A stretch of DNA of 64,000 nt, taken from NCBI GenBank assembly GCA_963422615.1, contig OY730414.1:124001-188000 (forward strand). The letters are read 5' to 3'. Below, piece by piece: positions 1 through 64,000 of the stretch. The DNA comes from Longimicrobiales bacterium (lineage in GTDB: Bacteria; Gemmatimonadota; Gemmatimonadetes; Longimicrobiales; Gaopeijiaceae). The position numbers were made by a program, and so were the translations under genes. Positions within the stretch are counted from its first letter, which is position 1. The number at the start of each line of letters is the position of its first letter. The notes below the pieces were generated by a model. The model did not search any database and had not been told where the DNA came from. It saw only the letters and a program-made list of their open reading frames with translations.

Positions 1-202
1 TGCCAACGGATCCGGGGCGTCCAGTCTCCCTTCCCAGACGAATACGACGCCCCGCTCAAGGTGGATCTTCATGTCTGTGGCCCGGCCGACTCCGGCCCCG
101 CCGTCCGGCAACACAGCCAACGCCGGCAACACAGCCAAACGGTCACCCGCGCAGATCCAGCTGTTTGCGCTTGCCCCAAGCCCCCCTGCTCGACCCCAAA
201 GC

Positions 203-682
203 CTACGGTCCGGAAGAACGAGAACCCCGTCCGGGTCGGTCCCGCAACGCCCTGCGCCCGAGCGCGAGCCAGTCGCACGTCGCCGTCTGGGCGTCCGAAG
301 GGTTGGGGGGAAGTCCCACGACGAAGACGCGCGCCCCCTTTGCGCTTGGAAGGTGAAGGATCATGTCGCCGACTTCTGCCGGCGGCTCGTAGGCCCGGGC
401 GTGGCCGCGGGGATCCACGGCCACGGTCCGTCCCGGAGATGTCAACCGCGCGATCAACAGTCCGTAGGTTCTCCACGCCTCCAACGGTTCTGCGTCCCCT
501 TGGGCGATGGACGGAATCAGCTTCTTCCGGTAGTATGCCACGGCTTCGCCATATCCGTCTGCGTTGAACCGCTTCAGCTCCCGCAATCCGTCGCGATAAT
601 AGTCCCTCGGGTCTCGCGCCCCGGCCGCCGCCAAGGCCTTCGAAAAACAGGCGTCGGCCACCTGCTGAAGATCTTCCTTCAT
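203..682 (-). CDS. Hypothetical protein (159 aa)
   Basis: ATG start, normal globular composition, co-oriented downstream of rho; no motif recognised. Confidence 0.7.
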   Translation of the reverse strand: MKEDLQQVADACFSKALAAAGARDPRDYYRDGLRELKRFNADGYGEAVAYYRKKLIPSIAQGDAEPLEAWRTYGLLIARLTSPGRTVAVDPRGHARAYEPPAEVGDMILHLPSAKGARVFVVGLPPNPSDAQTATCDWLALGRRALRDRPGRGSRSSGP

Positions 683-775
683 GTCCTGGATCTCCCGGGT
701 CGGGTCAAAAGTTGCCAGGCATCGGCAAGCTTCGGAGGAGCGCGGCCGGGTTCCCTGGGTCTCCGGCGGTCATGG

Positions 776-2029
776 CTAGTCTCCGGCGGTCATGGCCTTC
801 AGGAAGCCAGAGTTCGTCCCGTGCCGGCCCATGCGTTCCACCAGGAATTCGGCGGCCTCGGGGCCGGGCATGGAAGACATGAAGTTGCGCAGCAGGTAGA
901 CCCGGTTCAGCTCCGTCGCAGAGAGGAGCAGCTCCTCTCGCCGGGTCCCCGAGCGGTTCAGGTCAATGGCGGGGAAGATCCTCTGGTCGGCAATCTCCCG
1001 ATCCAGGACCAGCTCCATGTTTCCGGTCCCCTTGAACTCCTCGAAGATCACTTCGTCCATCCGGCTCCCGGTCTCCACCAGGGCCGTAGCGATGATGGTC
1101 AGCGAACCTCCTTCTTCCACGTTGCGGGCCGAGCCGAAGAAATGCTTCGGTCCGTGCAGCGCGTTCGCGTCGACACCCCCGGAGAGGATCCGGCCCGAGT
1201 AGGGGGCAAGAATGTTGTACGCTCGAGCCAAGCGGGTGATCGAATCAAGGAGAATCACCACATCCCGTCCGTACTCCACTTGGCGCTTCGCCTTTTCCAG
1301 CACCATCTCCGCCACCTGTCTGTGTCGGCGCGGCGATTCATCGAAGGTGGACGAGACCACTTCGCCCCGGACGCTGTCCTCCATTTCCGTGACTTCTTCG
1401 GGGCGCTCGTCCACGAGAAGTACGATCAGGAGCACGTCCGGGCGGTTGACGGCGATGGCGTGGGCCATGTTTCGAAGAATGGTGGTTTTCCCCGCCTTGG
1501 GCGGGGACACGATCAAGCCGCGCTGCCCCAGCCCGACGGGCGCGATGAGGTCCAAAATCCGCATGGCCAGGTCGCCGCCGAAAATCTCTAGGGTCAGGCG
1601 TTCCTCCGGGTAGCGAGGCCGCAGGTCCCCGTAGGAAGGGCGCTTTCCGGCGGCTTCCGGATCGGCCCCGTTGATGCTCTCCACCTTCGCCAGAGCAAGG
1701 TAGCGCTCCCGGTTTCGGGGGGGGCGCACCGGGCCGGAGAGGAAATCGCCCCTCCGCAGGCCGAAGCCCCTGATTTGGGAAGGGCTCACGTACACATCGT
1801 CGGGGCCCGACAAGTAGTTCCAGCTCTGGGACCTCAGGAAACCGTATCCGTCCGGGAGGATATCCAGCACCCCGGCCACTTGGGGAGCCTCGCTCCTCCG
1901 GGCCAGTCCCTGGTGGATCCGGAAGATCAGGTCCTGCTTGCGGAGACCTGCGGAGTGCGGAATCTTCAGAGTTTCCGCAAAGCTTCGGAGTTCCGCTACC
2001 GTACTGTTCCTGAGCTGGGTAATGTCCAT
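776..2029 (-). CDS. rho: Transcription termination factor Rho
   Basis: [17 protein letters not shown]-binding motif, PPKAGKT P-loop, [31 protein letters not shown]; start placed at MDITQL (ATG 2029). Confidence 0.98.
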
Positions 2030-2094
2030 CGAATCAGGCACTCGTGTGTTGTGAATTGTGCCCGAGAGCGGCTGGGTGAAGAAAAAGCGGGTGC

Positions 2095-3384
2095 GTGGAA
2101 GACACAGTCGGGAAGACCGAGCGGGAGTCGGCCGAATCAAAGGTCACGCGAACAGCCGGTGACCCTGCTTCAGGCAGAAGGCTCTGCCCGCTAAGGATCA
2201 TACTCGCGTCCAAGGAGGTCAAGGTTCCCCGTCCATCCGTGTCCGATCGGCTGTCCACTCCCGATCCGTCCTGGGACGATCTGCTGTCGGACCTGGGTAC
2301 CGGAAGGGTGGGGGCGTACCGGGTGGTGCGGGGGCGGATTCGGGAAGGCGTATCCGAAGGAGAACTGGAGGAAGTGGAGGCGTGGGCCGATCAATTCCAC
2401 ATTCACCAAACCGGCTCGGGCGCCGATTTGGTCGCGGTTCGCCGAGAAGAGCCGGAGCCGGCGACCCGTCCCCTTCTGCACCTTTTCCTCTTTCTGGCCG
2501 CCTTTGCCAGTGCGGTTGTGGCGGGTGGGTTTCTTGCCGGAAAGGACGTGCTCAACACCCACTTCACCCAGGTGGTCGGGGTTTGGCTTCCCTTGCCAAC
2601 CGGGTTCAGGGGGCAGGACGCGGTCGCCGGGCTGCCCTTCGCCATCTCGTTCATGGGGATCCTGCTGGGACACGAGCTGGGTCACTACTTCCTGGCGCGC
2701 CGGCACGGAGTCCCCGTCTCTCCGCCTTACTTCATCCCCTTTCCGCCCTACTTTTCGCTTGTGGGAACCCTGGGAGCCTTCATTCGCCTTCGGGGCCCTA
2801 TGATCCGCCGGGTCGCCCTTTTCGACGTCGGCGTGGCCGGGCCGCTGGCGAGCTTCGCCCTTTCCGTCCCCCTCCTCTTGGTCGGCCTGCAAATGTCCGA
2901 AGTGATCCCCGACGCGGGCACCGGCCTGTACCCATTCCTGGTCCGATTCCTGGACCAGCCCGTACAGATCGGCACCAATGCGGTACTCCAGTCCGCCGCT
3001 TACTTGATGGTGCCGGACTTCGAGGTTGGTCGTTCCGTCCTTCTCCATCCCCTGGCGTTCGCCGGCTGGCTGGGGATTTTCGTAACTGCCTTGAACCTTC
3101 TCCCCCTGGGGCAGCTGGACGGAGGGCATATCCTCTACGCCATCGCCGGAACCCGGCAACGAACCCTTGGGCTGGCCTTCGTCCTCCTTCTCCTCCCCTT
3201 GGGCTTCGTGTGGTGGGGATGGTGGCTCTGGGGCGCGGTCGCCCTGGCCTTGGGCCGTGGCAGGGTGGCCCATCCGCCCCTCCTCATGGAGCAGGTTCCC
3301 TTGGGAAAGGGGCGCACAAGAGTCGGATGGGCCGCAATGATCCTTTTCGTGCTGAGTTTCTCGCCGGCACCCCTGAGGATGTAA
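2095..3384 (+). CDS. Site-2 protease (peptidase M50) family membrane metalloprotease; true start may be GTG 2239
   Basis: HELGH zinc motif, AGPLAS, NLLPLGQLDGGH, multiple TM segments. Confidence 0.92.
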   Translation: MEDTVGKTERESAESKVTRTAGDPASGRRLCPLRIILASKEVKVPRPSVSDRLSTPDPSWDDLLSDLGTGRVGAYRVVRGRIREGVSEGELEEVEAWADQFHIHQTGSGADLVAVRREEPEPATRPLLHLFLFLAAFASAVVAGGFLAGKDVLNTHFTQVVGVWLPLPTGFRGQDAVAGLPFAISFMGILLGHELGHYFLARRHGVPVSPPYFIPFPPYFSLVGTLGAFIRLRGPMIRRVALFDVGVAGPLASFALSVPLLLVGLQMSEVIPDAGTGLYPFLVRFLDQPVQIGTNAVLQSAAYLMVPDFEVGRSVLLHPLAFAGWLGIFVTALNLLPLGQLDGGHILYAIAGTRQRTLGLAFVLLLLPLGFVWWGWWLWGAVALALGRGRVAHPPLLMEQVPLGKGRTRVGWAAMILFVLSFSPAPLRM

Positions 3385-3385
3385 C

Positions 3386-3775
3386 GTGGCCCGCCACAAC
3401 CGTTGGGGCCAAGGCACCGACCAGCGCGGCTTCCACTACCAGGTCAGCTATGCGCCGGATTGGCTGGATCGGATCCGCGTCGCACGTCGGCTTCCCTCGG
3501 GGCGCCAGTCTACGAAAACGCTCTTCCGCAACCCTGCGAGAGCGCCCAAGCGAAACGCCGGAAGTCTCGTGAGGACGAAGATCCTATGTCCGGAACAGAA
3601 TCTCCGGGTCGAAATCATGCTGCAGCCGACGCCGGGGCGAGTGACGAAAATGGAGGTGGATTGGCAGGGCAGGGAGCACCCGGATCCCCGGATGGATCGG
3701 ATCACGTTCACCCTCGTGCCCTTCCGCCTACATGGAAGGGTGGCCACCGGAGGCGGCCGTAGGGAACGGGCATAG
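3386..3775 (+). CDS. Hypothetical protein (129 aa)
   Basis: Starts 1 nt after the M50 stop in the same operon; no motif recognised. Confidence 0.65.
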   Translation: MARHNRWGQGTDQRGFHYQVSYAPDWLDRIRVARRLPSGRQSTKTLFRNPARAPKRNAGSLVRTKILCPEQNLRVEIMLQPTPGRVTKMEVDWQGREHPDPRMDRITFTLVPFRLHGRVATGGGRRERA

Positions 3776-3823
3776 CCCCTCGGTCCCGGGAGCAAACCGA
3801 GACCAATCCGTTATCATTTTCGC

Positions 3824-4606
3824 ATGCTTGACTACCTCTTGAGGATCCTCGCAGGCGTCGGACGGGGGGTCTGGGGCGGTTTGGCCTCAGTGGGCCGGGC
3901 GTGGGCTCTCCTGGCTGCTGCCGTGGGAGCAATTCGCAACGCTGGCGTTTGGGGCCCCCACCTCCTCCCCCAGATGGCCCGAATCGGGGTGGAATCGGTG
4001 CCCATCGCCCTTTTCATTGCGGTTTTCACGGGGATCGTGATGTCGGTGCAGGCGTCCTACACCCTCACCGGGGCCATCCCCCACTACTTCGTCGGCACCC
4101 TTGTCGGAAAAACCATGATCTTGGAGCTGGGGCCGGTGCTGACGGGGCTGACCTTGGCAGGCCGGGTTGGGGCCAACATCGCAGCGGAGATCGGCACGAT
4201 GCGGGTTACCGAGCAGGTGGACGCCCTGGAGACCCTGGCCTACGACCCGGCGGCCTATCTCGTGGTGCCCCGGATGTTGGCGGGAACCTTCATGTTCCCC
4301 GCCGTCGTGCTCCTGGCCATCGCCGCGGGCATCGGGTCGGGGTGGTTTGCTTCGCTCCAGCTGCTGGACATGTCTTCCCCTGAGTTCATCAAGGGACTTC
4401 GCCTACTTTTCCGGCCCTGGGATGTCTGGTTCGCCGTCATCAAGTCCGCTTCCTTCGGTCTGGTGGTGACAGGCGCGGGTTGTTTCTTCGGGCTCCAGGC
4501 GGAGCGGGGAGCGGAGGGGGTTGGAAGGAGCACAACCCGAACCGTCGTGGCCGCCAGCATGATCATCCTGGTCCTCGACGCCTTCTGGGCGGTGATTCTG
4601 CTGTGA
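3824..4606 (+). CDS. mlaE: MlaE-family ABC permease
   Basis: ELGPVLTG..AGRVGA..AAEIGTMRVTEQVDALE and GAEGVGRSTT motifs. Confidence 0.95.
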   Translation: MLDYLLRILAGVGRGVWGGLASVGRAWALLAAAVGAIRNAGVWGPHLLPQMARIGVESVPIALFIAVFTGIVMSVQASYTLTGAIPHYFVGTLVGKTMILELGPVLTGLTLAGRVGANIAAEIGTMRVTEQVDALETLAYDPAAYLVVPRMLAGTFMFPAVVLLAIAAGIGSGWFASLQLLDMSSPEFIKGLRLLFRPWDVWFAVIKSASFGLVVTGAGCFFGLQAERGAEGVGRSTTRTVVAASMIILVLDAFWAVILL

Positions 4607-5370
4607 GCATTCGGCTCCTGGATGTCCGAAAGGGGTTTGGGCCCAAGGAGGTCCTCAGGGGCTTTAGCCTGGAAATCAGGGACGGGGAAACCGCGGTCAT
4701 TGTCGGCCCGTCGGGAAGCGGCAAGTCGGTCCTGTTGAAGCACATCGTGGGGCTCCTGAAACCCGACGCCGGGTCCATTGTCGTGGACGGCCACGAGGTC
4801 GCCGAGCTCAAGAAGGAGGACCTGACGGCGCTCCGGCGCCGGATCGGCTACGTCTTCCAGTTCGCCGCCCTCTTCGACTCGATGACCATAGCCGAGAACA
4901 TCGGTATGGGGCTTCGCCGACGTTCCGACTGGGGACCGGACAGGATCGGAGCCCGGGCCAGAGAGTGCCTGGCCCTTGTGGGGTTGGAGAACATGGGGGA
5001 CCGTTACCCCTCCCAGCTGAGCGGCGGGCAGCGCAAGCGGGCAGGATTGGCGAGGGCGATCGCCGGCTCACCCAAGTTTCTGTTGTACGACGAGCCGACG
5101 ACGGGTCTGGACCCCGTAACCACGTCCGTGATCGACCGGCTCATATTGCGCATGCGGGGTGAACTGGGGGTGACGGGCCTCGTCGTGACCCACGACATGA
5201 CCAGCGCCTTTCGGGTCGGCGACCGAATCACCCTTCTCTACAAGGGGAGGGCCAGGTTTACCGGAACGCCCGATGAGTTTCGAGCCTCCCCGGACTCGGT
5301 GGTGAGGGGGTTCGTGCAGGGAGACCCGGATCTCTACTACGGAACGGAGCCCCAGACAGGAGGGTCATAG
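4603..5370 (+). CDS. mlaF: MlaF-family ABC ATP-binding protein
   Basis: GPSGSGKS Walker A, LSGGQRKR signature, YDEPTTGLDP; GTG start overlaps mlaE stop. Confidence 0.93.
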   Translation: MSIRLLDVRKGFGPKEVLRGFSLEIRDGETAVIVGPSGSGKSVLLKHIVGLLKPDAGSIVVDGHEVAELKKEDLTALRRRIGYVFQFAALFDSMTIAENIGMGLRRRSDWGPDRIGARARECLALVGLENMGDRYPSQLSGGQRKRAGLARAIAGSPKFLLYDEPTTGLDPVTTSVIDRLILRMRGELGVTGLVVTHDMTSAFRVGDRITLLYKGRARFTGTPDEFRASPDSVVRGFVQGDPDLYYGTEPQTGGS

Positions 5371-5376
5371 GAACCC

Positions 5377-6366
5377 ATGGACCGAAAGCGAGATGTGCAG
5401 GTGGGACTGGTCGTCGTGCTGGGAGTTTTGGCCGGCGTGGCGGGAACGATCTGGTTGCAGGGCGGTTGGGGACAGCAAGGCACGCAGGTTTTGGCCGCGT
5501 CTACCAACGTCGGACAGCTGATGCGGGGGGCCTCGGTGAAGTTTCGCGGCGTGGAGGTCGGGGAAGTGGAAGAGGTGAGCCTGGCCCCGGGTGGAGAGGC
5601 GGTACTGATCCGCATGACGCTCCAACCAGACCTGGTCATTCCGGCCAACAGCGCGGTGCTGCTGTCTCCCGAGTCGATGTTCGGGGACTGGCAGGCGGAG
5701 ATCATCGACCGAGCAGACTTCCCCAGGCAGGTCTTCCTGCAGCTTCCCGACCGAGAAGGCGTGCTCCCGGGCGCCGCGCTGCCCGACGTTTCACGGCTCA
5801 CGGCGGCTGCCGACAACATCGCCCACAACCTGACGACCATCTCGGAGCGGATCCAGATCGCCTTCACGGAAGAGACGGCCCTCAATATCCGGAGAGCCAT
5901 CGACAACATCGGGGAGCTCAGCGACGGCCTTTCGGAAATCATCGACCAGCAAGCGGACCGCTTCAACGACCTGGCCCAAGGAGTGAACGCGTCCGCAGCG
6001 GAACTGGGAGTGGCAGCCCAGGTGGCCCGGCGCTCCTTCGAGAGGATCGACTCCATTTTGGCGGGACCCGAAGTGGGAAACCTGATATCGGAAGCCGAGG
6101 AAAGCGTGGGAAACCTGAAGAACATCACCGAGGACCTGGGGGGTTCGCTTGTGGATCTCCGCTCGGCGGCTCGACGGGCCGACTCCACCTTCGCCCGCAT
6201 GGAGCGCTTGGTGACCGCCGTCGAGGCGGGTGAAGGGTCGGTGGGGCGCCTTCTTTCCGATCCGGCCTTGGCCGACGGGGCCATGGGAGCCGTCGCGGAA
6301 TTGCAGGCCCTGTTGGCCGACATCAAGGAAAACCCTGGCCGCTACGTGCGGCTCTCCATCTTCTAG
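5377..6366 (+). CDS. mlaD: MlaD/MCE-family protein
   Basis: N-terminal TM, GASVKFRGVEVGEV MCE motif, helical C-terminus ending ADIKENPGRYVRLSIF. Confidence 0.92.
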   Translation: MDRKRDVQVGLVVVLGVLAGVAGTIWLQGGWGQQGTQVLAASTNVGQLMRGASVKFRGVEVGEVEEVSLAPGGEAVLIRMTLQPDLVIPANSAVLLSPESMFGDWQAEIIDRADFPRQVFLQLPDREGVLPGAALPDVSRLTAAADNIAHNLTTISERIQIAFTEETALNIRRAIDNIGELSDGLSEIIDQQADRFNDLAQGVNASAAELGVAAQVARRSFERIDSILAGPEVGNLISEAEESVGNLKNITEDLGGSLVDLRSAARRADSTFARMERLVTAVEAGEGSVGRLLSDPALADGAMGAVAELQALLADIKENPGRYVRLSIF

Positions 6367-6824
6367 TGACCGTATCTTCCGCCGGACGCCTCTTGGACAC
6401 GCGAATCGAGCGCAGCGCGGGGGGGGTGCTCGTCCGCTTCCGGGAGGGACGTTGGCACGCCCTGGTGATCCGGGATCCTTATGGCAGGTGGGCCCTCCCG
6501 AAGGGACACCTGGAGGACGGAGAGAGCCTGCGGGAGGCCGCCGCCCGGGAGGTGGAAGAAGAGACCGGACTCAAGCCAGACGTCGTGGGACCCAGAGTGG
6601 GTACCGTAGACTGGACATTTCGCCACGGGAAAAAGACGATCCACAAGTACTGCACCTTCTTCCTCATGAGAAGCCTTAGGGGCGAGGCCGTGCCCCAAAC
6701 AGCCGAAGGAATCACCCTGTGTGCGTGGTTTCCCGTTCGGAAAGCCGCCTCCATGATCGCCTACCAAGATACTCGGGCCCTGGTCCTACGCGCGGGCGAC
6801 AAGATCAAGGAAGCGGGTTGGTGA
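6366..6824 (+). CDS. NUDIX hydrolase
   Basis: LPKGHLEDGESLREAAAREVEEETG Nudix box. Confidence 0.93.
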   Translation: MTVSSAGRLLDTRIERSAGGVLVRFREGRWHALVIRDPYGRWALPKGHLEDGESLREAAAREVEEETGLKPDVVGPRVGTVDWTFRHGKKTIHKYCTFFLMRSLRGEAVPQTAEGITLCAWFPVRKAASMIAYQDTRALVLRAGDKIKEAGW

Positions 6825-8089
6825 CGCCCGGCGGCCGGAGCGACGCATCCTGGCGCGCCGTCCAGGGCGCCGTGATTGTGCTGGTCGCCGGGTTCTTTCT
6901 GTTCAGCCTTCGGGACATCCTCGGTCCCTTTCTGCTGTACGGCGTGCTGGTCAGCCTCCTGGTGCCCTTCCGCGGCGTTCGCGGCCGAGCGATCCTGGTG
7001 ACCACGGCGACCGTCCTCGTGCTGATGTGGCTGCTCCACGTTGCCGGATCCCTGTTGGCGCCCTTCATCCTCGCCTTCGTCCTGGCGTACGTCTTCGACC
7101 CCCTCGTGGATCGCCTCTCGGCCCGTCCCCGGGTGGGGCGAAGCTCGGCCATATTCCTGATTCTGGTCCCGTTCCTGGCGGGGACGGCGGCAGTAGCAAT
7201 TGTGGGAATCCCGGCATTGACCCGACAGGCGGGCGCCCTCATCGGAGAGGTGTCCCGGATCGTAGAGGAGATCGGGGCATGGGTCCGGACTCTGGACCCT
7301 GCCTCTCCCGGCTTCGACATTCCCCTGGTGGATGAGGCCGCCCTGCTGACCCGAATCCAGGACCTGGACGCCCAGACGGCGGTTGAGTTCCTGGAGACGC
7401 GACTCGCCGAAGTCGCCGCAGAGGTCTGGACCGCCGTTCTCGGGCTCGGGCGGGGTATCGGCACCCTCCTGACCGTGTTGAGCTACCTGGTCCTGACCCC
7501 GGTCCTGGCCTTTTACCTGCTCCGGGACTACGACTTGATCGTCCAGCGTACCCGCGACCTGATGCCCGAATGGCTCCGGCCGGGAGCCGACAGCTTCCTG
7601 GGAGAGTACGATACCCTTCTTTCCCGCTACCTGCGGGGACAGGTGTCGGTTGCCGTCATTCTGGGCTGCATCACGTGGCTGGGTCTGTTGGTTGTCGGAT
7701 TCCCCTATTCCTTCCTTCTCGGCGCGACCGCGGGCGTATTGAGCGTGGTTCCCTATGTGGGGCTCATGCTGTCATTGATCCCGGCGGTTCTGATCGCCCT
7801 TACAAGCGGAGACCCGGGGTGGTCCCTGGTCAAAGTGGCCGGGGTCTACGGGGCTGCCCAGGGGCTGGAGGGCGTCGTGATCAGTCCCAGAATCCTGGGA
7901 GACTCCGTGGGACTGCACCCTGTGTGGGTCTTTCTCGCTCTCTCGATCGGCGGACTCTTCTTCGGATTCGCCGGACTGCTGATCGGCGTCCCCTTGGCCG
8001 TCGGCGTAAAGCTCCTCCTGGTCCGGGCCGTGGCACATTACAAAAAGTCGGCGCTGTACCGGGAAGGGCCCGCCGGATTCGCGGAATGA
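6821..8089 (+). CDS. AI-2E family (PerM-like) transporter
   Basis: LAYVFDPLV, YLRGQ, VPYVG, PRILGDSVGLHP motifs; many TMs. Confidence 0.92.
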   Translation: MTPGGRSDASWRAVQGAVIVLVAGFFLFSLRDILGPFLLYGVLVSLLVPFRGVRGRAILVTTATVLVLMWLLHVAGSLLAPFILAFVLAYVFDPLVDRLSARPRVGRSSAIFLILVPFLAGTAAVAIVGIPALTRQAGALIGEVSRIVEEIGAWVRTLDPASPGFDIPLVDEAALLTRIQDLDAQTAVEFLETRLAEVAAEVWTAVLGLGRGIGTLLTVLSYLVLTPVLAFYLLRDYDLIVQRTRDLMPEWLRPGADSFLGEYDTLLSRYLRGQVSVAVILGCITWLGLLVVGFPYSFLLGATAGVLSVVPYVGLMLSLIPAVLIALTSGDPGWSLVKVAGVYGAAQGLEGVVISPRILGDSVGLHPVWVFLALSIGGLFFGFAGLLIGVPLAVGVKLLLVRAVAHYKKSALYREGPAGFAE

Positions 8090-8130
8090 CCCCCCAAGAG
8101 AAAAACGACCGCGTCAACCCCCAGGGGACC

Positions 8131-9096
8131 ATGGCGGAAGTAACCAAAGAGACGTTGGTGATCATCGGCTCCGGACCCGCAGGATGGACGGCCGCCATCT
8201 ACGCGGCCCGGGCGAATCTGGACCCCCTCGTCTTCGAGGGTGAAGGGAGCCGGACCATGATCCCGGGCGGCCAGCTCATGTTCACAACCGACGTCGAAAA
8301 CTACCCAGGCTTCCCCGACGGCGTCGGGGGCATCGAAATGATGACGGACTTCAAGAAGCAGGCCGTCCGCTTCGGCACTCGGGTCATCCCGGAGGACATC
8401 GTTCACGTAGATTTTTCCCAGCGACCCTTTCTCCTCCGATCGTCGGAAAACCGGGAAATCCTGGCCGGGTCCGTCATCGTCGCGACGGGAGCCAACGCCC
8501 GCTGGCTGGGAATCCCCGGAGAAGAACGGCTGGCTCGAAGTGGAGGGGGCGTCTCGGCGTGCGCGGTTTGCGACGGTGCCCTGCCCCACTTCAGGGATCG
8601 GGTGATCGCCGTGGTCGGGGGGGGCGACAGCGCCATGGAAGACGCCCTCTACATGACGAAGTTCGCAAGCCAGGTGCTGGTGATTCATCGTCGGGCCGAA
8701 CTTCGGGCCTCCCACATCATGCAGAATCGGGCAAGAGCAAACCCCAGGGTCCGCTTCCTCTGGAACCAGACCGTCATCAAGGTGCTGGGCGGCGACGTGA
8801 TCACCGGACTCCGCCTGAAGGACGCCGTGACCGGCAACGAATCGGAGGTGGAGGTCGGCGGCCTCTTTGTCGCCATCGGCCACACGCCGAATACGGGATT
8901 TCTGTCCGGTCATCTCGACCTCAAGGAGAACGGCTACATCCGGCTGCCCAAGCCGTGGCGCACGGAGACCAGTGTACCGGGGGTGTTCGCCGCCGGCGAC
9001 GTCATGGACGATTACTATCGCCAAGCCGTCTCCGCTGCTGGGACCGGGTGCATGGCCGCCCTGGAAGCCGAGAGATTCTTGTCTCACGGGGACTGA
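8131..9096 (+). CDS. trxB: Thioredoxin-disulfide reductase (alternative ATG at 8086)
   Basis: IIGSGPAGWTAAIY, VENYPGF, SACAVCDG redox motif, VVGGGDSA, GVFAAGDV. Confidence 0.96.
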   Translation: MAEVTKETLVIIGSGPAGWTAAIYAARANLDPLVFEGEGSRTMIPGGQLMFTTDVENYPGFPDGVGGIEMMTDFKKQAVRFGTRVIPEDIVHVDFSQRPFLLRSSENREILAGSVIVATGANARWLGIPGEERLARSGGGVSACAVCDGALPHFRDRVIAVVGGGDSAMEDALYMTKFASQVLVIHRRAELRASHIMQNRARANPRVRFLWNQTVIKVLGGDVITGLRLKDAVTGNESEVEVGGLFVAIGHTPNTGFLSGHLDLKENGYIRLPKPWRTETSVPGVFAAGDVMDDYYRQAVSAAGTGCMAALEAERFLSHGD

Positions 9097-9258
9097 CTGG
9101 CTGACAGGCACCCGCTCCGGGACGGGTGTCGGCCTCGTAGAAAACCGACCGGTTCGCGCGGCCGACCCCACCTCCCGCTGCTGTCCCTGGCGGCCAAAAA
9201 GGAGTGGCCAAATCATGCGTTGCCACCCGCGCGGCCCGGTCCGTCCGACGCCCGCGAC

Positions 9259-9981
9259 CTACGAAACCGCCAAACGGCCTCCGTCCACGACAACGACCTC
9301 CCCGGTCACGTACTGGGCCCGCGCCAGAAACCGCACCGCATCCACCACGTCATCGGGAGAACCCACCCGACCCAGCGGGATTCGCTGGCGAGCGCGCTCG
9401 ATTTTCGCCTTGCCGTAACTTTCCGGCGGGAGGACATGTCCGGGGGCGACGGCGTTCGCCCGGGCGCCAGGCGCCAGTGACCGGGCCATGACCCGGGTCA
9501 GGTGAAGGAGCCCGGCTTTCGCCACCGAATGATGAGGATACGCGTTCCAGGCCTGGAACGCGGACAGATCCACGACGTTGACAACGGATCCCCGGGCGGC
9601 GCGCAACAGGTCGGCGGTCTCCCGAACCAGGAGAAAAGGCGCCCGAAGGTTCACTGCCATGACCGCGTCCCACTCTTCGGCCGTAACCTTGAGCAAGTCG
9701 TTGGAGACGTAGGTCGACGCCGAGTTCACCAGGAGATCCAGCCTCCCGAAGGTCTCCGCGACCGCCCGGGCGACAAGGACCACCTCCGATTCTCGGGACA
9801 GATCCGCCCGAACCAGACGCACCCGCTGTCCGAAGCCTTGGACCCGTTCGCGGACTTCGGCGGCAGGCGCCTCCGACGTGTGGTAGCTGGCAACCAAATC
9901 GTAGCCGCTTTCGGCGAGTCCCAGGGCGATGGCCCTCCCCACCCTCACCCCTCCACCCGTGACCAGCGCGACCGGGTTCAT
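9259..9981 (-). CDS. SDR oxidoreductase, pteridine reductase/FolM-like
   Basis: [20 protein letters not shown] (His in place of catalytic Tyr), IPLGRVG. Confidence 0.85.
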
Positions 9982-10092
9982 GCACATTCTCCCCTGAAGT
10001 ATCCTCCCCGAGGATCACCATTATCTTCCCGGGGTCGCCATGGCAGCCCTCCAGTCCCGCAAGCGTACCCCGGCCACCCCGACCATACCATC

Positions 10093-11499
10093 ATGTCCGA
10101 ATCCTACCGGATCGAGAAGGACTCCCTGGGCGAAGTTCAGGTTCCCGCCCGTGCCCTCTACGGCGCGCAGACCCAGCGGGCCGTGGAAAACTTCCCCATC
10201 AGCGGCCGTCGCTTCGGGCGGCGGTTCATCGAAGCCATGGGACGGCTGAAGCAGGCCGCCGCCGAAACCAACAGCGAACTGGGGCTCCTTCCTCCCGAGC
10301 TGGGAAAGGCCATCGCCGGGGCAGCCCGGGAGGTCGCAATGGGCAAATGGGACGACCACTTTCCCTTGGACATCTACCAGACTGGATCCGGCACGTCCAC
10401 GAACATGAACACGAACGAAGTGGTCGCTGCGCTAGCCAATCGCCGGCTGGGGGAGACCGGGCGGGTCCACCCCAACGACCACGTCAACTACGGCCAGTCC
10501 TCGAACGACACCGTTCCCACGGCCATCCACCTGGCCTCCCGGATCGCCCTTCAAGAGGAGCTGCTCCCGGCCCTCGACCGCCTGAAAAACGCCCTGGCGG
10601 AGAAGGCCCTCGCCTTCGACGGAATCGTCAAATCGGGGAGGACCCACCTGATGGACGCGACACCCGTGCGTCTGGGCCAGGAATTCGGGGGTTACGCCCG
10701 GCAGGTGGCGAAGGGAATGGAGCGACTGGAACGCGCGGGAGGCGAGCTGGCCGAGCTGGCTTTGGGGGGAACGGCAACCGGAACCGGAATCAACACCCAC
10801 CCGGAATTTGCCAAGCGGACCATTGCCCGGCTCTCGGCCCGCTACGGCCTCCCTTTCCGGGAGACGGAAGATCACTTCGAGGCCCAGGGGGCCAAGGACG
10901 CCTGTGTTTCCCTGGCAGGGGCGCTGAACACGGTCGCGGGCAGCCTCATGAAGATCGCCAACGACATCCGCTGGCTGGCAAGCGGGCCCACCTCCGGTCT
11001 TGCGGAGATCCAGCTTCCGGCGGTGCAGCCCGGCAGTTCGATCATGCCCGGCAAGGTGAACCCCGTCATGGCGGAGGCCCTCATGATGGCGTGCGCCCGG
11101 GTCGCCGGGAACACCACCACGATCACCATCGCGGGCCAGCGCGGCAATTTCGAACTCAACGTAATGATGCCGGTAATCGCAGACACCCTGGATGAGTCCA
11201 TCACCCTCCTGACCCACGCCTCCGCGGCCTTCACCGACCGGTGCGTCGCGGGGATCTCGGCCCGCCCGGAGCGGGCCCGGGAGCTACTGGAGCGAAACCC
11301 CGCCATTGCCACGGCGCTGAACCCCTATCTGGGATACGACGGAGCCGCCCAGGTCGCCAAAACCGCAGCCCGGGAAGGCCGGACGGTCCGAGAAGTCGTG
11401 GAGGAGACCGGGCGTATCGAACCCGGGGAGCTGGACCGGGCCCTGGATGTACGGGGGATGACGGAGCCCGGAGTGCCGGGACCGGGGCCCAGGGATTGA
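10093..11499 (+). CDS. fumC: Class II fumarate hydratase
   Basis: [47 protein letters not shown] signature. Confidence 0.95.
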
Positions 11500-11619
11500 A
11501 CCTGCTTCATCCATTCGCCGGCCGTGCGCGGGAGCCCGGAGTGCCGGGACCGGGTGGCTGGCTGGCGCTCCGCCCCAAGAACACGGTTGCGACCCTCCGC
11601 TTGACGCCCCATATTTGGA

Positions 11620-11775
11620 ACGTGCCGGAGCATCACGTGTGTTGAGCCAACACTGGAAGAGCCGGGATTCCTTGTCGGTGCGGACGTCACGCCCCGGAAA
11701 TGGGGACGGCGAAAGTAACGGAAGAGTCACCATTCGTTGAACCCGGGCTTCAAACACACCTTCCGGCGCACGGAG
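11620..11775 (+). ncRNA. ssrS: Probable 6S RNA
   Basis: Rod-like closing stem (cgtgccgga 11621-29 with tccggcgcacg 11762-72; gtgtgttga 11637-45 with tcaaacacac 11750-59); 6S-like motifs TTGAGCCAAC and CATTCGTTGAACCCGGGCTTCAA; promoter-like ttgcga..tatttg directly upstream; boundaries approximate. Confidence 0.7.
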
Positions 11776-11810
11776 GCCGACGCCCTAATCCGGCGGCGGC
11801 CTCTGTTTTT
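11774..11810 (+). terminator. Intrinsic terminator after putative 6S RNA
   Basis: aggccgacgcc...ggcggcggcct hairpin followed by ctgttttt. Confidence 0.65.
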
Positions 11811-11991
11811 GGGGACACCCAGGGCGCCCCACCGAGCCCGGATGCATAAGGGCCAGATATCTTCGGCTGCTCTTGGTCCGGCAGACCCCTGCGTCACCCA
11901 GGCGGGTCTTGATCCTGCCCCAAGGTAGTGTGAACTCTGTGACTCAAGGGGGGAAGTCACTTCTTCAGGAAACTCCGCAAAGAGGAAGCGA

Positions 11992-12408
11992 ATGCAGAGA
12001 GTAGGAATCACCCGTCGCCTGCACTTCAGCGCCGCCCACCGCCTTGCTCGCCCGGAGTGGAGCGACGAGGAAAACCGGCGCACCTTCGGCGACTGTGCGA
12101 ACCCGAACTGGCACGGCCACAACTACGAACTGGACGTGACCGTAGTCGGGCCGGTCCACGATGCCACCGGGTATGTGATGGACCTCAAGGACCTCAAGGA
12201 CTTGGTGAACCACCGTGTGATCGCCGATCTGGACCACCGGAACCTGAACCTGGACGTCCCGTGGCTGGCCGGAGTTCTGCCCTCAACGGAGAACCTGGTG
12301 GTGCGCATCTGGGAGCGTATCGCGCCGCTGATCCCACCGCCGGCGGTCCTCAGCCGACTGGTCCTTTGGGAGACGCCCCGTCACCGGGTGGAGTACTCGG
12401 GTGACTGA
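11992..12408 (+). CDS. queD: 6-carboxytetrahydropterin synthase / PTPS family
   Basis: FSAAHRL, CANPNWHGHNY, LDHRNLN, STENL, LWETP motifs. Confidence 0.92.
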   Translation: MQRVGITRRLHFSAAHRLARPEWSDEENRRTFGDCANPNWHGHNYELDVTVVGPVHDATGYVMDLKDLKDLVNHRVIADLDHRNLNLDVPWLAGVLPSTENLVVRIWERIAPLIPPPAVLSRLVLWETPRHRVEYSGD

Positions 12409-13105
12409 CCGCCGCACCGCTCTGGTGACGGGAGCGACCGGGGGGATCGGGGCAGCGATCGTCCGGCGCTTGGAGGCAAACGGCTTTCGGGTCTACGCTG
12501 GCGGACGAAACGGGACCCGCCTCAAGAGCCTAGCCTCTCTTGAGAACGTAGTGGCGCTGCCATTCGACGTGACCGTCGAAGGAGAGGTTGAACGTGCTCG
12601 GGAGGGAGTCGCCCAGGCGGGCGCCACCCCCCTGGACTTGGTGGTGAACGCCGCCGGCGTCTTCGGTCTGGCACCGGTGACCCAAACCCCCGGGGCCCTT
12701 CTCGCCCGCAGCCTGGACGTCAACCTCAGGGGCGCCTTCCACGTTGTGCGCGCCTTTCTGCCGGCCATGCTGGACGCAAGGGCGGGACTCGTCGTCAACG
12801 TGGGTTCAGTCGCAGGCCGACGGGCCTTCCCTGAAAACAGCGCCTACAGTGCCTCCAAGTTCGGACTTCGGGGGTTCCACGAGGTTCTCCTGGAAGAGAT
12901 GCGTGGCACGGGCGTCCGGGCATGCCTGCTGGAGCCCGGGGCCGTGGACACCCCTCTCTGGGATCCGCTGGATCCCGATTCCGTTCCTCACCTCCCGAAC
13001 CGGAGCCGGATGTTGCGTCCCGACGATGTGGCCCGGGCGGTGGAATTCATGGTCGGGCTGCCGGCTCGGATCTCGGTACCCCTCATCCAGGTAGAGCGGG
13101 CGTGA
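12401..13105 (+). CDS. SDR family oxidoreductase
   Basis: VTGATGGIG, VNAAG, YSASK catalytic motif, PGAVDT. Confidence 0.93.
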   Translation: MTDRRTALVTGATGGIGAAIVRRLEANGFRVYAGGRNGTRLKSLASLENVVALPFDVTVEGEVERAREGVAQAGATPLDLVVNAAGVFGLAPVTQTPGALLARSLDVNLRGAFHVVRAFLPAMLDARAGLVVNVGSVAGRRAFPENSAYSASKFGLRGFHEVLLEEMRGTGVRACLLEPGAVDTPLWDPLDPDSVPHLPNRSRMLRPDDVARAVEFMVGLPARISVPLIQVERA

Positions 13106-13851
13106 ACGTCCTCCTGACCGACCACTTGGTGTGTCCCCGCTGTGGTCCTCCCTTCGGACTCGTCCTGCTGGCCCGGGACGTGCGGGACCGACGGGTCCGC
13201 CGGGGGGAGCTGGGCTGCTCGAACTGCCGCGATGCCTTTCCCGTCAAAAACGGCTTCGCCGATCTGCGTCCTCCCCCTCGGGATCCTCCGCCGCTGGAAC
13301 CGGGAGGGGGCGCTTCGGGAGCGGGCGGACGGGCACCCCAGGATCCGCGCCAGGGCAAGCCTCCCTCCCTCCTCGCCCCTTCCGGAGGAGGAAGCGGCGA
13401 CGACACCTCGGGGCATTCGCCCCTGAAATGGGCGCCCGGCGGCCTTACCCTGGGCTTGGCCGCGTCTCTGGGCGTGACTGAGGGACCCGGGCTGGTGATG
13501 GTTTCGGAGGCCCACAGGGACAAGGCCGTTTCCCTTTCCCGCTTGGTTCCAGGCATCGAGGTGATCGCCCTCGGGTGGGGAGGACGAGACTTCGAGTGTC
13601 CCGGAGCGGCGGTTAGCCCCATGGTCACGGCCGACCGGTTGCCCTTTCGTGACGGATGCGCGCGGGGGGTGGTGCTGGCGGGCGAAGACTTCAAGCGACG
13701 TTGGCGCGAATCGGCCCGAGTGCTCGTGGCCGGGGCGAGGGTTGTGATCACGGATCCGCCCCCCGAGGCCCGGAAGCGCTTGGAGTCCTGCGGGCTGGTC
13801 GTGGTACTGGACGGCGAGGCGTTTCTGGCAGCGGGAAGAAAGCGGGTGTAG
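13102..13851 (+). CDS. Trm112-like Zn-knuckle protein with a degenerate methyltransferase-like C-terminus
   Basis: LVCPRC...LGCSNCRDAFPVKNGFADL; LPFRDG motif; GTG overlaps upstream stop. Confidence 0.75.
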   Translation: MNVLLTDHLVCPRCGPPFGLVLLARDVRDRRVRRGELGCSNCRDAFPVKNGFADLRPPPRDPPPLEPGGGASGAGGRAPQDPRQGKPPSLLAPSGGGSGDDTSGHSPLKWAPGGLTLGLAASLGVTEGPGLVMVSEAHRDKAVSLSRLVPGIEVIALGWGGRDFECPGAAVSPMVTADRLPFRDGCARGVVLAGEDFKRRWRESARVLVAGARVVITDPPPEARKRLESCGLVVVLDGEAFLAAGRKRV

Positions 13852-13883
13852 CCAGGAGCCCCTGTGCAGAAAGGGTCCTGGCT
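13850..13883 (+). terminator. Inverted repeat after the queD operon, at the left edge of the accessory block
   Basis: agccaggagccc...gggtcctggct hairpin; no U-tract. Confidence 0.45.
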
Positions 13884-13890
13884 CCAAGTA

Positions 13891-13921
13891 TTGACAAGTC
13901 CACTGCGTTTTCGCATACCTT
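13891..13921 (+). promoter_or_regulatory. Possible sigma70 promoter for a leaderless transcript starting near ATG 13928
   Basis: Perfect TTGACA at 13891 and TACCTT at 13916-13921, 7 nt before the ATG; 19-nt spacer is suboptimal. Confidence 0.4.
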
Positions 13922-13927
13922 AGGGTT

Positions 13928-15397
13928 ATGTTTCCCCGGTCCTCCCCGGTCCTCCCCGGTCCTCCCCGGTCCTCCCCGGTCCCCCGGTCCTCCCCGGTCC
14001 TCCCCGGTCCTCCCCGGTCCTCCCCGGTCCTCCCCGGTCCTCCCCGGTCCTCCCCGGTCCTAGGCGCCAATGATCCGGGGTCGCATTCTCATCTAGCGGA
14101 GAAACCCGCACCTGACGCGACGGCGATTCCTGCACCGTCAACGCCGGCGCCTTTCGTACGATTCAAAGCGGAGACGATTCCCTCCCGTGCGGAGCACCAC
14201 GAGAGCCTCCCGCATATCGTCAAGTTTTCCGGCGGGAGATCTTCCGCCACCCTAGCCATCCTCCTCGCGGAGTCGGGTCTGCTCAAGCCCCAGCGAGGTG
14301 ATGCGATTCTCTTCGCCAACACATCGGCAGAGCACCCGGCCACTTACGAGTTCGCCCGAAAGTGCAAGTCCGAACTGGAGGGGAAATTTGGCATTCCGTT
14401 CTTCTGGTTCGAGTTCTGCACGGTGGAAGACGCGTCCCGCGGCGCCTACGCACGGCGCGCATCGTACCGCCTCGTCAAGCCGGTGCCCATTGAGAAAGAC
14501 CCGGCAGGCTATCGTTCCCACGGCGAAGTGTTTGAGGAGATGCTCTCGTACCAGGGCATGCTTCCCAATCCGCATCAGCGGTCCTGCACGGCCAAGCTGA
14601 AGCTCTATCCATCGCACCAGTTTCTTGCCGAATGGCTGGGCAGGACCCGAGGACCAAGCCACACCGGACACCACGGCGACAGGCGCTATTTGACCCCGGA
14701 GACCGCACTCGCGCAGTATCGAAGAAACGGCGGAAAGGCTTCAAGTCAGGCCTACCTGAAGCGCGTCCGCTACATGACGAACCAACCCCCGGCTCGCCCA
14801 GCCCAGCGGTGGTGCGACTACACCCACGCAGACATTCCGGTTCGATCCGGCCGGCCCGGCCCGGTTTCCATGTGGGGACCTTGTGCGGCGCGTCACGTTA
14901 CAATGCTGGGGCTTCGCGCAGACGAACCCCAGCGCATCAACAAGATCACAGCCCGATCGATCTTCGCCGAAGGCGCCGGAAGCAGGTCGTGTGCAATTCA
15001 CACTCAGCCCCCGGGCGAATATCCGTGCTTCCCCCTGGCGGACTGGGGATTCGACGGCGGCGCGGTTCGCCAGTTTTGGCTTCGGCGCAGCTTCGACCTG
15101 GATGCCCCGGCCCACGCCGGCAATTGCGTTTTCTGTTTTATGAAGGGAACCCATGCGCTTGCTTCGGCGGCCCGCCGCTGCAGCCCGCCAAACGTAAGGG
15201 CCCCGTCGGACATCTCTTGGTGGATCGAAATGGAAAATCGCTACGGTCGAATCGAACCATCCCGAGATGCTCCGGGAACGACCCGGTTTGGCTTCTTCGG
15301 CGTACGCGGACCCACCTTCGCCGAGCTCGCAGATGGTGCTGTCGCGAAAAACGGACGCTACGCCACAGGCTCCCCGGCGTGCGACTGCACGGACTAA
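13928..15397 (+). CDS. PAPS-reductase/DndC-like adenine-nucleotide alpha-hydrolase (PP-loop) protein with Cys clusters
   Basis: VKFSGGRSS PP-loop, FANTSAEHPATYEF, RSCTAKLK, GLRADEPQR, FPLADWG, GNCVFCFMK, terminal CDCTD. Confidence 0.85.
   Translation: MFPRSSPVLPGPPRSSPVPRSSPVLPGPPRSSPVLPGPPRSSPVLGANDPGSHSHLAEKPAPDATAIPAPSTPAPFVRFKAETIPSRAEHHESLPHIVKFSGGRSSATLAILLAESGLLKPQRGDAILFANTSAEHPATYEFARKCKSELEGKFGIPFFWFEFCTVEDASRGAYARRASYRLVKPVPIEKDPAGYRSHGEVFEEMLSYQGMLPNPHQRSCTAKLKLYPSHQFLAEWLGRTRGPSHTGHHGDRRYLTPETALAQYRRNGGKASSQAYLKRVRYMTNQPPARPAQRWCDYTHADIPVRSGRPGPVSMWGPCAARHVTMLGLRADEPQRINKITARSIFAEGAGSRSCAIHTQPPGEYPCFPLADWGFDGGAVRQFWLRRSFDLDAPAHAGNCVFCFMKGTHALASAARRCSPPNVRAPSDISWWIEMENRYGRIEPSRDAPGTTRFGFFGVRGPTFAELADGAVAKNGRYATGSPACDCTD
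13933..14060 (+). repeat. 10-bp tandem repeat (TCCCCGGTCC): 12 full units plus one 8-nt unit, 128 nt
   Basis: Read directly: 5 units, one truncated unit at 13983-13990, then 7 units. Confidence 0.97.
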
Positions 15398-17329
15398 ATG
15401 AAATCTGAATTCGTGAATCCAGACCTGCTTTTTCAACCGGGCCCGCCCCAGGGCTTTTCGACGCTGGCAACCGCTCAATGGCACGGCAATCCTGAACCAA
15501 TCGTTCGCGAACTACTCCAGAACTGTTTAGACGCCGCAGAAAAAGCAAAGCGGAACAAAGCGGAAGTTTGGTTCACTGCCCTGGACGTTCCCAAGTACGA
15601 CATTCCGGGAATTGCCTCCTACCAGTACCACTTCGAAGAGGCCGTACACCAGCGAGCATTTGGGACACAGGGAGAGAACGAGAAGCAGGTAATCCGACGC
15701 ATCAAGAAAGTTCTGAAGGCCCCGCGCATTCCCGTGCTGTATTGCCGGGATAACGGCGTTGGACTCAATCCGGACCGCATGTCACGGCTCCTCACGGAGG
15801 GCAACACCGACAAGGGTCAAAAGGGTGCGGGATCTTACGGAATCGGGCACCTTACGGCCTTTGCGGCTTCAGATTTGCGTTACATCTTGTATGCTGGTCG
15901 GTACCGGGACCAGAAGGCCGAAACCTTACGCGACGTTTCCAGTGCTCACGCAATTCTTGCGTCATGCAAGACCAAGAACGGCGGCGTCGGAGGACGCGGC
16001 TACTGGCTCATCGTCGAGCAGACCCTTTTTGATGCTTCTCCCTATCCCGGTCAAGCGCCTCCGTTGCTGGCGCGGGAGCTGGATCAGCTGGAGGAAACCG
16101 GGAGCGTGATAGGCATTCCGGGGTTCAACGACTTTCGGTGCAGTGACCCGATGGATGCAATCGCCCGGGTGGCTGCAAAGAATTTTCTTGTCGCCATTTG
16201 GCAGGGCAAGATGCGGGTGAGAATTCGCGGCCAATCCGAAAAGGCCGTAGACGGTCGCCAGGGGCTCCTGAATGTCCTTGCGCCGGAAAAGAAAAAGAAG
16301 CAAGCGGAACAGGGCGGAGGTTGGCTATCCGGCGCCCAAGCCTATCAAGCGTGGGAGACGCTGGACCAGGGTCGCAGGTTCACCCTCACATCAGGGGCCC
16401 AAGTCTACTTCCGACCTCTGCCGAAAGACACCGTGACGACGCAATCTCGAGTCCAGCTGTTTCGCAACGGCATGTGGATTACCAACAACGCAGACAGACT
16501 CAAGCCCTTCGACTTCAACGGAGTAAATCCATTTAGCGCAGTAATCATGATCGAGGACGGTGAGCTTTGCCGCCTTGTGCGCGGCGCGGAGGGTCCGGAG
16601 CACAGAGGCTTGGTTCGGAAGCGCCTGAATCGCAATGATAATAAGCGACTGTTGGAGCTCCTGAAGCAGATCGCCAGCGAACTTCGAACAGAAGCCGGCG
16701 AAACCGAGGCGACTCGCGAATACACACCGACCGACTTCGCGATGTTTCCCGGACAGTCACAGCCACAAGCCGAAGTCGTGCCCCCGTATCGGCCGCGCCG
16801 CCCACCTTCCGATTCAGAAGGACGATCGACGACTTTGCAACCGACGGATGACGAAAACGGTATTGATCGTTCGCACAAGGGAAAAACCCGATCCCGAGGC
16901 CGTGGCGCGGCACCCAAGCCCGGACGCAGCCTGCCGGGCAGGTTTTCTGTGCTGGGCATACGAAATTCCGAAGGCAGAATCGACACAGTTCGAGTCGTCT
17001 GGCAACAGGGCGGGCGCACCAATGCGGCGAAGGGCCCTCTTGGCATTCGTATGCGGGTTCGTTCCGGATCCGACGAAACATGCGATCGACCCTTGGCTCC
17101 CGAGTGGCTGCGCCTCCGGGAGATTCGCCACCCGGACGGGATCACGCGGCCTCAAACCCGCGATCCTTGTGAGGTCAGACTTCCCCGGGCCCACTCCGAG
17201 TTTACCGTGGCATTGGCGCATGCGGTCGACGATCCCAACGCCATTGAGATCGATTTCGTGCAACGAAGGGGACGCGCGTCAGGAAACCACCAGCGACCGA
17301 AACGTTCAGACGCATCTAGCCGTGCTTGA
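15398..17329 (+). CDS. GHKL (HATPase_c-like) ATPase, ZacA-like
   Basis: RELLQNCLDA N-box, RDNGVGL G1, GSYGIG G2; starts immediately after the upstream stop. Confidence 0.82.
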   Translation: MKSEFVNPDLLFQPGPPQGFSTLATAQWHGNPEPIVRELLQNCLDAAEKAKRNKAEVWFTALDVPKYDIPGIASYQYHFEEAVHQRAFGTQGENEKQVIRRIKKVLKAPRIPVLYCRDNGVGLNPDRMSRLLTEGNTDKGQKGAGSYGIGHLTAFAASDLRYILYAGRYRDQKAETLRDVSSAHAILASCKTKNGGVGGRGYWLIVEQTLFDASPYPGQAPPLLARELDQLEETGSVIGIPGFNDFRCSDPMDAIARVAAKNFLVAIWQGKMRVRIRGQSEKAVDGRQGLLNVLAPEKKKKQAEQGGGWLSGAQAYQAWETLDQGRRFTLTSGAQVYFRPLPKDTVTTQSRVQLFRNGMWITNNADRLKPFDFNGVNPFSAVIMIEDGELCRLVRGAEGPEHRGLVRKRLNRNDNKRLLELLKQIASELRTEAGETEATREYTPTDFAMFPGQSQPQAEVVPPYRPRRPPSDSEGRSTTLQPTDDENGIDRSHKGKTRSRGRGAAPKPGRSLPGRFSVLGIRNSEGRIDTVRVVWQQGGRTNAAKGPLGIRMRVRSGSDETCDRPLAPEWLRLREIRHPDGITRPQTRDPCEVRLPRAHSEFTVALAHAVDDPNAIEIDFVQRRGRASGNHQRPKRSDASSRA

Positions 17330-18119
17330 ACCCTTGCCGGATTCGTTCCCAATTCTCTTGGAAGACGGATCGAGACTTGATTGGCCCGGCGCCAAATACG
17401 AACCGAGCGTCTACGTCGGCCCCAGTCAGGCAAATATTACGCACAAACTATCCGGCGCACACGAACTCGCAACGTTGATTGAGAGAGGAAGCGCGATGTG
17501 GGCCGCGGAGTTGCGATGTCCAAAAACGCTCATGGCTCGAATAGAGACTTGCAGCAGCGACCGCCAACAGGTGACGTGGAACGAAAGGGATGTAGACGGG
17601 GACATATATGTCATGCCCGGAGTTGTGACGAACGAGAGGTTGGTGCTTGAAGGAGCAGAGTTGAGTGCCATCTGGAAGGACATTTTGCCGTTGCAGGCAC
17701 CTCGAGGATGGTGGCTTGTCCGCGGGAATGTACGCCGGACAAAAACGCTGGCGGAATCCCTACTCAAGTTTGTACTGGAAGAAAATGCAGAGAGCGGCCG
17801 TATCGAAGTCAAGCCCGACAGAAGTAGCGGTCGGCTGCGCTTCACGGTTCACGTGGATCCCGACCTCTTTGAACATGTCAAGTCGGATCGTACCTTGAAA
17901 ATCGCAGCGCTCGTGGGTGCCTGTGGGTGGTTACCAGAAATCTTTCGTCTTGATGACCCGGCGGCCGACGAAGATCCTCTTGCCACCCAGCTGCGCGAAC
18001 TCTTGACCAGCAGGGAACCGGATGTACGGCTCTGGGATCACGACCTCTACGACCCGGCTCTTGTAGCCACGATCCTTGAACCCCTCCACTTCGACAGCCA
18101 GGACCCCAGGGATGGATAG
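17322..18119 (+). CDS. Hypothetical protein, ZacB-like position (265 aa)
   Basis: GTG start overlaps ATPase stop; globular composition; AELRCPKTLMAR motif. Confidence 0.7.
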   Translation: MLEPLPDSFPILLEDGSRLDWPGAKYEPSVYVGPSQANITHKLSGAHELATLIERGSAMWAAELRCPKTLMARIETCSSDRQQVTWNERDVDGDIYVMPGVVTNERLVLEGAELSAIWKDILPLQAPRGWWLVRGNVRRTKTLAESLLKFVLEENAESGRIEVKPDRSSGRLRFTVHVDPDLFEHVKSDRTLKIAALVGACGWLPEIFRLDDPAADEDPLATQLRELLTSREPDVRLWDHDLYDPALVATILEPLHFDSQDPRDG

Positions 18120-19002
18120 ACATCTGCTTGAGAGGACGGGGTCGCGGTTTGACGAATGGCAAAGGGGAATTATCTTCCAGAGTACGCGCCACGGAAAATG
18201 GACAGCCGCTGACCCGAGAATTACAAATCCAATTCGGAAGCGACAGGAAGAACTCCAAGCTGCAATTTCCGCTGGGGCACACGCCTTGAGCGCCTATCTA
18301 CGTAAGAAACTACAAATCTCCCAAGGCGAACTCGGCGCCCCTAGGTTTCCCAGGCCGAGGCTAACCCCACGGGAATTTCAGGACCCGCCCTTGGAACTGG
18401 AGGAAGAACTTGGGAAGGCCTGGATCGGCCTTCGTACGAGCTTGACATCACAGCCGTTGTTCTGGTTGCTGTGTCACATAGACTGGCTTGAACAGGGCCG
18501 TTTCGATGTTACTGGCCATCATCTGGCCGAAGCCTTCACGGCCGGGCACGGCGATACGAAGCGTGAGGCCCGTACTCGAAATTTTCTCCGGCGCACAAGT
18601 GGACTCCCGGTAGCACGTGGAAATACGTCGGTCTTTTCCGACTGCCTCATGGCTCGATCTTGGTGGCGTTACCATTTAGCCGACCAGGTAGAAAAAGTCA
18701 CAGCAGGACGGGTCCGACGCAGAACTGCCCACCGGGTGCTCCACACGAACCGGCCAGCATGGGAAGAGCTCATCATGCGATCTCTGCGGCGCATCACCGT
18801 GATCAACCAGCCCCGAGCCCGTGCGGCGATCGTGCACCAGCTGGCGAGCCGCCTTGAATCGCGCGGGCACATTGACAAAAAAGATGTGCAGGGAATCACT
18901 CTGGTGTTTGCCCGGCAAGGCTTGCGCCGATCCTTTGAGCACACCTCTTGGGAAGATCTAACGGGAGGATCCCGAACGACCCCGAGCTCGGCGACAACAT
19001 GA
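18112..19002 (+). CDS. Hypothetical protein, DUF6339/ZacC-like (296 aa)
   Basis: 8-nt overlap with upstream gene; FWLLCH and MARSWWR resemble remembered DUF6339 LW..LTH and SRLWW motifs (not searched). Confidence 0.65.
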   Translation: MDRHLLERTGSRFDEWQRGIIFQSTRHGKWTAADPRITNPIRKRQEELQAAISAGAHALSAYLRKKLQISQGELGAPRFPRPRLTPREFQDPPLELEEELGKAWIGLRTSLTSQPLFWLLCHIDWLEQGRFDVTGHHLAEAFTAGHGDTKREARTRNFLRRTSGLPVARGNTSVFSDCLMARSWWRYHLADQVEKVTAGRVRRRTAHRVLHTNRPAWEELIMRSLRRITVINQPRARAAIVHQLASRLESRGHIDKKDVQGITLVFARQGLRRSFEHTSWEDLTGGSRTTPSSATT

Positions 19003-19072
19003 TGGGTGTGCTCACCGACATCGTGACGGCCCCGCTGTCCGTTGATGCCCGCCAGAACAGGAGTAAACTAGA

Positions 19073-20926
19073 ATGTCAATGTTGAGTATACCGCCCAAGT
19101 ATCTCAACCGCAAGGTTATGGACTGGCTGAAGATGGCCGATGCCGGAGAACTGGTCCTCCCCAGTTTTCAGCGTAGCTATGTTTGGGATCCTCCAAGGGT
19201 CGCCAACTACCTGGTGGCCCTGCTGGAGCGCAAGCCGACCGGAACATTCCTCATTCTCGAAGCAGACGATCCCATCCAGTTCAGTTCACGTCGCCTACTC
19301 GGTTGCCGAAACGATGGCTCGGTCGGGAAACCGAGAGAGCTCGTGCTGGATGGCCAGCAACGCTTGACCGCGCTTTGGGGAGCACTGAGGGGCAACAAAG
19401 AGAAGCGGTACTTCATTCGGGTGGAGAATCTTCTGCATTGCAAGATGATTGTAGAAGAGGTGGTCTGGCGAAGTCCAAAGTGGAAGGCCAAGAACCCGGA
19501 ATTGATCTGGAAGGAAAACTTGGTCCCGGCGGACATTTTGTGGCACGACAGGGATTCGTCGACTGGATCCGGTACCCTGGATCGCATCGCGGAATGGTGT
19601 AAGACCGCTCCGAAAACGAAGGGAGGTCCGAATTTTCTGTACCAAGCGATTGCTAGGCTTCGGGAGCGATTGCTCATAGAGCCGTTTCTGCAGTACTGCA
19701 TGCTTGCAAAGGAAACGGAACCCGATGTGGCAATCGATATATTCATCAAGGTAAATGAATCTGCGGTCAAGCTGAAAAAGATTGACATCATCGTGGCGCT
19801 TGCTCAGTCCGACCACGAGGTCGACTTGAGAAGTAGAGCTCGCGACTTCCTTCACCGAAGTAGCGAATTGCGGCATTATTTCAACCCGGTCATGCGAAAA
19901 GCAATTCCGGAAATCGCAGAATGGGTTCTCAAGGTCGGCTGTCTGAAGGTTGATAGCGAAGACCATCCGGATGGTCTTGCTCCGAAAGAATCGAACTACG
20001 TCTTGGCGATCAACTACCTGACGGAGAGGGATCTGAACGAACTTGAAGGCGACCTTGACGCGACGCTGAACTTTGTCGCTCGTAACGGCGGCGGCGCTAC
20101 AAAGAGAACCCTCGCAGCATGGCCGCCGGTGCACGTGATCGCAGCTCTGCAGAATGACTTGCGAGCCGTCGCAAATGTCTCCGCGGGCGCGGTGAACCAT
20201 CTCATTCTGTCGTATCTGTGGCGTTCATTTCTGACCAGCCGCTACCAGGCCATCGCGAACGACCGACTGCTGCATGACTTTAGGGGCCTTCGCGAATACC
20301 TCAGAAGGGTGGAAACAGGGTCTGGCAAGCCCAACCTTGCCGCTACTGTGCCGATATTTGACGAGAGTGCGTACCCTCTTCCAAGCGCAGAATCGCTTCG
20401 GAGACCGACCGGAGTTCCCTGGATTGGAGGCATTTCAAGATTAGGGCGAGCCATTGCCGCTGTCGTCATGCAGAAAAATCCGCTTGACTGGGTAACGGGT
20501 CAAGAACTTGATTTCGAGCGGGTGCGCGATCTCGAGTCCAAGAAGAAGCTCAAGCGACATTATGTCTTTGATGAAACTTGCTTTCCTACAGATGTTTTGG
20601 AAAAAATTTCTATCAAACACGGCCTCAACGGCGTCCTCCTTGCAAGGCCCAGCGTCCCGACTGGAAACGATAAAGACCCAGTGAACTTCCTGGAATGGAT
20701 TCGGCAAAACAAACCGAAAGTGACCGAATTGGAAATTCTTCGCCGAACCGGTTCCCATCTGATACCGTACAAGTCCCTTGAGAAGAATGGAAATCTTGTG
20801 TGGCACTATAGCAACTTCCTCAAGGCGCGCGCCGTAAAAGTGGAGGAAGAAATTAGGAAGCTCACGACCCTTCGATCAAGGGATCCGGATTCATTACGTT
20901 GGGCCAAGCGCCGCTCCCCATCTTGA
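19073..20926 (+). CDS. DUF262-domain GmrSD-like protein
   Basis: LVLPSFQRSYVW, LVLDGQQRLTAL, IFIKVN...KL motifs of DUF262. Confidence 0.88.
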   Translation: MSMLSIPPKYLNRKVMDWLKMADAGELVLPSFQRSYVWDPPRVANYLVALLERKPTGTFLILEADDPIQFSSRRLLGCRNDGSVGKPRELVLDGQQRLTALWGALRGNKEKRYFIRVENLLHCKMIVEEVVWRSPKWKAKNPELIWKENLVPADILWHDRDSSTGSGTLDRIAEWCKTAPKTKGGPNFLYQAIARLRERLLIEPFLQYCMLAKETEPDVAIDIFIKVNESAVKLKKIDIIVALAQSDHEVDLRSRARDFLHRSSELRHYFNPVMRKAIPEIAEWVLKVGCLKVDSEDHPDGLAPKESNYVLAINYLTERDLNELEGDLDATLNFVARNGGGATKRTLAAWPPVHVIAALQNDLRAVANVSAGAVNHLILSYLWRSFLTSRYQAIANDRLLHDFRGLREYLRRVETGSGKPNLAATVPIFDESAYPLPSAESLRRPTGVPWIGGISRLGRAIAAVVMQKNPLDWVTGQELDFERVRDLESKKKLKRHYVFDETCFPTDVLEKISIKHGLNGVLLARPSVPTGNDKDPVNFLEWIRQNKPKVTELEILRRTGSHLIPYKSLEKNGNLVWHYSNFLKARAVKVEEEIRKLTTLRSRDPDSLRWAKRRSPS

Positions 20927-21149
20927 AATAAGCGTCGCTTTCTCGCTTTTCTCCTCATCCTTTCCTCTCACCCTCCCAGGGGAACCATAAGGCGGAAGAA
21001 AGTGGCATCGGGTCGGAAGACCAAGGGGAACCGGCCACGGGGAGCTGGGGAGCCCGTGGGTCCGGACCGAAAACACGAGACCGACAACCGGCGTTGACTG
21101 CTTTGGCTGCAAGTCGTCGGGGCGAATCGGCTGTTTCGGTGGTCGGGAC

Positions 21150-21178
21150 TTGAATCCTCCTGCCGGACGGCCTATCTT
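21150..21178 (+). promoter_or_regulatory. Sigma70 promoter of tRNA-Ile
   Basis: TTGAAT-N17-TATCTT, 12 nt upstream of the tRNA. Confidence 0.7.
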
Positions 21179-21190
21179 TTCCCCATTCGG

Positions 21191-21264
<74 letters not shown>

Positions 21265-21373
21265 TTCGCTCGTGAGTGGGGACGATCCCGGTACGATGGA
21301 CGGCGGGAGACGTTGAAGTGAAACCCAGCACAACTGTGCCATTGTGCCATCTAGGCGGAGGGAGGTTGAGGTC

Positions 21374-21775
21374 ATGATCTATTTTCCCGGATTCAGGTTC
21401 GCGGCAATTGGAGTCCTAGGTGTCGTTTCGACCGGATGCGTACATGTATCAAAATCCGTTTTGATGGACCGTTCCGCTTTCCCTGTGCCCGTGGAGCAGG
21501 TGAACGTATTTTTGCCCGGCGATGAAGTACCGGACACGTGTGAGCGGGTCGCGATTTTGCATGCTTCGGGATCTCAGGACTTCTCCAACGAGAGCGACAT
21601 GCTGAACAGACTGCGGGAAGAGACAGGCGATCTGGGTGGCAACGCGGTCCAGATTCGTTCCATGGAGGATGCAGATACCGGTGAGCGTGTCGTGAGTGCA
21701 CTATTTGGCACGGGTTCGGACCGCGACTCCGAGGCAATCGCACTGCACTGTCCGGACCAGGGCGAGCCGGAATGA
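21374..21775 (+). CDS. Hypothetical lipoprotein
   Basis: RBS GAGG, signal peptide with STGC lipobox, LGGNAV motif. Confidence 0.75.
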   Translation: MIYFPGFRFAAIGVLGVVSTGCVHVSKSVLMDRSAFPVPVEQVNVFLPGDEVPDTCERVAILHASGSQDFSNESDMLNRLREETGDLGGNAVQIRSMEDADTGERVVSALFGTGSDRDSEAIALHCPDQGEPE

Positions 21776-21796
21776 CGCTTTCCACGACCGACGACT

Positions 21797-22260
21797 TCAA
21801 CCTGCGACGAGCGAATACACCGCCAGCCCCTGAATGTCCAGGTCATCGGTGGTCCGGACGAGCACCCAGTTTGTTCCGGCGTCCAGGAGGATCATGGAGG
21901 ACGGGAGGGTAAGGGTTCGGACCCCCACGTCCCGGCGGCGTCGAAGATCAGCCATTCGCGGGGTTCCCCGGGCCGTCCGTAGAGCTGGACCCACAAGCCA
22001 CCGCCGTCGGGCACCAAGATGAGGGAGGTCGTCGGAAAACGTGACTGTGCAGGTGCTGGCCCCGTCCACCGAATCCGGTGTGTCGTGGTGCCGGCCCAGT
22101 CAAAGAACTCGACCTCATCTTCGTCGCCCGTTCCCGTCCACACCCCGTCGTCCGTAGCGGCAAACTCGACATAGCGCCCCCAGGCGCGGGGTCCGTTCGC
22201 AACCGGTACCCCGTCCGCAGGAAGCCAGGCTACAAGAAGAAAACAGGCGAACCGCTACGA
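21797..22260 (-). pseudogene. 3' remnant of a 6-bladed beta-propeller-type gene
   Basis: VWTGTGDEDEVEFFD..DGGGLWVQ..WLIFDAAG in one frame continues as LTLPSSM..TDDLDIQGLAVYSL in another; no 5' end. Confidence 0.65.
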
Positions 22261-22267
22261 CACGGCT

Positions 22268-24577
22268 TCAGCTTACGGCCCCAAATCGACCGGATGAACC
22301 GGTGGGGTTGGGACTTGGTGGGGTTGCACCTTCAGCAATCTGCCGGGGCAGAACCATCCTGAATTCCGTGAACTCCCCCTCGACACTGTCCACGTAGAAC
22401 TCTCCGCCGTGCTCCTGAACGATCTCGTGCGAGATCGACAGCCCCAGGCCCGTGCCTTGGGTACCGGCCTTGGTTGTGAAGAAGGGATCGAAGATTTTCT
22501 CCAGGATGTCCCCGGGGATGCCGGTTCCATTGTCTCGTATGGTCACACACACGGAGTCGTCCCGGTCCTCGGTGGCAATCCACACCCTGGGGGAATAGGC
22601 CCCGTCCCCACCACCCTCCCGCCTGCGCAAGTCGGTCGCTTGGCAGGCGTTGGTGATGACATTGAGGAAGACGCGGCTCAAGTCGCGCGCGATCCCTTCC
22701 ACGCGTCCTGCGTCGGGATCGAAACTCCGTTCAATGCCGACGTTGAACGTAGGGTCCGCCGCTCTGAGTCCGTGGTAGGCCAGTTTCGCATACTCATCCA
22801 ACAACAGGTTCACATCCACGGGCTCCCGCTGTCCCGACTCTTCTCGGGAGTGGGCGAGCATCCCCTCCACGATCCGGTTCGCCCGTTCGCCGTGTTCTCG
22901 AACCTTGAGCACGTTGGTACAGAGGTCACTCAGCACTTCGTCAATGTACTCTCGATCCAGCCCGGCTTCCGCCGCATCCCTTCCCCCACCCGCCACCGAC
23001 CCATTGGAACCGTTTCGACTTCCTTCTCCGTTGGTGATTTCCAACTCTTCCCGCAATTCTTCGATCAGCTCCTCCGAAAGGGCGGCGAAGTTGGTTACAA
23101 AATTGAGGGGGTTTCGAATTTCGTGGGCAATTCCCGCCGTCAGGGCGCCCAGAGACGCCAGTTTTTCCTGTTTCACGACCTGTTGCTGGGTGCGACGAAG
23201 GTCGTCGAGCGTGCTTTCCAGTTCGATATTCTTGGCTTGGACTTCGTTGGCCAGCTTCTCTACCAAGTTGAGCCGCTGCACGTCGACGGCATGCTGGCGG
23301 AAAACCTCAAGAGCACCGGCCATGTCGGTCACTTCGTCGTTACCGGCAATCTCCACCTGAACCTCGAGATCCCCCCTGGACATCCGGCGCATCGCGTCGG
23401 ACAAATGGCGCACCCGCACGAGCAAGCGCTCCCCGAAGAACTTCCAGCCCACAACAACGGCCGCGCCTACGGCAATCACGTTCACGCCCAGAATGAGCCA
23501 CCATCCCAGTCGCAGAAGCGTGCCAGCCCCCGACGCGGCGGTATTTGCAGCGTTTTCTGCATGGCCGACCAGATCTTCAACCACCGCCACCATCTCGGCG
23601 GTCGTCTGCTGGTTCCGATTCAGGAGTTCCTGGGACTGGCGAATCTCCTCCAGCTCAAGGGTTCGGGTCGTGAAAACGCCGCTCACGGTCCCGTCGTAGA
23701 GCTCCCTCAGACGTTCCACTCCTGGCCCAAGCCGGGCGGCAGCCGCAGGCCTGATGTCTTCCAGGGCCCGCTGGATTTCGCTGAAAGCGGTGTAGACGCG
23801 TTCCTGGTTCGCCCGGAGCAAGTCGGCATCATCTTGAGCCATCGCTTGAAACATGAGCGTTATGGCGATGTTCTGGGACGCATGGAAGCCCATGAGACCC
23901 CGGTGATGGTCCAGCTCGACCTGGGCAGTCCTTTGACTCACGGGGGCGGCAAAATCGTCCAGTTCTCGCAACCCGGTATCGATGAAGAACTCTTGGTCGT
24001 CCAGCTCCCCTGCAAGAATGAGCCCGATTTCCTGGCCCACCGCTTGGATTTCCGTTCCAAGCTCATCCAGGCGGGTGCGGTACTCCATCCTTCGGGCCAC
24101 CGACTGCATGATCTGGTCAATGCCGTCCACCAGGCTTTGGGCAAGAGGAACCACCGAAAGGCCGATGCTTTCCCCGGCGCGGGTAACGTCTCCGATCCGC
24201 AAGTTGAGAATCTCTTCCTCCCGCAACACGTCTTGGCGAACACCTTCCAAATCCCCCGGAGTATCCGCAGCAACCAGCCGCGGGGACGCTCGAACGAGTT
24301 CGGAGCTGCTGCGGGCTACTTCGAAGGCCGCAACCAGTGTCGGCATGTAGTGCTCGTTGATCTCGTTCTGCCGGGTGTTCAGGATCGTCATCAACCCCAG
24401 GGCCAGAAAGCTGGCCCCCAGGGTCAGGAAGACCCCGCCCCCCAGTCCCACCAAGATTTGGCTCGCAAGGCCGAAGCGACCACCCGTGGTCTCACGAACA
24501 CGTCGTCCCAGCCCAGCCGGGAGCCTTTCTAGGAACCACATAAAGGCGGAGTGGATGCGGTGATCCAGGGCCTTCAT
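22268..24577 (-). CDS. Membrane sensor histidine kinase (helical periplasmic sensor, HAMP, HisKA, HATPase)
   Basis: Two TMs, HAMP ([15 protein letters not shown]), [39 protein letters not shown]. Confidence 0.95.
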
Positions 24578-25755
24578 CGCGAAAGCTGCTCGATCGGCCA
24601 GAACCGGCCATCCCGGATCACCGTCAGGAACACGCGGTCCGACCCCTGGTTGTCGGCTTCTCCGTATCTGACGACGAATCCGCCCAGGTTGACGGCCCCG
24701 GCGTTCTTCAACGCAGCCAAGAACAGGTTTCTCGTCGGGTTCTCTCCCGCCAGCTGCAGGGCCTCCACGGCCAATCGACCTGCCAGATAACCTTCGAGGG
24801 ACACGAACCCGGGCACCGCATCCGGCTCCACCGCCCGAAGGGCCGAGTGGAACCGAGCCACCACCGGCACAGAAGCGTCGGCGGGAAACGGTACGACCTG
24901 GGTGACGATAACCCCATTCCCGCCATCACCCAGCTCTTCCAAAAGTGCGTTGCTCCCGACAAAGGAGATGTTCACGAACACCGCATCCAACCCCAGACGG
25001 CGGGCCCACTTAATAAAGGTCGCGGCGGGCCGATAGGCACCGATGATGACGATGGCCTGGGGCCGACCCTCTTGAATATCCAGCAGCGCGCGCTTTACAG
25101 CGACCGTGTTCCGAACATACGTGCCCGTGCTCACGGGCCTCATATCGCGCCTCGCCAGCGCGCGACGAACGCCGCTCAGACCCGCGTTCCCATAGCTGTC
25201 GTCCTGGTAGAGGACCGCGATGCGCCGGTACGCCAGGTCGCCCGTCAGCCGGGCAATCATCTCCTCCGTTTCTTGATAGTACGATGCTCGAACGTTGACC
25301 ACGTACTCCCGGTCCTGACGCAGGAATTCCGCCCCTGTGAATGGCCCGATATAGGGGACCGACGCGCCGCTCGCGATCGGTTCGGCCGCACTGGAGGTGG
25401 GGGTTCCGACGGCCCCGATGAGGCCGAAGACCCCTGAATCAACGAGCTCACGGCTATTGGTGGCGGCGGCTTCGGGCTCGTACCCGTCATCCCGTACGAC
25501 AAGCCGCAGAAAACGGCCATGAACGCCCCCGGCCCGGTTGGCCTCCTCGAAGGCCGCACGGATGCCCAGGTTCATATTGATGCCGAGCTCCGAGGCCGGG
25601 CCGGTGAGCGCCGCCGACTGCCCGAAAACGATCGAATCCGGAAACACACCTTCGCTGCCGGACTGGGCTTCCGCCCCGGGGACAAAAGCCGCCAGAACCG
25701 CGAGAGCCTGAGAAACAGCCTTGAGGCGAGCTCCTAAAGGCGCCTCTGTACCCAC
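24574..25755 (-). CDS. Periplasmic binding protein, branched-chain amino acid/amide (type 1) family; start uncertain
   Basis: FGQSAALTGPA, NRAGGVHGR, DDGYEP, VGTPT, NVRASY, YQDDSYG; stop overlaps HK start. Confidence 0.9.
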   Translation of the reverse strand: MGTEAPLGARLKAVSQALAVLAAFVPGAEAQSGSEGVFPDSIVFGQSAALTGPASELGINMNLGIRAAFEEANRAGGVHGRFLRLVVRDDGYEPEAAATNSRELVDSGVFGLIGAVGTPTSSAAEPIASGASVPYIGPFTGAEFLRQDREYVVNVRASYYQETEEMIARLTGDLAYRRIAVLYQDDSYGNAGLSGVRRALARRDMRPVSTGTYVRNTVAVKRALLDIQEGRPQAIVIIGAYRPAATFIKWARRLGLDAVFVNISFVGSNALLEELGDGGNGVIVTQVVPFPADASVPVVARFHSALRAVEPDAVPGFVSLEGYLAGRLAVEALQLAGENPTRNLFLAALKNAGAVNLGGFVVRYGEADNQGSDRVFLTVIRDGRFWPIEQLSR

Positions 25756-25777
25756 AGATCGGCGGCCTGAAGGGATC

Positions 25778-26932
25778 TCATTTTCTGCCAAGGTACCGGA
25801 GCGCCAGGCAAGTGATATCATCGGACTGGGGGGCATCGCCGGAATGTTCCTGGACCGCTTTCACAACGTGACGGCTCACTCCGGCGGCGCTGGATCCGGC
25901 GGCCTCCGCCAGGACTTCCCGTAGCTCTGCATCGCCGAACTCGACGGCGTCTGCGTTCATCGACTCGGTCACTCCGTCGGTGTAGAGAAAAAAGACATCC
26001 CCCGGACTCATGCCAATGCTCCCGCCTGGAAATTCAAAACCGGGGCTCACTCCCAGGACCAGTCCCGGCTCACTCTCGATCCGCCTGACCTCCCCGGATG
26101 GCTTGACCAGGTAGGGCAGGTTGTGGCCTCCGTTCGCGTACTCGAGATGTCCCGTGGCTGGATCGAAAGCCGCGTAGAAGAGCGTTACAAACATCGATTC
26201 TTCGTTGGACTGGGTCAGCAGGTCGTTCACCTCCGCCAGGCAGTGGGTCGGGTTGGCGTCGCCGATTGCGGTACCCTTGACCAAAGTCCGACTGACCATC
26301 ATGAACAGGGCTGCGGGAACCCCCTTGCCGGATACATCTCCCACCACCATCCCCAAGCGCTCGTTTTCAAGTGGGAAGAAATCGTAGAAGTCACCGCCCA
26401 CATCCCGGGCCGGCGTCATCCAGGCGTGCAGGTCGTAGCGCGGGTCGTTCGGAAAATCCGTCGGCAAGATCGATTCCTGCATCCTGGCCGCAACCCCGAG
26501 TTCCCTGCGGAGGGCCACGAGCTCGTCTCGCGACTGCAACGCGTCGCGCATCACCTCCAGGTGAGATAGGGTCTTGGTGATCGTCGTCTCCAAGTCCTTG
26601 AAGTCGATGGGCTTGGTCACGAAGTCGAAGGCCCCGCGGTTCATCGCGGTGCGTATGTTCCGCATGTCCCCGTATGCCGTGACGATCACCGCCCGCAAGT
26701 CGAATTTGAGCTGGTTGAGCTGGTGGAGAAGCGTGAGGCCGTCCATTTCGGGCATGTTGATGTCGGACAGCACCATGTCGACATCGTCATGAGCTTCGAG
26801 CTGCTTCAGCGCTTCGACACCATTCTCGGCAAACACCAGACTGATCGCCCCGGAACGAATCTTGCGCCGAAACTTCTGTCGGAGCAGGAGCTCCAAGTCG
26901 GGCTCATCGTCGACGACAAGTATCTTCGCCAC
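25778..26932 (-). CDS. Receiver + PP2C (SpoIIE/RsbU-like) phosphatase
   Basis: ILVVDDE..SDINMPEMDG..FVTKP receiver; VGGDFYD, GDVSGKG, ANGGH, YTDGVTE, DDIT PP2C motifs. Confidence 0.95.
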   Translation of the reverse strand: MAKILVVDDEPDLELLLRQKFRRKIRSGAISLVFAENGVEALKQLEAHDDVDMVLSDINMPEMDGLTLLHQLNQLKFDLRAVIVTAYGDMRNIRTAMNRGAFDFVTKPIDFKDLETTITKTLSHLEVMRDALQSRDELVALRRELGVAARMQESILPTDFPNDPRYDLHAWMTPARDVGGDFYDFFPLENERLGMVVGDVSGKGVPAALFMMVSRTLVKGTAIGDANPTHCLAEVNDLLTQSNEESMFVTLFYAAFDPATGHLEYANGGHNLPYLVKPSGEVRRIESEPGLVLGVSPGFEFPGGSIGMSPGDVFFLYTDGVTESMNADAVEFGDAELREVLAEAAGSSAAGVSRHVVKAVQEHSGDAPQSDDITCLALRYLGRK

Positions 26933-27248
26933 CTGAATTCATCCATTGTGTATCCCGGCGTGCGGCCGGGGTGGTTATCGAAGACTCCCTGAACCCGACA
27001 TCCGCTCAACGCCGGACAAGGCCTCAGGCCGCGACAGCCTCCCTGCGACAGCTCTAGGGGTGTGAATGTAACGCCGACCGATGAGAACCTCAATCTCCCT
27101 TGGGGGATCAAGCGGTCCGAAACCCATGTAGCTATTTTCGCGCCGCTCTTGTAGACTATGGGCGGCCCGCTTTCCGGTCGCTGCCCCGTTTGGGACAACG
27201 AGGGATCGCTTGAAATCCTTCCAAACTTCACGACAGAATCGGAGAAAA

Positions 27249-28658
27249 ATGGAAAATTCAGACGCAGTCTTCAGAATGATCAGAGACCAAAATTTGGGTT
27301 TCGTGGACCTTCGCTTCACGGACCCGCGAGGGCGCTGGCATCACGTCACCATGACGGCGGATGTCTTCGACGAAGACGCATTCGAGGACGGCGTCATGTT
27401 CGACGGCTCTTCCATCAACGGGTGGAAGAGCATTGACCAGTCCGATATGGCGCTGTACCCGGATCCCACCACGGCCGCGATCGACCCCTTCATGACCGAC
27501 CGGACCCTCTACCTCATCTGCAATGTCCACGAGCCGACCACGGGTGAACGCTACTCCCGGTGTCCCCGCGCCACCTCCCGGGACGCCGAAGCTTACCTCG
27601 GTTTTTCGGGAATCGGTGACACGGCCTACTTCGGTCCGGAGCCCGAATTCTTTCTCTTCGACGACGTGCGCTTCGGGGTTGACGCCAACCACACCTTCTT
27701 CCATTTGGACGACATCGAAGGGCCCCACAACACGGGCCGTCGGTTCGACGGCGGAAACAAAGGCCACCGCCCCCGGAAGAAGGGGGGTTACTTTCCCCTG
27801 CCTCCCGTAGACTCCGCTCAGGACGTCCGGGCGGACATGCTCAAGGCGCTTCGCAACTCAGGCGTCGGCGTCGAAAAACACCACCACGAAGTGGCCGCGA
27901 GCCAACACGAGTTGGGAATCCGCTTTGCACCCATGACGATCATGGGCGACAAGCTTCAGGTCTACCGATACGTGGTCCTCAACGTTGCGGCCCGCCACGG
28001 GAAGTCGGCGACGTTCATGCCCAAGCCCGTGGTCGGCGACAACGGCTCGGGTATGCACACAAACCAATCCCTGTGGAAGAACGACAGGAGCTTGTTTTCG
28101 GGATCCGGATATGCCGACCTCTCGGACACGGCCCTGTACTACATCGGCGGCATCATGAAGCACGCTCGCGCGATCAACGCCTTCACCAACCCCAGTACGA
28201 ACAGCTACAAGCGTCTGGTCCCGGGCTTCGAGGCTCCCGTGCTCCTGGCCTACTCTGCCCGGAACCGGTCCGCGTCCTGCCGGATCCCCCACGTTACATC
28301 GGCCAAGGCAAGACGCGTGGAGATTCGCTTTCCCGACGCCACCGCCAATCCCTACCTAGCCTTCGCGGCCATGCTCATGGCCGGGTTGGACGGGATCGAG
28401 AACCGAATCGACCCCGGTCCCCCCATGGATAAGGACCTCTATGCCCTGCCCCCTGAGGAACTGAAGGACATTCCCACGGTCGCCCATTCTTTGCGGGATG
28501 CCCTGGCCGCCCTGGATGCGGATCACGATTTCTTGACTCGGGGCGATGTCTTCACGAAAGACCAGATCGACGCATACATCGAGCTCAAGATGGAAGACGT
28601 GGTACGCTTCGAGCAGGCACCCCATCCCGTCGAATTCGACATGTACTACTCGCCCTGA
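27249..28658 (+). CDS. glnA: Glutamine synthetase type I
   Basis: [48 protein letters not shown], adenylylation site DKDLY. Confidence 0.98.
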
Positions 28659-28664
28659 TCCTGA

Positions 28665-31600
28665 ATGGGCTCACAGAACCCTGATGGGCTTGCAAAACCG
28701 AATGCTTTCGACGGAAACGAGAGCGTTCTCAAGCTTGCGAAGCGTTCTCCCGGCTTTGACAGCCTCCGGGGCTACCGCGGGGAGAACGCTGCCGCCGGAA
28801 TCATTCGGCTGGGAGAGGCGGCGGCTCGGGAAGGAAGAAACGCGCTCCTGGAAGCGCTGGAAACTCCCGGGGGTCGTGTGTTTTTCTCCTTCCTGTTCGG
28901 GAACAGTCCGTTCCTGGGCCGACTCCTACTGCGAGATACAGAGTTCACCCAGTCGTTGATGGAGGAGCCCCCGGGCGTACTCGTCCAACGGGTCCGGAGC
29001 AGCCTGTCCGACGGGGACCCGGAGATGGAGCGGGACCAACTGATGAGGTTCTTGCGGGTACAGCGAAACCGGGTGGCCCTCCTCGCCGCGGTCTACGACT
29101 GCTTCTCCATCGCCGGCGTCATGGAGTGCGCCAGACTACTATCGGATATGGCCGACCATGCCGTTCGCCTGGCCGTATCCCACTTGCTTGGGGACCGGGT
29201 GAAGCGGGGGGAATTGGACCTTCCAGAGGAGGGGGAGCCCGGCAGCGGCCTGCGAAGCTGGGGGTATTTCGTCCTCGCCATGGGCAAGCACGGGTCCCGG
29301 GAGCTGAATTATTCCTCCGACATCGACCTCATCGTCCTCTACGATCCGGAATTCGTCCGCTACACGGGAAGAAGAACGCTTCGCGACTGTTTCGTCCGGG
29401 TAACGCGAGATTTGGTCCGCATCCTCCAGGCCCGAACCGGTCACGGCTACGTCTTTCGAACCGACCTGCGCCTCCGGCCCGACGCGTCCTCCACACCGCC
29501 CGCCATCACTACCGATTTCGCTCTGGACTACTATGGCCGTTTCGGACGCACCTGGGAGCGGGCGGCACTCATCAAGGCCCGGCCAGTCGCCGGCGACATC
29601 CGAGCGGGTGCCAAGTTCATGGAACGGGTATCCTCGTTCATTTGGGATGAGGGCCTCGACTTTACGTCCGTTGAGGAAATTCGGTCCATGAGCCAACAGA
29701 TTCACGACTTCCATGGCCACGGGGCGGTTCGCGCCCCCGGTCACAACGTGAAACTGGGCCGGGGAGGCATTCGGGAAATCGAATTCTTCGTCCACATGCA
29801 CCAGTTGGCCCACGGGGGCCGCAACCGTCGACTACGCGGTCCTGGGCTTCTCGCCATGCTGGAAACCCTGGAGCGCGAACACCATATCCTGCCCCGGGAA
29901 ACCGCCACTCTGCGAGACGCATACCTTTTGCTACGGCGGGTCGAACACCGCCTGCAGATGGTGAACGACGACCAAGTCCAGAAGCTCCCGCAGACCCTGG
30001 AGGGCCTGGAGCACATCACAACCTTCTTGGGCCTCCCGTCTCCAGACGTGCTCACCGGGCTGATCGAGAACGCCGCCCGGGAGGTTCACGCCCTTTACCG
30101 CACTCGCTTCAACGTTCCCGAAAGCGACCTGGACATCAGCGTGGCCGTTCTGGACGGACCGGAGGGGAGTCCCGACGCCGTAAAGATGCTCGAGGCGGCA
30201 GGGTTTGCCCGTCCGCTCACGGCCATCGAGATCTATAGACGGTGGGCGGAAGGCGGCTACGATTCGACGCGTTCGAAACGGGCCCGCGCCACGATTCGGG
30301 AGATCTTGCACGAAATCATCGCCGCCTTGGGGAAAACACCCGACCCGGATCGCGCCCTGGTTCGCATGGACAAGTTCCTCGAGACGCTTCCCCAGGACGT
30401 TTCCCTTTTTTCCATGCTCAGGGCAAACACCTGGCTCCTCAACCTCATCGCCGTGGTGATGGGCAGCGCCCCGCGCCTCGCCGACACCCTGGGTGGCAAC
30501 CCCCGGCTCCTCCAAGCCGTTCTGGATCCGTCGTTCTTCCTGCCGGCGCCGGATCGGGATTCACTGACCCGGGAGCTCCGGGAGCGTCTGGAAGGGGAAC
30601 GAGACGTCGGCAGACGCACAGAATACGTGACGGAATGGGCAGACGAACGGCGCTTCCAAGCGGGCGTTCAGACCTTGCAGAATTTGGTGACCGTGGACGA
30701 AGCATCCACTTTTCTTACCCACATTGCAGATGTCACCATCGAGACGCTGCTCCAAGACGTGACCGCCGAAATGCACAAGACCCACGGCGTCGTGCCGGAA
30801 GGAGGATGTGCGATCGTGGGGTTGGGCAAGCTCGGGGCCTGCGAAATGACGTTCGAGTCGGACCTGGACCTCATTTTCGTGGCAGCTGTCCCGAACGAGG
30901 AAGAGAAAACGACAGGGACTCGGCCCATCGGTATTCGGCGCTTCCATACGCGGGTCGCCCAGCGGCTCATCGCCGCCCTTAGGCGTCGGTCGGCCTCCGG
31001 CATACTTTGCGAAGTGGACATGCGCTTACGTCCCTTCGGCGAAAGCGGACCTCTGGTGACGACCCTCTCGGCATTCCGGGATTACCACGCCAGTTCTGCA
31101 TGGACTTGGGAGCACATGTCCCTGACCCGCGCCAGATTGGTTTGCGGACACCCAGCCACGGCCCGCGCCGTCGCCTCGGAGATCCAAAGTATTCTCACCC
31201 GCCTCCGGGATCCCGAGCGCCTCCTCAAGAACGTAAGCCGGATGCGCAGCCGGCTCGCTGCCGAGTATTCGTCGGACGATCCATTCGAACTGAAGCACGT
31301 GCGGGGCGGGCTTGTGGACTTGGAGTTCATGGCCCAGTATTTTCAGTTGCTCCATGCCCACGAATCTCCAGGTGTACTGGTCGGGGGAACCGCTCCGGGT
31401 TTCGATGCCCTCGCCACCGCGAGCGTCCTTGAGGAAGGGGACGCGCGTTTTCTCGCCGGGGCGGTTCGGATGCAGCGTTCCATTCAAGCAATTCTCAGGC
31501 TGGCATGGAGCAAAAGCGTTCCTGTGCACCAAGCCCCAGAAGCCCTTCGGAGCAAGCTGGCAGTCGCTCTTGAATGCGAAGATTTCGACGAGCTGGCGTT

Positions 31601-31670
31601 GAAGCTTCGGGATACACAGGCCAGGGTTTTCTCCGCCTTTCGGCATTATATCGGCCGGGAGGCTCGGTGA
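28665..31670 (+). CDS. glnE: Bifunctional GS adenylyltransferase/adenylyl-removing enzyme
   Basis: Two nucleotidyltransferase domains: MGKHGSRELNYSSDIDL..DLRLRP..KLGRGGIREIEF and GKLGACEMTFESDLDL..DMRLRP..KHVRGGLVDLEF. Confidence 0.96.
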   Translation: MGSQNPDGLAKPNAFDGNESVLKLAKRSPGFDSLRGYRGENAAAGIIRLGEAAAREGRNALLEALETPGGRVFFSFLFGNSPFLGRLLLRDTEFTQSLMEEPPGVLVQRVRSSLSDGDPEMERDQLMRFLRVQRNRVALLAAVYDCFSIAGVMECARLLSDMADHAVRLAVSHLLGDRVKRGELDLPEEGEPGSGLRSWGYFVLAMGKHGSRELNYSSDIDLIVLYDPEFVRYTGRRTLRDCFVRVTRDLVRILQARTGHGYVFRTDLRLRPDASSTPPAITTDFALDYYGRFGRTWERAALIKARPVAGDIRAGAKFMERVSSFIWDEGLDFTSVEEIRSMSQQIHDFHGHGAVRAPGHNVKLGRGGIREIEFFVHMHQLAHGGRNRRLRGPGLLAMLETLEREHHILPRETATLRDAYLLLRRVEHRLQMVNDDQVQKLPQTLEGLEHITTFLGLPSPDVLTGLIENAAREVHALYRTRFNVPESDLDISVAVLDGPEGSPDAVKMLEAAGFARPLTAIEIYRRWAEGGYDSTRSKRARATIREILHEIIAALGKTPDPDRALVRMDKFLETLPQDVSLFSMLRANTWLLNLIAVVMGSAPRLADTLGGNPRLLQAVLDPSFFLPAPDRDSLTRELRERLEGERDVGRRTEYVTEWADERRFQAGVQTLQNLVTVDEASTFLTHIADVTIETLLQDVTAEMHKTHGVVPEGGCAIVGLGKLGACEMTFESDLDLIFVAAVPNEEEKTTGTRPIGIRRFHTRVAQRLIAALRRRSASGILCEVDMRLRPFGESGPLVTTLSAFRDYHASSAWTWEHMSLTRARLVCGHPATARAVASEIQSILTRLRDPERLLKNVSRMRSRLAAEYSSDDPFELKHVRGGLVDLEFMAQYFQLLHAHESPGVLVGGTAPGFDALATASVLEEGDARFLAGAVRMQRSIQAILRLAWSKSVPVHQAPEALRSKLAVALECEDFDELALKLRDTQARVFSAFRHYIGREAR

Positions 31671-32134
31671 AGCAGTTTTCCCGATCGGGAAGAATGACGG
31701 ACGTGGACGTCGGCATGGAAGTTGATGTAGCAATCAAGGCCGACGAGCCAAGGAGAGTCGCCAAGTTGTTGCAACGTTTTGGACAAGAAAACGAGTTGTC
31801 TTCGAAAATGCTTGGCCGCTTCGAATTGGCCCTGGACGAGGTGTTGACCAACGTGATAACCCACGCGTTTCCGGACGATGCCGTGGAACCTTCGATCCGC
31901 GTGGCCTTACACTTGAACGATTCGAGGCTGAAGGTCCGCATCGTGGACAATGGACCACCGTTCGACCCTTTGCAAGACGCCCCGGCACCCGACCTGAGTC
32001 TCTCCGCCGAAGACCGTCCCGTCGGCGGCCTGGGTATTCATCTAGCTCGGGCATTCGTTCACACTCTGGAGTACGAGCGTGTGGAGGGGTGCAATTGCCT
32101 GACCCTCGTGCAACCCCTGGAGACACAACCGTAA
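31667..32134 (+). CDS. RsbW/SpoIIAB-like anti-sigma serine kinase (HATPase_c_2)
   Basis: ELALDEVLTNVITHA, DNGPPFDP, GGLGIHL; GTG overlaps glnE stop (alternative ATG 31694). Confidence 0.92.
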   Translation: MKQFSRSGRMTDVDVGMEVDVAIKADEPRRVAKLLQRFGQENELSSKMLGRFELALDEVLTNVITHAFPDDAVEPSIRVALHLNDSRLKVRIVDNGPPFDPLQDAPAPDLSLSAEDRPVGGLGIHLARAFVHTLEYERVEGCNCLTLVQPLETQP

Positions 32135-32148
32135 AGGACACGGTATCC

Positions 32149-32493
32149 ATGACCATGAACGTCACAACGAAATACGCTGGAAGCACGGCGGTCGTCGCCG
32201 TGAACGGCCGCATCGATTCCGCCAACGCAAAGGACTTCGACCAGAAACTGAGTGAAGTCATTGACCGGGGCGGGAGCCGTTTGGTAATTGATTGCGGCGA
32301 TCTCACCTACATCAGCAGTGCGGGCCTGAGGGCCATTCTCCTTGCCATCAAAAGAACCAATGCAGCGGGTGGAGGCATGGCCATGTGCCGAACTCCCGAC
32401 CACATTCGCGAAGTCCTGGAGGTGAGTGGCTTCACGCGTCTAATCCAGGTCTATGAAACGGTAGAAGACGCGGAGGCCGGCTTCTCGGGGTAG
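32149..32493 (+). CDS. STAS anti-anti-sigma factor (RsbV/SpoIIAA-like)
   Basis: GRIDSANA, YISSAGLRAIL phospho-Ser motif, VLEVSGF. Confidence 0.94.
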   Translation: MTMNVTTKYAGSTAVVAVNGRIDSANAKDFDQKLSEVIDRGGSRLVIDCGDLTYISSAGLRAILLAIKRTNAAGGGMAMCRTPDHIREVLEVSGFTRLIQVYETVEDAEAGFSG

Positions 32494-32773
32494 CGAATCC
32501 GTTTCTCCGCCTCTACCGGCCCTCCTCCGCCATTAGCTACCCGCAGGGTGGCGGCGGCAGGGTCATGACGGCGGCCGTCCCGTTCTGCCGCGTACAGCAA
32601 ATCCGACCGCGGTGGCGACCCCCGCTGCCCACCGGGCACGAAGGCGGACTTTTTTTGGCAGGAGGTTTTCTCCCCTCTTCGCCAATCCGTAACGGGGCGT
32701 TCTACCCTTTTATGTACCCGTCAGAGCGGTGCTCCCCGGGGGGTCCAGGATCGGCCGAGCAGGGAGCTTCTAC

Positions 32774-33835
32774 TCAGAAGAACGTGAACGCCTGGACCTT
32801 GAAGGACCACTCGGTACGGTCGTCCCGGAACGGGAGGACATCCAGATTGAACGAGATCCCGTTTCGGCCCTGGGCGTAGACCATGAAGCCGGGCGTGACC
32901 ACGAGTTCGTTCACGTCCCTTTCTTCATGGTCTCGGGTGCCCGCCCAACTCAGACGCAACAACGGCTCGATGGCTTCAAAACGCCTTTCCTCCGCAAGAG
33001 GAACATACCAGAAGCCCATGGCCTGAAACGCCGAGAAGCCGATATCGTCGTCCACCTTCCAGTTCCGTCCCGCCAGAACATTCATGATGAGGTGGGGACC
33101 CTGGCGCCATGTGCCCGTCTCGAACTCCACCCCGTACGCCGGCGTCCACAGCGTCTTGTCTTCGGCGCCCAGGGTTTCGTCCATCGCAGCGTATGCGGAT
33201 ACGCGGCCGTCTCCCGCGAAGTGGTAGGACAGCCGACCCGACGCCGACTTGCCGTCGTTGACGTCCTTTTTGCTGATGCCTTCGCCGTTGGTAAGGGTGA
33301 CCCTGTACCCCCAGTGGCCGGCAACGCGCCCCGTCGCCAGCAGGCCGGGTTCGTACCCGTCCAGGCCAAGGGCCGCGGTAAGGCGCCCGAAAGAACACAC
33401 GCCGCCCACGCCCGGACAGTCGTTCACCCCCGGGACCCGGGCGTCTCGCTCAATGACCGGCAAGTCGGAGTTGGCCGCCAACCAGAAGTACGAGACGCCG
33501 CGCTTGAACTGGCCGATCTGTAGCTCGAAGGACTCCGACGGCGCAAGCGAAAGGTACGCTTCCAGGGCCGTAGCCCCCTGTGCGTCAAACTGGAGGCGCC
33601 CCCTCACAAAATCGTTGAGCGATCCGTCGATCGTGACCCACGCCCTCCGGATGAAGAAGGAGGAAGGAGCATCTTCAAGGCTGGATGACGCCTCGTATTG
33701 GGCCTGAACCCTCGCGCCCAGCGTGACGCTAGATCCGCTACGCGAACTGAATTGTTGAGCGTCCAACGGAACACCGGAGACGCTTGCGGCAACCACCAAA
33801 GTGGAAACCGTCCATCGGGAGGTCCGGATCGTCAT
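32774..33835 (-). CDS. Outer-membrane porin, OprO/OprP-like
   Basis: GGAGG RBS, signal peptide, FFIRRAWV, GQFKR motifs, C-terminal Phe. Confidence 0.8.
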   Translation of the reverse strand: MTIRTSRWTVSTLVVAASVSGVPLDAQQFSSRSGSSVTLGARVQAQYEASSSLEDAPSSFFIRRAWVTIDGSLNDFVRGRLQFDAQGATALEAYLSLAPSESFELQIGQFKRGVSYFWLAANSDLPVIERDARVPGVNDCPGVGGVCSFGRLTAALGLDGYEPGLLATGRVAGHWGYRVTLTNGEGISKKDVNDGKSASGRLSYHFAGDGRVSAYAAMDETLGAEDKTLWTPAYGVEFETGTWRQGPHLIMNVLAGRNWKVDDDIGFSAFQAMGFWYVPLAEERRFEAIEPLLRLSWAGTRDHEERDVNELVVTPGFMVYAQGRNGISFNLDVLPFRDDRTEWSFKVQAFTFF

Positions 33836-34114
33836 TCTGGGAGTCCTCCAAGGGATTTTCGGACGGATGTTTTGGAACTCGCGTTCCCCGGCGGGGGGGA
33901 AGGCGTCCATTGTTCCGATGAGTTCCCACCGGACCACCTAGCCCCGGGGAGCATCGAATGGGTAACATCACCTCAAGGGACTTTGCAAATCACGTCCGGG
34001 CCGAAACGGCCGGCCTGGACATGCCGGTGCCCTTGGGTACATCTTCGGTCATTCGTAAAGAACACATGAGTGATCTGTTCGTGATCTTGCCAACCCTGGA
34101 GAACGGAGTCCGGA

Positions 34115-35539
34115 ATGAATGGAGACAAAACAGGTACCCACGGCCACGGGGGCATTCTACGCCGCGTGTTTGTAGCCGGGGTCCTCTTGGCGGCAGTGGG
34201 CCTCTTCGGATCGCCCATTTCAGGTATCGCGCAGACGAACGAGACGGATTTCGTATTGAACACGTTTTCGTTCCTGATTTGGGGAGCCCTCGTCATGTGG
34301 ATGTGCGCGGGCTTCACCATGCTCGAATCCGGTTCGGTGCGGTCCAAAAACGCCTCCGTGATTTGTCTCAAGAACATCGGCCTCTACGCCATCGCGGGCC
34401 TCACCTTCTACATCATCGGCTACAACCTGATGTATGTGGATGTGGGCAAATGGATCGGCTCCATCGATCTGTTTTTCGGCATTTCCGAGGCTGAAATCGC
34501 GCTCCTGGATGCCGCGGCCGGGTCGGCCGCAGCGGAAACAGCCGTGGCGGCCGTGGCCGAAAACGGCGCCTCCGCCATGTCCACTTGGTTCTTTCAGATG
34601 GTCTTCGTAGCGACCACCGCGTCAATTGTCTCGGGCGCCCTGGCCGAACGGATCAAACTCTGGTCGTTCTTCGCCTTTACCGTCGTGCTGACGGCGATCA
34701 TCTACCCCGTCGTGGGGGCGTGGACGTGGGGCGGGGGGTGGCTCGCGCAAATGGGCTTCCAGGACTTCGCGGGCTCCACGATCGTGCACTCGACCGGAGG
34801 ATGGGCCGCCCTCGCCGGTATTCTCGTCGTCGGCCCGAGGTGGGGGAAATTTCACCGTGACGGATCGGTCAAGGTGACCCCGCCTTCCAACATTCCGGCC
34901 GTTACCCTGGGGGTCTTCATCCTTTGGCTCGGATGGTTCGGCTTCAACGGTGGCTCCGTGCTGGCCCTGGGAGGCGCGCTCAACGCCGTGACGATGAGCA
35001 ACGTGCTGGTCAACACCAACCTGGCAGCCGCCGCCGGCGTCATCACCGCCCTGCTGGTTTCGCGGCCGATCCTGGGCAGAATCGACCTTTTCGCGGCGCT
35101 GAACGGTGCGATCGCCGGTCTGGTAGCGATTACCGCAGGGCCCGACATCGTGGACGGGCGCTGGGCAATCGTGATCGGGGCCGTGGGCGCGGCCATCTGT
35201 ACCTGCGGCTTGAAGTTCCTGGAGTCCAAACGGCTGGACGATGTGGTCGGGGCGGTCCCCGCCCACCTGTTCGCGGGGATTTGGGGGACGCTGGCCGTCT
35301 GCATCGCCGGCGGGGCGAACTTGGGCGTTCAGCTCGTGGGCGTACTGGCCGTGGGCTTCTTCACATTTTCGCTTTCCTGGATCACTTGGGCCGTGCTGGC
35401 CAGAACCATGGGAGTGCGGGTCTCTCGCAGGATCCAACAGCTCGGTCAAGACGCAGCCGAGTTGGGCATTGACGCATACCCCGAGTTCGTTCTCATGGTT
35501 GATCCGGACGAGGACGATGACTATCGTGACAAAGACTGA
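34115..35539 (+). CDS. amtB: Ammonium transporter
   Basis: FFQMVF..SGALAER, DFAGSTIVH, GWFGFNGGS, DDVVGAVPAH; twin His retained. Confidence 0.96.
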   Translation: MNGDKTGTHGHGGILRRVFVAGVLLAAVGLFGSPISGIAQTNETDFVLNTFSFLIWGALVMWMCAGFTMLESGSVRSKNASVICLKNIGLYAIAGLTFYIIGYNLMYVDVGKWIGSIDLFFGISEAEIALLDAAAGSAAAETAVAAVAENGASAMSTWFFQMVFVATTASIVSGALAERIKLWSFFAFTVVLTAIIYPVVGAWTWGGGWLAQMGFQDFAGSTIVHSTGGWAALAGILVVGPRWGKFHRDGSVKVTPPSNIPAVTLGVFILWLGWFGFNGGSVLALGGALNAVTMSNVLVNTNLAAAAGVITALLVSRPILGRIDLFAALNGAIAGLVAITAGPDIVDGRWAIVIGAVGAAICTCGLKFLESKRLDDVVGAVPAHLFAGIWGTLAVCIAGGANLGVQLVGVLAVGFFTFSLSWITWAVLARTMGVRVSRRIQQLGQDAAELGIDAYPEFVLMVDPDEDDDYRDKD

Positions 35540-35652
35540 ACCCCAGGATTTTCCGACATCCCTCCGATCCGGGGCGTCCCTGGGGACCCCCGCGATTCCA
35601 CCTGGGGTACGTGCGCAATCATTTCTCCTAGAAACCAGAAAGGCCAACCTAC

Positions 35653-36414
35653 ATGAAGCTTGACATTCGCCATGCGGGGCCCTTCGCAACGTTCGCGATG
35701 CTGGGGATTCTCGTCGCCCCCGCTTCGGCCCAAGTCTCCATCGGCGCCGATATCGTGAGTCGCTACGTCTGGCGCGGCACCGACTTCGGGGAATCCATGT
35801 CCATACAGCCCGCCCTCACCTTTGCCAAGGGCGGGTTCGAGGCGGGTGCCTGGGCGTCTTACGCCGTGTCTCCCGAGGCAGCCGGGGCCAACGAAAGCGA
35901 CCTGTGGTTCGCATACACCATCGAGACCTCTTCGGGGACGATCTCCGCAGGCATGGTGGACTACTACTTCCCGGCTCCGGATGCTGCCGAATTCTTCACC
36001 ACGGATGCGCACACTTTTGAGCCATACGTCAACTACACGGGTCCGGAAGCGTTCCCGGTCAAGCTCTTCGCCGGCGTTGCTTACGCGCCCGGCGGCGGCG
36101 ATGACGATGACCACGATCACAAAGATGACCATGATCATGACGACCACGCCAAAGACCGGGAGGCGTCCCTGTACCTGGAAGGCAGCATCCCCTTTTCGGT
36201 CGGGGACACGGAGCTAAATATCCACGCGGGCGCCGTCCCGGGATCCAGCGACTTCTATGGCACGAATGGAAACGCCGTTGTCAACGTCGGAATCACAGCG
36301 ACCCAGCCGATCAACGTAACGGATTCCTTCATGCTGCCGGTAAGCGTGGCCTACATACTCAACCCCTACACGGAACGGTCCTTCCTGGTTTTCGGCGTCA
36401 GCCTGTCTCCCTAG
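35653..36414 (+). CDS. TorF/TIGR02001-like outer-membrane beta-barrel with His/Asp-rich loop
   Basis: Signal peptide, ADIVSRYVWRG, SIQP, GAWAS, ESDL motifs. Confidence 0.8.
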   Translation: MKLDIRHAGPFATFAMLGILVAPASAQVSIGADIVSRYVWRGTDFGESMSIQPALTFAKGGFEAGAWASYAVSPEAAGANESDLWFAYTIETSSGTISAGMVDYYFPAPDAAEFFTTDAHTFEPYVNYTGPEAFPVKLFAGVAYAPGGGDDDDHDHKDDHDHDDHAKDREASLYLEGSIPFSVGDTELNIHAGAVPGSSDFYGTNGNAVVNVGITATQPINVTDSFMLPVSVAYILNPYTERSFLVFGVSLSP

Positions 36415-36586
36415 AGGCACCGGTGGCGATTGAACTGCTACGCTGAAGGCTTCTACGTCGCAGCCCGTGCTCTGCGGGGAACTCCTTGTGTTTGATCACC
36501 TCCGTACGCGACAAAAGATAAGCACCTGACTCAGTGACCTAGCGAAGTGATCTAGTGAATCGGGAACGACTCGTCTTCTACCTCAA

Positions 36587-37546
36587 TCAGTGCAATACCA
36601 TCCATTTTCTCGTGTTGCCATATGAGAAGCCTTCTTGGATCATGGTCGTCAAAACACCATTGGCGGCCGGATAGCCCTCCAATCCCCAGGCATTCACCAA
36701 TTCCCCTTGCGGCCCGTAGTGTTCAATTGAGCGGCCTTCTACATCATCCATGATGAGACCACCGAGCGTAATCACCCCACCGGACGGCAACACAGCGAAA
36801 TCTTGCATCGTATGGACTGTGTAGGGATGAATTCCCATAACTCCCAGGTCAATCGTCGGTGCGGCTGTATGCATGGCGGCCAAGTCATCGTGAACACACC
36901 GCTAAACGAGCCTACGAACCGAAGGCGCAGAGGCCCAAACGCTTGATGGCCCTAGAAAGCCCACATAGCCGGACTTGAGCCGCATTACCGGAAACGCACC
37001 GGCACCACGGGGAACCGGAAGTCCGAAATCTCGTGGGTACAGGAGTGTCCGCACTTCACCTTCCACGGTGATTTCGTGGACGCTTCCCGCACGATCCGCC
37101 AAGATGATCCTGCCTTGATCAAAGGTCGCATGGCGAGGAATGATGTCCAAGCGATGTTCTTCGCCGTCTTCGCCGAAGACAAGCATTGACGGCGGACTTC
37201 TGTCGAAAACCACAACTTGGCCAAGATCGGTCCGAATCATGGCCACGACATCCTCATACTCCAAAGGACCAGGGCCACGTCGGCCCCAGCGATGAACTTC
37301 CTCTAGGGCGTTATCCAGCTCCACTACCTGTCGGTCAAACCGGTCATAAACCAGCCATCCACTCGGTCGGCCTGTTCGGGATAGACGCTTGTGTTTTTCG
37401 CAACCACCCTTGTGTTCGGCGTTTGCCGTTCCAGTTCGCACTCCCGAGTGTATTCCTCCGGGGTCGACGCAAGGATCTGAGCCACGATGGAACCCGGAAC
37501 CACCAGGGCAAATGCCAACGCAATAAATACAACTTCGGGCGGTCAT
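36587..37546 (-). pseudogene. Decayed beta-propeller (6-bladed/NHL-like) exported protein gene
   Basis: WGRRGPGPLEY motif; frameshift near 37360; in-frame TAG at 36902-36904 followed by same-frame continuation to 36587. Confidence 0.6.
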
Positions 37547-37843
37547 TTCTCCCCACCTTCTACCCGTCGTGATGCATACCGGCTCGTCCAATGTTCCGCA
37601 CGAATAGCAAACATCGCGGGTACCCCCCCGTTGATCTACAGAGATCCTCCGTGGCTTGGTTCTGCCGGGGGTGTCAATCCCTAGCACCATATCCGATTCG
37701 GTGCCGGCGGCAGGGAGTCCCTCCACCGGCTCCCCTCGGGCTCCCCACCGGCGTTGAGCTTTCTTATCTGTCCGAATATGGGTAGGTTTTCCGGGTTTGC
37801 TCATCACGTATGTAAGCCAATCCTAAACGAAGGATCCGCCCAG

Positions 37844-40800
37844 ATGCAAGAGAGTCCCATGAGCCTGCTGCTTCCCAGGAAAACCAGGGCCACGTCCATC
37901 GGCCGACCCCGGCCCTCGGCCTTTCTCGGTTCGGTCCGCGCCGCTTCGCGCTGCGGCTGTTGGCCTCCCCGCCCGGCCCGTGCTGTCTCGGCTGTGGCCA
38001 CGCTGTTCGCCCTGGTTGCCTTGACGCAGACGCTGATCCCGACCCTGGCTGCCGCCCAGACCACCCCCAGCCCTTCTGCCTACACCGCCCTGGAGTGGCG
38101 ACACATCGGCCCCGAGGGGAACCGCTTCTCCGCAGCGGCCGGGATTTCGGGAGACCGCCACACCTACTACGTGGGCGCGGCCTCCGGGGGCATCTACAAG
38201 ACCACCGACGGCGGCGTGCACTGGGACGCGATCTTCGACGACCAGCCCGTGCAGTCGATCGGCGCCTTGGCCGTCTCCTCCACCGACCCGAACATTGTTT
38301 GGGCGGGCACCGGTGAAGGCAAGATCCGCAGTCACATTTCAGTCGGACAGGGGGTCTACAAGTCCGTTGACGCCGGCCGAACCTGGTCCCTCATGGGCCT
38401 TGAGCAGACGGGCCGCGTTCCTCGGATCGCAATCCATCCCACGGATCCGAGCACGGTCTTCGTGTGCGCCCTGGGCCACGCCTACGGACCCCAACCGGAG
38501 CGGGGCGTCTTCCGCACGCGGGACGGCGGAGAAACATGGGAGCGCGTGCTCTTCGTTGACGAGCACACGGGGTGCTCGGACATCGCCTTGGACTCGTCGA
38601 ATCCCCGAGTCCTCTTTGCGGGCACCTGGCAGCTCGAAATCCACACCTGGGGGCGCACGAGCGGAGGCCCCGGCGGCGGCCTCCACGTATCGCGGGACGG
38701 CGGAGACACGTGGAAAAAGCTGTCCGGTCCGGGCAACGAAATCGGGCTCCCCAGGCTACCTGTCGGAAAGGTGGCCGTGGCCGTGGCCCCGTCGAACCCC
38801 GGGCGGGTCTACGCAATGTTGGAAACCGGTGACGGCATCCCCTGGGACGGCCGGGAGACGGAGGACGGTCAGGTCTGGCGCTCGGAAAACGGCGGACGAA
38901 GCTGGGCCCTCATCACCCGCAACCGTAACGCCATGGGACGGCCGCACTACTACTCCCGCGTGGTCGTATCCCCTTCCGACGAAGACGAAGCGTATTTCCT
39001 GACCGCTTCGTTCTCCGTTTCGACCGATGGCGGGCGGACCCTGAACGTGGTGCCCCGGCCCCAAGCCCCGGGCGGCGATCACCACGACATGTGGATCGAC
39101 CCCGCCGACGCGGACCGCATGATCGTGGCCCACGACCAAGGACTTTCCATTTCGATCAACCGGGGCAAGACATGGTTCCGGCAGCGGCTCACGAACGCCC
39201 AGATGTACCACGTGACCGTGGACAACGCAGTTCCGTACAACGTGCTGGGCAACAAGCAGGACGAGCCCACCTACCGCGGCCCCAGCAACAGCCGAATCAT
39301 GGGGCAAAGGCGCATTACCGGGATTCCCCGCGGAATGTGGCACCACGTGGGCGGGGGAGAGAGCGGCTGGGCCACGCCCGATCCGACCGATCCGAACATC
39401 GTGTGGTCGTCGGCATCGGGGGCCGGGATGGTGGGGGGTATCGTGGTTCGCTACGAAGAGGATCGCCGCCAGTACCGCGGCGTCGAGGTTTGGCCGGAAC
39501 AGAGCCGGGGCGCCGCATCCGGCGTTCGTTACCGCTTCGTGTGGGACGCGCCCATTCATATTTCACCTCATGACAACCAAACCGTGTACGTCGGCAGCCA
39601 GCACGTCCACCGCACCCGGAATCGCGGACAAAGCTGGGAAGTCATCAGCCCCGACTTGACGTTGAACGACCGAAGCCGCATGGGACTTTCGGGAGGACTG
39701 ACCGGGGACAACATCGGCGTGGAATACGCCGGCACCGTCTTCGGGATCACGGAGTCGCCGATAGAAGCCGGGCTGATCTGGGTCGGAACGAACGACGGGC
39801 TCGTGCACATGACCCGCGACGGGGGAGCGAACTGGACGAACGTGACCGACAACGTTTCGGGCTTACCCGAGTGGATCGCCGTTCGCAGCATTGCCGCCTC
39901 CCGCTTCGACCCGGGCACGGCGTATCTGGCCGCGGACGGCCACCAAGTGAATATCCGCGACCCGCACATCTATCGCACCCGGGATTACGGCATGTCCTGG
40001 GAGAAGATCACCGACGGCATCCCGTCCAGCATGCTCAGCTACACGAAGGTGATCGTTGAGGACCCGAAGCGGCCCGGGCTCCTCTACGCGGGCACCGAAA
40101 ACGCAATCTATGTCTCGTTCGATCACGGCGACCGTTGGCAACCGCTTCAGAACAACCTCCCCCACGCGCCGGTCTCGGGCATCGTCATTCAGGAGCACTT
40201 CAACGACCTTGTCGTGGGCACCTACGGACGGGGCTTCTGGATCCTGGACGACCTTTCACCCCTGCAACAGCTCACGCCCGAGGCCTTGGCTTCCGCCTCT
40301 TACCTCTTCGCACCCAGGGACGCGTACCGCTTTCGGCCGATCACCCCGCCGTCGGTCCCTTACAGTGATCCCACGGAAGGTCGGGATCCGGAGTACGGCG
40401 CTTCCATCAACTACTGGCTGAATGAACCCGCCGAAGTCGCCCCGACTGTCGAAATCGTAGACGCCACGGGCGATGTCGTGCGGACGCTTTCGGGCTCCAA
40501 CCACCCCGGCGTGAACCGCATCCACTGGGACCTCCGGGACGAACCCAACCCCTCCATTCGGCTGTTGACCCGCCCGACCTACGCAGCGCACATCCCGGTC
40601 GAGGAGGAAGGCCGTCCGGCGCCGGGCGCCCGGCAGATCTCGATTCTCATGCCCCCGGGCCGGTACAGGGTGAGACTGACGGTCGGCGGTGAGACCCACG
40701 AGCAGCCTCTGACCATCGTCAAGGACCCGCATTCGGCGGGGAGTGAGCCGGACATCGCCGCGCAAGTCGCCTTCCTGCGCGACGTTCGGGAAGACGTCGT

Positions 40801-41197
40801 CGCGGCAGGCGAAGCGGTACACCGCACCGAAGCGATCCGCGTGCAGCTTGCAACGATGGCCCGTTTCGCCGACGACGAAGCCCTGACCGAAGCGATCTCC
40901 GCCCTGGATGACAAGCTGGTTGCCCTCCAGATGGACATGGTTGACCTTCGGCTCACGGGCCAAGGGCAGGACGGCGTCCGCTTCGAGGCCAAGCTCCTCC
41001 AGAAGCTGGGCTACCTTACCGGCGCCATTTCGGTTGCCGACTTTCCCCCGACGGACCAGGAACTCGAGGTGAAGACGCTGTTGCACGATCGGCTCCAGGA
41101 GCACCTGACCGCCTTGGACGCCCTTGTGGCCGACGATGTCGTCGAGTTGAACCGGATGCTCCGCGAACGGGGGATGCTGATCATCGCGGACGGGTGA
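37844..41197 (+). CDS. Exported VPS10/sortilin-like BNR (Asp-box) repeat beta-propeller protein, putative glycosyl hydrolase; start approximate
   Basis: LEWRHIGP, repeated S/TxDGGxxW Asp boxes, DHHDMWID, GTYGRGFWILDD. Confidence 0.9.
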   Translation: MQESPMSLLLPRKTRATSIGRPRPSAFLGSVRAASRCGCWPPRPARAVSAVATLFALVALTQTLIPTLAAAQTTPSPSAYTALEWRHIGPEGNRFSAAAGISGDRHTYYVGAASGGIYKTTDGGVHWDAIFDDQPVQSIGALAVSSTDPNIVWAGTGEGKIRSHISVGQGVYKSVDAGRTWSLMGLEQTGRVPRIAIHPTDPSTVFVCALGHAYGPQPERGVFRTRDGGETWERVLFVDEHTGCSDIALDSSNPRVLFAGTWQLEIHTWGRTSGGPGGGLHVSRDGGDTWKKLSGPGNEIGLPRLPVGKVAVAVAPSNPGRVYAMLETGDGIPWDGRETEDGQVWRSENGGRSWALITRNRNAMGRPHYYSRVVVSPSDEDEAYFLTASFSVSTDGGRTLNVVPRPQAPGGDHHDMWIDPADADRMIVAHDQGLSISINRGKTWFRQRLTNAQMYHVTVDNAVPYNVLGNKQDEPTYRGPSNSRIMGQRRITGIPRGMWHHVGGGESGWATPDPTDPNIVWSSASGAGMVGGIVVRYEEDRRQYRGVEVWPEQSRGAASGVRYRFVWDAPIHISPHDNQTVYVGSQHVHRTRNRGQSWEVISPDLTLNDRSRMGLSGGLTGDNIGVEYAGTVFGITESPIEAGLIWVGTNDGLVHMTRDGGANWTNVTDNVSGLPEWIAVRSIAASRFDPGTAYLAADGHQVNIRDPHIYRTRDYGMSWEKITDGIPSSMLSYTKVIVEDPKRPGLLYAGTENAIYVSFDHGDRWQPLQNNLPHAPVSGIVIQEHFNDLVVGTYGRGFWILDDLSPLQQLTPEALASASYLFAPRDAYRFRPITPPSVPYSDPTEGRDPEYGASINYWLNEPAEVAPTVEIVDATGDVVRTLSGSNHPGVNRIHWDLRDEPNPSIRLLTRPTYAAHIPVEEEGRPAPGARQISILMPPGRYRVRLTVGGETHEQPLTIVKDPHSAGSEPDIAAQVAFLRDVREDVVAAGEAVHRTEAIRVQLATMARFADDEALTEAISALDDKLVALQMDMVDLRLTGQGQDGVRFEAKLLQKLGYLTGAISVADFPPTDQELEVKTLLHDRLQEHLTALDALVADDVVELNRMLRERGMLIIADG

Positions 41198-41261
41198 GGC
41201 GGGCCAGCCGGTGCAGGTGGAACCGGCGCTGCGGAAGCCGACCGCTACCGCCTCCGAACTC

Positions 41262-41696
41262 CTACCGAGTATCGCCCTTCCCGCCGGGGTAGCCCGCCGC
41301 ATCTCCCGTTTCGGTCAGATACAGGGTCGGACCCGGCAGGGTATTACCCTTTGCTTTGACGTCGAACTCGTACCGGCCGGGCACCGGGAACACGATATCC
41401 TTCAGGGGCATGACGAGGCGGGTCCGGGGTGGCGGGCGATCGCCAGGGCGAGGCTTCACCTCCGAATGGCCTTCGACGGTGAGCGTAGGCTTCCCCGTGG
41501 GACTCCGAACATTGACCTGAAAGGCGTAACGGCCGGCGTCTTCTCGATCCCACTCCAAAACCAGAACCAGGGTCATGTGGGCCTGACGGGCGGGAAACCC
41601 CGGAGCGTAGAGGTCAAGGAAGATCCCGTGAACATCAAGCTTACCGTCCCGGGTGGCCGTCGCGTGGTCGCAGAGGGCCGAAGCCAGGAGCTTCAT
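41262..41696 (-). CDS. Hypothetical protein (DUF6941-like)
   Basis: LCDHA..DGKLDVHGIF..FPVPGRYEF pattern; overlaps upstream stop. Confidence 0.72.
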   Translation of the reverse strand: MKLLASALCDHATATRDGKLDVHGIFLDLYAPGFPARQAHMTLVLVLEWDREDAGRYAFQVNVRSPTGKPTLTVEGHSEVKPRPGDRPPPRTRLVMPLKDIVFPVPGRYEFDVKAKGNTLPGPTLYLTETGDAAGYPGGKGDTR

Positions 41697-43372
41697 CGAA
41701 CCCTACCGGCAACCGGGCCCGATCCCCCCGGACCCGGTGTGACAACGGGGCCGTTCGACACCATGGATTCTTTCCCGTCGTTCCTTCTCGTTTCACCCCG
41801 ACCCCACCCGCCCCCGCCGGGGGTCCGCACGCTCACGGTGTCTCCGGCCTTCAAACGGATCGTGGCCTTTCCTCCCAAGGCCATCTCTTCGCCCTTCCGA
41901 ACCAGCACGTTCGCCCCCGGAGCCCCCGGCCGACCTCCCTGGGCTCCCGCCGGACCCCGGGCCCGACGATCGCTGAGCAGTGTGACGGAGGCGTCGGCAA
42001 GGAGCATAATGTCCCGGCGCAGACCGTCGCCACCCGGGTGGAGGCCTTCGCCTCCGCTGCCTCGGCGGATCTCGTAGCGCACGACTCGGAAGGGATAGGC
42101 GTGCTCAAGGGCCTCCACCGGCGTGTTGAGGGAGTTGGACATATGACAGTGGACGCCCGAGAGGCCGGGCCCTTCAGGTCCGGCGCCCATTCCCCCACCG
42201 ACGGTCTCGTAGTAGGCGAAGGCCTCCCCCGTCCGGGGATCGACCCCCCCCATGGCCGTGTTGTTCATCGTTCCCTGCGACAGGGCGGGCATCAGGTCCG
42301 GGAGGGCTTGGGCAAAGGCAAGCATCAGGGCATCGGTGATCCGCTGGCTGGTCTCCACGTTGCCCGCGGCGACGGAGGCGGGGGGCCGGGCATTCACCAA
42401 CGAGCCCTCCGGGAGACGGAGCTCCACCCGATTCATGGTCCCGCCTCCCGCGGGCAAGCTCTCCCCCAACAGAGCTTCCACCACGCAGCGAACCACGTAC
42501 CGGGTCGCCGAAGTGGTGATCGCGGCCACGGCATTGATCCCGCCTTGCGCCTGCGGTGCGGTCCCCTGGAAGTCGGCGGTCAGCCTCCGGCCCTTCACCG
42601 TCAAGGTCACCTGAATCGGGTGGGGACCCGACCCAAAGCCGTCATCTTCCAGGGAGTCCGTAGCCGAATAGGAACCGTCGGGGATCTGCTCCAGACCCGC
42701 CGCCACGAGCCGGTCGGCATACGCTACAAGGGCGTCCATCGCCGCCAGCGTCTGCGGAAGGCCCCGGGCGGCCACGATCTCCAGAAGGCGAGTGGTGCCC
42801 GCGTGGAGCGCGGCCAGCTGCGCGTCCAGGTCCCCGGCCCGCTCTTCCGGGGTCCGCACGTTGGCGAGGATGGTGCGCCACAGGCCGTCGTTGCGGGCTC
42901 CCCGGTCGTACAGCCGCACCGGGGGAATCCGGAGCCCTTCCTGGAAGATCTCCCGGGCCAGAGGCATGGAGCCGGGGGACATTCCTCCAACGTCGGAGTG
43001 GTGAGCCCGAGACGCCACGAAGCCGATCGGATCTCCCCCGGCCCCGCCGGCGTAGACGGGAGCAACCAGCGTTACGTCGGGCAGGTGGGTGCCCCCGTTG
43101 AAGGGGTCATTGAGGCAGGCCACGTCCCCCAGTTCCAGACGTCCCAGGACGTCGAGGGCGGCGGTTACGCTCATGGGCATGGCCCCCAAGTGAACGGGCA
43201 TGTGGTCGCCCAGCGCGACACCCGTTCCGGCAGCATTGAAGAGGGCGCAGGAATAGTCCCTCCGCTCCTTGATGTTGGGAGAGAAGGAGGTGCGCTTCAG
43301 GGCCGCCCCCATCTCTTCGGCGAGGGCCGTGAACAGGTGGCGGAAGACTTCCAGGGTTACCGAATCGGTCAT
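41693..43372 (-). CDS. Hydantoinase B/oxoprolinase family protein
   Basis: SPNIKERRDYSCALF, NDPFNGGTHLPD, AHHSDVGG, QGTMNN, TPGGGGWG. Confidence 0.94.
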   Translation of the reverse strand: MTDSVTLEVFRHLFTALAEEMGAALKRTSFSPNIKERRDYSCALFNAAGTGVALGDHMPVHLGAMPMSVTAALDVLGRLELGDVACLNDPFNGGTHLPDVTLVAPVYAGGAGGDPIGFVASRAHHSDVGGMSPGSMPLAREIFQEGLRIPPVRLYDRGARNDGLWRTILANVRTPEERAGDLDAQLAALHAGTTRLLEIVAARGLPQTLAAMDALVAYADRLVAAGLEQIPDGSYSATDSLEDDGFGSGPHPIQVTLTVKGRRLTADFQGTAPQAQGGINAVAAITTSATRYVVRCVVEALLGESLPAGGGTMNRVELRLPEGSLVNARPPASVAAGNVETSQRITDALMLAFAQALPDLMPALSQGTMNNTAMGGVDPRTGEAFAYYETVGGGMGAGPEGPGLSGVHCHMSNSLNTPVEALEHAYPFRVVRYEIRRGSGGEGLHPGGDGLRRDIMLLADASVTLLSDRRARGPAGAQGGRPGAPGANVLVRKGEEMALGGKATIRLKAGDTVSVRTPGGGGWGRGETRRNDGKESMVSNGPVVTPGPGGSGPVAGRVR

Positions 43373-43512
43373 CTTCCGTCGGCAAACGCTTCTGCGGCAC
43401 GGCGGCCTGGGTTACTTGCCATGGGCATTTCTTGGCCTAGTTTAGGGGCTCCGCCTGCCGGGTAACCGTTGGGCGCAAATTGGATAACGAGGCAATCAAG
43501 TAACGAGGAGGT

Positions 43513-43809
43513 GTGGTGCCGAAGCAAGAGCCGATGGACCGGGCGCGAGACGAGTTATTCAGTCACATCCACCGTTGTGACGTGTTGAAAGCAAGTACGG
43601 CCGACCAAGACACCTGGATGAACGAGACCATGGAGTACTTGGCCGAACGCTACCCCGACCTGGACATGAAGGACCTGGTTCGGTTGAAGGCCGTGGGGAT
43701 GCAGTTCTGTAAACCCGTAATCTCCCGGCTCAAGAGGAGAGAGCCCGCCGGGGCCGCCCAGACCGGGGAGGAATTGACCCACACTCTGGCGGTTCCTCCG
43801 GAGGCCTGA
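43513..43809 (+). CDS. Small hypothetical protein
   Basis: Strong RBS GAGGAGG; DRARDELFSHIHRC helical protein. Confidence 0.75.
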   Translation: MVPKQEPMDRARDELFSHIHRCDVLKASTADQDTWMNETMEYLAERYPDLDMKDLVRLKAVGMQFCKPVISRLKRREPAGAAQTGEELTHTLAVPPEA

Positions 43810-43878
43810 GCCGGGACGGCAGTTTCCGCCTTTCCGTCCTATGCGAATCATTCTTATCTAAAACAAGGAAGCCATTCC

Positions 43879-44979
43879 ATGACGAGCCGTCGTGATTTCC
43901 TGAAGGCATCCGCCGGGGCGAGCGTGGGAGCCGCGGTTGGTATAGGGACCGCCCATCCCCTGGCGGGTGCACCCGCGGTGCGCAGGAGCGTCGTCACCCC
44001 TGTATCTGTCGCCAGCGGCAATGGCCTGGAAGCGGTGGGGACCGCTATCCGGATCGTCGAAGAGGGCGGGGATACGCTGGACGCCGTGGTTCAGGGAGTG
44101 AACCTGGTAGAGCAGGACCCGAACGATTCCTCCGTCGGATACGGGGGACTGCCCAACCAGGACGGCGTGGTCCAGCTGGATTCGTCGGTTATGCACGGTC
44201 CCAGCCGGGGAGCCGGGGCCGTCGCGGCCCTTGAAGGGATCAAGACGCCCTCCCGGGTAGCCACGGAAGTAATGCGCTACACCGACCACGTGCTCCTGGT
44301 GGGCAAGGGGGCCCAGCGCTTTGCCGTGTCCATGGGCCACCGTCTGGAAGACCTTCTCACGGAACGTTCCCGGCGCCGTTGGATCGAATGGCGCGCCCGC
44401 CTGAGCGACAGGGACGACTACCTGACCCCGGAGGAGTCCGGATACAAAGGCAACCCCTTCGAGGATGAAGCGGACTACGGCACGGGTCTCCTGGACTCCC
44501 ACGACGGGGTGCGTCCCCAGGGCACCATCAACTGCAACGTCATCAACCGGAACGGGGACCTTTCCGGGGTGACCACCACCTCCGGTCTGGCTTGGAAAAT
44601 CCCCGGTCGGGTGGGAGATTCACCCATCGTGGGAGCCGGGCTGTACGTGGACAACGACGTCGGGGCTTGCGGGTCCACCGGACGGGGGGAGGCCGTCATC
44701 AAGACCTGCGGTTCCCACACGGTCGTAGAGCTCATGCGTTCGGGGATGGCCCCCCAGGACGCGTGCCTGGAGGCCCTGCGGCGCATCGTTACGTTCACCG
44801 TGGAACCCCGCCTCCGGAACGCGGAGGGCCGCCCGAACTTCAACGTGAACTACTACGCCGTGAACAAGAACGGGGAGTATGGGGGCGCTGCCATCTGGTC
44901 CGGCGCGCGTTTCGCGGTGTGTGTGGACGGCGACAGTCGCCATGAAGACTCGGCTTTCCTCTACGAAAGGAGTCGCTGA
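43879..44979 (+). CDS. Tat-exported N(4)-(beta-N-acetylglucosaminyl)-L-asparaginase (Ntn hydrolase)
   Basis: SRRDFLK Tat motif, SVGYGGLPN, GTI nucleophile, TSGLAWKIPGRVGDSP, TGRGE. Confidence 0.93.
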   Translation: MTSRRDFLKASAGASVGAAVGIGTAHPLAGAPAVRRSVVTPVSVASGNGLEAVGTAIRIVEEGGDTLDAVVQGVNLVEQDPNDSSVGYGGLPNQDGVVQLDSSVMHGPSRGAGAVAALEGIKTPSRVATEVMRYTDHVLLVGKGAQRFAVSMGHRLEDLLTERSRRRWIEWRARLSDRDDYLTPEESGYKGNPFEDEADYGTGLLDSHDGVRPQGTINCNVINRNGDLSGVTTTSGLAWKIPGRVGDSPIVGAGLYVDNDVGACGSTGRGEAVIKTCGSHTVVELMRSGMAPQDACLEALRRIVTFTVEPRLRNAEGRPNFNVNYYAVNKNGEYGGAAIWSGARFAVCVDGDSRHEDSAFLYERSR

Positions 44980-45467
44980 TTAATAGCAGCAGCAAGGAAT
45001 CGGGTGGAAGCCGCGAGAAGGCCGTCACCCCGAAAACGAGCACTGCTCCCAAGAAGCGTACCGTAGCCAAGAAGGCCGCGGGGCGGTCAAAGGTGGTCCC
45101 GAAGAAGGAGCGTGGCAGGATCGGCTTCGGCGTGTCCCAGCTTTCCGAGGTGATGAAGGCGGAACGCCTCCACTGCAGCGGACGCCAGGTGCCCTCCCCC
45201 ATGGGCGGGTTCCTGGTTGACTTGGGCGTTCGAGCGGAAGCCAACGGAACGAGTACGGTCCTTTTCGAGTGCAAGACATCTGCCCTTCGGTACGAGCTTC
45301 CCCTCCGCATCAGTACCTGGAGGGAGCGGCGCAAAGTGAAAGGCCAGGTCGAAGAGGGCCTGGACCCCATGTGTCCCAGGGGAGGGAAGCTGGGGCCCCC
45401 CTTGGTCCGTCGAGAGAAAGATTGGTATTGTCCTCGCTGCAGCCTCATGTTTGGAAGGGTGCTGTAA
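44976..45467 (+). CDS. Hypothetical Zn-ribbon protein with Lys-rich N-terminus; possible non-canonical start
   Basis: CPR..WYCPRC; frame open back to CTG/ATT at 44976/44979 after GAAAGGAG. Confidence 0.7.
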   Translation: MINSSSKESGGSREKAVTPKTSTAPKKRTVAKKAAGRSKVVPKKERGRIGFGVSQLSEVMKAERLHCSGRQVPSPMGGFLVDLGVRAEANGTSTVLFECKTSALRYELPLRISTWRERRKVKGQVEEGLDPMCPRGGKLGPPLVRREKDWYCPRCSLMFGRVL

Positions 45468-45551
45468 CGGACTTGCCCCGCTCCGGGATCGGGACTAGGG
45501 CCCGCACCCGGGGAAGGCCGACGGATCCTTATGTCGGGGAGACGGACTTAC

Positions 45552-46661
45552 GTGACCAGGATTGCGGTGATCGGCGGGGACGGAATCGGCCCCGAGGTCA
45601 TCCTTACCGCCAAGTCCGTGCTGTCGGCCGCCGCCCGGAAGCATGGCGTGCCCCTCTCCCTGGAATCATGGAACCTGGGCGCGGACCGCTACCTCCGGGA
45701 AGGGGTGACCCTAACGGACGCGGAGCGAGACCGCCTGATCGGCGAATACGACGCCGCGTTCCTGGGTGCCCTGGGAGACCCTCGAGTTCCCGACAACGTG
45801 CACGCTCGGGACATCCTCCTGGGGCTCCGCTCTCACGCCGACCTGTACATCAACTTTCGGCCCTGCAGGCTTCTCCTCCCCGCCCTCTCCCCTCTCAAGA
45901 ACCCGGATCCGACAATCGACCTGGTTTTCTTCCGCGAAAACACCGAAGGATTCTACGCCGGGGCCGGAGGGAGCCTGAAGGCTGGAACCCCGGACGAAGT
46001 TGCCGTCCAGGAAAGCCTCAACACGTACAAGAGCGTAGAGCGCATCGTCCGGGCAGCCTTTGAGTACGCCACGACGGATGGCCGAAGACGGGTCACGCTG
46101 GTAGACAAGGCCAACGTCCTCTCTCACGAAGGGGCCCTCTGGCGGCGGGTCTTCGCCGAGGTCGGGGCCGAGTTCCCCGACATGACCCGGGACGCCATGT
46201 ACGTGGATGCCATGGCCATGGACCTGGTGCGCCGCCCCCAGCGTTACGATGTGGTGGTCACCTCCAACCTCTTCGGCGACATCTTGAGCGACCTGGCCGC
46301 GCAAATCACCGGCGGGCTGGGACTCGCGCCTTCCGGGAACTTGAATCCGGGGTCGTGGGCCCTCTTCGAACCCGTGCACGGTTCGGCTCCGGACATCGCC
46401 GGGTCCGGCCTTGCCAATCCGGTGGCCGCCATCGGGTGTGTACCCCTCATGTTCAGATACCTGGGACACGAAGAGGCCGCAGCCGATGTGGAGAAGTGTA
46501 TTCTGGCTTCCCTCGCCGAAGGCGTGACGACGCCCGACCTGGGAGGGCAAGCCACGACCCGGGAAGTCGGAGAGTGGATCTCGAAAAGGATTGCCCTTCA
46601 GGCAGGGCCCTCAACAACCCGTCGGTCCACTGCCCTGCCGCACGAGACTTCCCTTGGCTAG
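45552..46661 (+). CDS. 3-isopropylmalate/isocitrate dehydrogenase family protein (LeuB-like)
   Basis: GGDGIGPEV, RENTEG, DKANVL, NLFGDILSD, FEPVHGSAPDIAG. Confidence 0.93.
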   Translation: MTRIAVIGGDGIGPEVILTAKSVLSAAARKHGVPLSLESWNLGADRYLREGVTLTDAERDRLIGEYDAAFLGALGDPRVPDNVHARDILLGLRSHADLYINFRPCRLLLPALSPLKNPDPTIDLVFFRENTEGFYAGAGGSLKAGTPDEVAVQESLNTYKSVERIVRAAFEYATTDGRRRVTLVDKANVLSHEGALWRRVFAEVGAEFPDMTRDAMYVDAMAMDLVRRPQRYDVVVTSNLFGDILSDLAAQITGGLGLAPSGNLNPGSWALFEPVHGSAPDIAGSGLANPVAAIGCVPLMFRYLGHEEAAADVEKCILASLAEGVTTPDLGGQATTREVGEWISKRIALQAGPSTTRRSTALPHETSLG

Positions 46662-46705
46662 TTTGGGTGTCCTTAAGACCGGGAATTTTGATGGGAGAGT
46701 CGCGG

Positions 46706-47910
46706 ATGGGAACACAGGGCTTCGACAAGGGGGTCGTCTTCCTCTCCGGGAAGCGCACGCCCTTCGGAACCTTCGGCGGATCGCTCAAGGACTTCACGGC
46801 CACCGATCTTGCCGTGTGTTCCGCGAACGGGGCGCTGGAGGCAGGGAGCGTCGGTCCGAACCGAGTGGACCACGTCGTCTACGCAACGCCCTCCAGACCT
46901 CCCCCGACGCGATATACCTGGCCCGTCATGTCGGGCTGCGGGTGGGTGTGTCCGAGGAAGTCGGAGCCCTCACGGTGAACCGACTGTGCGGTTCCGGTTT
47001 TCAGGCCATCGTATCCGGGGCGCAGGAGATCCTTCTTGGGAGCGCAAACGTCGTGCTGTGCGGCGGCACCGAGTCCATGAGCCAAGCCCCGCATGTGGTT
47101 CGAGGGGCCCGCTGGGGATCCCTGCGGTTGGGGCCCACAGATGGGGCGTTGCAGGATCTGCTCTGGGAGGCCCTGCTGGATTCGTACTGCGGCCTCACCA
47201 TGGCCCAAACCGCCGAGCGGCTGGCTGAACAGTATGACGTGACCCGAGACGAGGCGGATCGCGTTGCGTTCAACAGCCAGCGCCGGGCAAAGGCGGCCTG
47301 GGATGCGGGCCGCTTCGACGCCGAGGTCGTCCCCGTGACCGTCAAGACCCGGAAGGGCGAGAGCCGTTTCGCCGTCGACGAACACATCCGCCCCGAAACG
47401 ACCTTGGAAGCACTGTCCGCCCTCCGGCCCTACTTCAAGAAGGACGGATTGGTCACGGCGGGCAATGCCAGCGGCATCGGGGATGGAGCCGCTTCGGTGG
47501 TTTTGGCGGCGGGAGAATGGGCCGCTGCAAACGGGGTGTCTCCGATCGGTCGCCTGGTCTCTTGGGGATTTGCCGGCGTTGACCCGAAGGTCATGGGGAT
47601 CGGGCCCGCACCCGCCGCTCGAGTGGCCCTCTCCAGGGCCGGGCTTTCCCTGGAGGAGATGGATCTGGTCGAAGTCAACGAAGCCTTCGCCCCGCAGTAC
47701 AAGGCCGTCGAGAAAGAGCTGGGGCTCGATTCGGAGCGTACGAACGTCAACGGCGGCGCCATCGCCATCACCCATCCCCTGGCGGCCTCGGGCGCCAGGA
47801 TTACCCTTCATCTGCTTCACGAGCTCCGGCGCCGGGGGGCCCGGTACGGCCTCGGCTCCGCTTGTATCGGGGGCGGCCAAGGCGGGGCCGTGGTGGTCGA
47901 GGCATACTGA
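46706..47910 (+). pseudogene. Acetyl-CoA C-acyltransferase (thiolase) with a 1-nt frameshift near 46883
   Basis: RTPFGTFGGSL..HVVY in one frame; NALQ..NRLCGSG..NEAFA..HPLAASG..CIGGGQG in another; may be a sequencing error. Confidence 0.85.
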
Positions 47911-47941
47911 CCGGGGCCGCCGTGTCCCATTTGGTCCGGCC

Positions 47942-48808
47942 ATGAGCCTCGGGGACCCACTGAACCGCCGGGAGTTCGACGAGGTCATGCGTCGGGCGGC
48001 CGATCTGGCCGCCGCAGAGCCCGATTCGGCAGAGGAAGGGTTTCGCGACGCCGAAGTGGTGCGTATTGCGCGGGAGGCCGGGCTCGCCGAACGCCACGTG
48101 CGCCGGGCGCTGGCCGATGTGCGAACGGGCCGCAGCCTCAGGGCCGGCCGGCGCTACGGTGGGTTTCGCGAGCTTTTCGGAAACGGAACCGTCCACGCGA
48201 GCCGGACCATCAACCAGCCCCGGGCCCGGATCATCCGGGAACTGGACGAATTCATGGTCGCAGGACAACTTCTGCAAAGGGTTCGACGCAAGAACGATCT
48301 GCTCCAGTACAGACCCGCCATCGACTGGGCGTCAAGGGTAGCCCGGGCCGCGAGCTCCACCTCCCGCAAGCACTACGTCGCGGCCGCCCGGCTCGTGGAG
48401 ATCAGCCTGGAAGCGCTGGACGGCCGTTCCACCCTCGTGAAAATCGATGTGGACCCCGGTATCATCAACAACTACCGGACCGGAGCGATCCTGGGCGGCA
48501 CCGTCGTAGGCGCCGTCGTCGGTCTGGGTGCGGGTGCGACAATTTCCGCCCTCTTCGCCCTCGCCCCCCTGACGCTAACCGCAGGTAGCGGGATGATCGC
48601 CGGGGCCGGGGCCGCCCTGATCGTGGCCATGCTGACCGGGTGGGGGTTTTGGCGGAGAATTGGCGAAGTACAATCCGAAGTGGAGGGGATCCTGGACGGA
48701 CTGGAGAGCGGAACGGGGCTGGAGCCGCCCCCGCCGGCGTGGCGGCGATGGGTCCAGCGCCACTTTCACGGGGTCGCCCGGGAGATGATGGGTAGCCGCA
48801 GGGAATGA
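47942..48808 (+). CDS. Hypothetical membrane protein
   Basis: EFDEVMRRAA..IAREAGL N-terminus and two C-terminal TMs. Confidence 0.75.
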   Translation: MSLGDPLNRREFDEVMRRAADLAAAEPDSAEEGFRDAEVVRIAREAGLAERHVRRALADVRTGRSLRAGRRYGGFRELFGNGTVHASRTINQPRARIIRELDEFMVAGQLLQRVRRKNDLLQYRPAIDWASRVARAASSTSRKHYVAAARLVEISLEALDGRSTLVKIDVDPGIINNYRTGAILGGTVVGAVVGLGAGATISALFALAPLTLTAGSGMIAGAGAALIVAMLTGWGFWRRIGEVQSEVEGILDGLESGTGLEPPPPAWRRWVQRHFHGVAREMMGSRRE

Positions 48809-48888
48809 CGAGCTGGGGGCTTCGCACCCGGCGGGAGATTCGGCCCAGGCCGACCCACTGAAACAATTCGGGAGAGGAGACAGCCAAG

Positions 48889-49767
48889 TTGGAGATCAAG
48901 AGCGTAGGCGTCGCCGGTTGCGGCCTGATGGGGAGCGGAATTGCGGAGGTAGCCGCCAGGGCCGGCTGCGACGTGGTGGTCCGGGAGGTTGACTCGGGAT
49001 CCGTGGCGGCCGGGCAGAGCCGGGTGGTGAAATCCCTGGACCGAGCCGTCTCGAAGGGGAAATTGGAGGGCAGCACCCGAAGCGACGTCCTGGCCCGGAT
49101 CGCGTTCACCACATCCCTGGAGGACTTCGCAAACAGCGACATGGTCATCGAAGCCATCGTGGAATCCCCCGACGCGAAAAACGAGTTGTTCGCGCGCCTG
49201 GACGGAATCTGCGGAAAGCACACGATCTTCGCTTCCAACACCAGTTCCCTCACGATTGTTGACATGGCAGCGGCCACGGCCCGTCCGGACCGCTTCGTCG
49301 GGCTCCATTTCTTCAATCCCGTACCGATCATGAAGCTGGTTGAGGTGGTTCGCACCATAGTCACCAGCCAGGAGACCTTCGATACGGCCTTCGCCTTCTC
49401 GAAGAAGCTGGGAAAGGTCCCCATTGCCGCCAGGGACAACTCCGGGTTCGTGGTCAACCTGCTTCTCGTCCCTTACCTGCTGGACGCGATCCGCCAGCTG
49501 GAACGGGGGGTGGCCACCATAGAGGACATGGACAAGGGCATGACTCTGGGCTGCGGATACCCCATGGGCCCCTTCACTCTCTGCGACTTCGTCGGAATCG
49601 ACACCCTTTACCGGATCTCGGAAATCATGTTCGAAGAGTACCGGGAAGATCGCTATGCCGCTCCACCCCTCCTGAAGCGCCTCGTTGCCATGAAGCGCTT
49701 CGGGAGAAAAACGGGAGCCGGGTTCTATGACTGGACCTCCAAAGGACCCATACCCCTCAAGCTGTAA
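48889..49767 (+). CDS. hbd: 3-hydroxybutyryl-CoA dehydrogenase
   Basis: GCGLMGSGIA, EAIVE, ASNTSSL, GLHFFNP, GFVVN, YPMGP. Confidence 0.93.
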   Translation: MEIKSVGVAGCGLMGSGIAEVAARAGCDVVVREVDSGSVAAGQSRVVKSLDRAVSKGKLEGSTRSDVLARIAFTTSLEDFANSDMVIEAIVESPDAKNELFARLDGICGKHTIFASNTSSLTIVDMAAATARPDRFVGLHFFNPVPIMKLVEVVRTIVTSQETFDTAFAFSKKLGKVPIAARDNSGFVVNLLLVPYLLDAIRQLERGVATIEDMDKGMTLGCGYPMGPFTLCDFVGIDTLYRISEIMFEEYREDRYAAPPLLKRLVAMKRFGRKTGAGFYDWTSKGPIPLKL

Positions 49768-49944
49768 CGCCGAAGCCCCCCGGGTAACGCCGAAGCCCCC
49801 CGGGCCCTCGGGGGTGCGCGTTCGGGTCGGACAGCTACAACAGACAGCTACAGAGGACAACGAGAGAAGTACCCACGTCGCGATGCAAAGTCGGTATCCA
49901 CCGCCGGCGCTGGACCCCGGAAGACTCCCGAACGGGGTGGGCGG

Positions 49945-50175
49945 TTAGCGGCGGGACCTCTTGGGACGCTGTTGGCGGCCCGACTTGCGCTGCCGCCGCC
50001 GCTCCCGCCGAATGGCCGCTTCTCGCCTCCGTTTGCGCTGGGCGCTCGGCTTCTCGTAGAACCGGCGCTTGCGAAGCTCCGAATAAAGGCCGGAGCGCTG
50101 CACCTTTCGCTTGAATCTGCGGAGAGCCCTTTCCAGGCTTTCGTTTTCCTTGACGACGATTTCCAACTGGACCAC
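49945..50175 (-). CDS. rpsU: 30S ribosomal protein S21
   Basis: [23 protein letters not shown]. Confidence 0.96.
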
Positions 50176-50952
50176 CCCGGGTTCCGAAGGACAGTGAAGG
50201 GTTCTGGGGGTTCTTCTTAACCGATATTCAAGGAGGGCCCCGCATTAAGAGAGGGGCCCCATTCCCTCTCCTTGTGGCAAGCTCCGACTTCCGGCACAGA
50301 ACTTGAGGCTAACGTACCCATGGCAAGGGAGCAAGGGGACCACACCCAGCGTGCCCGGAGCACTTGCCCCCGCACCTCGGGTTCGGAATGGGACGCTCTG
50401 GGCTCAGCGAAATCGCTCGTGGCTGCCCCAAGATCCCCCCGGGGACCGACCCACCGTCGCGAAAGTGCTGTCTGCTGGAAATCCGGCCGCGGGCCCGTTG
50501 GAGGCCTCGAGTCAAACGGGCGGGGGGTGTTCTTCCGGCTCTTCCTCCGCCAGATCCGGGGACCCATCCCCCTCCCGTGGCCGACTCCGAATGTCAATTT
50601 TTGGCAAAAAATATGTTTCTCGTATTTCCTTCGGAAGGTCGACCAAACCTCACAAGTACCTATCGGAAATAGAACATAAGCGCCCCGGGATGAGCCCGAT
50701 CCAGTTCCCACAGGTAAAAGGGAACAGATGATTTCCCTAAATCGTCACTTTCCTGTAAATCATTGTTATAAAACAGTTTACCGAATCATAAGGACAGAAG
50801 CCACTCGTTCTTGCGGTTCTCGCTATCGCATTTTATCGTTCGTCTTCCAAAGTCATCAAGGATTGTCCGCCCCGGGCTTGGGTGGGCGGATTTCCTCGCG
50901 GTTTCAAAAACGTCATTTTCGTTTTTCATTCATCGGACAGGACAAGACCCAC

Positions 50953-51177
50953 ATGTGGAAAACGCGGTCCGTACTCTTGAACGTTCGTCTTCCTGCCGAC
51001 TTGGCCGCAGAGGCAGAAGAGGTTCAGCAATCCGATCCAGACTTCCTCGGCCGGATCATCCAGTACGGTCTTACCCGGCGTTCCATCTACCTGCGGGCCC
51101 AAGAGGCGGAAGAGAAGGCCGGGGGGTTGGCCTCCCCCCACCGCCGAGAAGCGGGAACCGCCTCTGTGCAGAAGTAG
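50953..51177 (+). CDS. Small hypothetical protein, possible ribbon-helix-helix
   Basis: MWKTRSVLLNVRLPADLA.. beta-helix-helix pattern. Confidence 0.6.
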   Translation: MWKTRSVLLNVRLPADLAAEAEEVQQSDPDFLGRIIQYGLTRRSIYLRAQEAEEKAGGLASPHRREAGTASVQK

Positions 51178-51513
51178 GGCCTTCCCGCCCCCTAGGGCGG
51201 GATCTTCAGCCCGTTTCGAATTCAATCGCCTTGAACCTTGCCCTCCAGGCGGCTCTCCCGGCAGCCGGCCCCCTTGCAGCAACTCTGACGAAGCCCGGTG
51301 CGGGGGGCTACTTGTCCGGCGGCGCTTCGTCACTTCTGCTGCGGAGTGTCAGGAGGTCCCGGGCACGTCACGCTTGACTTTCCTCATCCACCGACCCAAT
51401 CTTCTTTGTTTTCGGCAAATATGCGGGGTATGGGGCATGAAGGTGGGGGGTGATGTTTCCGCTCGTCTTTGCTTGAACAGCCAAGATATTCAAGGGTTTA
51501 TGTGAAGACGGAG

Positions 51514-51870
51514 ATGACGGACCAAGCTGGAGAGCGCGTGCTTCGAGGGAAGTACAGGGACTACTGTTCGGCTTGTGTGGCCGATGCGCTCCTGTCTCTT
51601 TCACCCGACCAGATCTACACCTTGTCCAGGAGTGAATCCGGCGCGGTTGACCGGCTAGGTTCGGCGTCATACAACGATGCGATCCGCCTGGCCGAAGAGA
51701 AGATACGGGACAAACTGAAGCTTCCCGACTTTCAGACCTGGGTCGAACAGTACAAGAAGGACCCAGATCGGTTCGACCCCCACCTGATAGGCCTCTGGGA
51801 ATCGGAGGAACCGGCTACGCTACCGGGTCGGCCCAAAGAGAAAGAAGAAGAGGGCCGCCGCCCCGGTTGA
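51514..51870 (+). CDS. Hypothetical protein
   Basis: GGAG RBS; KYRDYCSA..LPDFQTWVEQY globular sequence. Confidence 0.7.
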   Translation: MTDQAGERVLRGKYRDYCSACVADALLSLSPDQIYTLSRSESGAVDRLGSASYNDAIRLAEEKIRDKLKLPDFQTWVEQYKKDPDRFDPHLIGLWESEEPATLPGRPKEKEEEGRRPG

Positions 51871-52107
51871 CGTATGGAGCATGGCGGAAGCGGGGGGCAT
51901 TGGGGCAGATATTGCCGATAGAACACACTCAAGACGGTCCTGGTGCCACTTTTGGGGAGCCCCCGGAGCGGAACTGGACCCGGGGCGGGCGCACCAAAGC
52001 GCCGGCCTCCCGCTCCAACTTACCCTTGATTTACCTCGGGGGAAACGGCGCTTCCGAACATGGGGGCCGGAGCGGACAGAAACCCGAGAGAGCCCTGTTT
52101 GTAATCC

Positions 52108-52323
52108 CTACTTGTAGCGGTAGGTGACCCTGCCCCGAGTTAGGTCATACGGGGACATCTCAACCTTGACCCGGTCTCCCGCCAGTACGCGAATGTAGAA
52201 CTTGCGCATCTTCCCGGAGAGGTACGCCAAGATCTCGTGACCGTTCTCGAGCTTCACCCTGAAGTTGGCGTTGGGGAGCACCTCGGTAATGGTGCCTTCC
52301 ATTTCGATTGCATCGGTGGCCAC
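52108..52323 (-). CDS. infA: Translation initiation factor IF-1
   Basis: [38 protein letters not shown]. Confidence 0.97.
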
Positions 52324-52359
52324 GTTCTTTTCCTCGCTTCGTGCTAAGCCGGTCCCCAA

Positions 52360-52788
52360 TCAGAACGGCAGATCGTCGTCGGGTTCGGAAATGGGCGGCC
52401 GTTCAACCGCCGGTTGCCGGTATTCGCCGCCTCTTGTCGGTCCCCCGGGGCTCCCGGTCGACCCCAGCATGATCATTTCCTGTACAATAATGTCGGTCCA
52501 GTATCGGGTACCTCCCTGCTCGTCCTGCGTCTGAGAGTACTCGATTCGGCCCTCAATATAGAGTCTGTCTCCCTTCTTGACCCACTGCTCCACCACATCC
52601 ACGAGTCGGCCGAAGAAGGTGAGTCGGTGCCACTGGGTCAGCTCCTGCTGTTGTCCCGAACGGTCCTGGAAGGACCGATTGGTGGCAAGGGAGAGCTTGC
52701 CGACTCGAGTGCCCGAGGGGGTTGTCCGTACGTCGGGATCGCCCCCCACATTGCCGATCAACGTCGCCTTGTTCAGTGAACGTGCCAT
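52360..52788 (-). CDS. ssb: Single-stranded DNA-binding protein
   Basis: SLNKATLIGNVGGDP, TQWHR, KGDRLYIEG, C-terminal DDDLPF. Confidence 0.97.
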   Translation of the reverse strand: MARSLNKATLIGNVGGDPDVRTTPSGTRVGKLSLATNRSFQDRSGQQQELTQWHRLTFFGRLVDVVEQWVKKGDRLYIEGRIEYSQTQDEQGGTRYWTDIIVQEMIMLGSTGSPGGPTRGGEYRQPAVERPPISEPDDDLPF

Positions 52789-53153
52789 GTATCCTCAATA
52801 CCGGAAAGCCGCAGAGACGGGCCTCGAGCATTCGCCTTGGGGTTGCGGTCGTTCCCTCAACGCCGCTCTCACCCCCGCGTCTGCCCAAGGGCTAGGGTTC
52901 GTAACGTAAGTTAGACACAACCGAATCGCCAAGCGGGCCGGTCTCCCCGCCTCCCGTCCCGGCCAACCGACGACCGGTCCCTTATGCTCCAAAGAGTGCC
53001 GCCATAGTGCCGCTGGCCGACGTCATAAGTTCATGGATGTCTTCCTGCCGGGCACCCCGGATATTGGCCGACCCCGGATCCGGTTCCTAAATTGCTGCCC
53101 TCGTTTTCCGAGATCTTGATCCAGCCCTTGTCCAAGCTCTTCCAGAGAATGGC

Positions 53154-53939
53154 ATGACCACGGCCGAATACGTCAGAACCGAAACCTCCGATTCCGTTGC
53201 GACGGTGACCATCGATCGCCAGAACAAGCTGAACGCCCTAAACTCCAGAGTAATCGCGGAGATTGACCGAGCATTCACCGATCTGGCCTCCGACGGTAAC
53301 GTGCGCGCCGTCATCCTCACCGGCGCGGGCGATAAGGCCTTTGTCGCCGGGGCCGACATCGGGGTTCTTGCGGAGATGGAGCCGCTGACGGGTGTCGAAG
53401 CGAGCCGAGCCGGCCAGGAAGTCCTTCGGCGGATCGAGGGCTTCCCGAAGCCGGTGGTGGCGGCGGTCGGGGGCTACGCCCTGGGTGGCGGCTGCGAGCT
53501 CGCCTTGGCCTGCCACCTGCGAGTGGCGAGCGAGCGCGCCCGCTTCGGTCTGCCGGAGGTGAGTCTGGGGATCATCCCGGGGTACGGGGGTACGGTGCGT
53601 CTCGCGCGGCTGGTGGGGCTGGGCCGGGCCATGGAGATGGTGCTGACCGGAGATATGATCAATGCGCAACGGGCCGGGGAAATCGGCCTCGCGAACCTCG
53701 TCGTCCCTCACGGGGAGCTTATGGACCGCACCCGGACCTTCGCGGCCCGGATCGCGAGAAACGCCCCCGTCGCCCTCGAGATGGCCCTCAAGTCCGTGTA
53801 CGCCGCCGCGGAAAACGGCATGGATCAGGCCTTGGCGTTCGAATCGGCCCTATTCGGCGTGTTGGCTTCCACCCGCGATATGAAGGAGGGCATGGCCGCG
53901 TTCCTGGAGAAACGCCCAGCCGGTTTCGAAGGAAAGTAG
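53154..53939 (+). CDS. Enoyl-CoA hydratase (crotonase family)
   Basis: KLNALN, AFVAGADI, ALGGGCELA, PEVSLGIIPGYGG. Confidence 0.94.
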   Translation: MTTAEYVRTETSDSVATVTIDRQNKLNALNSRVIAEIDRAFTDLASDGNVRAVILTGAGDKAFVAGADIGVLAEMEPLTGVEASRAGQEVLRRIEGFPKPVVAAVGGYALGGGCELALACHLRVASERARFGLPEVSLGIIPGYGGTVRLARLVGLGRAMEMVLTGDMINAQRAGEIGLANLVVPHGELMDRTRTFAARIARNAPVALEMALKSVYAAAENGMDQALAFESALFGVLASTRDMKEGMAAFLEKRPAGFEGK

Positions 53940-53997
53940 GCCCGGAACGGGAACGGGTTTCGCTACATTACTTGATGCTCGGCCTGTTCGACATCCG

Positions 53998-55142
53998 TTG
54001 TTTCCGGCTCCGTTCGTGGTTTTGAGGGACTTGATGTTGCAGCACTTCCGGAACCTCGGGGTCCAGGAGTTGCGCTTCCCTCCGGAGGGAGTGGCCATAA
54101 TCGGCGACAACGGGCAGGGGAAGACCAACCTCCTTGAAGCAATCTATTACCTGGAGAGCTTCCGGTCCTTCCGGGGAGCCAGCGATACCGAGCTGGCGGC
54201 TTTCACGGAAGATGTGTTCCACATCAAAGCATCGGTGGACGGAGCCGAACCGACCACGGTAGCGGCAGGATTCGACCGCAAGCGCAAGAAGAAAAAGGTG
54301 TCGGTAGACGGAAACGATATCCGCCGGATTTCTGCCGCTCTCGGGCGCTTGGGAGCCGTGGTCTTCTCGCCGGCGGACGTCGGGCTGGTCAGCGGAGGAC
54401 CCCACTGGCGGCGACGTTTTCTGGATATCGTGCTCTCCCTCAACCGAAGCGGATACATGAAGGCGATCCAGGGGTACCGACAGGCTCTGGGCCAGCGCAA
54501 CGCGGCCCTGAAGGCGAAGGGGGGCTCCGCTGCGGTGCGGGCCTGGGACGATGTGCTCGTTGAAAGAGGAACTCGGGTCACGCGCTTCCGGTACGAGTGG
54601 GCGGACACCTGGGGCGAACCCTTCTCGGCCTATTACGCCGCCATCTCCGGCGGGGATCCGGGGGCTCTGGCCTACAAGCCGAATTTGGGAGATGGAAGCA
54701 AGGACCATGGAACAGACGGCATGAGTGCCGATTCGGTTCGGGAACGCTTCAGGAAACGCCTGGAAGAAGGATGGGAGACGGATTCCCGCCGGGGCGTGAC
54801 CGGGGCCGGACCCCACAGGGACGAGCTCCTCTTCACCATTCGGCCACAAGGCCGGTGTGTACCGGCCCGAGTCTTCGGATCGGGAGGACAGCGGCGCACG
54901 GCAGCGCTCGCCCTCCGCCTCACAGAGGCCGCGACAATCCGGCGCCAGCGCGGAGCCGAGCCCATCCTCCTGCTGGACGACGCCTTCGCCGAACTGGATC
55001 CTGGAAGGTCCGAGCGCGTCATGTCCCTCATGGAGGAGGAGGGTACGGGCCAGGTGATCCTCACGGCCCCGAAGGAATCGGATGTACGGATGAGGAGCTC
55101 TTCCCTGGTACGGTGGCGAATCAGAGACGGCACGGTCCAAGC

Positions 55143-55146
<4 letters not shown>
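53998..55146 (+). CDS. recF: DNA replication/repair protein RecF
   Basis: GDNGQGKTNLLEAI, RRRFLD, GPHRDEL, SGGQRR, LLLDDAFAELD. Confidence 0.96.
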
Positions 55147-57567
<2,421 letters not shown>

Positions 57568-57587
57568 CATCACATCAAGGAGGGAGT

Positions 57588-60500
57588 ATGCCTTTCAAGT
57601 CCAGTGCTAATGGTGCCGGAGTCGTTGTCGCACTCCTGGCACTCGCGACAGGAGCCCCGGAACCTGCCCAATCTCAAACCGGGACCATTCAAGGGCAGGT
57701 GGTGGACGCCTCTTCCCGGCGCCCGCTCTCCGAAGCCCAGGTCTTGGTGGAAGGAACCGGGATCGGCCAGTTGGCCAACTCCTCAGGGCGTTTCGTGCTC
57801 CTGAACGTACCCGTCGGCCAGCAGGTCGTGCGGGTAACCTTGATCGGCTACGACGAGGTTGAGCGGACCGTTTCGGTCGGGGTCGGCCAGACGGTCACCC
57901 TCGATTTCGAGTTGGCGTCGAAGGCGATCTCCCTGGACGAGATCGTCGTGACGGGTCTGGGGGCCGAGACGACCCGACGGGCCCTGGGAACCTCGGTCGA
58001 GGTGCTCAACGAGGAGGATATCGCCCTGGTACCGGTCCAGTCCGTCGATCAGCTCCTCCAGGGTCGGGTTCCGGGTGCGACGGTCAACGCCACCTCGGCC
58101 CAGCCGGGCACGGGTTCCTTGATCAACTTCCGGGGCGTGACGTCGGTTTTCAGCGCCCAGACCCCCGTCATCTACGTAGACGGGGTTCGCGTAGACAACG
58201 ACCAATCCACGGCTGCCGGAACGGGGGGGGAGCAGTCCTCGGCCCTGTCCGACCTCCTCACCACCGACATCGAAAGGATCGAGATCACCAAGGGAGGCGC
58301 AGCGTCCACCCTCTTCGGTTCGGACGCCGCCACTGGAGTGATCCAGATCTTCACCAAAAAGGGGGTACCGGGTGCCCCCCGAATCACGGCTCGGATCGAG
58401 CAGGGCATTGAAATGCCCGAGCTCAAGTACATCTTCGACACGCGCGTCATCTTCCCCGAACGGGTCGAATCGGGCGAGGTGACCGGCACCTTCATGGAAG
58501 ACCTCTACTTCAAGAACGGTCTCAACGAGACCTATTACGCCGGCATTTCCGGGGGTACGGACGCAGTGACATACAACGTCAGCGGCCGCCTGGAAGACCG
58601 GGAGGGAACCCAGCCCAAGGACGCCAGCACGAACTACAGCCTCCGGGGTGGCCTTCAAGCTTCCGTCAGGGAGGACCTAACCCTTGAGTTCTCCGGCAGC
58701 TACGTCCGTCACAACTTCCAGCGGCTCTTCAACGGCGCGGCAATTGCGGATCCCCTGACCACCTTCGAGGTCGGAGATGCCCTCTTCTTCTCTGGAGCGT
58801 CCACACTCCAAGAAGCCCTGGATATCTTCCTCCTCCCGGACATTGAAGAAGCAGTCAGCCGGTTCATCTTTTCCGCTGGTGCTCGCTGGAATGTCCGGGA
58901 CGATCTCAGCACCCGGATCACGGTGGGCGCAGACAACCGCTACAACCAGCAACGGGTTTACGAACCGATTGGCTTCACGCCCGGCATCGGTCAGGGGCAG
59001 GCCAACCGACGCGATCGCAAATTCGTGTCCGTCTCCTTGGACGCGGGGGCAACCTACAGCTGGGCAAGCGCCAACGACGCGATCGGCTCTTCCATTTCCG
59101 CCGGCGTGCAAGGCTTTCGGGAAGATGAAAGCATCATTAACGGAAACGGCCGCATCTTCGCCCTTCCGGGGACCACCGACTTCGACGCCACAGCGTTTAT
59201 TACGGCTGGCGAATTCAACCGGGAGGTCTTCAACGGCGGCTTCTATATGGACGAACAGCTGAGCCTGTGGGACAAGTTGTACGTGGGAGGCGGTTTTCGT
59301 ATCGACGCCGGATCCAGTTTCGGAGATGACATCGACACCGAGTTCTACCCCAAGGCCACCGGGTCCTACATTCTCTCGGAGGACTTCCAGGTCGGATTCG
59401 TTGACGAATTGAAGCTCCGGGCCGCCTACGGGGAGACCGGGAAGTTCCCGGGTGCCTTCCTCAAGGACCGGACTTTTTCGGCTCAACCCTTCCGGGGAGA
59501 ATCGGCACCCCGCTTCGCGAACCCCGGAAACCGGGAGCTCCGGCCCGAGAGAACTTCGACGATCGAAACCGGCATTGACGCGGCCCTCTGGAACAACCGG
59601 ATCGGCCTCAACTTCACCTACTACGACGCCAGAACGACGGACGCACTTTTCTCGGTCCCGCGACCCCCGGTGACGGGCCAGGGAAGCCAACAAGAAAATG
59701 TGGGCGAGATCCTGAACCAGGGGGTTGAGGTAGGGCTCAACGTTCAGGTGTTGAACATACAGCGTCTGGCTTTCTCCGTCGGTGGAACCTTCCAGTACAA
59801 CCACAACGAAGTTATGGACATGGGCGGGGTCGCCGATTTCTCGGTGGACGGGAGCCAGAAGCGGGTCCGAGAGGGCAAAGCCATAGGCTCTTGGTGGATC
59901 TTCACACCGACGGATACCAACGGGGACGGGCTCCCTGATAACACGGAGCGCTTGTTCAGCGGCGAATCACCTGTTCCCGACAAGAGCGGAGGCATAAACA
60001 CAACGATTTCTGTGGGCAACAACCTCACCATCATCGGCTTGGCCGACTGGGCCGGCGGCCACCAGGCGTTCGACTGGGGCTCGGTGTGGGCCACTTTCAA
60101 CGGCATCTACCGTCGGGAGCGCGTCCTGTGCGGGCCTGAGCCCGAAGACCTCGAGGGGTGCGATTACCAGTTCCCCATCCAGTACAACGAAGACGGAACG
60201 GAGCGCGGCAAGTATAGCCAAAGCTCCGCCCGTAGCGCGTTTCTGTACGACGGCGACTACTTCAAGATCCGGGAGGTTTCCGTGCGGTATGTTCTGCCCG
60301 AGGGGATCGCATCCCGGATAAACGCCAATCGGGCAACGGTGTACGCGACGAGCCGAAACCTGTGGATCTGGTCCCGAAACCAACTCATTGACGGTGAGCT
60401 CAACGGGCTCAGCGGCGGCGGGTTGGTTCTGGGCAGCGAAAGCAGCATTACCCTGCCTCCGAACCGGATGTACAGATTCGGTGTTGAGGTTGTGTTCTAA
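57588..60500 (+). CDS. SusC/RagA-like TonB-dependent receptor
   Basis: Signal peptide, carboxypeptidase-regulatory-like domain, LDEIVVTG, IERIEITKG..LFGSDAATGVIQIFTK, C-terminal Phe. Confidence 0.94.
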   Translation: MPFKSSANGAGVVVALLALATGAPEPAQSQTGTIQGQVVDASSRRPLSEAQVLVEGTGIGQLANSSGRFVLLNVPVGQQVVRVTLIGYDEVERTVSVGVGQTVTLDFELASKAISLDEIVVTGLGAETTRRALGTSVEVLNEEDIALVPVQSVDQLLQGRVPGATVNATSAQPGTGSLINFRGVTSVFSAQTPVIYVDGVRVDNDQSTAAGTGGEQSSALSDLLTTDIERIEITKGGAASTLFGSDAATGVIQIFTKKGVPGAPRITARIEQGIEMPELKYIFDTRVIFPERVESGEVTGTFMEDLYFKNGLNETYYAGISGGTDAVTYNVSGRLEDREGTQPKDASTNYSLRGGLQASVREDLTLEFSGSYVRHNFQRLFNGAAIADPLTTFEVGDALFFSGASTLQEALDIFLLPDIEEAVSRFIFSAGARWNVRDDLSTRITVGADNRYNQQRVYEPIGFTPGIGQGQANRRDRKFVSVSLDAGATYSWASANDAIGSSISAGVQGFREDESIINGNGRIFALPGTTDFDATAFITAGEFNREVFNGGFYMDEQLSLWDKLYVGGGFRIDAGSSFGDDIDTEFYPKATGSYILSEDFQVGFVDELKLRAAYGETGKFPGAFLKDRTFSAQPFRGESAPRFANPGNRELRPERTSTIETGIDAALWNNRIGLNFTYYDARTTDALFSVPRPPVTGQGSQQENVGEILNQGVEVGLNVQVLNIQRLAFSVGGTFQYNHNEVMDMGGVADFSVDGSQKRVREGKAIGSWWIFTPTDTNGDGLPDNTERLFSGESPVPDKSGGINTTISVGNNLTIIGLADWAGGHQAFDWGSVWATFNGIYRRERVLCGPEPEDLEGCDYQFPIQYNEDGTERGKYSQSSARSAFLYDGDYFKIREVSVRYVLPEGIASRINANRATVYATSRNLWIWSRNQLIDGELNGLSGGGLVLGSESSITLPPNRMYRFGVEVVF

Positions 60501-60527
60501 ATGCGATCAAAGGAGACTCAAGAGAAA

Positions 60528-62006
60528 ATGATCATCAAGAACATGCCGACCCTCGGGAGACTCGGGAGAGCAGGGCGAGGGATAACCCTCCTGGCCGTCT
60601 TGGCCCTGGCAAGCTGTGACGCCATTGACCCCACCCGGGTAAACAATCCGACAACCACGGACGACGACCTCGCCCTGGCACTGAAACCTACAGAAGCGTT
60701 GCTGCCTGGGCTCCGGGCCCAGTTCGCCCGGATGATCAACGCCTACGTTACGGCTACCGCGGTCATCAGTGACGACTACTCGATCCACGGAACGGGCATC
60801 GTCGTGGACATGGACGAACCCCACGCAGTCACACCCGATCTGGTCAATTCGACGGGTACGAGCGCCAGCGGCGCCTACTGGAACGTCCAGGAGCTCCGGG
60901 CCTTGGCCGACTTTGTCATTGACGAGATCGTGCCCGACGACGCGACGGCTCCGGCGTCCCTCGTCGCCGAAGCCCACTACTACCGGGGCATGGCCTACCT
61001 GACTCTGGGCGAGATCTTTTCCTACGCGCCCCACGAAGAAGACGGGACGCCCCAACCCGCGTCGGCCGCCCTGGCCAAAGCCGTCACCGACCTTCAAGCT
61101 GCAGCGGATTTCGGACCGCAGACGAAGGCGGCCCTTGCCCGGGCTCATCGGCTGTTGGGCGATGCTTCAGCAGCCGAGGCGGCGGCTATGGCGGTGCTGA
61201 ACTTCGGGCCCAATTTCCTGTTCAGTCAGGAATATGATGCCCTGTTCCTCAGCAACACGCCTGTGGCATTTTTGGTCCTTCGGGCCCTCCAGGAGATGCA
61301 GCCCCTCCCCAGACTCGATTTCCTGGACCCCAAGTACACGTGGTACGATTCCCCGATTCCCATCGCCAAGGCGGAGGAGATGCACCTGATCCTCGCCGAG
61401 ATCGATTTGGCCGCCGGGAACCTAGGGGCCGCCGGAAAGCACTTGGCGGACGCCATCAACGTGGCCGGGACCCGAGGCAGGGTCTCTTTCAACGACCTTG
61501 ACGAGCGTCGGAACGCGGATTTGAGCCTGCGTCCCCGAAGCTCGGAAATTCTGGTCCGGGCTGACGCGGCCAGCCCCTTCCGAGCGGGGCTCGTGCTGGA
61601 CCGCCCCGCTTCCGATCTTATGGTTCCCGACGTATCGGCGACCTCCCTGGACGCCGATAGCGTGTCCGCGCTTGCAAGCTCGCCCGAACTCTGGCACGCC
61701 CTGTGGCTGGCCCGACAGGAGATTCTATTTCTGGAAGGCCGACGGCTTGCGGATCTGGGAATCAAGCTTCCCATGATGATGCGGGAGATTGACCAGCACG
61801 ACAACATCAACGAAGGCGACCCAGGAACGAAACCGGTCATCCCCAGCTACATTCCCCAGAGCCCTCGTTATGCCATGGACATCTATACGCCTCTCATCCT
61901 GTACGACGGGGACGGCCCGTTTGCACGGCTGATCAAAACCGAAGTGACGCTCGGGGTGGACATGAACCGGGTCTTGGTCGCGAACAACGTATCGCCGTTC
62001 AACTAG
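60528..62006 (+). CDS. SusD/RagB-like lipoprotein (alternative start 60501)
   Basis: LASC lipobox, AEEMHLILAE, LFLEGRRLADL; follows the SusC-like gene. Confidence 0.85.
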   Translation: MIIKNMPTLGRLGRAGRGITLLAVLALASCDAIDPTRVNNPTTTDDDLALALKPTEALLPGLRAQFARMINAYVTATAVISDDYSIHGTGIVVDMDEPHAVTPDLVNSTGTSASGAYWNVQELRALADFVIDEIVPDDATAPASLVAEAHYYRGMAYLTLGEIFSYAPHEEDGTPQPASAALAKAVTDLQAAADFGPQTKAALARAHRLLGDASAAEAAAMAVLNFGPNFLFSQEYDALFLSNTPVAFLVLRALQEMQPLPRLDFLDPKYTWYDSPIPIAKAEEMHLILAEIDLAAGNLGAAGKHLADAINVAGTRGRVSFNDLDERRNADLSLRPRSSEILVRADAASPFRAGLVLDRPASDLMVPDVSATSLDADSVSALASSPELWHALWLARQEILFLEGRRLADLGIKLPMMMREIDQHDNINEGDPGTKPVIPSYIPQSPRYAMDIYTPLILYDGDGPFARLIKTEVTLGVDMNRVLVANNVSPFN

Positions 62007-62055
62007 GCGGCTCGCTCCGCAGGCGCTGTATCCTGCATAATGGATTGAGTGACTT

Positions 62056-62087
62056 CGGTCGGCAGGGCCTGGAGGCTCTGCCGACCG
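62056..62087 (+). terminator. Strong hairpin downstream of the SusD-like gene
   Basis: cggtcggcagggcc-tgga-ggctctgccgaccg. Confidence 0.55.
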
Positions 62088-62149
62088 ACTTCCATTTGTT
62101 GAGCCGCCCTTTCCTCGGGCATCGGTCAAGCACAGGCCGATAGCTGTCC

Positions 62150-64000
62150 ATGCGATCTTTCCGACCAAGAAAGAAAACGGGTACGACCCAACAGCTCTAC
62201 CTGAATTTCGAGGACCCCCCGCAAGCTGCCCACAAGAAGGGCGACTCTCCCCGGGAGCCCCTCGGCACCAACACTTGCGTCCTCGTCCGGGAGATGGAAG
62301 GGCTGGCCCGGGAAGGCGGTCTGCGCCGAAGGGTCCTGTTGGCCCGCACCCGGGGGGAGGGCAAGGAGCTCCTGCGCCAGCTTGCCCTGCGGGGCTTTTC
62401 CTGGGTGGGCTTCGATGTTACGACCGTCCGTCTCCTTGCGGTCCGGCTGGCTTCGGCCCGGCTCGGCCCAGAGGGCATCTCGGTGCTGGATGTCTTTGAG
62501 GAGCAGGCGCGTATCGAACAGGCCATTGACGATGTGCTCCTCTCTCCTTCCCGGGATGTGGAGCAAAGCCGATTCCAGGCTTTCGTGAACAAGGTGGGCT
62601 TCCGGGACGCCGTCCGGAGGTCGATCGTCGCGCTCCGCATGGGAGGCATCCGCGCCAAAGCCCTGGGCAAAGCCGTCAGCCGCAGTTCGGAGAAGCAGAT
62701 CCTGATCACCTCGGTTCTCGCCCGGTTCGAGACCCTTCTCCGAGAGGCCAGGCTGGCCGACCTGGCCTGCGTACTGGAGCTGGCCCTGGAAGCCCTGGGT
62801 GAAGACACCTGGAGACCGCCCGAAAACGAGCGCTACTACTTGGTGCCGGGACTCCCGGACCGAGGGCTGGAGGGCAGATTTCTTCGCCAGCTTCAGCACC
62901 GGGGCGCCGGGCTTCTCCGGACTGACCCGGTAGAGGGGCTTCGGGTGCCCCGAGGCATCTTATGGGATGTGGCTCCTCCCGCGGCCACGGGCAGTTACCT
63001 CCACGCGGTTGAGCGCCCAGGCGAGCGTCCCGGCGGGGGGATCGAAGTATTCGCCGCGGCTTCCGTCTACGACGAGTTGCGGGGCGTGCTGCGAAGAGTC
63101 CTGGACCGGGGCGCCCGTTGGGACGAGGTGGAGATCATCACCTCCGATGCGGCAACATACGGGTCCGCACTTCACGCGCTTGCAGTGCCCCTGGGGATTC
63201 CTGTCACGTTCTCGGTTGGCCTTCCGGTGGAGCGAACCCGTCCCGGCCGGGTGGTCTCGACGTACTTCCGCTGGATCAGGAGTGGGTTCCAAGAGTCGGA
63301 TCTGAGGGCCCTCGTCGAGTCAAAAGACATAGAGCCACCGGCCCCCTACAACTGGATTGCGGGTCCCCGTCTGGCGCGTACCCTGCGGCGACTGCGGATC
63401 GGGTGGGGAAGGGCCCGATACATGGACGCCATTGAGCGGGGCCTTTCCGGCCTGGACGACCTTGCGCAGGGACGGTTCGAAGACGAACAGGGCTTTCTTG
63501 GCCGCAAGAAGCGGCAGGAAGAGGACCTTCGAGCCCTGGAAGCACTTCTGCGCCCCGTTCTCGCGGCGACTCCGCCAACGGAAGACGACCGCGCTGGGCC
63601 CCGAACATCGGTGCCCCCGGGGACCCTGCCACCCGGGGATGGGGAGGGATCGCCCGCTCTTGTCTCCCCCGCCCAAGCCGCGACGGGCGTGAAGAGCCTT
63701 CTGGCGCGCATGGCCGCGGGAACCCCTTCCGACGAGACCGCCCAGTCCCGACTGATGCGCCTTCTGGACCGCATCGAGGCCACGCTGCACCGGAAGACGG
63801 ATTCCGCATCGGCCCTGGCCATCGTTCAGGGCTTCCTCAGGATCCGGATTCCTACTCCCCGGGCGGAGGGCATGGCACCCTGGACGTCCGCCCCTGGCCA
63901 TCTCCACCTCACGGACCTGGAGCACGGAGGCGCCACGGGACGACGGTTGACCTTCATCACGGGGCTGGACGCCGGTCGATTTCCCGGGACGGCCCTGGAA
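62150..64000 (+). CDS. AddB/RexB-like PD-(D/E)XK nuclease-family protein, 5' part (runs off window)
   Basis: Frame translated at both ends; GKELLRQLA..W.GF start region and GHLHLTDLEHGGATGR..FITGLDAGRFPG degenerate helicase motif. Confidence 0.7.
   Translation, partial: MRSFRPRKKTGTTQQLYLNFEDPPQAAHKKGDSPREPLGTNTCVLVREMEGLAREGGLRRRVLLARTRGEGKELLRQLALRGFSWVGFDVTTVRLLAVRLASARLGPEGISVLDVFEEQARIEQAIDDVLLSPSRDVEQSRFQAFVNKVGFRDAVRRSIVALRMGGIRAKALGKAVSRSSEKQILITSVLARFETLLREARLADLACVLELALEALGEDTWRPPENERYYLVPGLPDRGLEGRFLRQLQHRGAGLLRTDPVEGLRVPRGILWDVAPPAATGSYLHAVERPGERPGGGIEVFAAASVYDELRGVLRRVLDRGARWDEVEIITSDAATYGSALHALAVPLGIPVTFSVGLPVERTRPGRVVSTYFRWIRSGFQESDLRALVESKDIEPPAPYNWIAGPRLARTLRRLRIGWGRARYMDAIERGLSGLDDLAQGRFEDEQGFLGRKKRQEEDLRALEALLRPVLAATPPTEDDRAGPRTSVPPGTLPPGDGEGSPALVSPAQAATGVKSLLARMAAGTPSDETAQSRLMRLLDRIEATLHRKTDSASALAIVQGFLRIRIPTPRAEGMAPWTSAPGHLHLTDLEHGGATGRRLTFITGLDAGRFPGTALE

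Follow-up and report, generated by a model that had tools for sequence, protein, structure and literature searches.

A 10-nt tandem array as a candidate phase-variation switch of the PP-loop gene heading a likely phosphorothioate-like cassette in a Longimicrobiales bacterium

Introduction

For methyltransferases, it is well established that defence genes can be switched by repeats, and the rationale usually given is bet-hedging, in which protection is weighed against what modification costs. In phase-variable restriction-modification (R-M) systems such as type III mod and type I hsd, the coding sequence contains a simple repeat whose unit length is no multiple of three, the gene is ON in one third of the repeat lengths, such repeats have originated independently on repeated occasions and several loci occur in one genome. 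The locus described here and its relatives share these traits, whereas the repeat belongs to a PP-loop protein instead of a methyltransferase, has a 10-nt unit and is found in uncultured symbiont hosts. Repeat surveys of R-M genes, covering types III and I, counted homopolymers from nine bases upwards (PMC5909438, PMC7383803), and the survey of mod genes took in units of 1-9 nt (PMC5909438).

The phosphorothioate systems Dnd (DndA/C/D/E), Ssp (SspA-E) and BREX type 4 (BrxP) form the second point of comparison, as they encode a PAPS-reductase-like PP-loop protein with cysteine motifs, an ATPase and a cysteine desulfurase. Their core ATPases are described as ABC or ring-forming in PMC12707154, and BREX type 4 and the DUF262 proteins are described in PMC12839542 and PMC12137116. 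According to a 2018 review, DndC carries the motif SGGKDS and simple repeats were not seen in dnd genes or their promoters (PMC6435447). A screen for new phosphorothioate systems demanded a PAPS-reductase domain together with a P-loop NTPase (PMC12914056), and would therefore miss a cassette built on a GHKL ATPase. In PMC2292703 and PMC8011034, GHKL ATPases are described beside R-M genes, with neither PAPS nor PP-loop partners in the passages compared, and GHKL and MORC go unmentioned in those of PMC10853773. The term HATPase was absent from six papers searched for it. No paper naming PDC-M33 or DUF6339, and none on phase variation of R-M through homopolymers in sponge symbionts, was found in the searched literature, a body of text that leaves most subscription papers and supplements outside its scope; the supplementary neighbourhood tables of phosphorothioate and PADLOC papers may already list the cassette.

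Here we analysed a 64,000-nt stretch (the window) of the genome of a Longimicrobiales bacterium (G000), in which a first-pass annotation had read an array at the start of a gene, g1, as a phase-variation switch of a defence operon. The reading is supported by the frame arithmetic, by the G/C runs and frameshifts of related cassettes and by repeats in the R-M genes of the same genome. We consider it probable from the sequence data that g1 is phase-variable and heads a likely phosphorothioate-like modification or defence module of undescribed make-up.

Gene content of the cassette

The features of the cassette and of its surroundings are compiled in Table 1.

Table 1. Features of the cassette and its flanks, in positions of the window.
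Feature	Position	Strand	Basis or role
G+C-rich inverted repeat, right behind the Trm112p-like gene, possible terminator	13850..13883	+	read from sequence
Promoter-like TTGACA-19 nt-TACCTT, ending 6 nt before ATG 13928	13891..13921	+	read from sequence
g1, PP-loop protein, SspD/DndC/PAPS-reductase-like	13928..15397	+	PADLOC, fold, alignment
Tandem array, 12 full 10-nt units and one 8-nt unit	13933..14060	+	candidate slipped-strand switch
8-nt unit, brings the assembled allele into frame	13983..13990	+	sequence, frame arithmetic
Out-of-frame stops TAG 14061 and TGA 14071, with 8-codon dead-end ORF (ATG 14070-TAG 14094)	14061..14096	+	sequence
g2, GHKL (HSP90/sacsin-like) ATPase, PADLOC PDC-M33A	15398..17329	+	E 1.2e-27
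g3, unassigned protein, weak PDC-M33B match	17322..18119	+	E 0.0018-0.0042
g4, unassigned protein, akin to DUF6339-bearing sister-clade frame	18112..19002	+	E 9e-20
g5, GmrSD_N (DUF262), accessory, candidate restriction or sensor component	19073..20926	+	Pfam E 1.9e-20
tRNA-Ile(GAT), right edge of the inserted cassette	21191..21264	+	Rfam

The protein encoded by g1 carries the motif FSGGRSS at 14225 (SGGRSS where DndC has SGGKDS), and its conserved part begins near residue 84. SspD was its sole PADLOC match (E 2.7e-11, over short stretches), the Pfam PAPS_reduct score of 17.2 bits was under the cut-off of 22.5 bits, and the Atlas comparison gave 0.94 to a PAPS_reduct cluster. Seven cysteines were invariant in 31 aligned sequences. 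The structural model (pLDDT 70) showed a PP-loop fold with Z values of about 9-10, tied among GMP synthetase, PAPS/APS reductases, NcsA, thiolases and others; Foldseek with this model returned no match at E <= 0.001, and a sequence search of solved structures gave 0 matches. None of the methylase families matched g1, which separates it from phasevarions, where the switched gene is a DNA methyltransferase. No match to g1 was obtained on plasmids. By exact look-up g1 was present in no cluster and g2 and g5 formed clusters of one, and no second strain of the species was found.

The ATG of g2 abuts the stop of g1, the GTG of g3 overlaps the stop of g2, and throughout g1-g4 starts and stops either abut or overlap. 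The genes g2, g3 and g4 were present in 76, 75 and 74 of the 78 homologous loci with enough downstream DNA, and a GmrSD_N gene in 12 of the 78. No P-loop family matched any of g1-g5, the g2 profile matching the GHKL type only, and neither a DndE nor an SspB/DUF4007 profile matched g3 or g4. For g4 there was also no Pfam match, and its best Atlas value (0.77) was uninformative. The cassette differs in these respects from Dnd, Ssp and BREX type 4, which use an ABC or AAA+ P-loop ATPase (DndD, SspC, BrxC), and no match to DndD/DndE, SspB/SspC, BrxC or PglZ was obtained here. Matches to PDC-M33A and PDC-M33B lie side by side in g2 and g3, the B match being weak. In comparison with PDC-M33 and the paraMORC/GHKL R-M neighbourhoods, the triad is headed here by a PP-loop gene (74-76 of 78 loci) and a repeat switch is added. 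Distant relatives of g2 on plasmids (4 of 17 records) occurred in such a triad, in which DUF6339 is annotated in three, next to methyltransferases, Vsr, nucleases or AbiG.

A search of the phylum matched 14 of 401 genomes and included a sister clade with 36-41% identity, in which a cysteine desulfurase gene was situated directly behind g1 in all six loci (6/6). In genome G005 this desulfurase matched DndA and SspA at E ~1e-140, and the cassette ended in a PbeA-like helicase (E 3e-154). The sister-clade order (L114:1529-9892, G005) was g1-like gene, cysteine desulfurase, GHKL ATPase, g3-like gene, DUF6339 and, in G005, the PbeA-like helicase. Further loci of this clade were L137, L138, L139/L145, L141, L143 and L095, several genomes had both clades, and a C19 run was observed upstream of g1 in L141. 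Among the 93 loci collected earlier, a desulfurase was found only beside sister-clade copies (2 loci) and none adjoined the cassette in the window's own clade; G000 has unlinked class-V aminotransferase genes of the desulfurase type. The cassette thus shares with Dnd, Ssp and BREX type 4 a cysteine desulfurase, whose gene is linked in the sister clade and unlinked in the window's clade, and in some related loci also the DUF262 protein (SspE-like) or a PbeA-like helicase.

On balance, we lean towards g1 as a sulfur-transferring PP-loop enzyme which, with a desulfurase, g2 and g3/g4, would modify DNA in a phosphorothioate-like manner for defence or epigenetic marking. The sulfur would be passed on with the cysteine desulfurase, linked in the sister clade and presumably a housekeeping enzyme in the window's clade. 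The match to SspD alone in PADLOC, the seven cysteines, and the linkage to a desulfurase in the sister clade, with the PbeA-like helicase in one locus, argue for this role and against the possibility, to which we assign real though lesser credence, that the switch is genuine and g1 is another PP-loop enzyme (for nucleotide adenylation, base modification or signal synthesis) joined to the GHKL-g3-DUF6339 triad. The latter would suit the tied fold matches, the plasmid triads (4 of 17 records), beside which no PAPS-like gene is annotated, and the distant phage PAPS-reductase-like genes that also match g1. With sulfur transfer as the preferred role, the cassette is predicted by analogy to work like a Dnd or Ssp modification module, yet it lacks their P-loop ATPase and DndE/SspB features.

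Flanks and promoter of the cassette

The cassette is located between a Trm112p-like gene and tRNA-Ile, and its G+C content is lower over most of its length. The Trm112p-like zinc-ribbon gene (window 13102-13851) is fused to a longer domain and was conserved in 58 of 61 family genomes; the two flanking genes adjoin directly in one of the 19 relatives examined. Neither an att-like direct repeat nor an integrase was found at the cassette ends. The inverted repeat behind the Trm112p-like gene has no T run, and the scan did not list it. The promoter-like element upstream of g1 was likewise missed by the consensus scan, which accepts spacers of 16-18 nt, its own spacer being outside this range. Its distance from the start codon suggests, as read from the DNA, that the g1 transcript may be leaderless. 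The same TTGAC-19-TAC spacing was seen by eye upstream of L008, L009 and L011, and the promoter-like site of tRNA-Ile has a spacer of 17. Capture of the upstream promoter from the tRNA was rejected, as the tRNA has its own promoter-like site both in the window and in L153.

The array and the reading frame

The array stands, exactly where it was first annotated, directly behind ATG 13928, and its 128 nt are made up of five 10-nt units, one 8-nt unit and seven further 10-nt units. Tandem Repeats Finder reported a period of 10, 13.1 copies, 96% match and a score of 244, the highest of its 38 rows in the window. The two-unit string had no second site in the single-contig genome of 2,574,459 nt, by which a dispersed repeat was ruled out. 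A CRISPR-like array was dismissed for the absence of spacers, and an RNA gene because the sole Rfam match was the tRNA. The three-unit pattern was present in 1 of 201 family genomes, namely G000. No comparable 10-nt array was found in the 200 other family genomes or in the 93 homologous loci.

The ORF that begins at ATG 13928 and ends in TAA (489 aa) stays open across the array. As we tried pure-unit numbers from 0 to 16, the frame was open at 2, 5, 8, 11 and 14, and the assembled allele is open as well, which agrees with the earlier proposal that about one length in three is ON. With 12 or 13 pure units, peptides of 45 residues result, ending at TGA 14071 or TAG 14061; both other frames therefore stop just past the array, as had been claimed. 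The earlier view that no canonical start lies beyond the array also held in the codon scan, as no in-frame ATG, GTG or TTG occurs between the array and the motif. The ATG of the 8-codon ORF (window 14070-14096) overlaps TGA 14071 and could capture re-initiating ribosomes in one OFF frame.

The array might instead lie within a 5' leader and, by its length, adjust expression by way of a leader peptide or of the structure of the transcript, with g1 starting at ATT 14126 or ATT 14177, a reading that we regard as unlikely. Six near-cognate codons lie between array and motif (ACG 14120, ATT 14126, ACG 14141, ACG 14174, ATT 14177 and ATC 14216), and the ATT codons, 16 and 33 codons before the motif, are in keeping with the N-termini of homologues. 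Among the 106 motif-bearing homologues, the called starts were at a median of 31 residues before the motif (19-57 at the 10th-90th percentile) in comparison to 100 in g1 of the window. Against a leader, no well-spaced GGAG precedes any of the six codons and the RNA fold of the array region was no better than that of shuffled sequences (z 0.94).

Sequencing runs beyond the assembly

At least 0.91 of the sampled words were present in five sequencing runs, and two raw Hi-C runs gave no read over the locus. In the runs X4 and X5, which belong to two studies with two host labels, the contig of the left flank enters the array by 29-30 nt. In X4, loop contigs made of the pure unit were found at about ten times the depth of the flanks, the ten pure-unit words having depths of 61.7 (nine) and 65 (one) in comparison to 6.69 and 5.2 for the flanks. 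The array therefore exists outside one assembly, which largely refutes the possibility, named at first, that it is an assembly artefact. An artefactual origin of the array, or of the greater part of it, seems to us highly improbable, even with the 8-nt unit, which resembles a typical indel in a C run, lacking from the X4 and X5 contigs listed.

The 8-nt unit had been held to set the present in-frame state, which is true of the assembly alone. No contig listed in X4 or X5 contains this unit, and contigs drop rare variants; it may be a consensus error or a minor allele. The word depths in X4 translate into 93-119 (about 104) pure-unit words for each molecule, where the assembled allele has 70, and correspond to about 12-15 pure units; some nine molecules of that allele, beside the flank depths given above, would reach this total too. 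These values hint that the X4 molecules differ in their array from the assembly, and 13 pure units would be OFF. A side observation in X5 was a contig beginning at window 14211 with a depth of 17.4, about twice the 9.48 of the left-flank contig, which would fit a junction of two upstream-region variants at that point.

Repeats in related cassettes

The protein search with g1 gave 1171 matches among 8000 scored candidates, and 106 of the 120 matches listed carry the motif. We analysed 93 homologous loci, 80 from one-genome-per-species contigs and 13 of 16 from metagenomes, with lineages in Longimicrobiales/Gemmatimonadota, Dehalococcoidia, Thermoanaerobaculia, Acidimicrobiales and others, many bearing sponge-symbiont names. 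Of 87 loci, 16 have a homopolymer of at least nine bases in the first 400 nt before the motif, in comparison to 3 of 85 in the next bin and 0-1 of 65-83 loci in the bins more than 800 nt upstream. G/C runs of at least nine within 300 nt upstream of the motif were present in 16 of 76 species-set loci against 0.47 expected from the flanks. Among the 73 loci spanning the whole module, 36 have such a run inside it (about 8 expected), a density of 36 in 372 kb of module against 17 in 824 kb of flank. Each of the 36 runs belongs to a locus of its own, so that no cassette has two (2.5e-5 under random placement). Disruption of g1, by a break or by the lack of a start close by, was observed in 12 of the 36 loci with a run and in 3 of the 37 without (Fisher P 0.0095); such P values on runs are overstated by the relatedness of the loci. 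The cassette of the window has the array and no run of seven or more.

The 5' runs lie 3-25 nt behind an ATG in many loci; other runs are situated near codons 175, 240, 360 and 390 of g1 or inside g2. A frame-split g1 was found in nine loci, with the split at the run in six and elsewhere in three, and g2 was split at its run in L004, L005, L065 and L068 and in frame at the run in three loci. As homopolymer lengths in long-read assemblies are error-prone, the ON and OFF calls of relatives are soft. Most of the 5' runs fall between the ATG and the domain with no later start, which together with the internal runs and their frameshifts argues that the family switches by frame and speaks further against the 5' leader. 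L036, L042, L052 and L085 conform better to a leader, as a canonical in-frame start lies downstream of their run, and so do L004 and L017 with a short ORF upstream. This ORF is led by an ATG behind a -10-like box about 110 nt upstream of the motif, its stop overlaps the TTG start of g1, and the run of both loci is in g2.

In a FastTree tree of 89 rows the 5' run label requires 10 changes, eight of them forced by starred branches. Common ancestry of the upstream regions was rejected, as the alignment of eight such stretches was poor, with a mean column identity of 45%. With the label changing repeatedly on the tree and the upstream DNA aligning so poorly, the repeats have been gained or lost on many occasions. 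Among the 15 members listed (of 23) of one 90% protein cluster, N-terminal stretches of 4-9 prolines occur in seven, in two frames, and seven were called from downstream of the motif, as were nine of the 15 listed members of another 90% cluster. Truncated gene calls as proof of OFF alleles are weakened by run-free control clusters, with 4 of 15 truncated in each of two. ON and OFF alleles were found among the homologues, through homopolymer runs rather than the 10-nt array.

Other repeats of the related loci were an AG tract of 17 units in g1 of L066 (+1041 from the motif), an imperfect 10-nt repeat of 4.4 copies in L069 (-142), a 7-nt repeat of three copies in L034 (-276) and, about 310-1060 nt upstream of the motif in L011, a 304-nt unit repeated 2.5 times with a G run in each. 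In L136 and L144 (G200) about 1.7 kb of intervening DNA splits g1, perhaps an insertion element.

From the sequences compared, the relatives strongly support the switch reading, in which a cassette appears to have one repeat switch, a homopolymer in relatives and the array in the window. The array thereby seems to occupy a slot which homopolymers fill elsewhere, its units are near-perfect and g1-g5 are otherwise intact. All three points disfavour a neutral or decaying expansion of fixed length in an unstructured N-terminus or a dying gene. Such an expansion, very unlikely in our assessment, would accord with the uniqueness of the array to G000 and with a 10-nt unit that exceeds the 1-9 nt surveyed in mod genes (PMC5909438).

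Other long repeats in the genome

The genome has 38 homopolymers of at least nine bases and a few tetranucleotide arrays. In seven of the 13 long-repeat regions examined, the repeat falls within the frame of an R-M gene (two N6/N4 methylases, including a type III mod, three Eco57I/MmeI-like genes, a type ISP and an HsdR_N gene), at G000:C1:30288, 730518, 1153011, 1173122, 1194773/1195080, 1237525 and 2157113/2157636 (L100-L104, L106, L109). These repeats are long G/C runs and tetranucleotide arrays of 10 and 11 units, one of the Eco57I/MmeI-like genes is located beside a helicase, and as a set they represent a phasevarion-like repertoire in an uncultured symbiont. G/C runs of 10-20 were also present at glycosyltransferase and TonB-dependent receptor genes and at a small-molecule methyltransferase (G000:C1:2361882, 1222612, 2429074 and 1658011; L110, L105, L111, L108), and surface phase variation through such runs is possible. 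Two of the 13 regions belonged to no telling family.

Proposed switch and its significance

Under the preferred reading, translation would start at ATG 13928 and cross the array, and slipped-strand mispairing would add or remove a 10-nt unit and thereby shift the frame of g1. One length in three would yield the full protein; at all other lengths the product would be a peptide of about 45 residues. Very probably the array does change its length in the population. Loss of g1 alone would be expected to silence the module, to which we ascribe a putative anti-phage role. Polarity on g2-g4 is a plausible prediction, given their abutting or overlapping starts and stops, and is not needed for the switch, because relatives place it in g1 or in g2.

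More tentatively, the cassette may represent an undescribed class of phosphorothioate-like systems with a GHKL (MORC-like) ATPase, spread across phyla of sponge symbionts and repeatedly brought under the control of a one-repeat switch, and it might then be the first phase-variable phosphorothioate epigenome, with an unusually long unit of 10 nt; this wider claim is one we rate as somewhat less likely than not. The switching mechanism itself is a known one, acting here on an undescribed and likely sulfur-based module, and the ON allele provides a directly testable five-gene cassette. If true, these findings would signify a new architecture for sulfur-based DNA modification and would indicate that such modification can be phase-variable, and they would point to bet-hedging with defence systems as widespread among uncultured sponge symbionts.

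Follow-up and report, generated by a model that had tools for sequence, protein, structure and literature searches.

Five co-directional genes at positions 13928 to 20926, on the + strand of the 64,000-nucleotide window (the whole stretch of DNA analyzed), may represent a phase-variable DNA-modification and defense system that is probably of the sulfur-inserting, phosphorothioate kind. In this reading, to which we give roughly even chances, g1 to g4 are a conserved, horizontally spread unit, with g5 as a recurrent accessory. In the literature we found no published description of a cassette that joins a GHKL ATPase, a PP-loop enzyme and a DUF262 protein and carries repeat tracts, which agrees with the view in the first-pass annotation that this gene combination is undescribed.

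The genes are closely packed. The stop codon of g1 (13928..15397, 489 aa, ATG start) touches the ATG of g2 (15398..17329, 643 aa) at 15397/15398 with no spacer. g2 overlaps g3 (17322..18119, 265 aa, GTG start) by 8 nucleotides (17322-17329), g3 overlaps g4 (18112..19002, 296 aa, ATG start) by another 8 (18112-18119), and 70 nucleotides separate g4 from g5 (19073..20926, 617 aa). A tRNA-Ile(GAT) gene predicted by ARAGORN (21191..21264, + strand) begins 264 nucleotides past the g5 stop and serves as a downstream landmark outside the system. G+C content is 0.53-0.59 across 15000-20999, compared with 0.67-0.69 upstream (12000-13999), 0.60-0.64 downstream and 0.642 in the genome. Gene order, coupling, low G+C and distance to the tRNA are all as first described. 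The five proteins were scanned against Pfam and PADLOC models at E <= 0.1.

The g1 product is a Cys-rich, SspD/BrxP-like PP-loop enzyme of the PAPS-reductase family. The PADLOC SspD model matches it (E 2.7e-11) and matches all 58 members of the g1 family (best 1.3e-11), and BrxP is matched by 8 of the 58 at E <= 0.01 and by g1 of the window at E 0.099. A Pfam PAPS_reduct match on g1 (E 0.0055) falls below the Pfam cut-off, and 22 of the 30 ESM Atlas clusters nearest g1 are PAPS_reduct. The SspD alignment is limited to two short stretches (model positions 2-54 and 66-103 of 277), no DndC match occurs among the 58 relatives at E <= 0.01, and the NCBIfam DndC model does not match g1 at E <= 0.1; the partial SspD match and the missing DndC match therefore indicate similarity at the superfamily level. 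Across the 58 sequences, the SGGRSS PP-loop (101-106) is nearly invariant, R218, C220, T221, K225, C400 and C403 are invariant, and C485 and C487 are nearly so. The conserved core starts near residue 84, and relatives can be aligned to g1 from about residue 80 on. Within the cassette, g1 shows the strongest conservation, with 50-71% identity to relatives versus 31-59% for g2.

Genes g2 to g4 are probably a divergent copy of PDC-M33, a PADLOC-DB v2 triad that, to our knowledge, has candidate status only. The g2 product is a GHKL (Bergerat-fold) ATPase; it belongs to the PDC-M33A family, and its C-terminal region is conserved. It matches the PADLOC PDC-M33A model (E 1.2e-27) and aligns by hhalign, with a probability of 99.1, to a Lactococcus lactis plasmid protein that itself scores 6.9e-162 on that model, at a low identity to canonical PDC-M33A of about 25-28%. 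The GHKL motifs RELLQNCLDA, DNGVGL and GAGSYGIGH are conserved, and E38, N42, D45, D118, G120, G122, G145, G148 and G150 are invariant in 27 sequences. These motifs align to the N-domains of Hsp90 (PDB 3ied, profile match, E 0.007) and MutL in the PDB; further matches are to the NCBIfam sacsin ATP-binding-like domain (8.4e-5) and, at only E 0.07, to Pfam HATPase_c.

In the PDC-M33B-like g3 protein, a beta sandwich of the FN3/Ig type makes up the N-terminal part and helices the C-terminal part (AlphaFold pLDDT 92.4). PADLOC PDC-M33B matches it at E 0.0018 and matches 62 of 75 g3 relatives (best 3.3e-7). In hhalign the plasmid PDC-M33B protein aligns only weakly to g3 (210 collinear columns, probability 25.8, E 7e-4), and structure searches returned generic FN3 matches alone (Z up to 7.1). 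g4 encodes an all-helical, Arg/Trp-rich protein (pLDDT 93.2, pTM 0.90) that is divergent and DUF6339 / PDC-M33C-like. The expected DUF6339 similarity holds for 15 of its 69 relatives (Pfam, best 6.1e-6), and 6 of the 69 match PADLOC PDC-M33C; neither similarity extends to g4 of the window, which matches neither DUF6339 in Pfam nor PDC-M33C in PADLOC; hhalign of g4 with one DUF6339 protein gives a probability of 0.35. Searches of the PDB gave no match for g4: Foldseek E values exceed 1, and the top VIA alignment has Z 6.9 over 82 residues. The g3 protein is predicted to bind that of g4: against 0.04 for the best control, the modeled complex has an ipSAE of 0.89, with run agreement of at least 56% and partner pLDDT of at least 87. 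Among solved complexes 116 of 157 attain that mark, and among mismatched pairs 2 of 215 do.

A canonical PDC-M33 copy adjoins abiGII on the L. lactis plasmid NZ_CP094475.1, and triads of this type that lack g1 reside on plasmids of Lactococcus, Ligilactobacillus, Deinococcus and Arthrobacter; no plasmid relative of g1 was found. The PDC-M33 match, the abiGII neighbor and the G+C-poor island supply a defense context for the main reading.

Whether the PP-loop gene recurs upstream of the ATPase gene was a test set beforehand in the first-pass annotation, and the gene does recur there. It lies directly upstream of a g2-type gene in 71 of 80 related loci (69 by an automated count that allows at most 300 bp between the end of g1 and g2, plus the adjacent pairs of L021 and L064), and the downstream genes are kept as well (g3 in 78/80, g4 in 77/80). 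Record titles place the 80 loci in six phyla; the carriers are uncultured bacteria, for the most part MAGs, and several of them bear sponge-derived names. Among 401 sampled genomes of the phylum, 15 have g1 and 13 have g2; g1 adjoins g2 in every one of the 13, the two extra g1 matches are fragments, and a full-length g1 without g2 was found in none of the 401. The triad occurs without g1 in five of the 80 loci, each with full upstream sequence (L033, L035, L038, L052 and L063). These loci and the canonical PDC-M33 copies on plasmids mean that g1 may be an add-on to the triad and not the core.

Seven loci (L021, L049, L080 and L091-L094) form a second subtype, type 2, in which a gene for a class-V aminotransferase, an SspA/DndA-like cysteine desulfurase, lies between or beside g1 and g2 (Pfam Aminotran_5 4.2e-76; PADLOC SspA 1e-138, DndA 5.9e-138). 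L049 holds the same gene set in a different order. No desulfurase is present among the five genes of the window (Pfam, PADLOC), and Aminotran_5 genes occur elsewhere in its genome. The type-2 gene set parallels those of the phosphorothioation systems Ssp, Dnd and BREX-4; where these have P-loop ATPases, it has a GHKL ATPase.

The accessory partner of the cassette, g5, encodes a DUF262 protein (Pfam GmrSD_N, 1.9e-20) that carries a DGQQR motif and matches the PADLOC models HEC-05 (4.7e-18) and SspE (0.0036). No GmrSD_C/DUF1524 domain was detected in g5. Its C-terminal alignment has RHYVF in place of the HHLFP of relatives (HHLFP...N...N), and on this sequence comparison the His-Me-type nuclease-like motif looks degenerate. 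The proposed association of DUF262 genes with the triad finds support in the related loci: 17 of the 80 have a DUF262 or GmrSD gene no more than 5 kb away, and 63 have none. An orthologue of g5, 47% identical over its full length, follows the type-2 cassette of L092, a DUF262 gene lies inside that of L080, and in L035 and L038 a full GmrSD gene (N+C) occupies the position expected for g1.

The first-pass annotation did not mention a tandem array in g1 and the phase-variation signature that goes with it. Codons 2-45 (13933..14061, + strand) consist of 13.1 copies of the 10-bp unit TCCCCGGTCC, one of them shortened (TRF score 244), and translate as (PRSSPVLPGP)n, in frame in the assembly. The length of the unit is not divisible by three, and the array sits directly behind the only usable start codon, since ATG 13928 is the sole canonical in-frame start ahead of the PP-loop motif. 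Within the 2.57-Mb genome the motif is confined to g1, and the array ranks second among TRF matches; Logan contigs break there. Nine of 14 other long repeat tracts in the genome lie in DNA methylase or restriction genes. We consider the array a putative slipped-strand phase-variation switch.

Relatives carry poly-C tracts where g1 of the window has the array, and poly-C or poly-G tracts at several sites in g1 and g2 (homopolymers of 10-28 nt), many copies being frame-shifted. Of the homopolymer runs of at least 10 nt, 32 of 46 fall in g1/g2 plus 150 bp upstream (binomial p 4e-15), as do 16 of 22 runs of at least 15 nt (p 1e-8), in a region that makes up 16.9% of the 1.569 Mb covered; because the loci are related, these p values overstate the enrichment. 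No run of at least 10 nt occurs in g3 or g4 of relatives, and type-2 cassettes mostly lack repeat tracts. Tracts occupy at least six different sites and vary in length, and at the same site relatives differ in length and have intact or shifted frames. The frame is broken at the tract in L055, L058, L059, L061, L068, L071, L016, L023 and L043 and intact in L073, L003, L017 and L029, single ON/OFF calls being uncertain because homopolymer lengths are error-prone in long-read MAGs.

The available part of one study (PMC12914056) describes SspD, DndC and BrxP as PAPS-reductase-domain enzymes essential for phosphorothioate synthesis, and reports that BREX type 4 (BrxP/C/Z/L) was shown in 2026 to make phosphorothioate DNA. 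BREX type 4 is a precedent for modular phosphorothioation, in which a DndC/SspD-like protein works with a non-Dnd ATPase module. As described in that part, the neighborhood screen of the study required a P-loop NTPase, and would therefore have missed a GHKL architecture. The cassette resembles SspABCD-SspE in having an SspD-like g1, an ATPase partner and a DUF262 partner like the SspE N-domain, and in the type-2 operons also a cysteine desulfurase. It differs in that a GHKL ATPase, a beta-sandwich protein and a DUF6339-like protein stand in for SspB and SspC, the window has no desulfurase in cis, g5 has no detectable DUF1524/GmrSD_C, and the SspD match is partial. Neither the SspB nickase nor the SspC P-loop ATPase is matched by the five proteins of the window, nor are BrxC, BrxZ, BrxL or the Dnd models including DndD and DndE (PADLOC, E <= 0.1).

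The cassette ATPase also differs from that of BREX type 4 in being of the GHKL and not the P-loop type. With DndABCDE-DndFGH the cassette shares a desulfurase, a PP-loop/Fe-S enzyme and an ATPase, and the coupling of modification to a multi-gene restriction module, although its partner proteins are unlike the Dnd partners. With PDC-M33 it shares the A-B-C order and overlapping genes, whereas the canonical triad lacks PP-loop, desulfurase and DUF262 genes. Phase-variable type I and III restriction-modification systems likewise have repeats in the 5' coding region of a modification-side gene, with units that are not multiples of three, and the genome of the window has repeat tracts in nine methylase or restriction genes; however, g1 is not a methyltransferase, its unit is an unusual 10-mer, and switching is here inferred from sequence.

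The genes could instead belong to separable systems, with g2 to g4 a self-sufficient defense module, g5 an independent type IV (GmrSD-like) enzyme and g1 an accessory, for example in self-marking or regulation, in place of a catalytic center of the unit. We allow this a modest chance of being right. The triads without g1 in five loci and on plasmids are consistent with it, as are the lack of a plasmid relative of g1, the GmrSD genes that replace g1 in L035 and L038, the many loci without DUF262 and the gap before g5. However, the phylum sample holds no full-length g1 without g2, g1 is the best-conserved gene and its stop abuts the g2 start, and the gene set is kept both in the rearranged L049 and in divergent type-2 cassettes, one with a g5 orthologue. 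It is also conceivable, at a small probability in our judgment, that g1 and a desulfurase act on a substrate other than DNA: they would thiolate RNA (tRNA or phage RNA), or produce a signal or toxin in the form of a thiolated nucleotide or small molecule, and the GHKL triad would use or sense the product. PP-loop pyrophosphatase chemistry is common to the RNA-thiolating ThiI, MnmA, Ncs6 and TtcA (PMC12914056, available part), the SspD match is partial, and no nickase or DNA-binding phosphorothioation partner was detected in the window's five proteins. Yet the closest defense-family models, SspD and BrxP, are those of enzymes that modify DNA, the cassette is repeatedly accompanied by genes of the DUF262/GmrSD and HNH kinds, whose products read or cut DNA, its repeats resemble those of restriction-modification genes in the same genome, and its patchy spread (15/401 genomes) is unlike that of a housekeeping tRNA modification.

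A phasevarion-type epigenetic regulator, or a symbiont host-interaction switch in which a DNA mark controls expression and not defense, seems quite unlikely. Host-adapted bacteria typically show repeat-driven switching, and regulatory roles are known for phase-variable methylases; the many copies in OFF frame and the MAG carriers with sponge-derived names would fit such a role. Linkage to DUF262/GmrSD and HNH genes argues against it, as do the match of the triad to a candidate defense family that adjoins abiGII on a plasmid and a spread across phyla that resembles that of defense islands. In the first-pass annotation, g2 to g4 were read as a divergent Azaca (ZacABC) module that is joined to a modification enzyme and to a DUF262 reader; we now consider this highly improbable. 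Azaca is an anti-phage system, and the layout of three genes is similar. The available part of its description (bioRxiv 10.1101/2025.07.10.664194) lists a DUF6361 protein (ZacA), a PLD-like nuclease and an SF2 helicase that carries a Walker A motif (ZacC), and names no GHKL ATPase, whereas the g2 product is an ATPase of the GHKL type and fits the PDC-M33A model. DUF6361/ZacA is matched by none of the five window proteins (E <= 0.1) and none of the 75 g3 or 69 g4 relatives, PLD, helicase and ZacC have no Pfam or PADLOC match in the window proteins (E <= 0.1), ZacC has none in the PADLOC scans of those relatives either, and a single ZacB match (PADLOC, E 0.028) among the 69 g4 relatives was taken as noise.

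If the cassette is a phase-variable, sulfur-inserting DNA-modification and defense system, g1 would be an SspD/BrxP-like PP-loop ATP pyrophosphatase that activates its target with ATP and transfers sulfur to it. C220, C400 and C403 could hold an Fe-S cluster, in a protein that has a CDC tail at its C-terminus. Sulfur would arrive as a persulfide from a cysteine desulfurase, encoded in the operon in type 2 and presumably supplied in trans for the cassette of the window. The g2 ATPase and the predicted g3-g4 heterocomplex would fill the role of the P-loop ATPases and DNA-handling partners of other systems (DndD/E, SspB/C, BrxC/Z/L), and g5 may act as an SspE-like reader or effector. Slipped-strand mispairing in the 10-bp array would switch expression, and given the translational coupling of g1 to g4, the unit should be silenced or disabled whenever g1 is in an OFF frame.

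Five genes on the + strand make up the island: a PAPS-reductase-family PP-loop protein (g1, 13928-15397), a GHKL ATPase with an ATG start (g2, 15398-17329), a beta-sandwich protein of the PDC-M33B family with a GTG start (g3, 17322-18119), an all-helical, DUF6339-like protein (g4, 18112-19002), and a DUF262 protein (g5, 19073-20926). The ATG of g2 directly abuts the g1 stop codon, the g2/g3 and g3/g4 junctions are both 8-nt overlaps, and 70 nt separate g4 from g5. A tRNA-Ile(GAT) gene (21191-21264) begins 264 nt past the end of g5. The G+C content of this island is 0.53-0.59, compared with 0.67-0.69 just upstream and 0.642 in the whole genome, and its flanks are housekeeping genes (fumarase, PTPS, SDR and Trm112-like upstream; histidine kinase, binding protein and glutamine synthetase downstream). 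The first-pass annotation was correct in placing five + strand reading frames here, and in describing their coupling, low G+C content, and proximity to a tRNA gene.

The relatives used for an empty-site comparison retain the PTPS, SDR and Trm112-like genes but not the downstream side, and carry no tRNA within 9 kb. No convincing direct repeat flanks the island; the sole candidate, a 17-nt imperfect direct repeat (13699-13715 and 21115-21131, 88% identity), is probably due to chance. Under the rules of our promoter scan, there is no sigma-70-like site 5' of g1. A perfect TTGACA, not called by the scan, occurs 31 nt ahead of the g1 ATG (13891-13930), with neither a clear -10 hexamer nor a Shine-Dalgarno sequence between the two. 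Transcription of g1 may therefore yield an mRNA with little or no leader.

Searching one-genome-per-species contigs with a profile of g2 relatives yielded 80 loci, whose record titles name Gemmatimonadota, Chloroflexota, Actinomycetota, Acidobacteriota, Verrucomicrobiota (Opitutales), and Pseudomonadota. Several carriers have sponge-derived Candidatus names (Poriferisodalis, Poriferisocius, Spongiisociaceae, Hopanoidivorans cymbastelae). g1 is directly 5' of g2 in 71 of the 80 loci; an automated count found 69, and missed L021 and L064 because of a second ATPase paralogue, although the two genes are adjacent in both loci. g3 comes next in 78/80 loci and g4 in 77/80, the exceptions being contig ends or a truncated copy. 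Conservation is highest for g1, with identities of 50-71% in typical loci. An unbiased survey of 401 genomes from the phylum detected g1 in 15 and g2 in 13, and the two genes adjoin in all 13 g2-carrying genomes, the 2 extra g1 matches being fragments. The triad g2-g4 is also found without g1, both in five loci (L033, L035, L038, L052, L063) and on plasmids of cultured bacteria. No g1 relatives were found on plasmids, nor g2 relatives on viral contigs. The composite system is real and conserved. It is also apparently undescribed, as our literature searches found no description of PDC-M33, of DUF6339, of a GHKL protein with a PAPS reductase, or of GHKL-linked phosphorothioation with a desulfurase.

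The g1 protein matches the Pfam PAPS_reduct family only at a score below the cut-off (E 0.0055) and the PADLOC SspD model at E 2.7e-11. Among 58 aligned relatives, all match SspD in PADLOC, 8 match BrxP, and none matches DndC. PAPS_reduct is also present in 22 of the 30 nearest ESM Atlas clusters. Across these 58 sequences, the SGGRSS PP-loop and a C-terminal C485-D-C487 are nearly invariant, C400-x-x-C403 is invariant, and R218-x-C220-T221...K225 is conserved. A sequence-profile search of the PDB returned nothing relevant, its one match being Mad3 (E 0.12). In a collection of 5.8 billion proteins, the family comprises 1040 clusters, and the best 120 of these carry neither a functional name nor a Pfam domain. 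The protein as read from the ATG at 13928 is absent from that collection; the closest relative among the matches listed is 74% identical across 89% of the query, a figure that falls to 71% when its whole length is counted.

A subtype of the cassette, which we call type 2, encodes its own cysteine desulfurase. The spacing between g1 and g2 is ~1.2-1.3 kb in six genomes of the 401-genome sample, and four of these six loci were fetched. In one of them, L092 (3798-11953; G273:C1:1679000-1693000), the additional gene encodes a class-V aminotransferase (Aminotran_5, 4.2e-76) that matches the PADLOC SspA (1e-138) and DndA (5.9e-138) models over their full length. Since housekeeping IscS or NifS would probably match both models as well, the telling point is the presence of a desulfurase gene inside the operon. 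The six-gene form is also found in L091, L093, L094, L021 (1809-7938), L049 (9-5991), and L080 (3904-13744). Gene order in L049 is g2-g3-g4-g1-desulfurase, and L080 has a DUF262 gene between the desulfurase gene and g2. Types 1 and 2 occur together in three of the 401 sampled genomes (G061, G245, G341). The genome that contains the window has at least five Aminotran_5 genes outside the cassette, and according to a 2026 survey, IscS often takes the place of DndA and SspA (PMC12914056).

The triad g2-g4 belongs, as judged by profile comparison, to the orphan PDC-M33/DUF6339 group, of which it is a divergent representative; PDC-M33 is a candidate three-gene system in PADLOC. The GHKL motifs of g2 (RELLQNCLDA, DNGVGL, GAGSYGIGH) are conserved, and g2 matches PDC-M33A (E 1.2e-27). 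Its PDB profile matches are weak, to the N-domains of Hsp90 and MutL, and its family has at least 316 clusters, the best 120 of which have no functional name and no Pfam domain. PDC-M33B is matched by 62 of 75 g3 relatives, and by the window copy at E 0.0018. The window copy of g4 has no family match, and an ESM Atlas search with it gave no lead (best score 0.77); among 69 g4 relatives, 15 match Pfam DUF6339 and 6 match PDC-M33C. Comparison of the g4 family with a single DUF6339 protein gave an hhalign probability of 0.35. A canonical triad on the Lactococcus lactis plasmid NZ_CP094475.1 (A 6.9e-162, B 3.7e-63, C 3.7e-47) adjoins abiGII (L124, 70015-75968), and its third gene carries the annotation "DUF6339 family protein". 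The g2 family aligns with the ATPase of this plasmid at an hhalign probability of 99.1.

The DUF6339 lead in the first-pass annotation therefore looks sound, but its label of g2-g4 as Azaca-like did not hold. According to its preprint (bioRxiv 10.1101/2025.07.10.664194), Azaca combines ZacA (DUF6361) with a PLD-like nuclease and an SF2 helicase, ZacC. Pfam and PADLOC scans detected none of these three domains in g2-g4, and we therefore reject Azaca on domain content in favor of PDC-M33. A second plasmid triad, from Deinococcus actinosclerus (L125, CP029775.1 5009-16058), is near a cytosine methyltransferase/Vsr pair and a resolvase. Distant GHKL paralogues with 26-31% identity to g2 are found within 10 kb of the main cassette in L033 (8790-9545), L035 (537-3057), L038 (2548-3732), and L052 (16969-18075), so that one neighbourhood can hold several PDC-M33-like modules.

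Structure prediction gave an FN3/Ig-like sandwich for g3 (pLDDT 92.4) and an all-helical model for g4 (pLDDT 93.2, pTM 0.90). Fold searches with g3 found generic FN3/Ig-like matches only (best Foldseek E 2.6e-3; best VIA-wide match Z 7.1, rmsd 3.4, 95 residues aligned). For g4, there was no PDB match by Foldseek (E > 1), and the best VIA-wide match is FlhA (Z 6.9, rmsd 3.1, 82 residues aligned). These searches with predicted models reveal neither function nor fold novelty. When modeled as a pair, g3 and g4 reach an ipSAE of 0.89 in three runs versus 0.04 for the best control. Of 157 solved complexes, 116 attain this mark, as do 2 of 215 mismatched pairs; agreement between runs was at least 56% and partner pLDDT at least 87. 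The interface in the model is made up of g3 residues 61-76, 88-92, and 164-172 and g4 residues 4-28, 108-116, and 221-236. The two proteins are thus predicted to form a heterocomplex, whose binding the model supports without demonstrating it, and the prediction agrees with their overlapping reading frames.

The g5 protein matches GmrSD_N (1.9e-20), HEC-05 (4.7e-18), and SspE (0.0036) in Pfam and PADLOC searches. A DUF262 or GmrSD gene is located within 5 kb in 17 of the 80 loci and is absent from 63, and an HNH_2 gene is within 5 kb in 7/80. The DUF262 gene that follows the type-2 cassette in L092 is 47% identical to g5 over its whole length, whereas the two g1 proteins share only 38%. The C-terminal region of g5 (residues ~495-540) aligns to a His-Me-like motif of relatives, HHLFP...LN...TN, but the HHLFP position reads RHYVF in g5 and RYKIF in the L092 orthologue. 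This subfamily may therefore sense rather than cut, possibly having lost nuclease activity. In two Dehalococcoidia loci that lack g1, a full-length GmrSD gene with both N and C domains lies on the same strand directly 5' of g2 (L035:6628-8937, L038:7096-9402), as though it had replaced the PP-loop enzyme; in L038, g4 is followed at once by an HNH_2 gene (13681-14586).

A signature of phase variation is a second, independent point of interest. The first 129 bp past the g1 ATG form a tandem array of a 10-bp motif that is found nowhere else in the window's genome. No canonical in-frame start other than this ATG precedes the PP-loop, so the array is translated, and adding or losing a single unit would change the reading frame. 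Nine public runs contain the stretch wholly or partly, with no RNA data set among those listed; Logan contigs of three runs end in or at the array, and no piece spans it.

In relatives the 10-mer is missing, and homopolymers are present. In 1.569 Mb of loci there are 46 homopolymer runs of at least 10 nt, and 32 of these, as well as 16 of the 22 runs of at least 15 nt, are in g1, g2, or up to 150 bp upstream of g1. This region comprises 16.9% of bases (binomial p 4e-15 and 1e-8, values that are inflated by shared ancestry). No run of at least 10 nt lies in g3 or g4 of these loci. Tracts occur at six or more different sites of the relatives' cassettes. The 5' end of g1 has poly-C of 10-28 nt in four phyla, and poly-G occurs farther into this gene at codon ~250 (Acidimicrobiia) and at codon ~320. 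Other sites are the 3' end of g1, with poly-C or poly-G, and codon ~110 of g2, with poly-G; L072 has (AG)17. At a single site, lengths vary and the frame is either kept or broken. At mid-g1 tracts, the frame is shifted in L055 (G17), L058 (G18), L059 (G11), L061 (G11), L068 (G12), and L071 (G14), and is kept in L073 (G12). For g2, L016 (G21) and L023 (G13) have a broken frame, and L003 (G16) and L017 (G21) an intact one. L029 and L043 both have G13, in frame in the former and shifted in the latter. Type-2 cassettes mostly lack such tracts. Two other repeats were observed near cassettes: a 304-bp unit present 2.5 times just 5' of g1 (L011:7712-8465), with a G16-G18 tract per copy and a g1 gene that starts with C19, and an 11/22/44-bp array (AGCGCTCATTC-type, ~10.7 copies of the 11-mer) directly 3' of g4 (L077:13785-13922).

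The 2.57-Mb genome of the window has ~12 G/C homopolymers of 11-21 nt together with the tetranucleotide arrays (TGTC)11.8 and (TTGC)10.5, and from its sequence looks like the carrier of a whole set of contingency loci. Outside the window, 14 long tracts are located on G000:C1 (loci L095-L110) at 30288, 195635, 730518, 1153011, 1173122, 1194773, 1195080, 1199852, 1222612, 1237525, 1263940, 1658011, 2157113, and 2361882. DNA methylase or restriction genes hold 9 of the 14; these include two N6_N4_Mtase genes, two of Eco57I/MmeI type, a type ISP enzyme with two tracts, Type_ISP_C, HSDR_N, and a methyltransferase split by G20. The cassette therefore bears the same signature as the restriction-modification genes of the organism. 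Of the other tracts, one is beside a DUF4411 gene and one beside a glycosyltransferase gene.

To our knowledge, phosphorothioation (PT) is the only DNA backbone modification known, and has so far been tied to dnd, ssp, and, since 2026, BREX type 4, all with P-loop ATPases. With the desulfurase of type 2 counted, the cassette parallels the parts list of Ssp, in which a PP-loop enzyme with a PAPS-reductase domain is accompanied by an ATPase, a DUF262 protein, and a cysteine desulfurase. We would class the cassette with PT-type modification and defence systems, as a member of neither Ssp, Dnd, BREX-4, nor Azaca. BREX type 4, which like Dnd relies on an enzyme of this class, was shown in 2026 to make PT DNA (PMC12914056). 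Section 6 of that survey describes a screen for PAPS-reductase genes adjoining P-loop NTPases (PMC12914056), and a GHKL-coupled form would be outside the reach of such a screen.

A more ambitious reading, which we put forward tentatively and hold to be less likely than not, is that the cassette represents a fourth, mechanistically distinct family of DNA sulfur (PT-type) modification, switched by repeats as a "thio-phasevarion" and exchanged horizontally between bacteria of six phyla, many of which are sponge symbionts by name. A GHKL ATPase and a DUF6339-containing heterocomplex, in place of a P-loop ATPase, would drive the SspD-like PP-loop enzyme, and the DUF262 partner would read the sulfur mark.

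As to the mechanism in general, because g1 OFF frames are frequent beside intact g2-g4, the triad is probably not lethal without g1. This would suit a system whose activity depends on the mark or the enzyme, in the manner of Ssp, BREX, or type III restriction-modification, and Dnd-like restriction of unmarked self DNA would fit these frames less well. Several observations speak against PT modification: the similarity of g1 to SspD is partial, the nickase or P-loop partner of known PT systems was not found in the cassette, the triad occurs without g1, and most loci have no DUF262 gene. The product could instead be a thiolated RNA or a small molecule.

If the fourth-family reading is nevertheless correct, the orphan candidate PDC-M33/DUF6339 triad could also be assigned a role, as a module that handles DNA and pairs with different modification or reader genes. 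The link of an SspD-like enzyme to this triad, with a desulfurase subtype, makes the cassette a candidate for new modification machinery and gives a starting point for working out what the orphan families PDC-M33 and DUF6339 do. The canonical plasmid triads of the cultured L. lactis and D. actinosclerus would be tractable for studying the triad alone. Titles and abstract openings of the papers listed yielded no report of repeat-driven switching in sponge symbionts. The convergent repeats at several g1 and g2 sites suggest that uncultured symbionts, like host-adapted pathogens, toggle costly defence or epigenetic systems.
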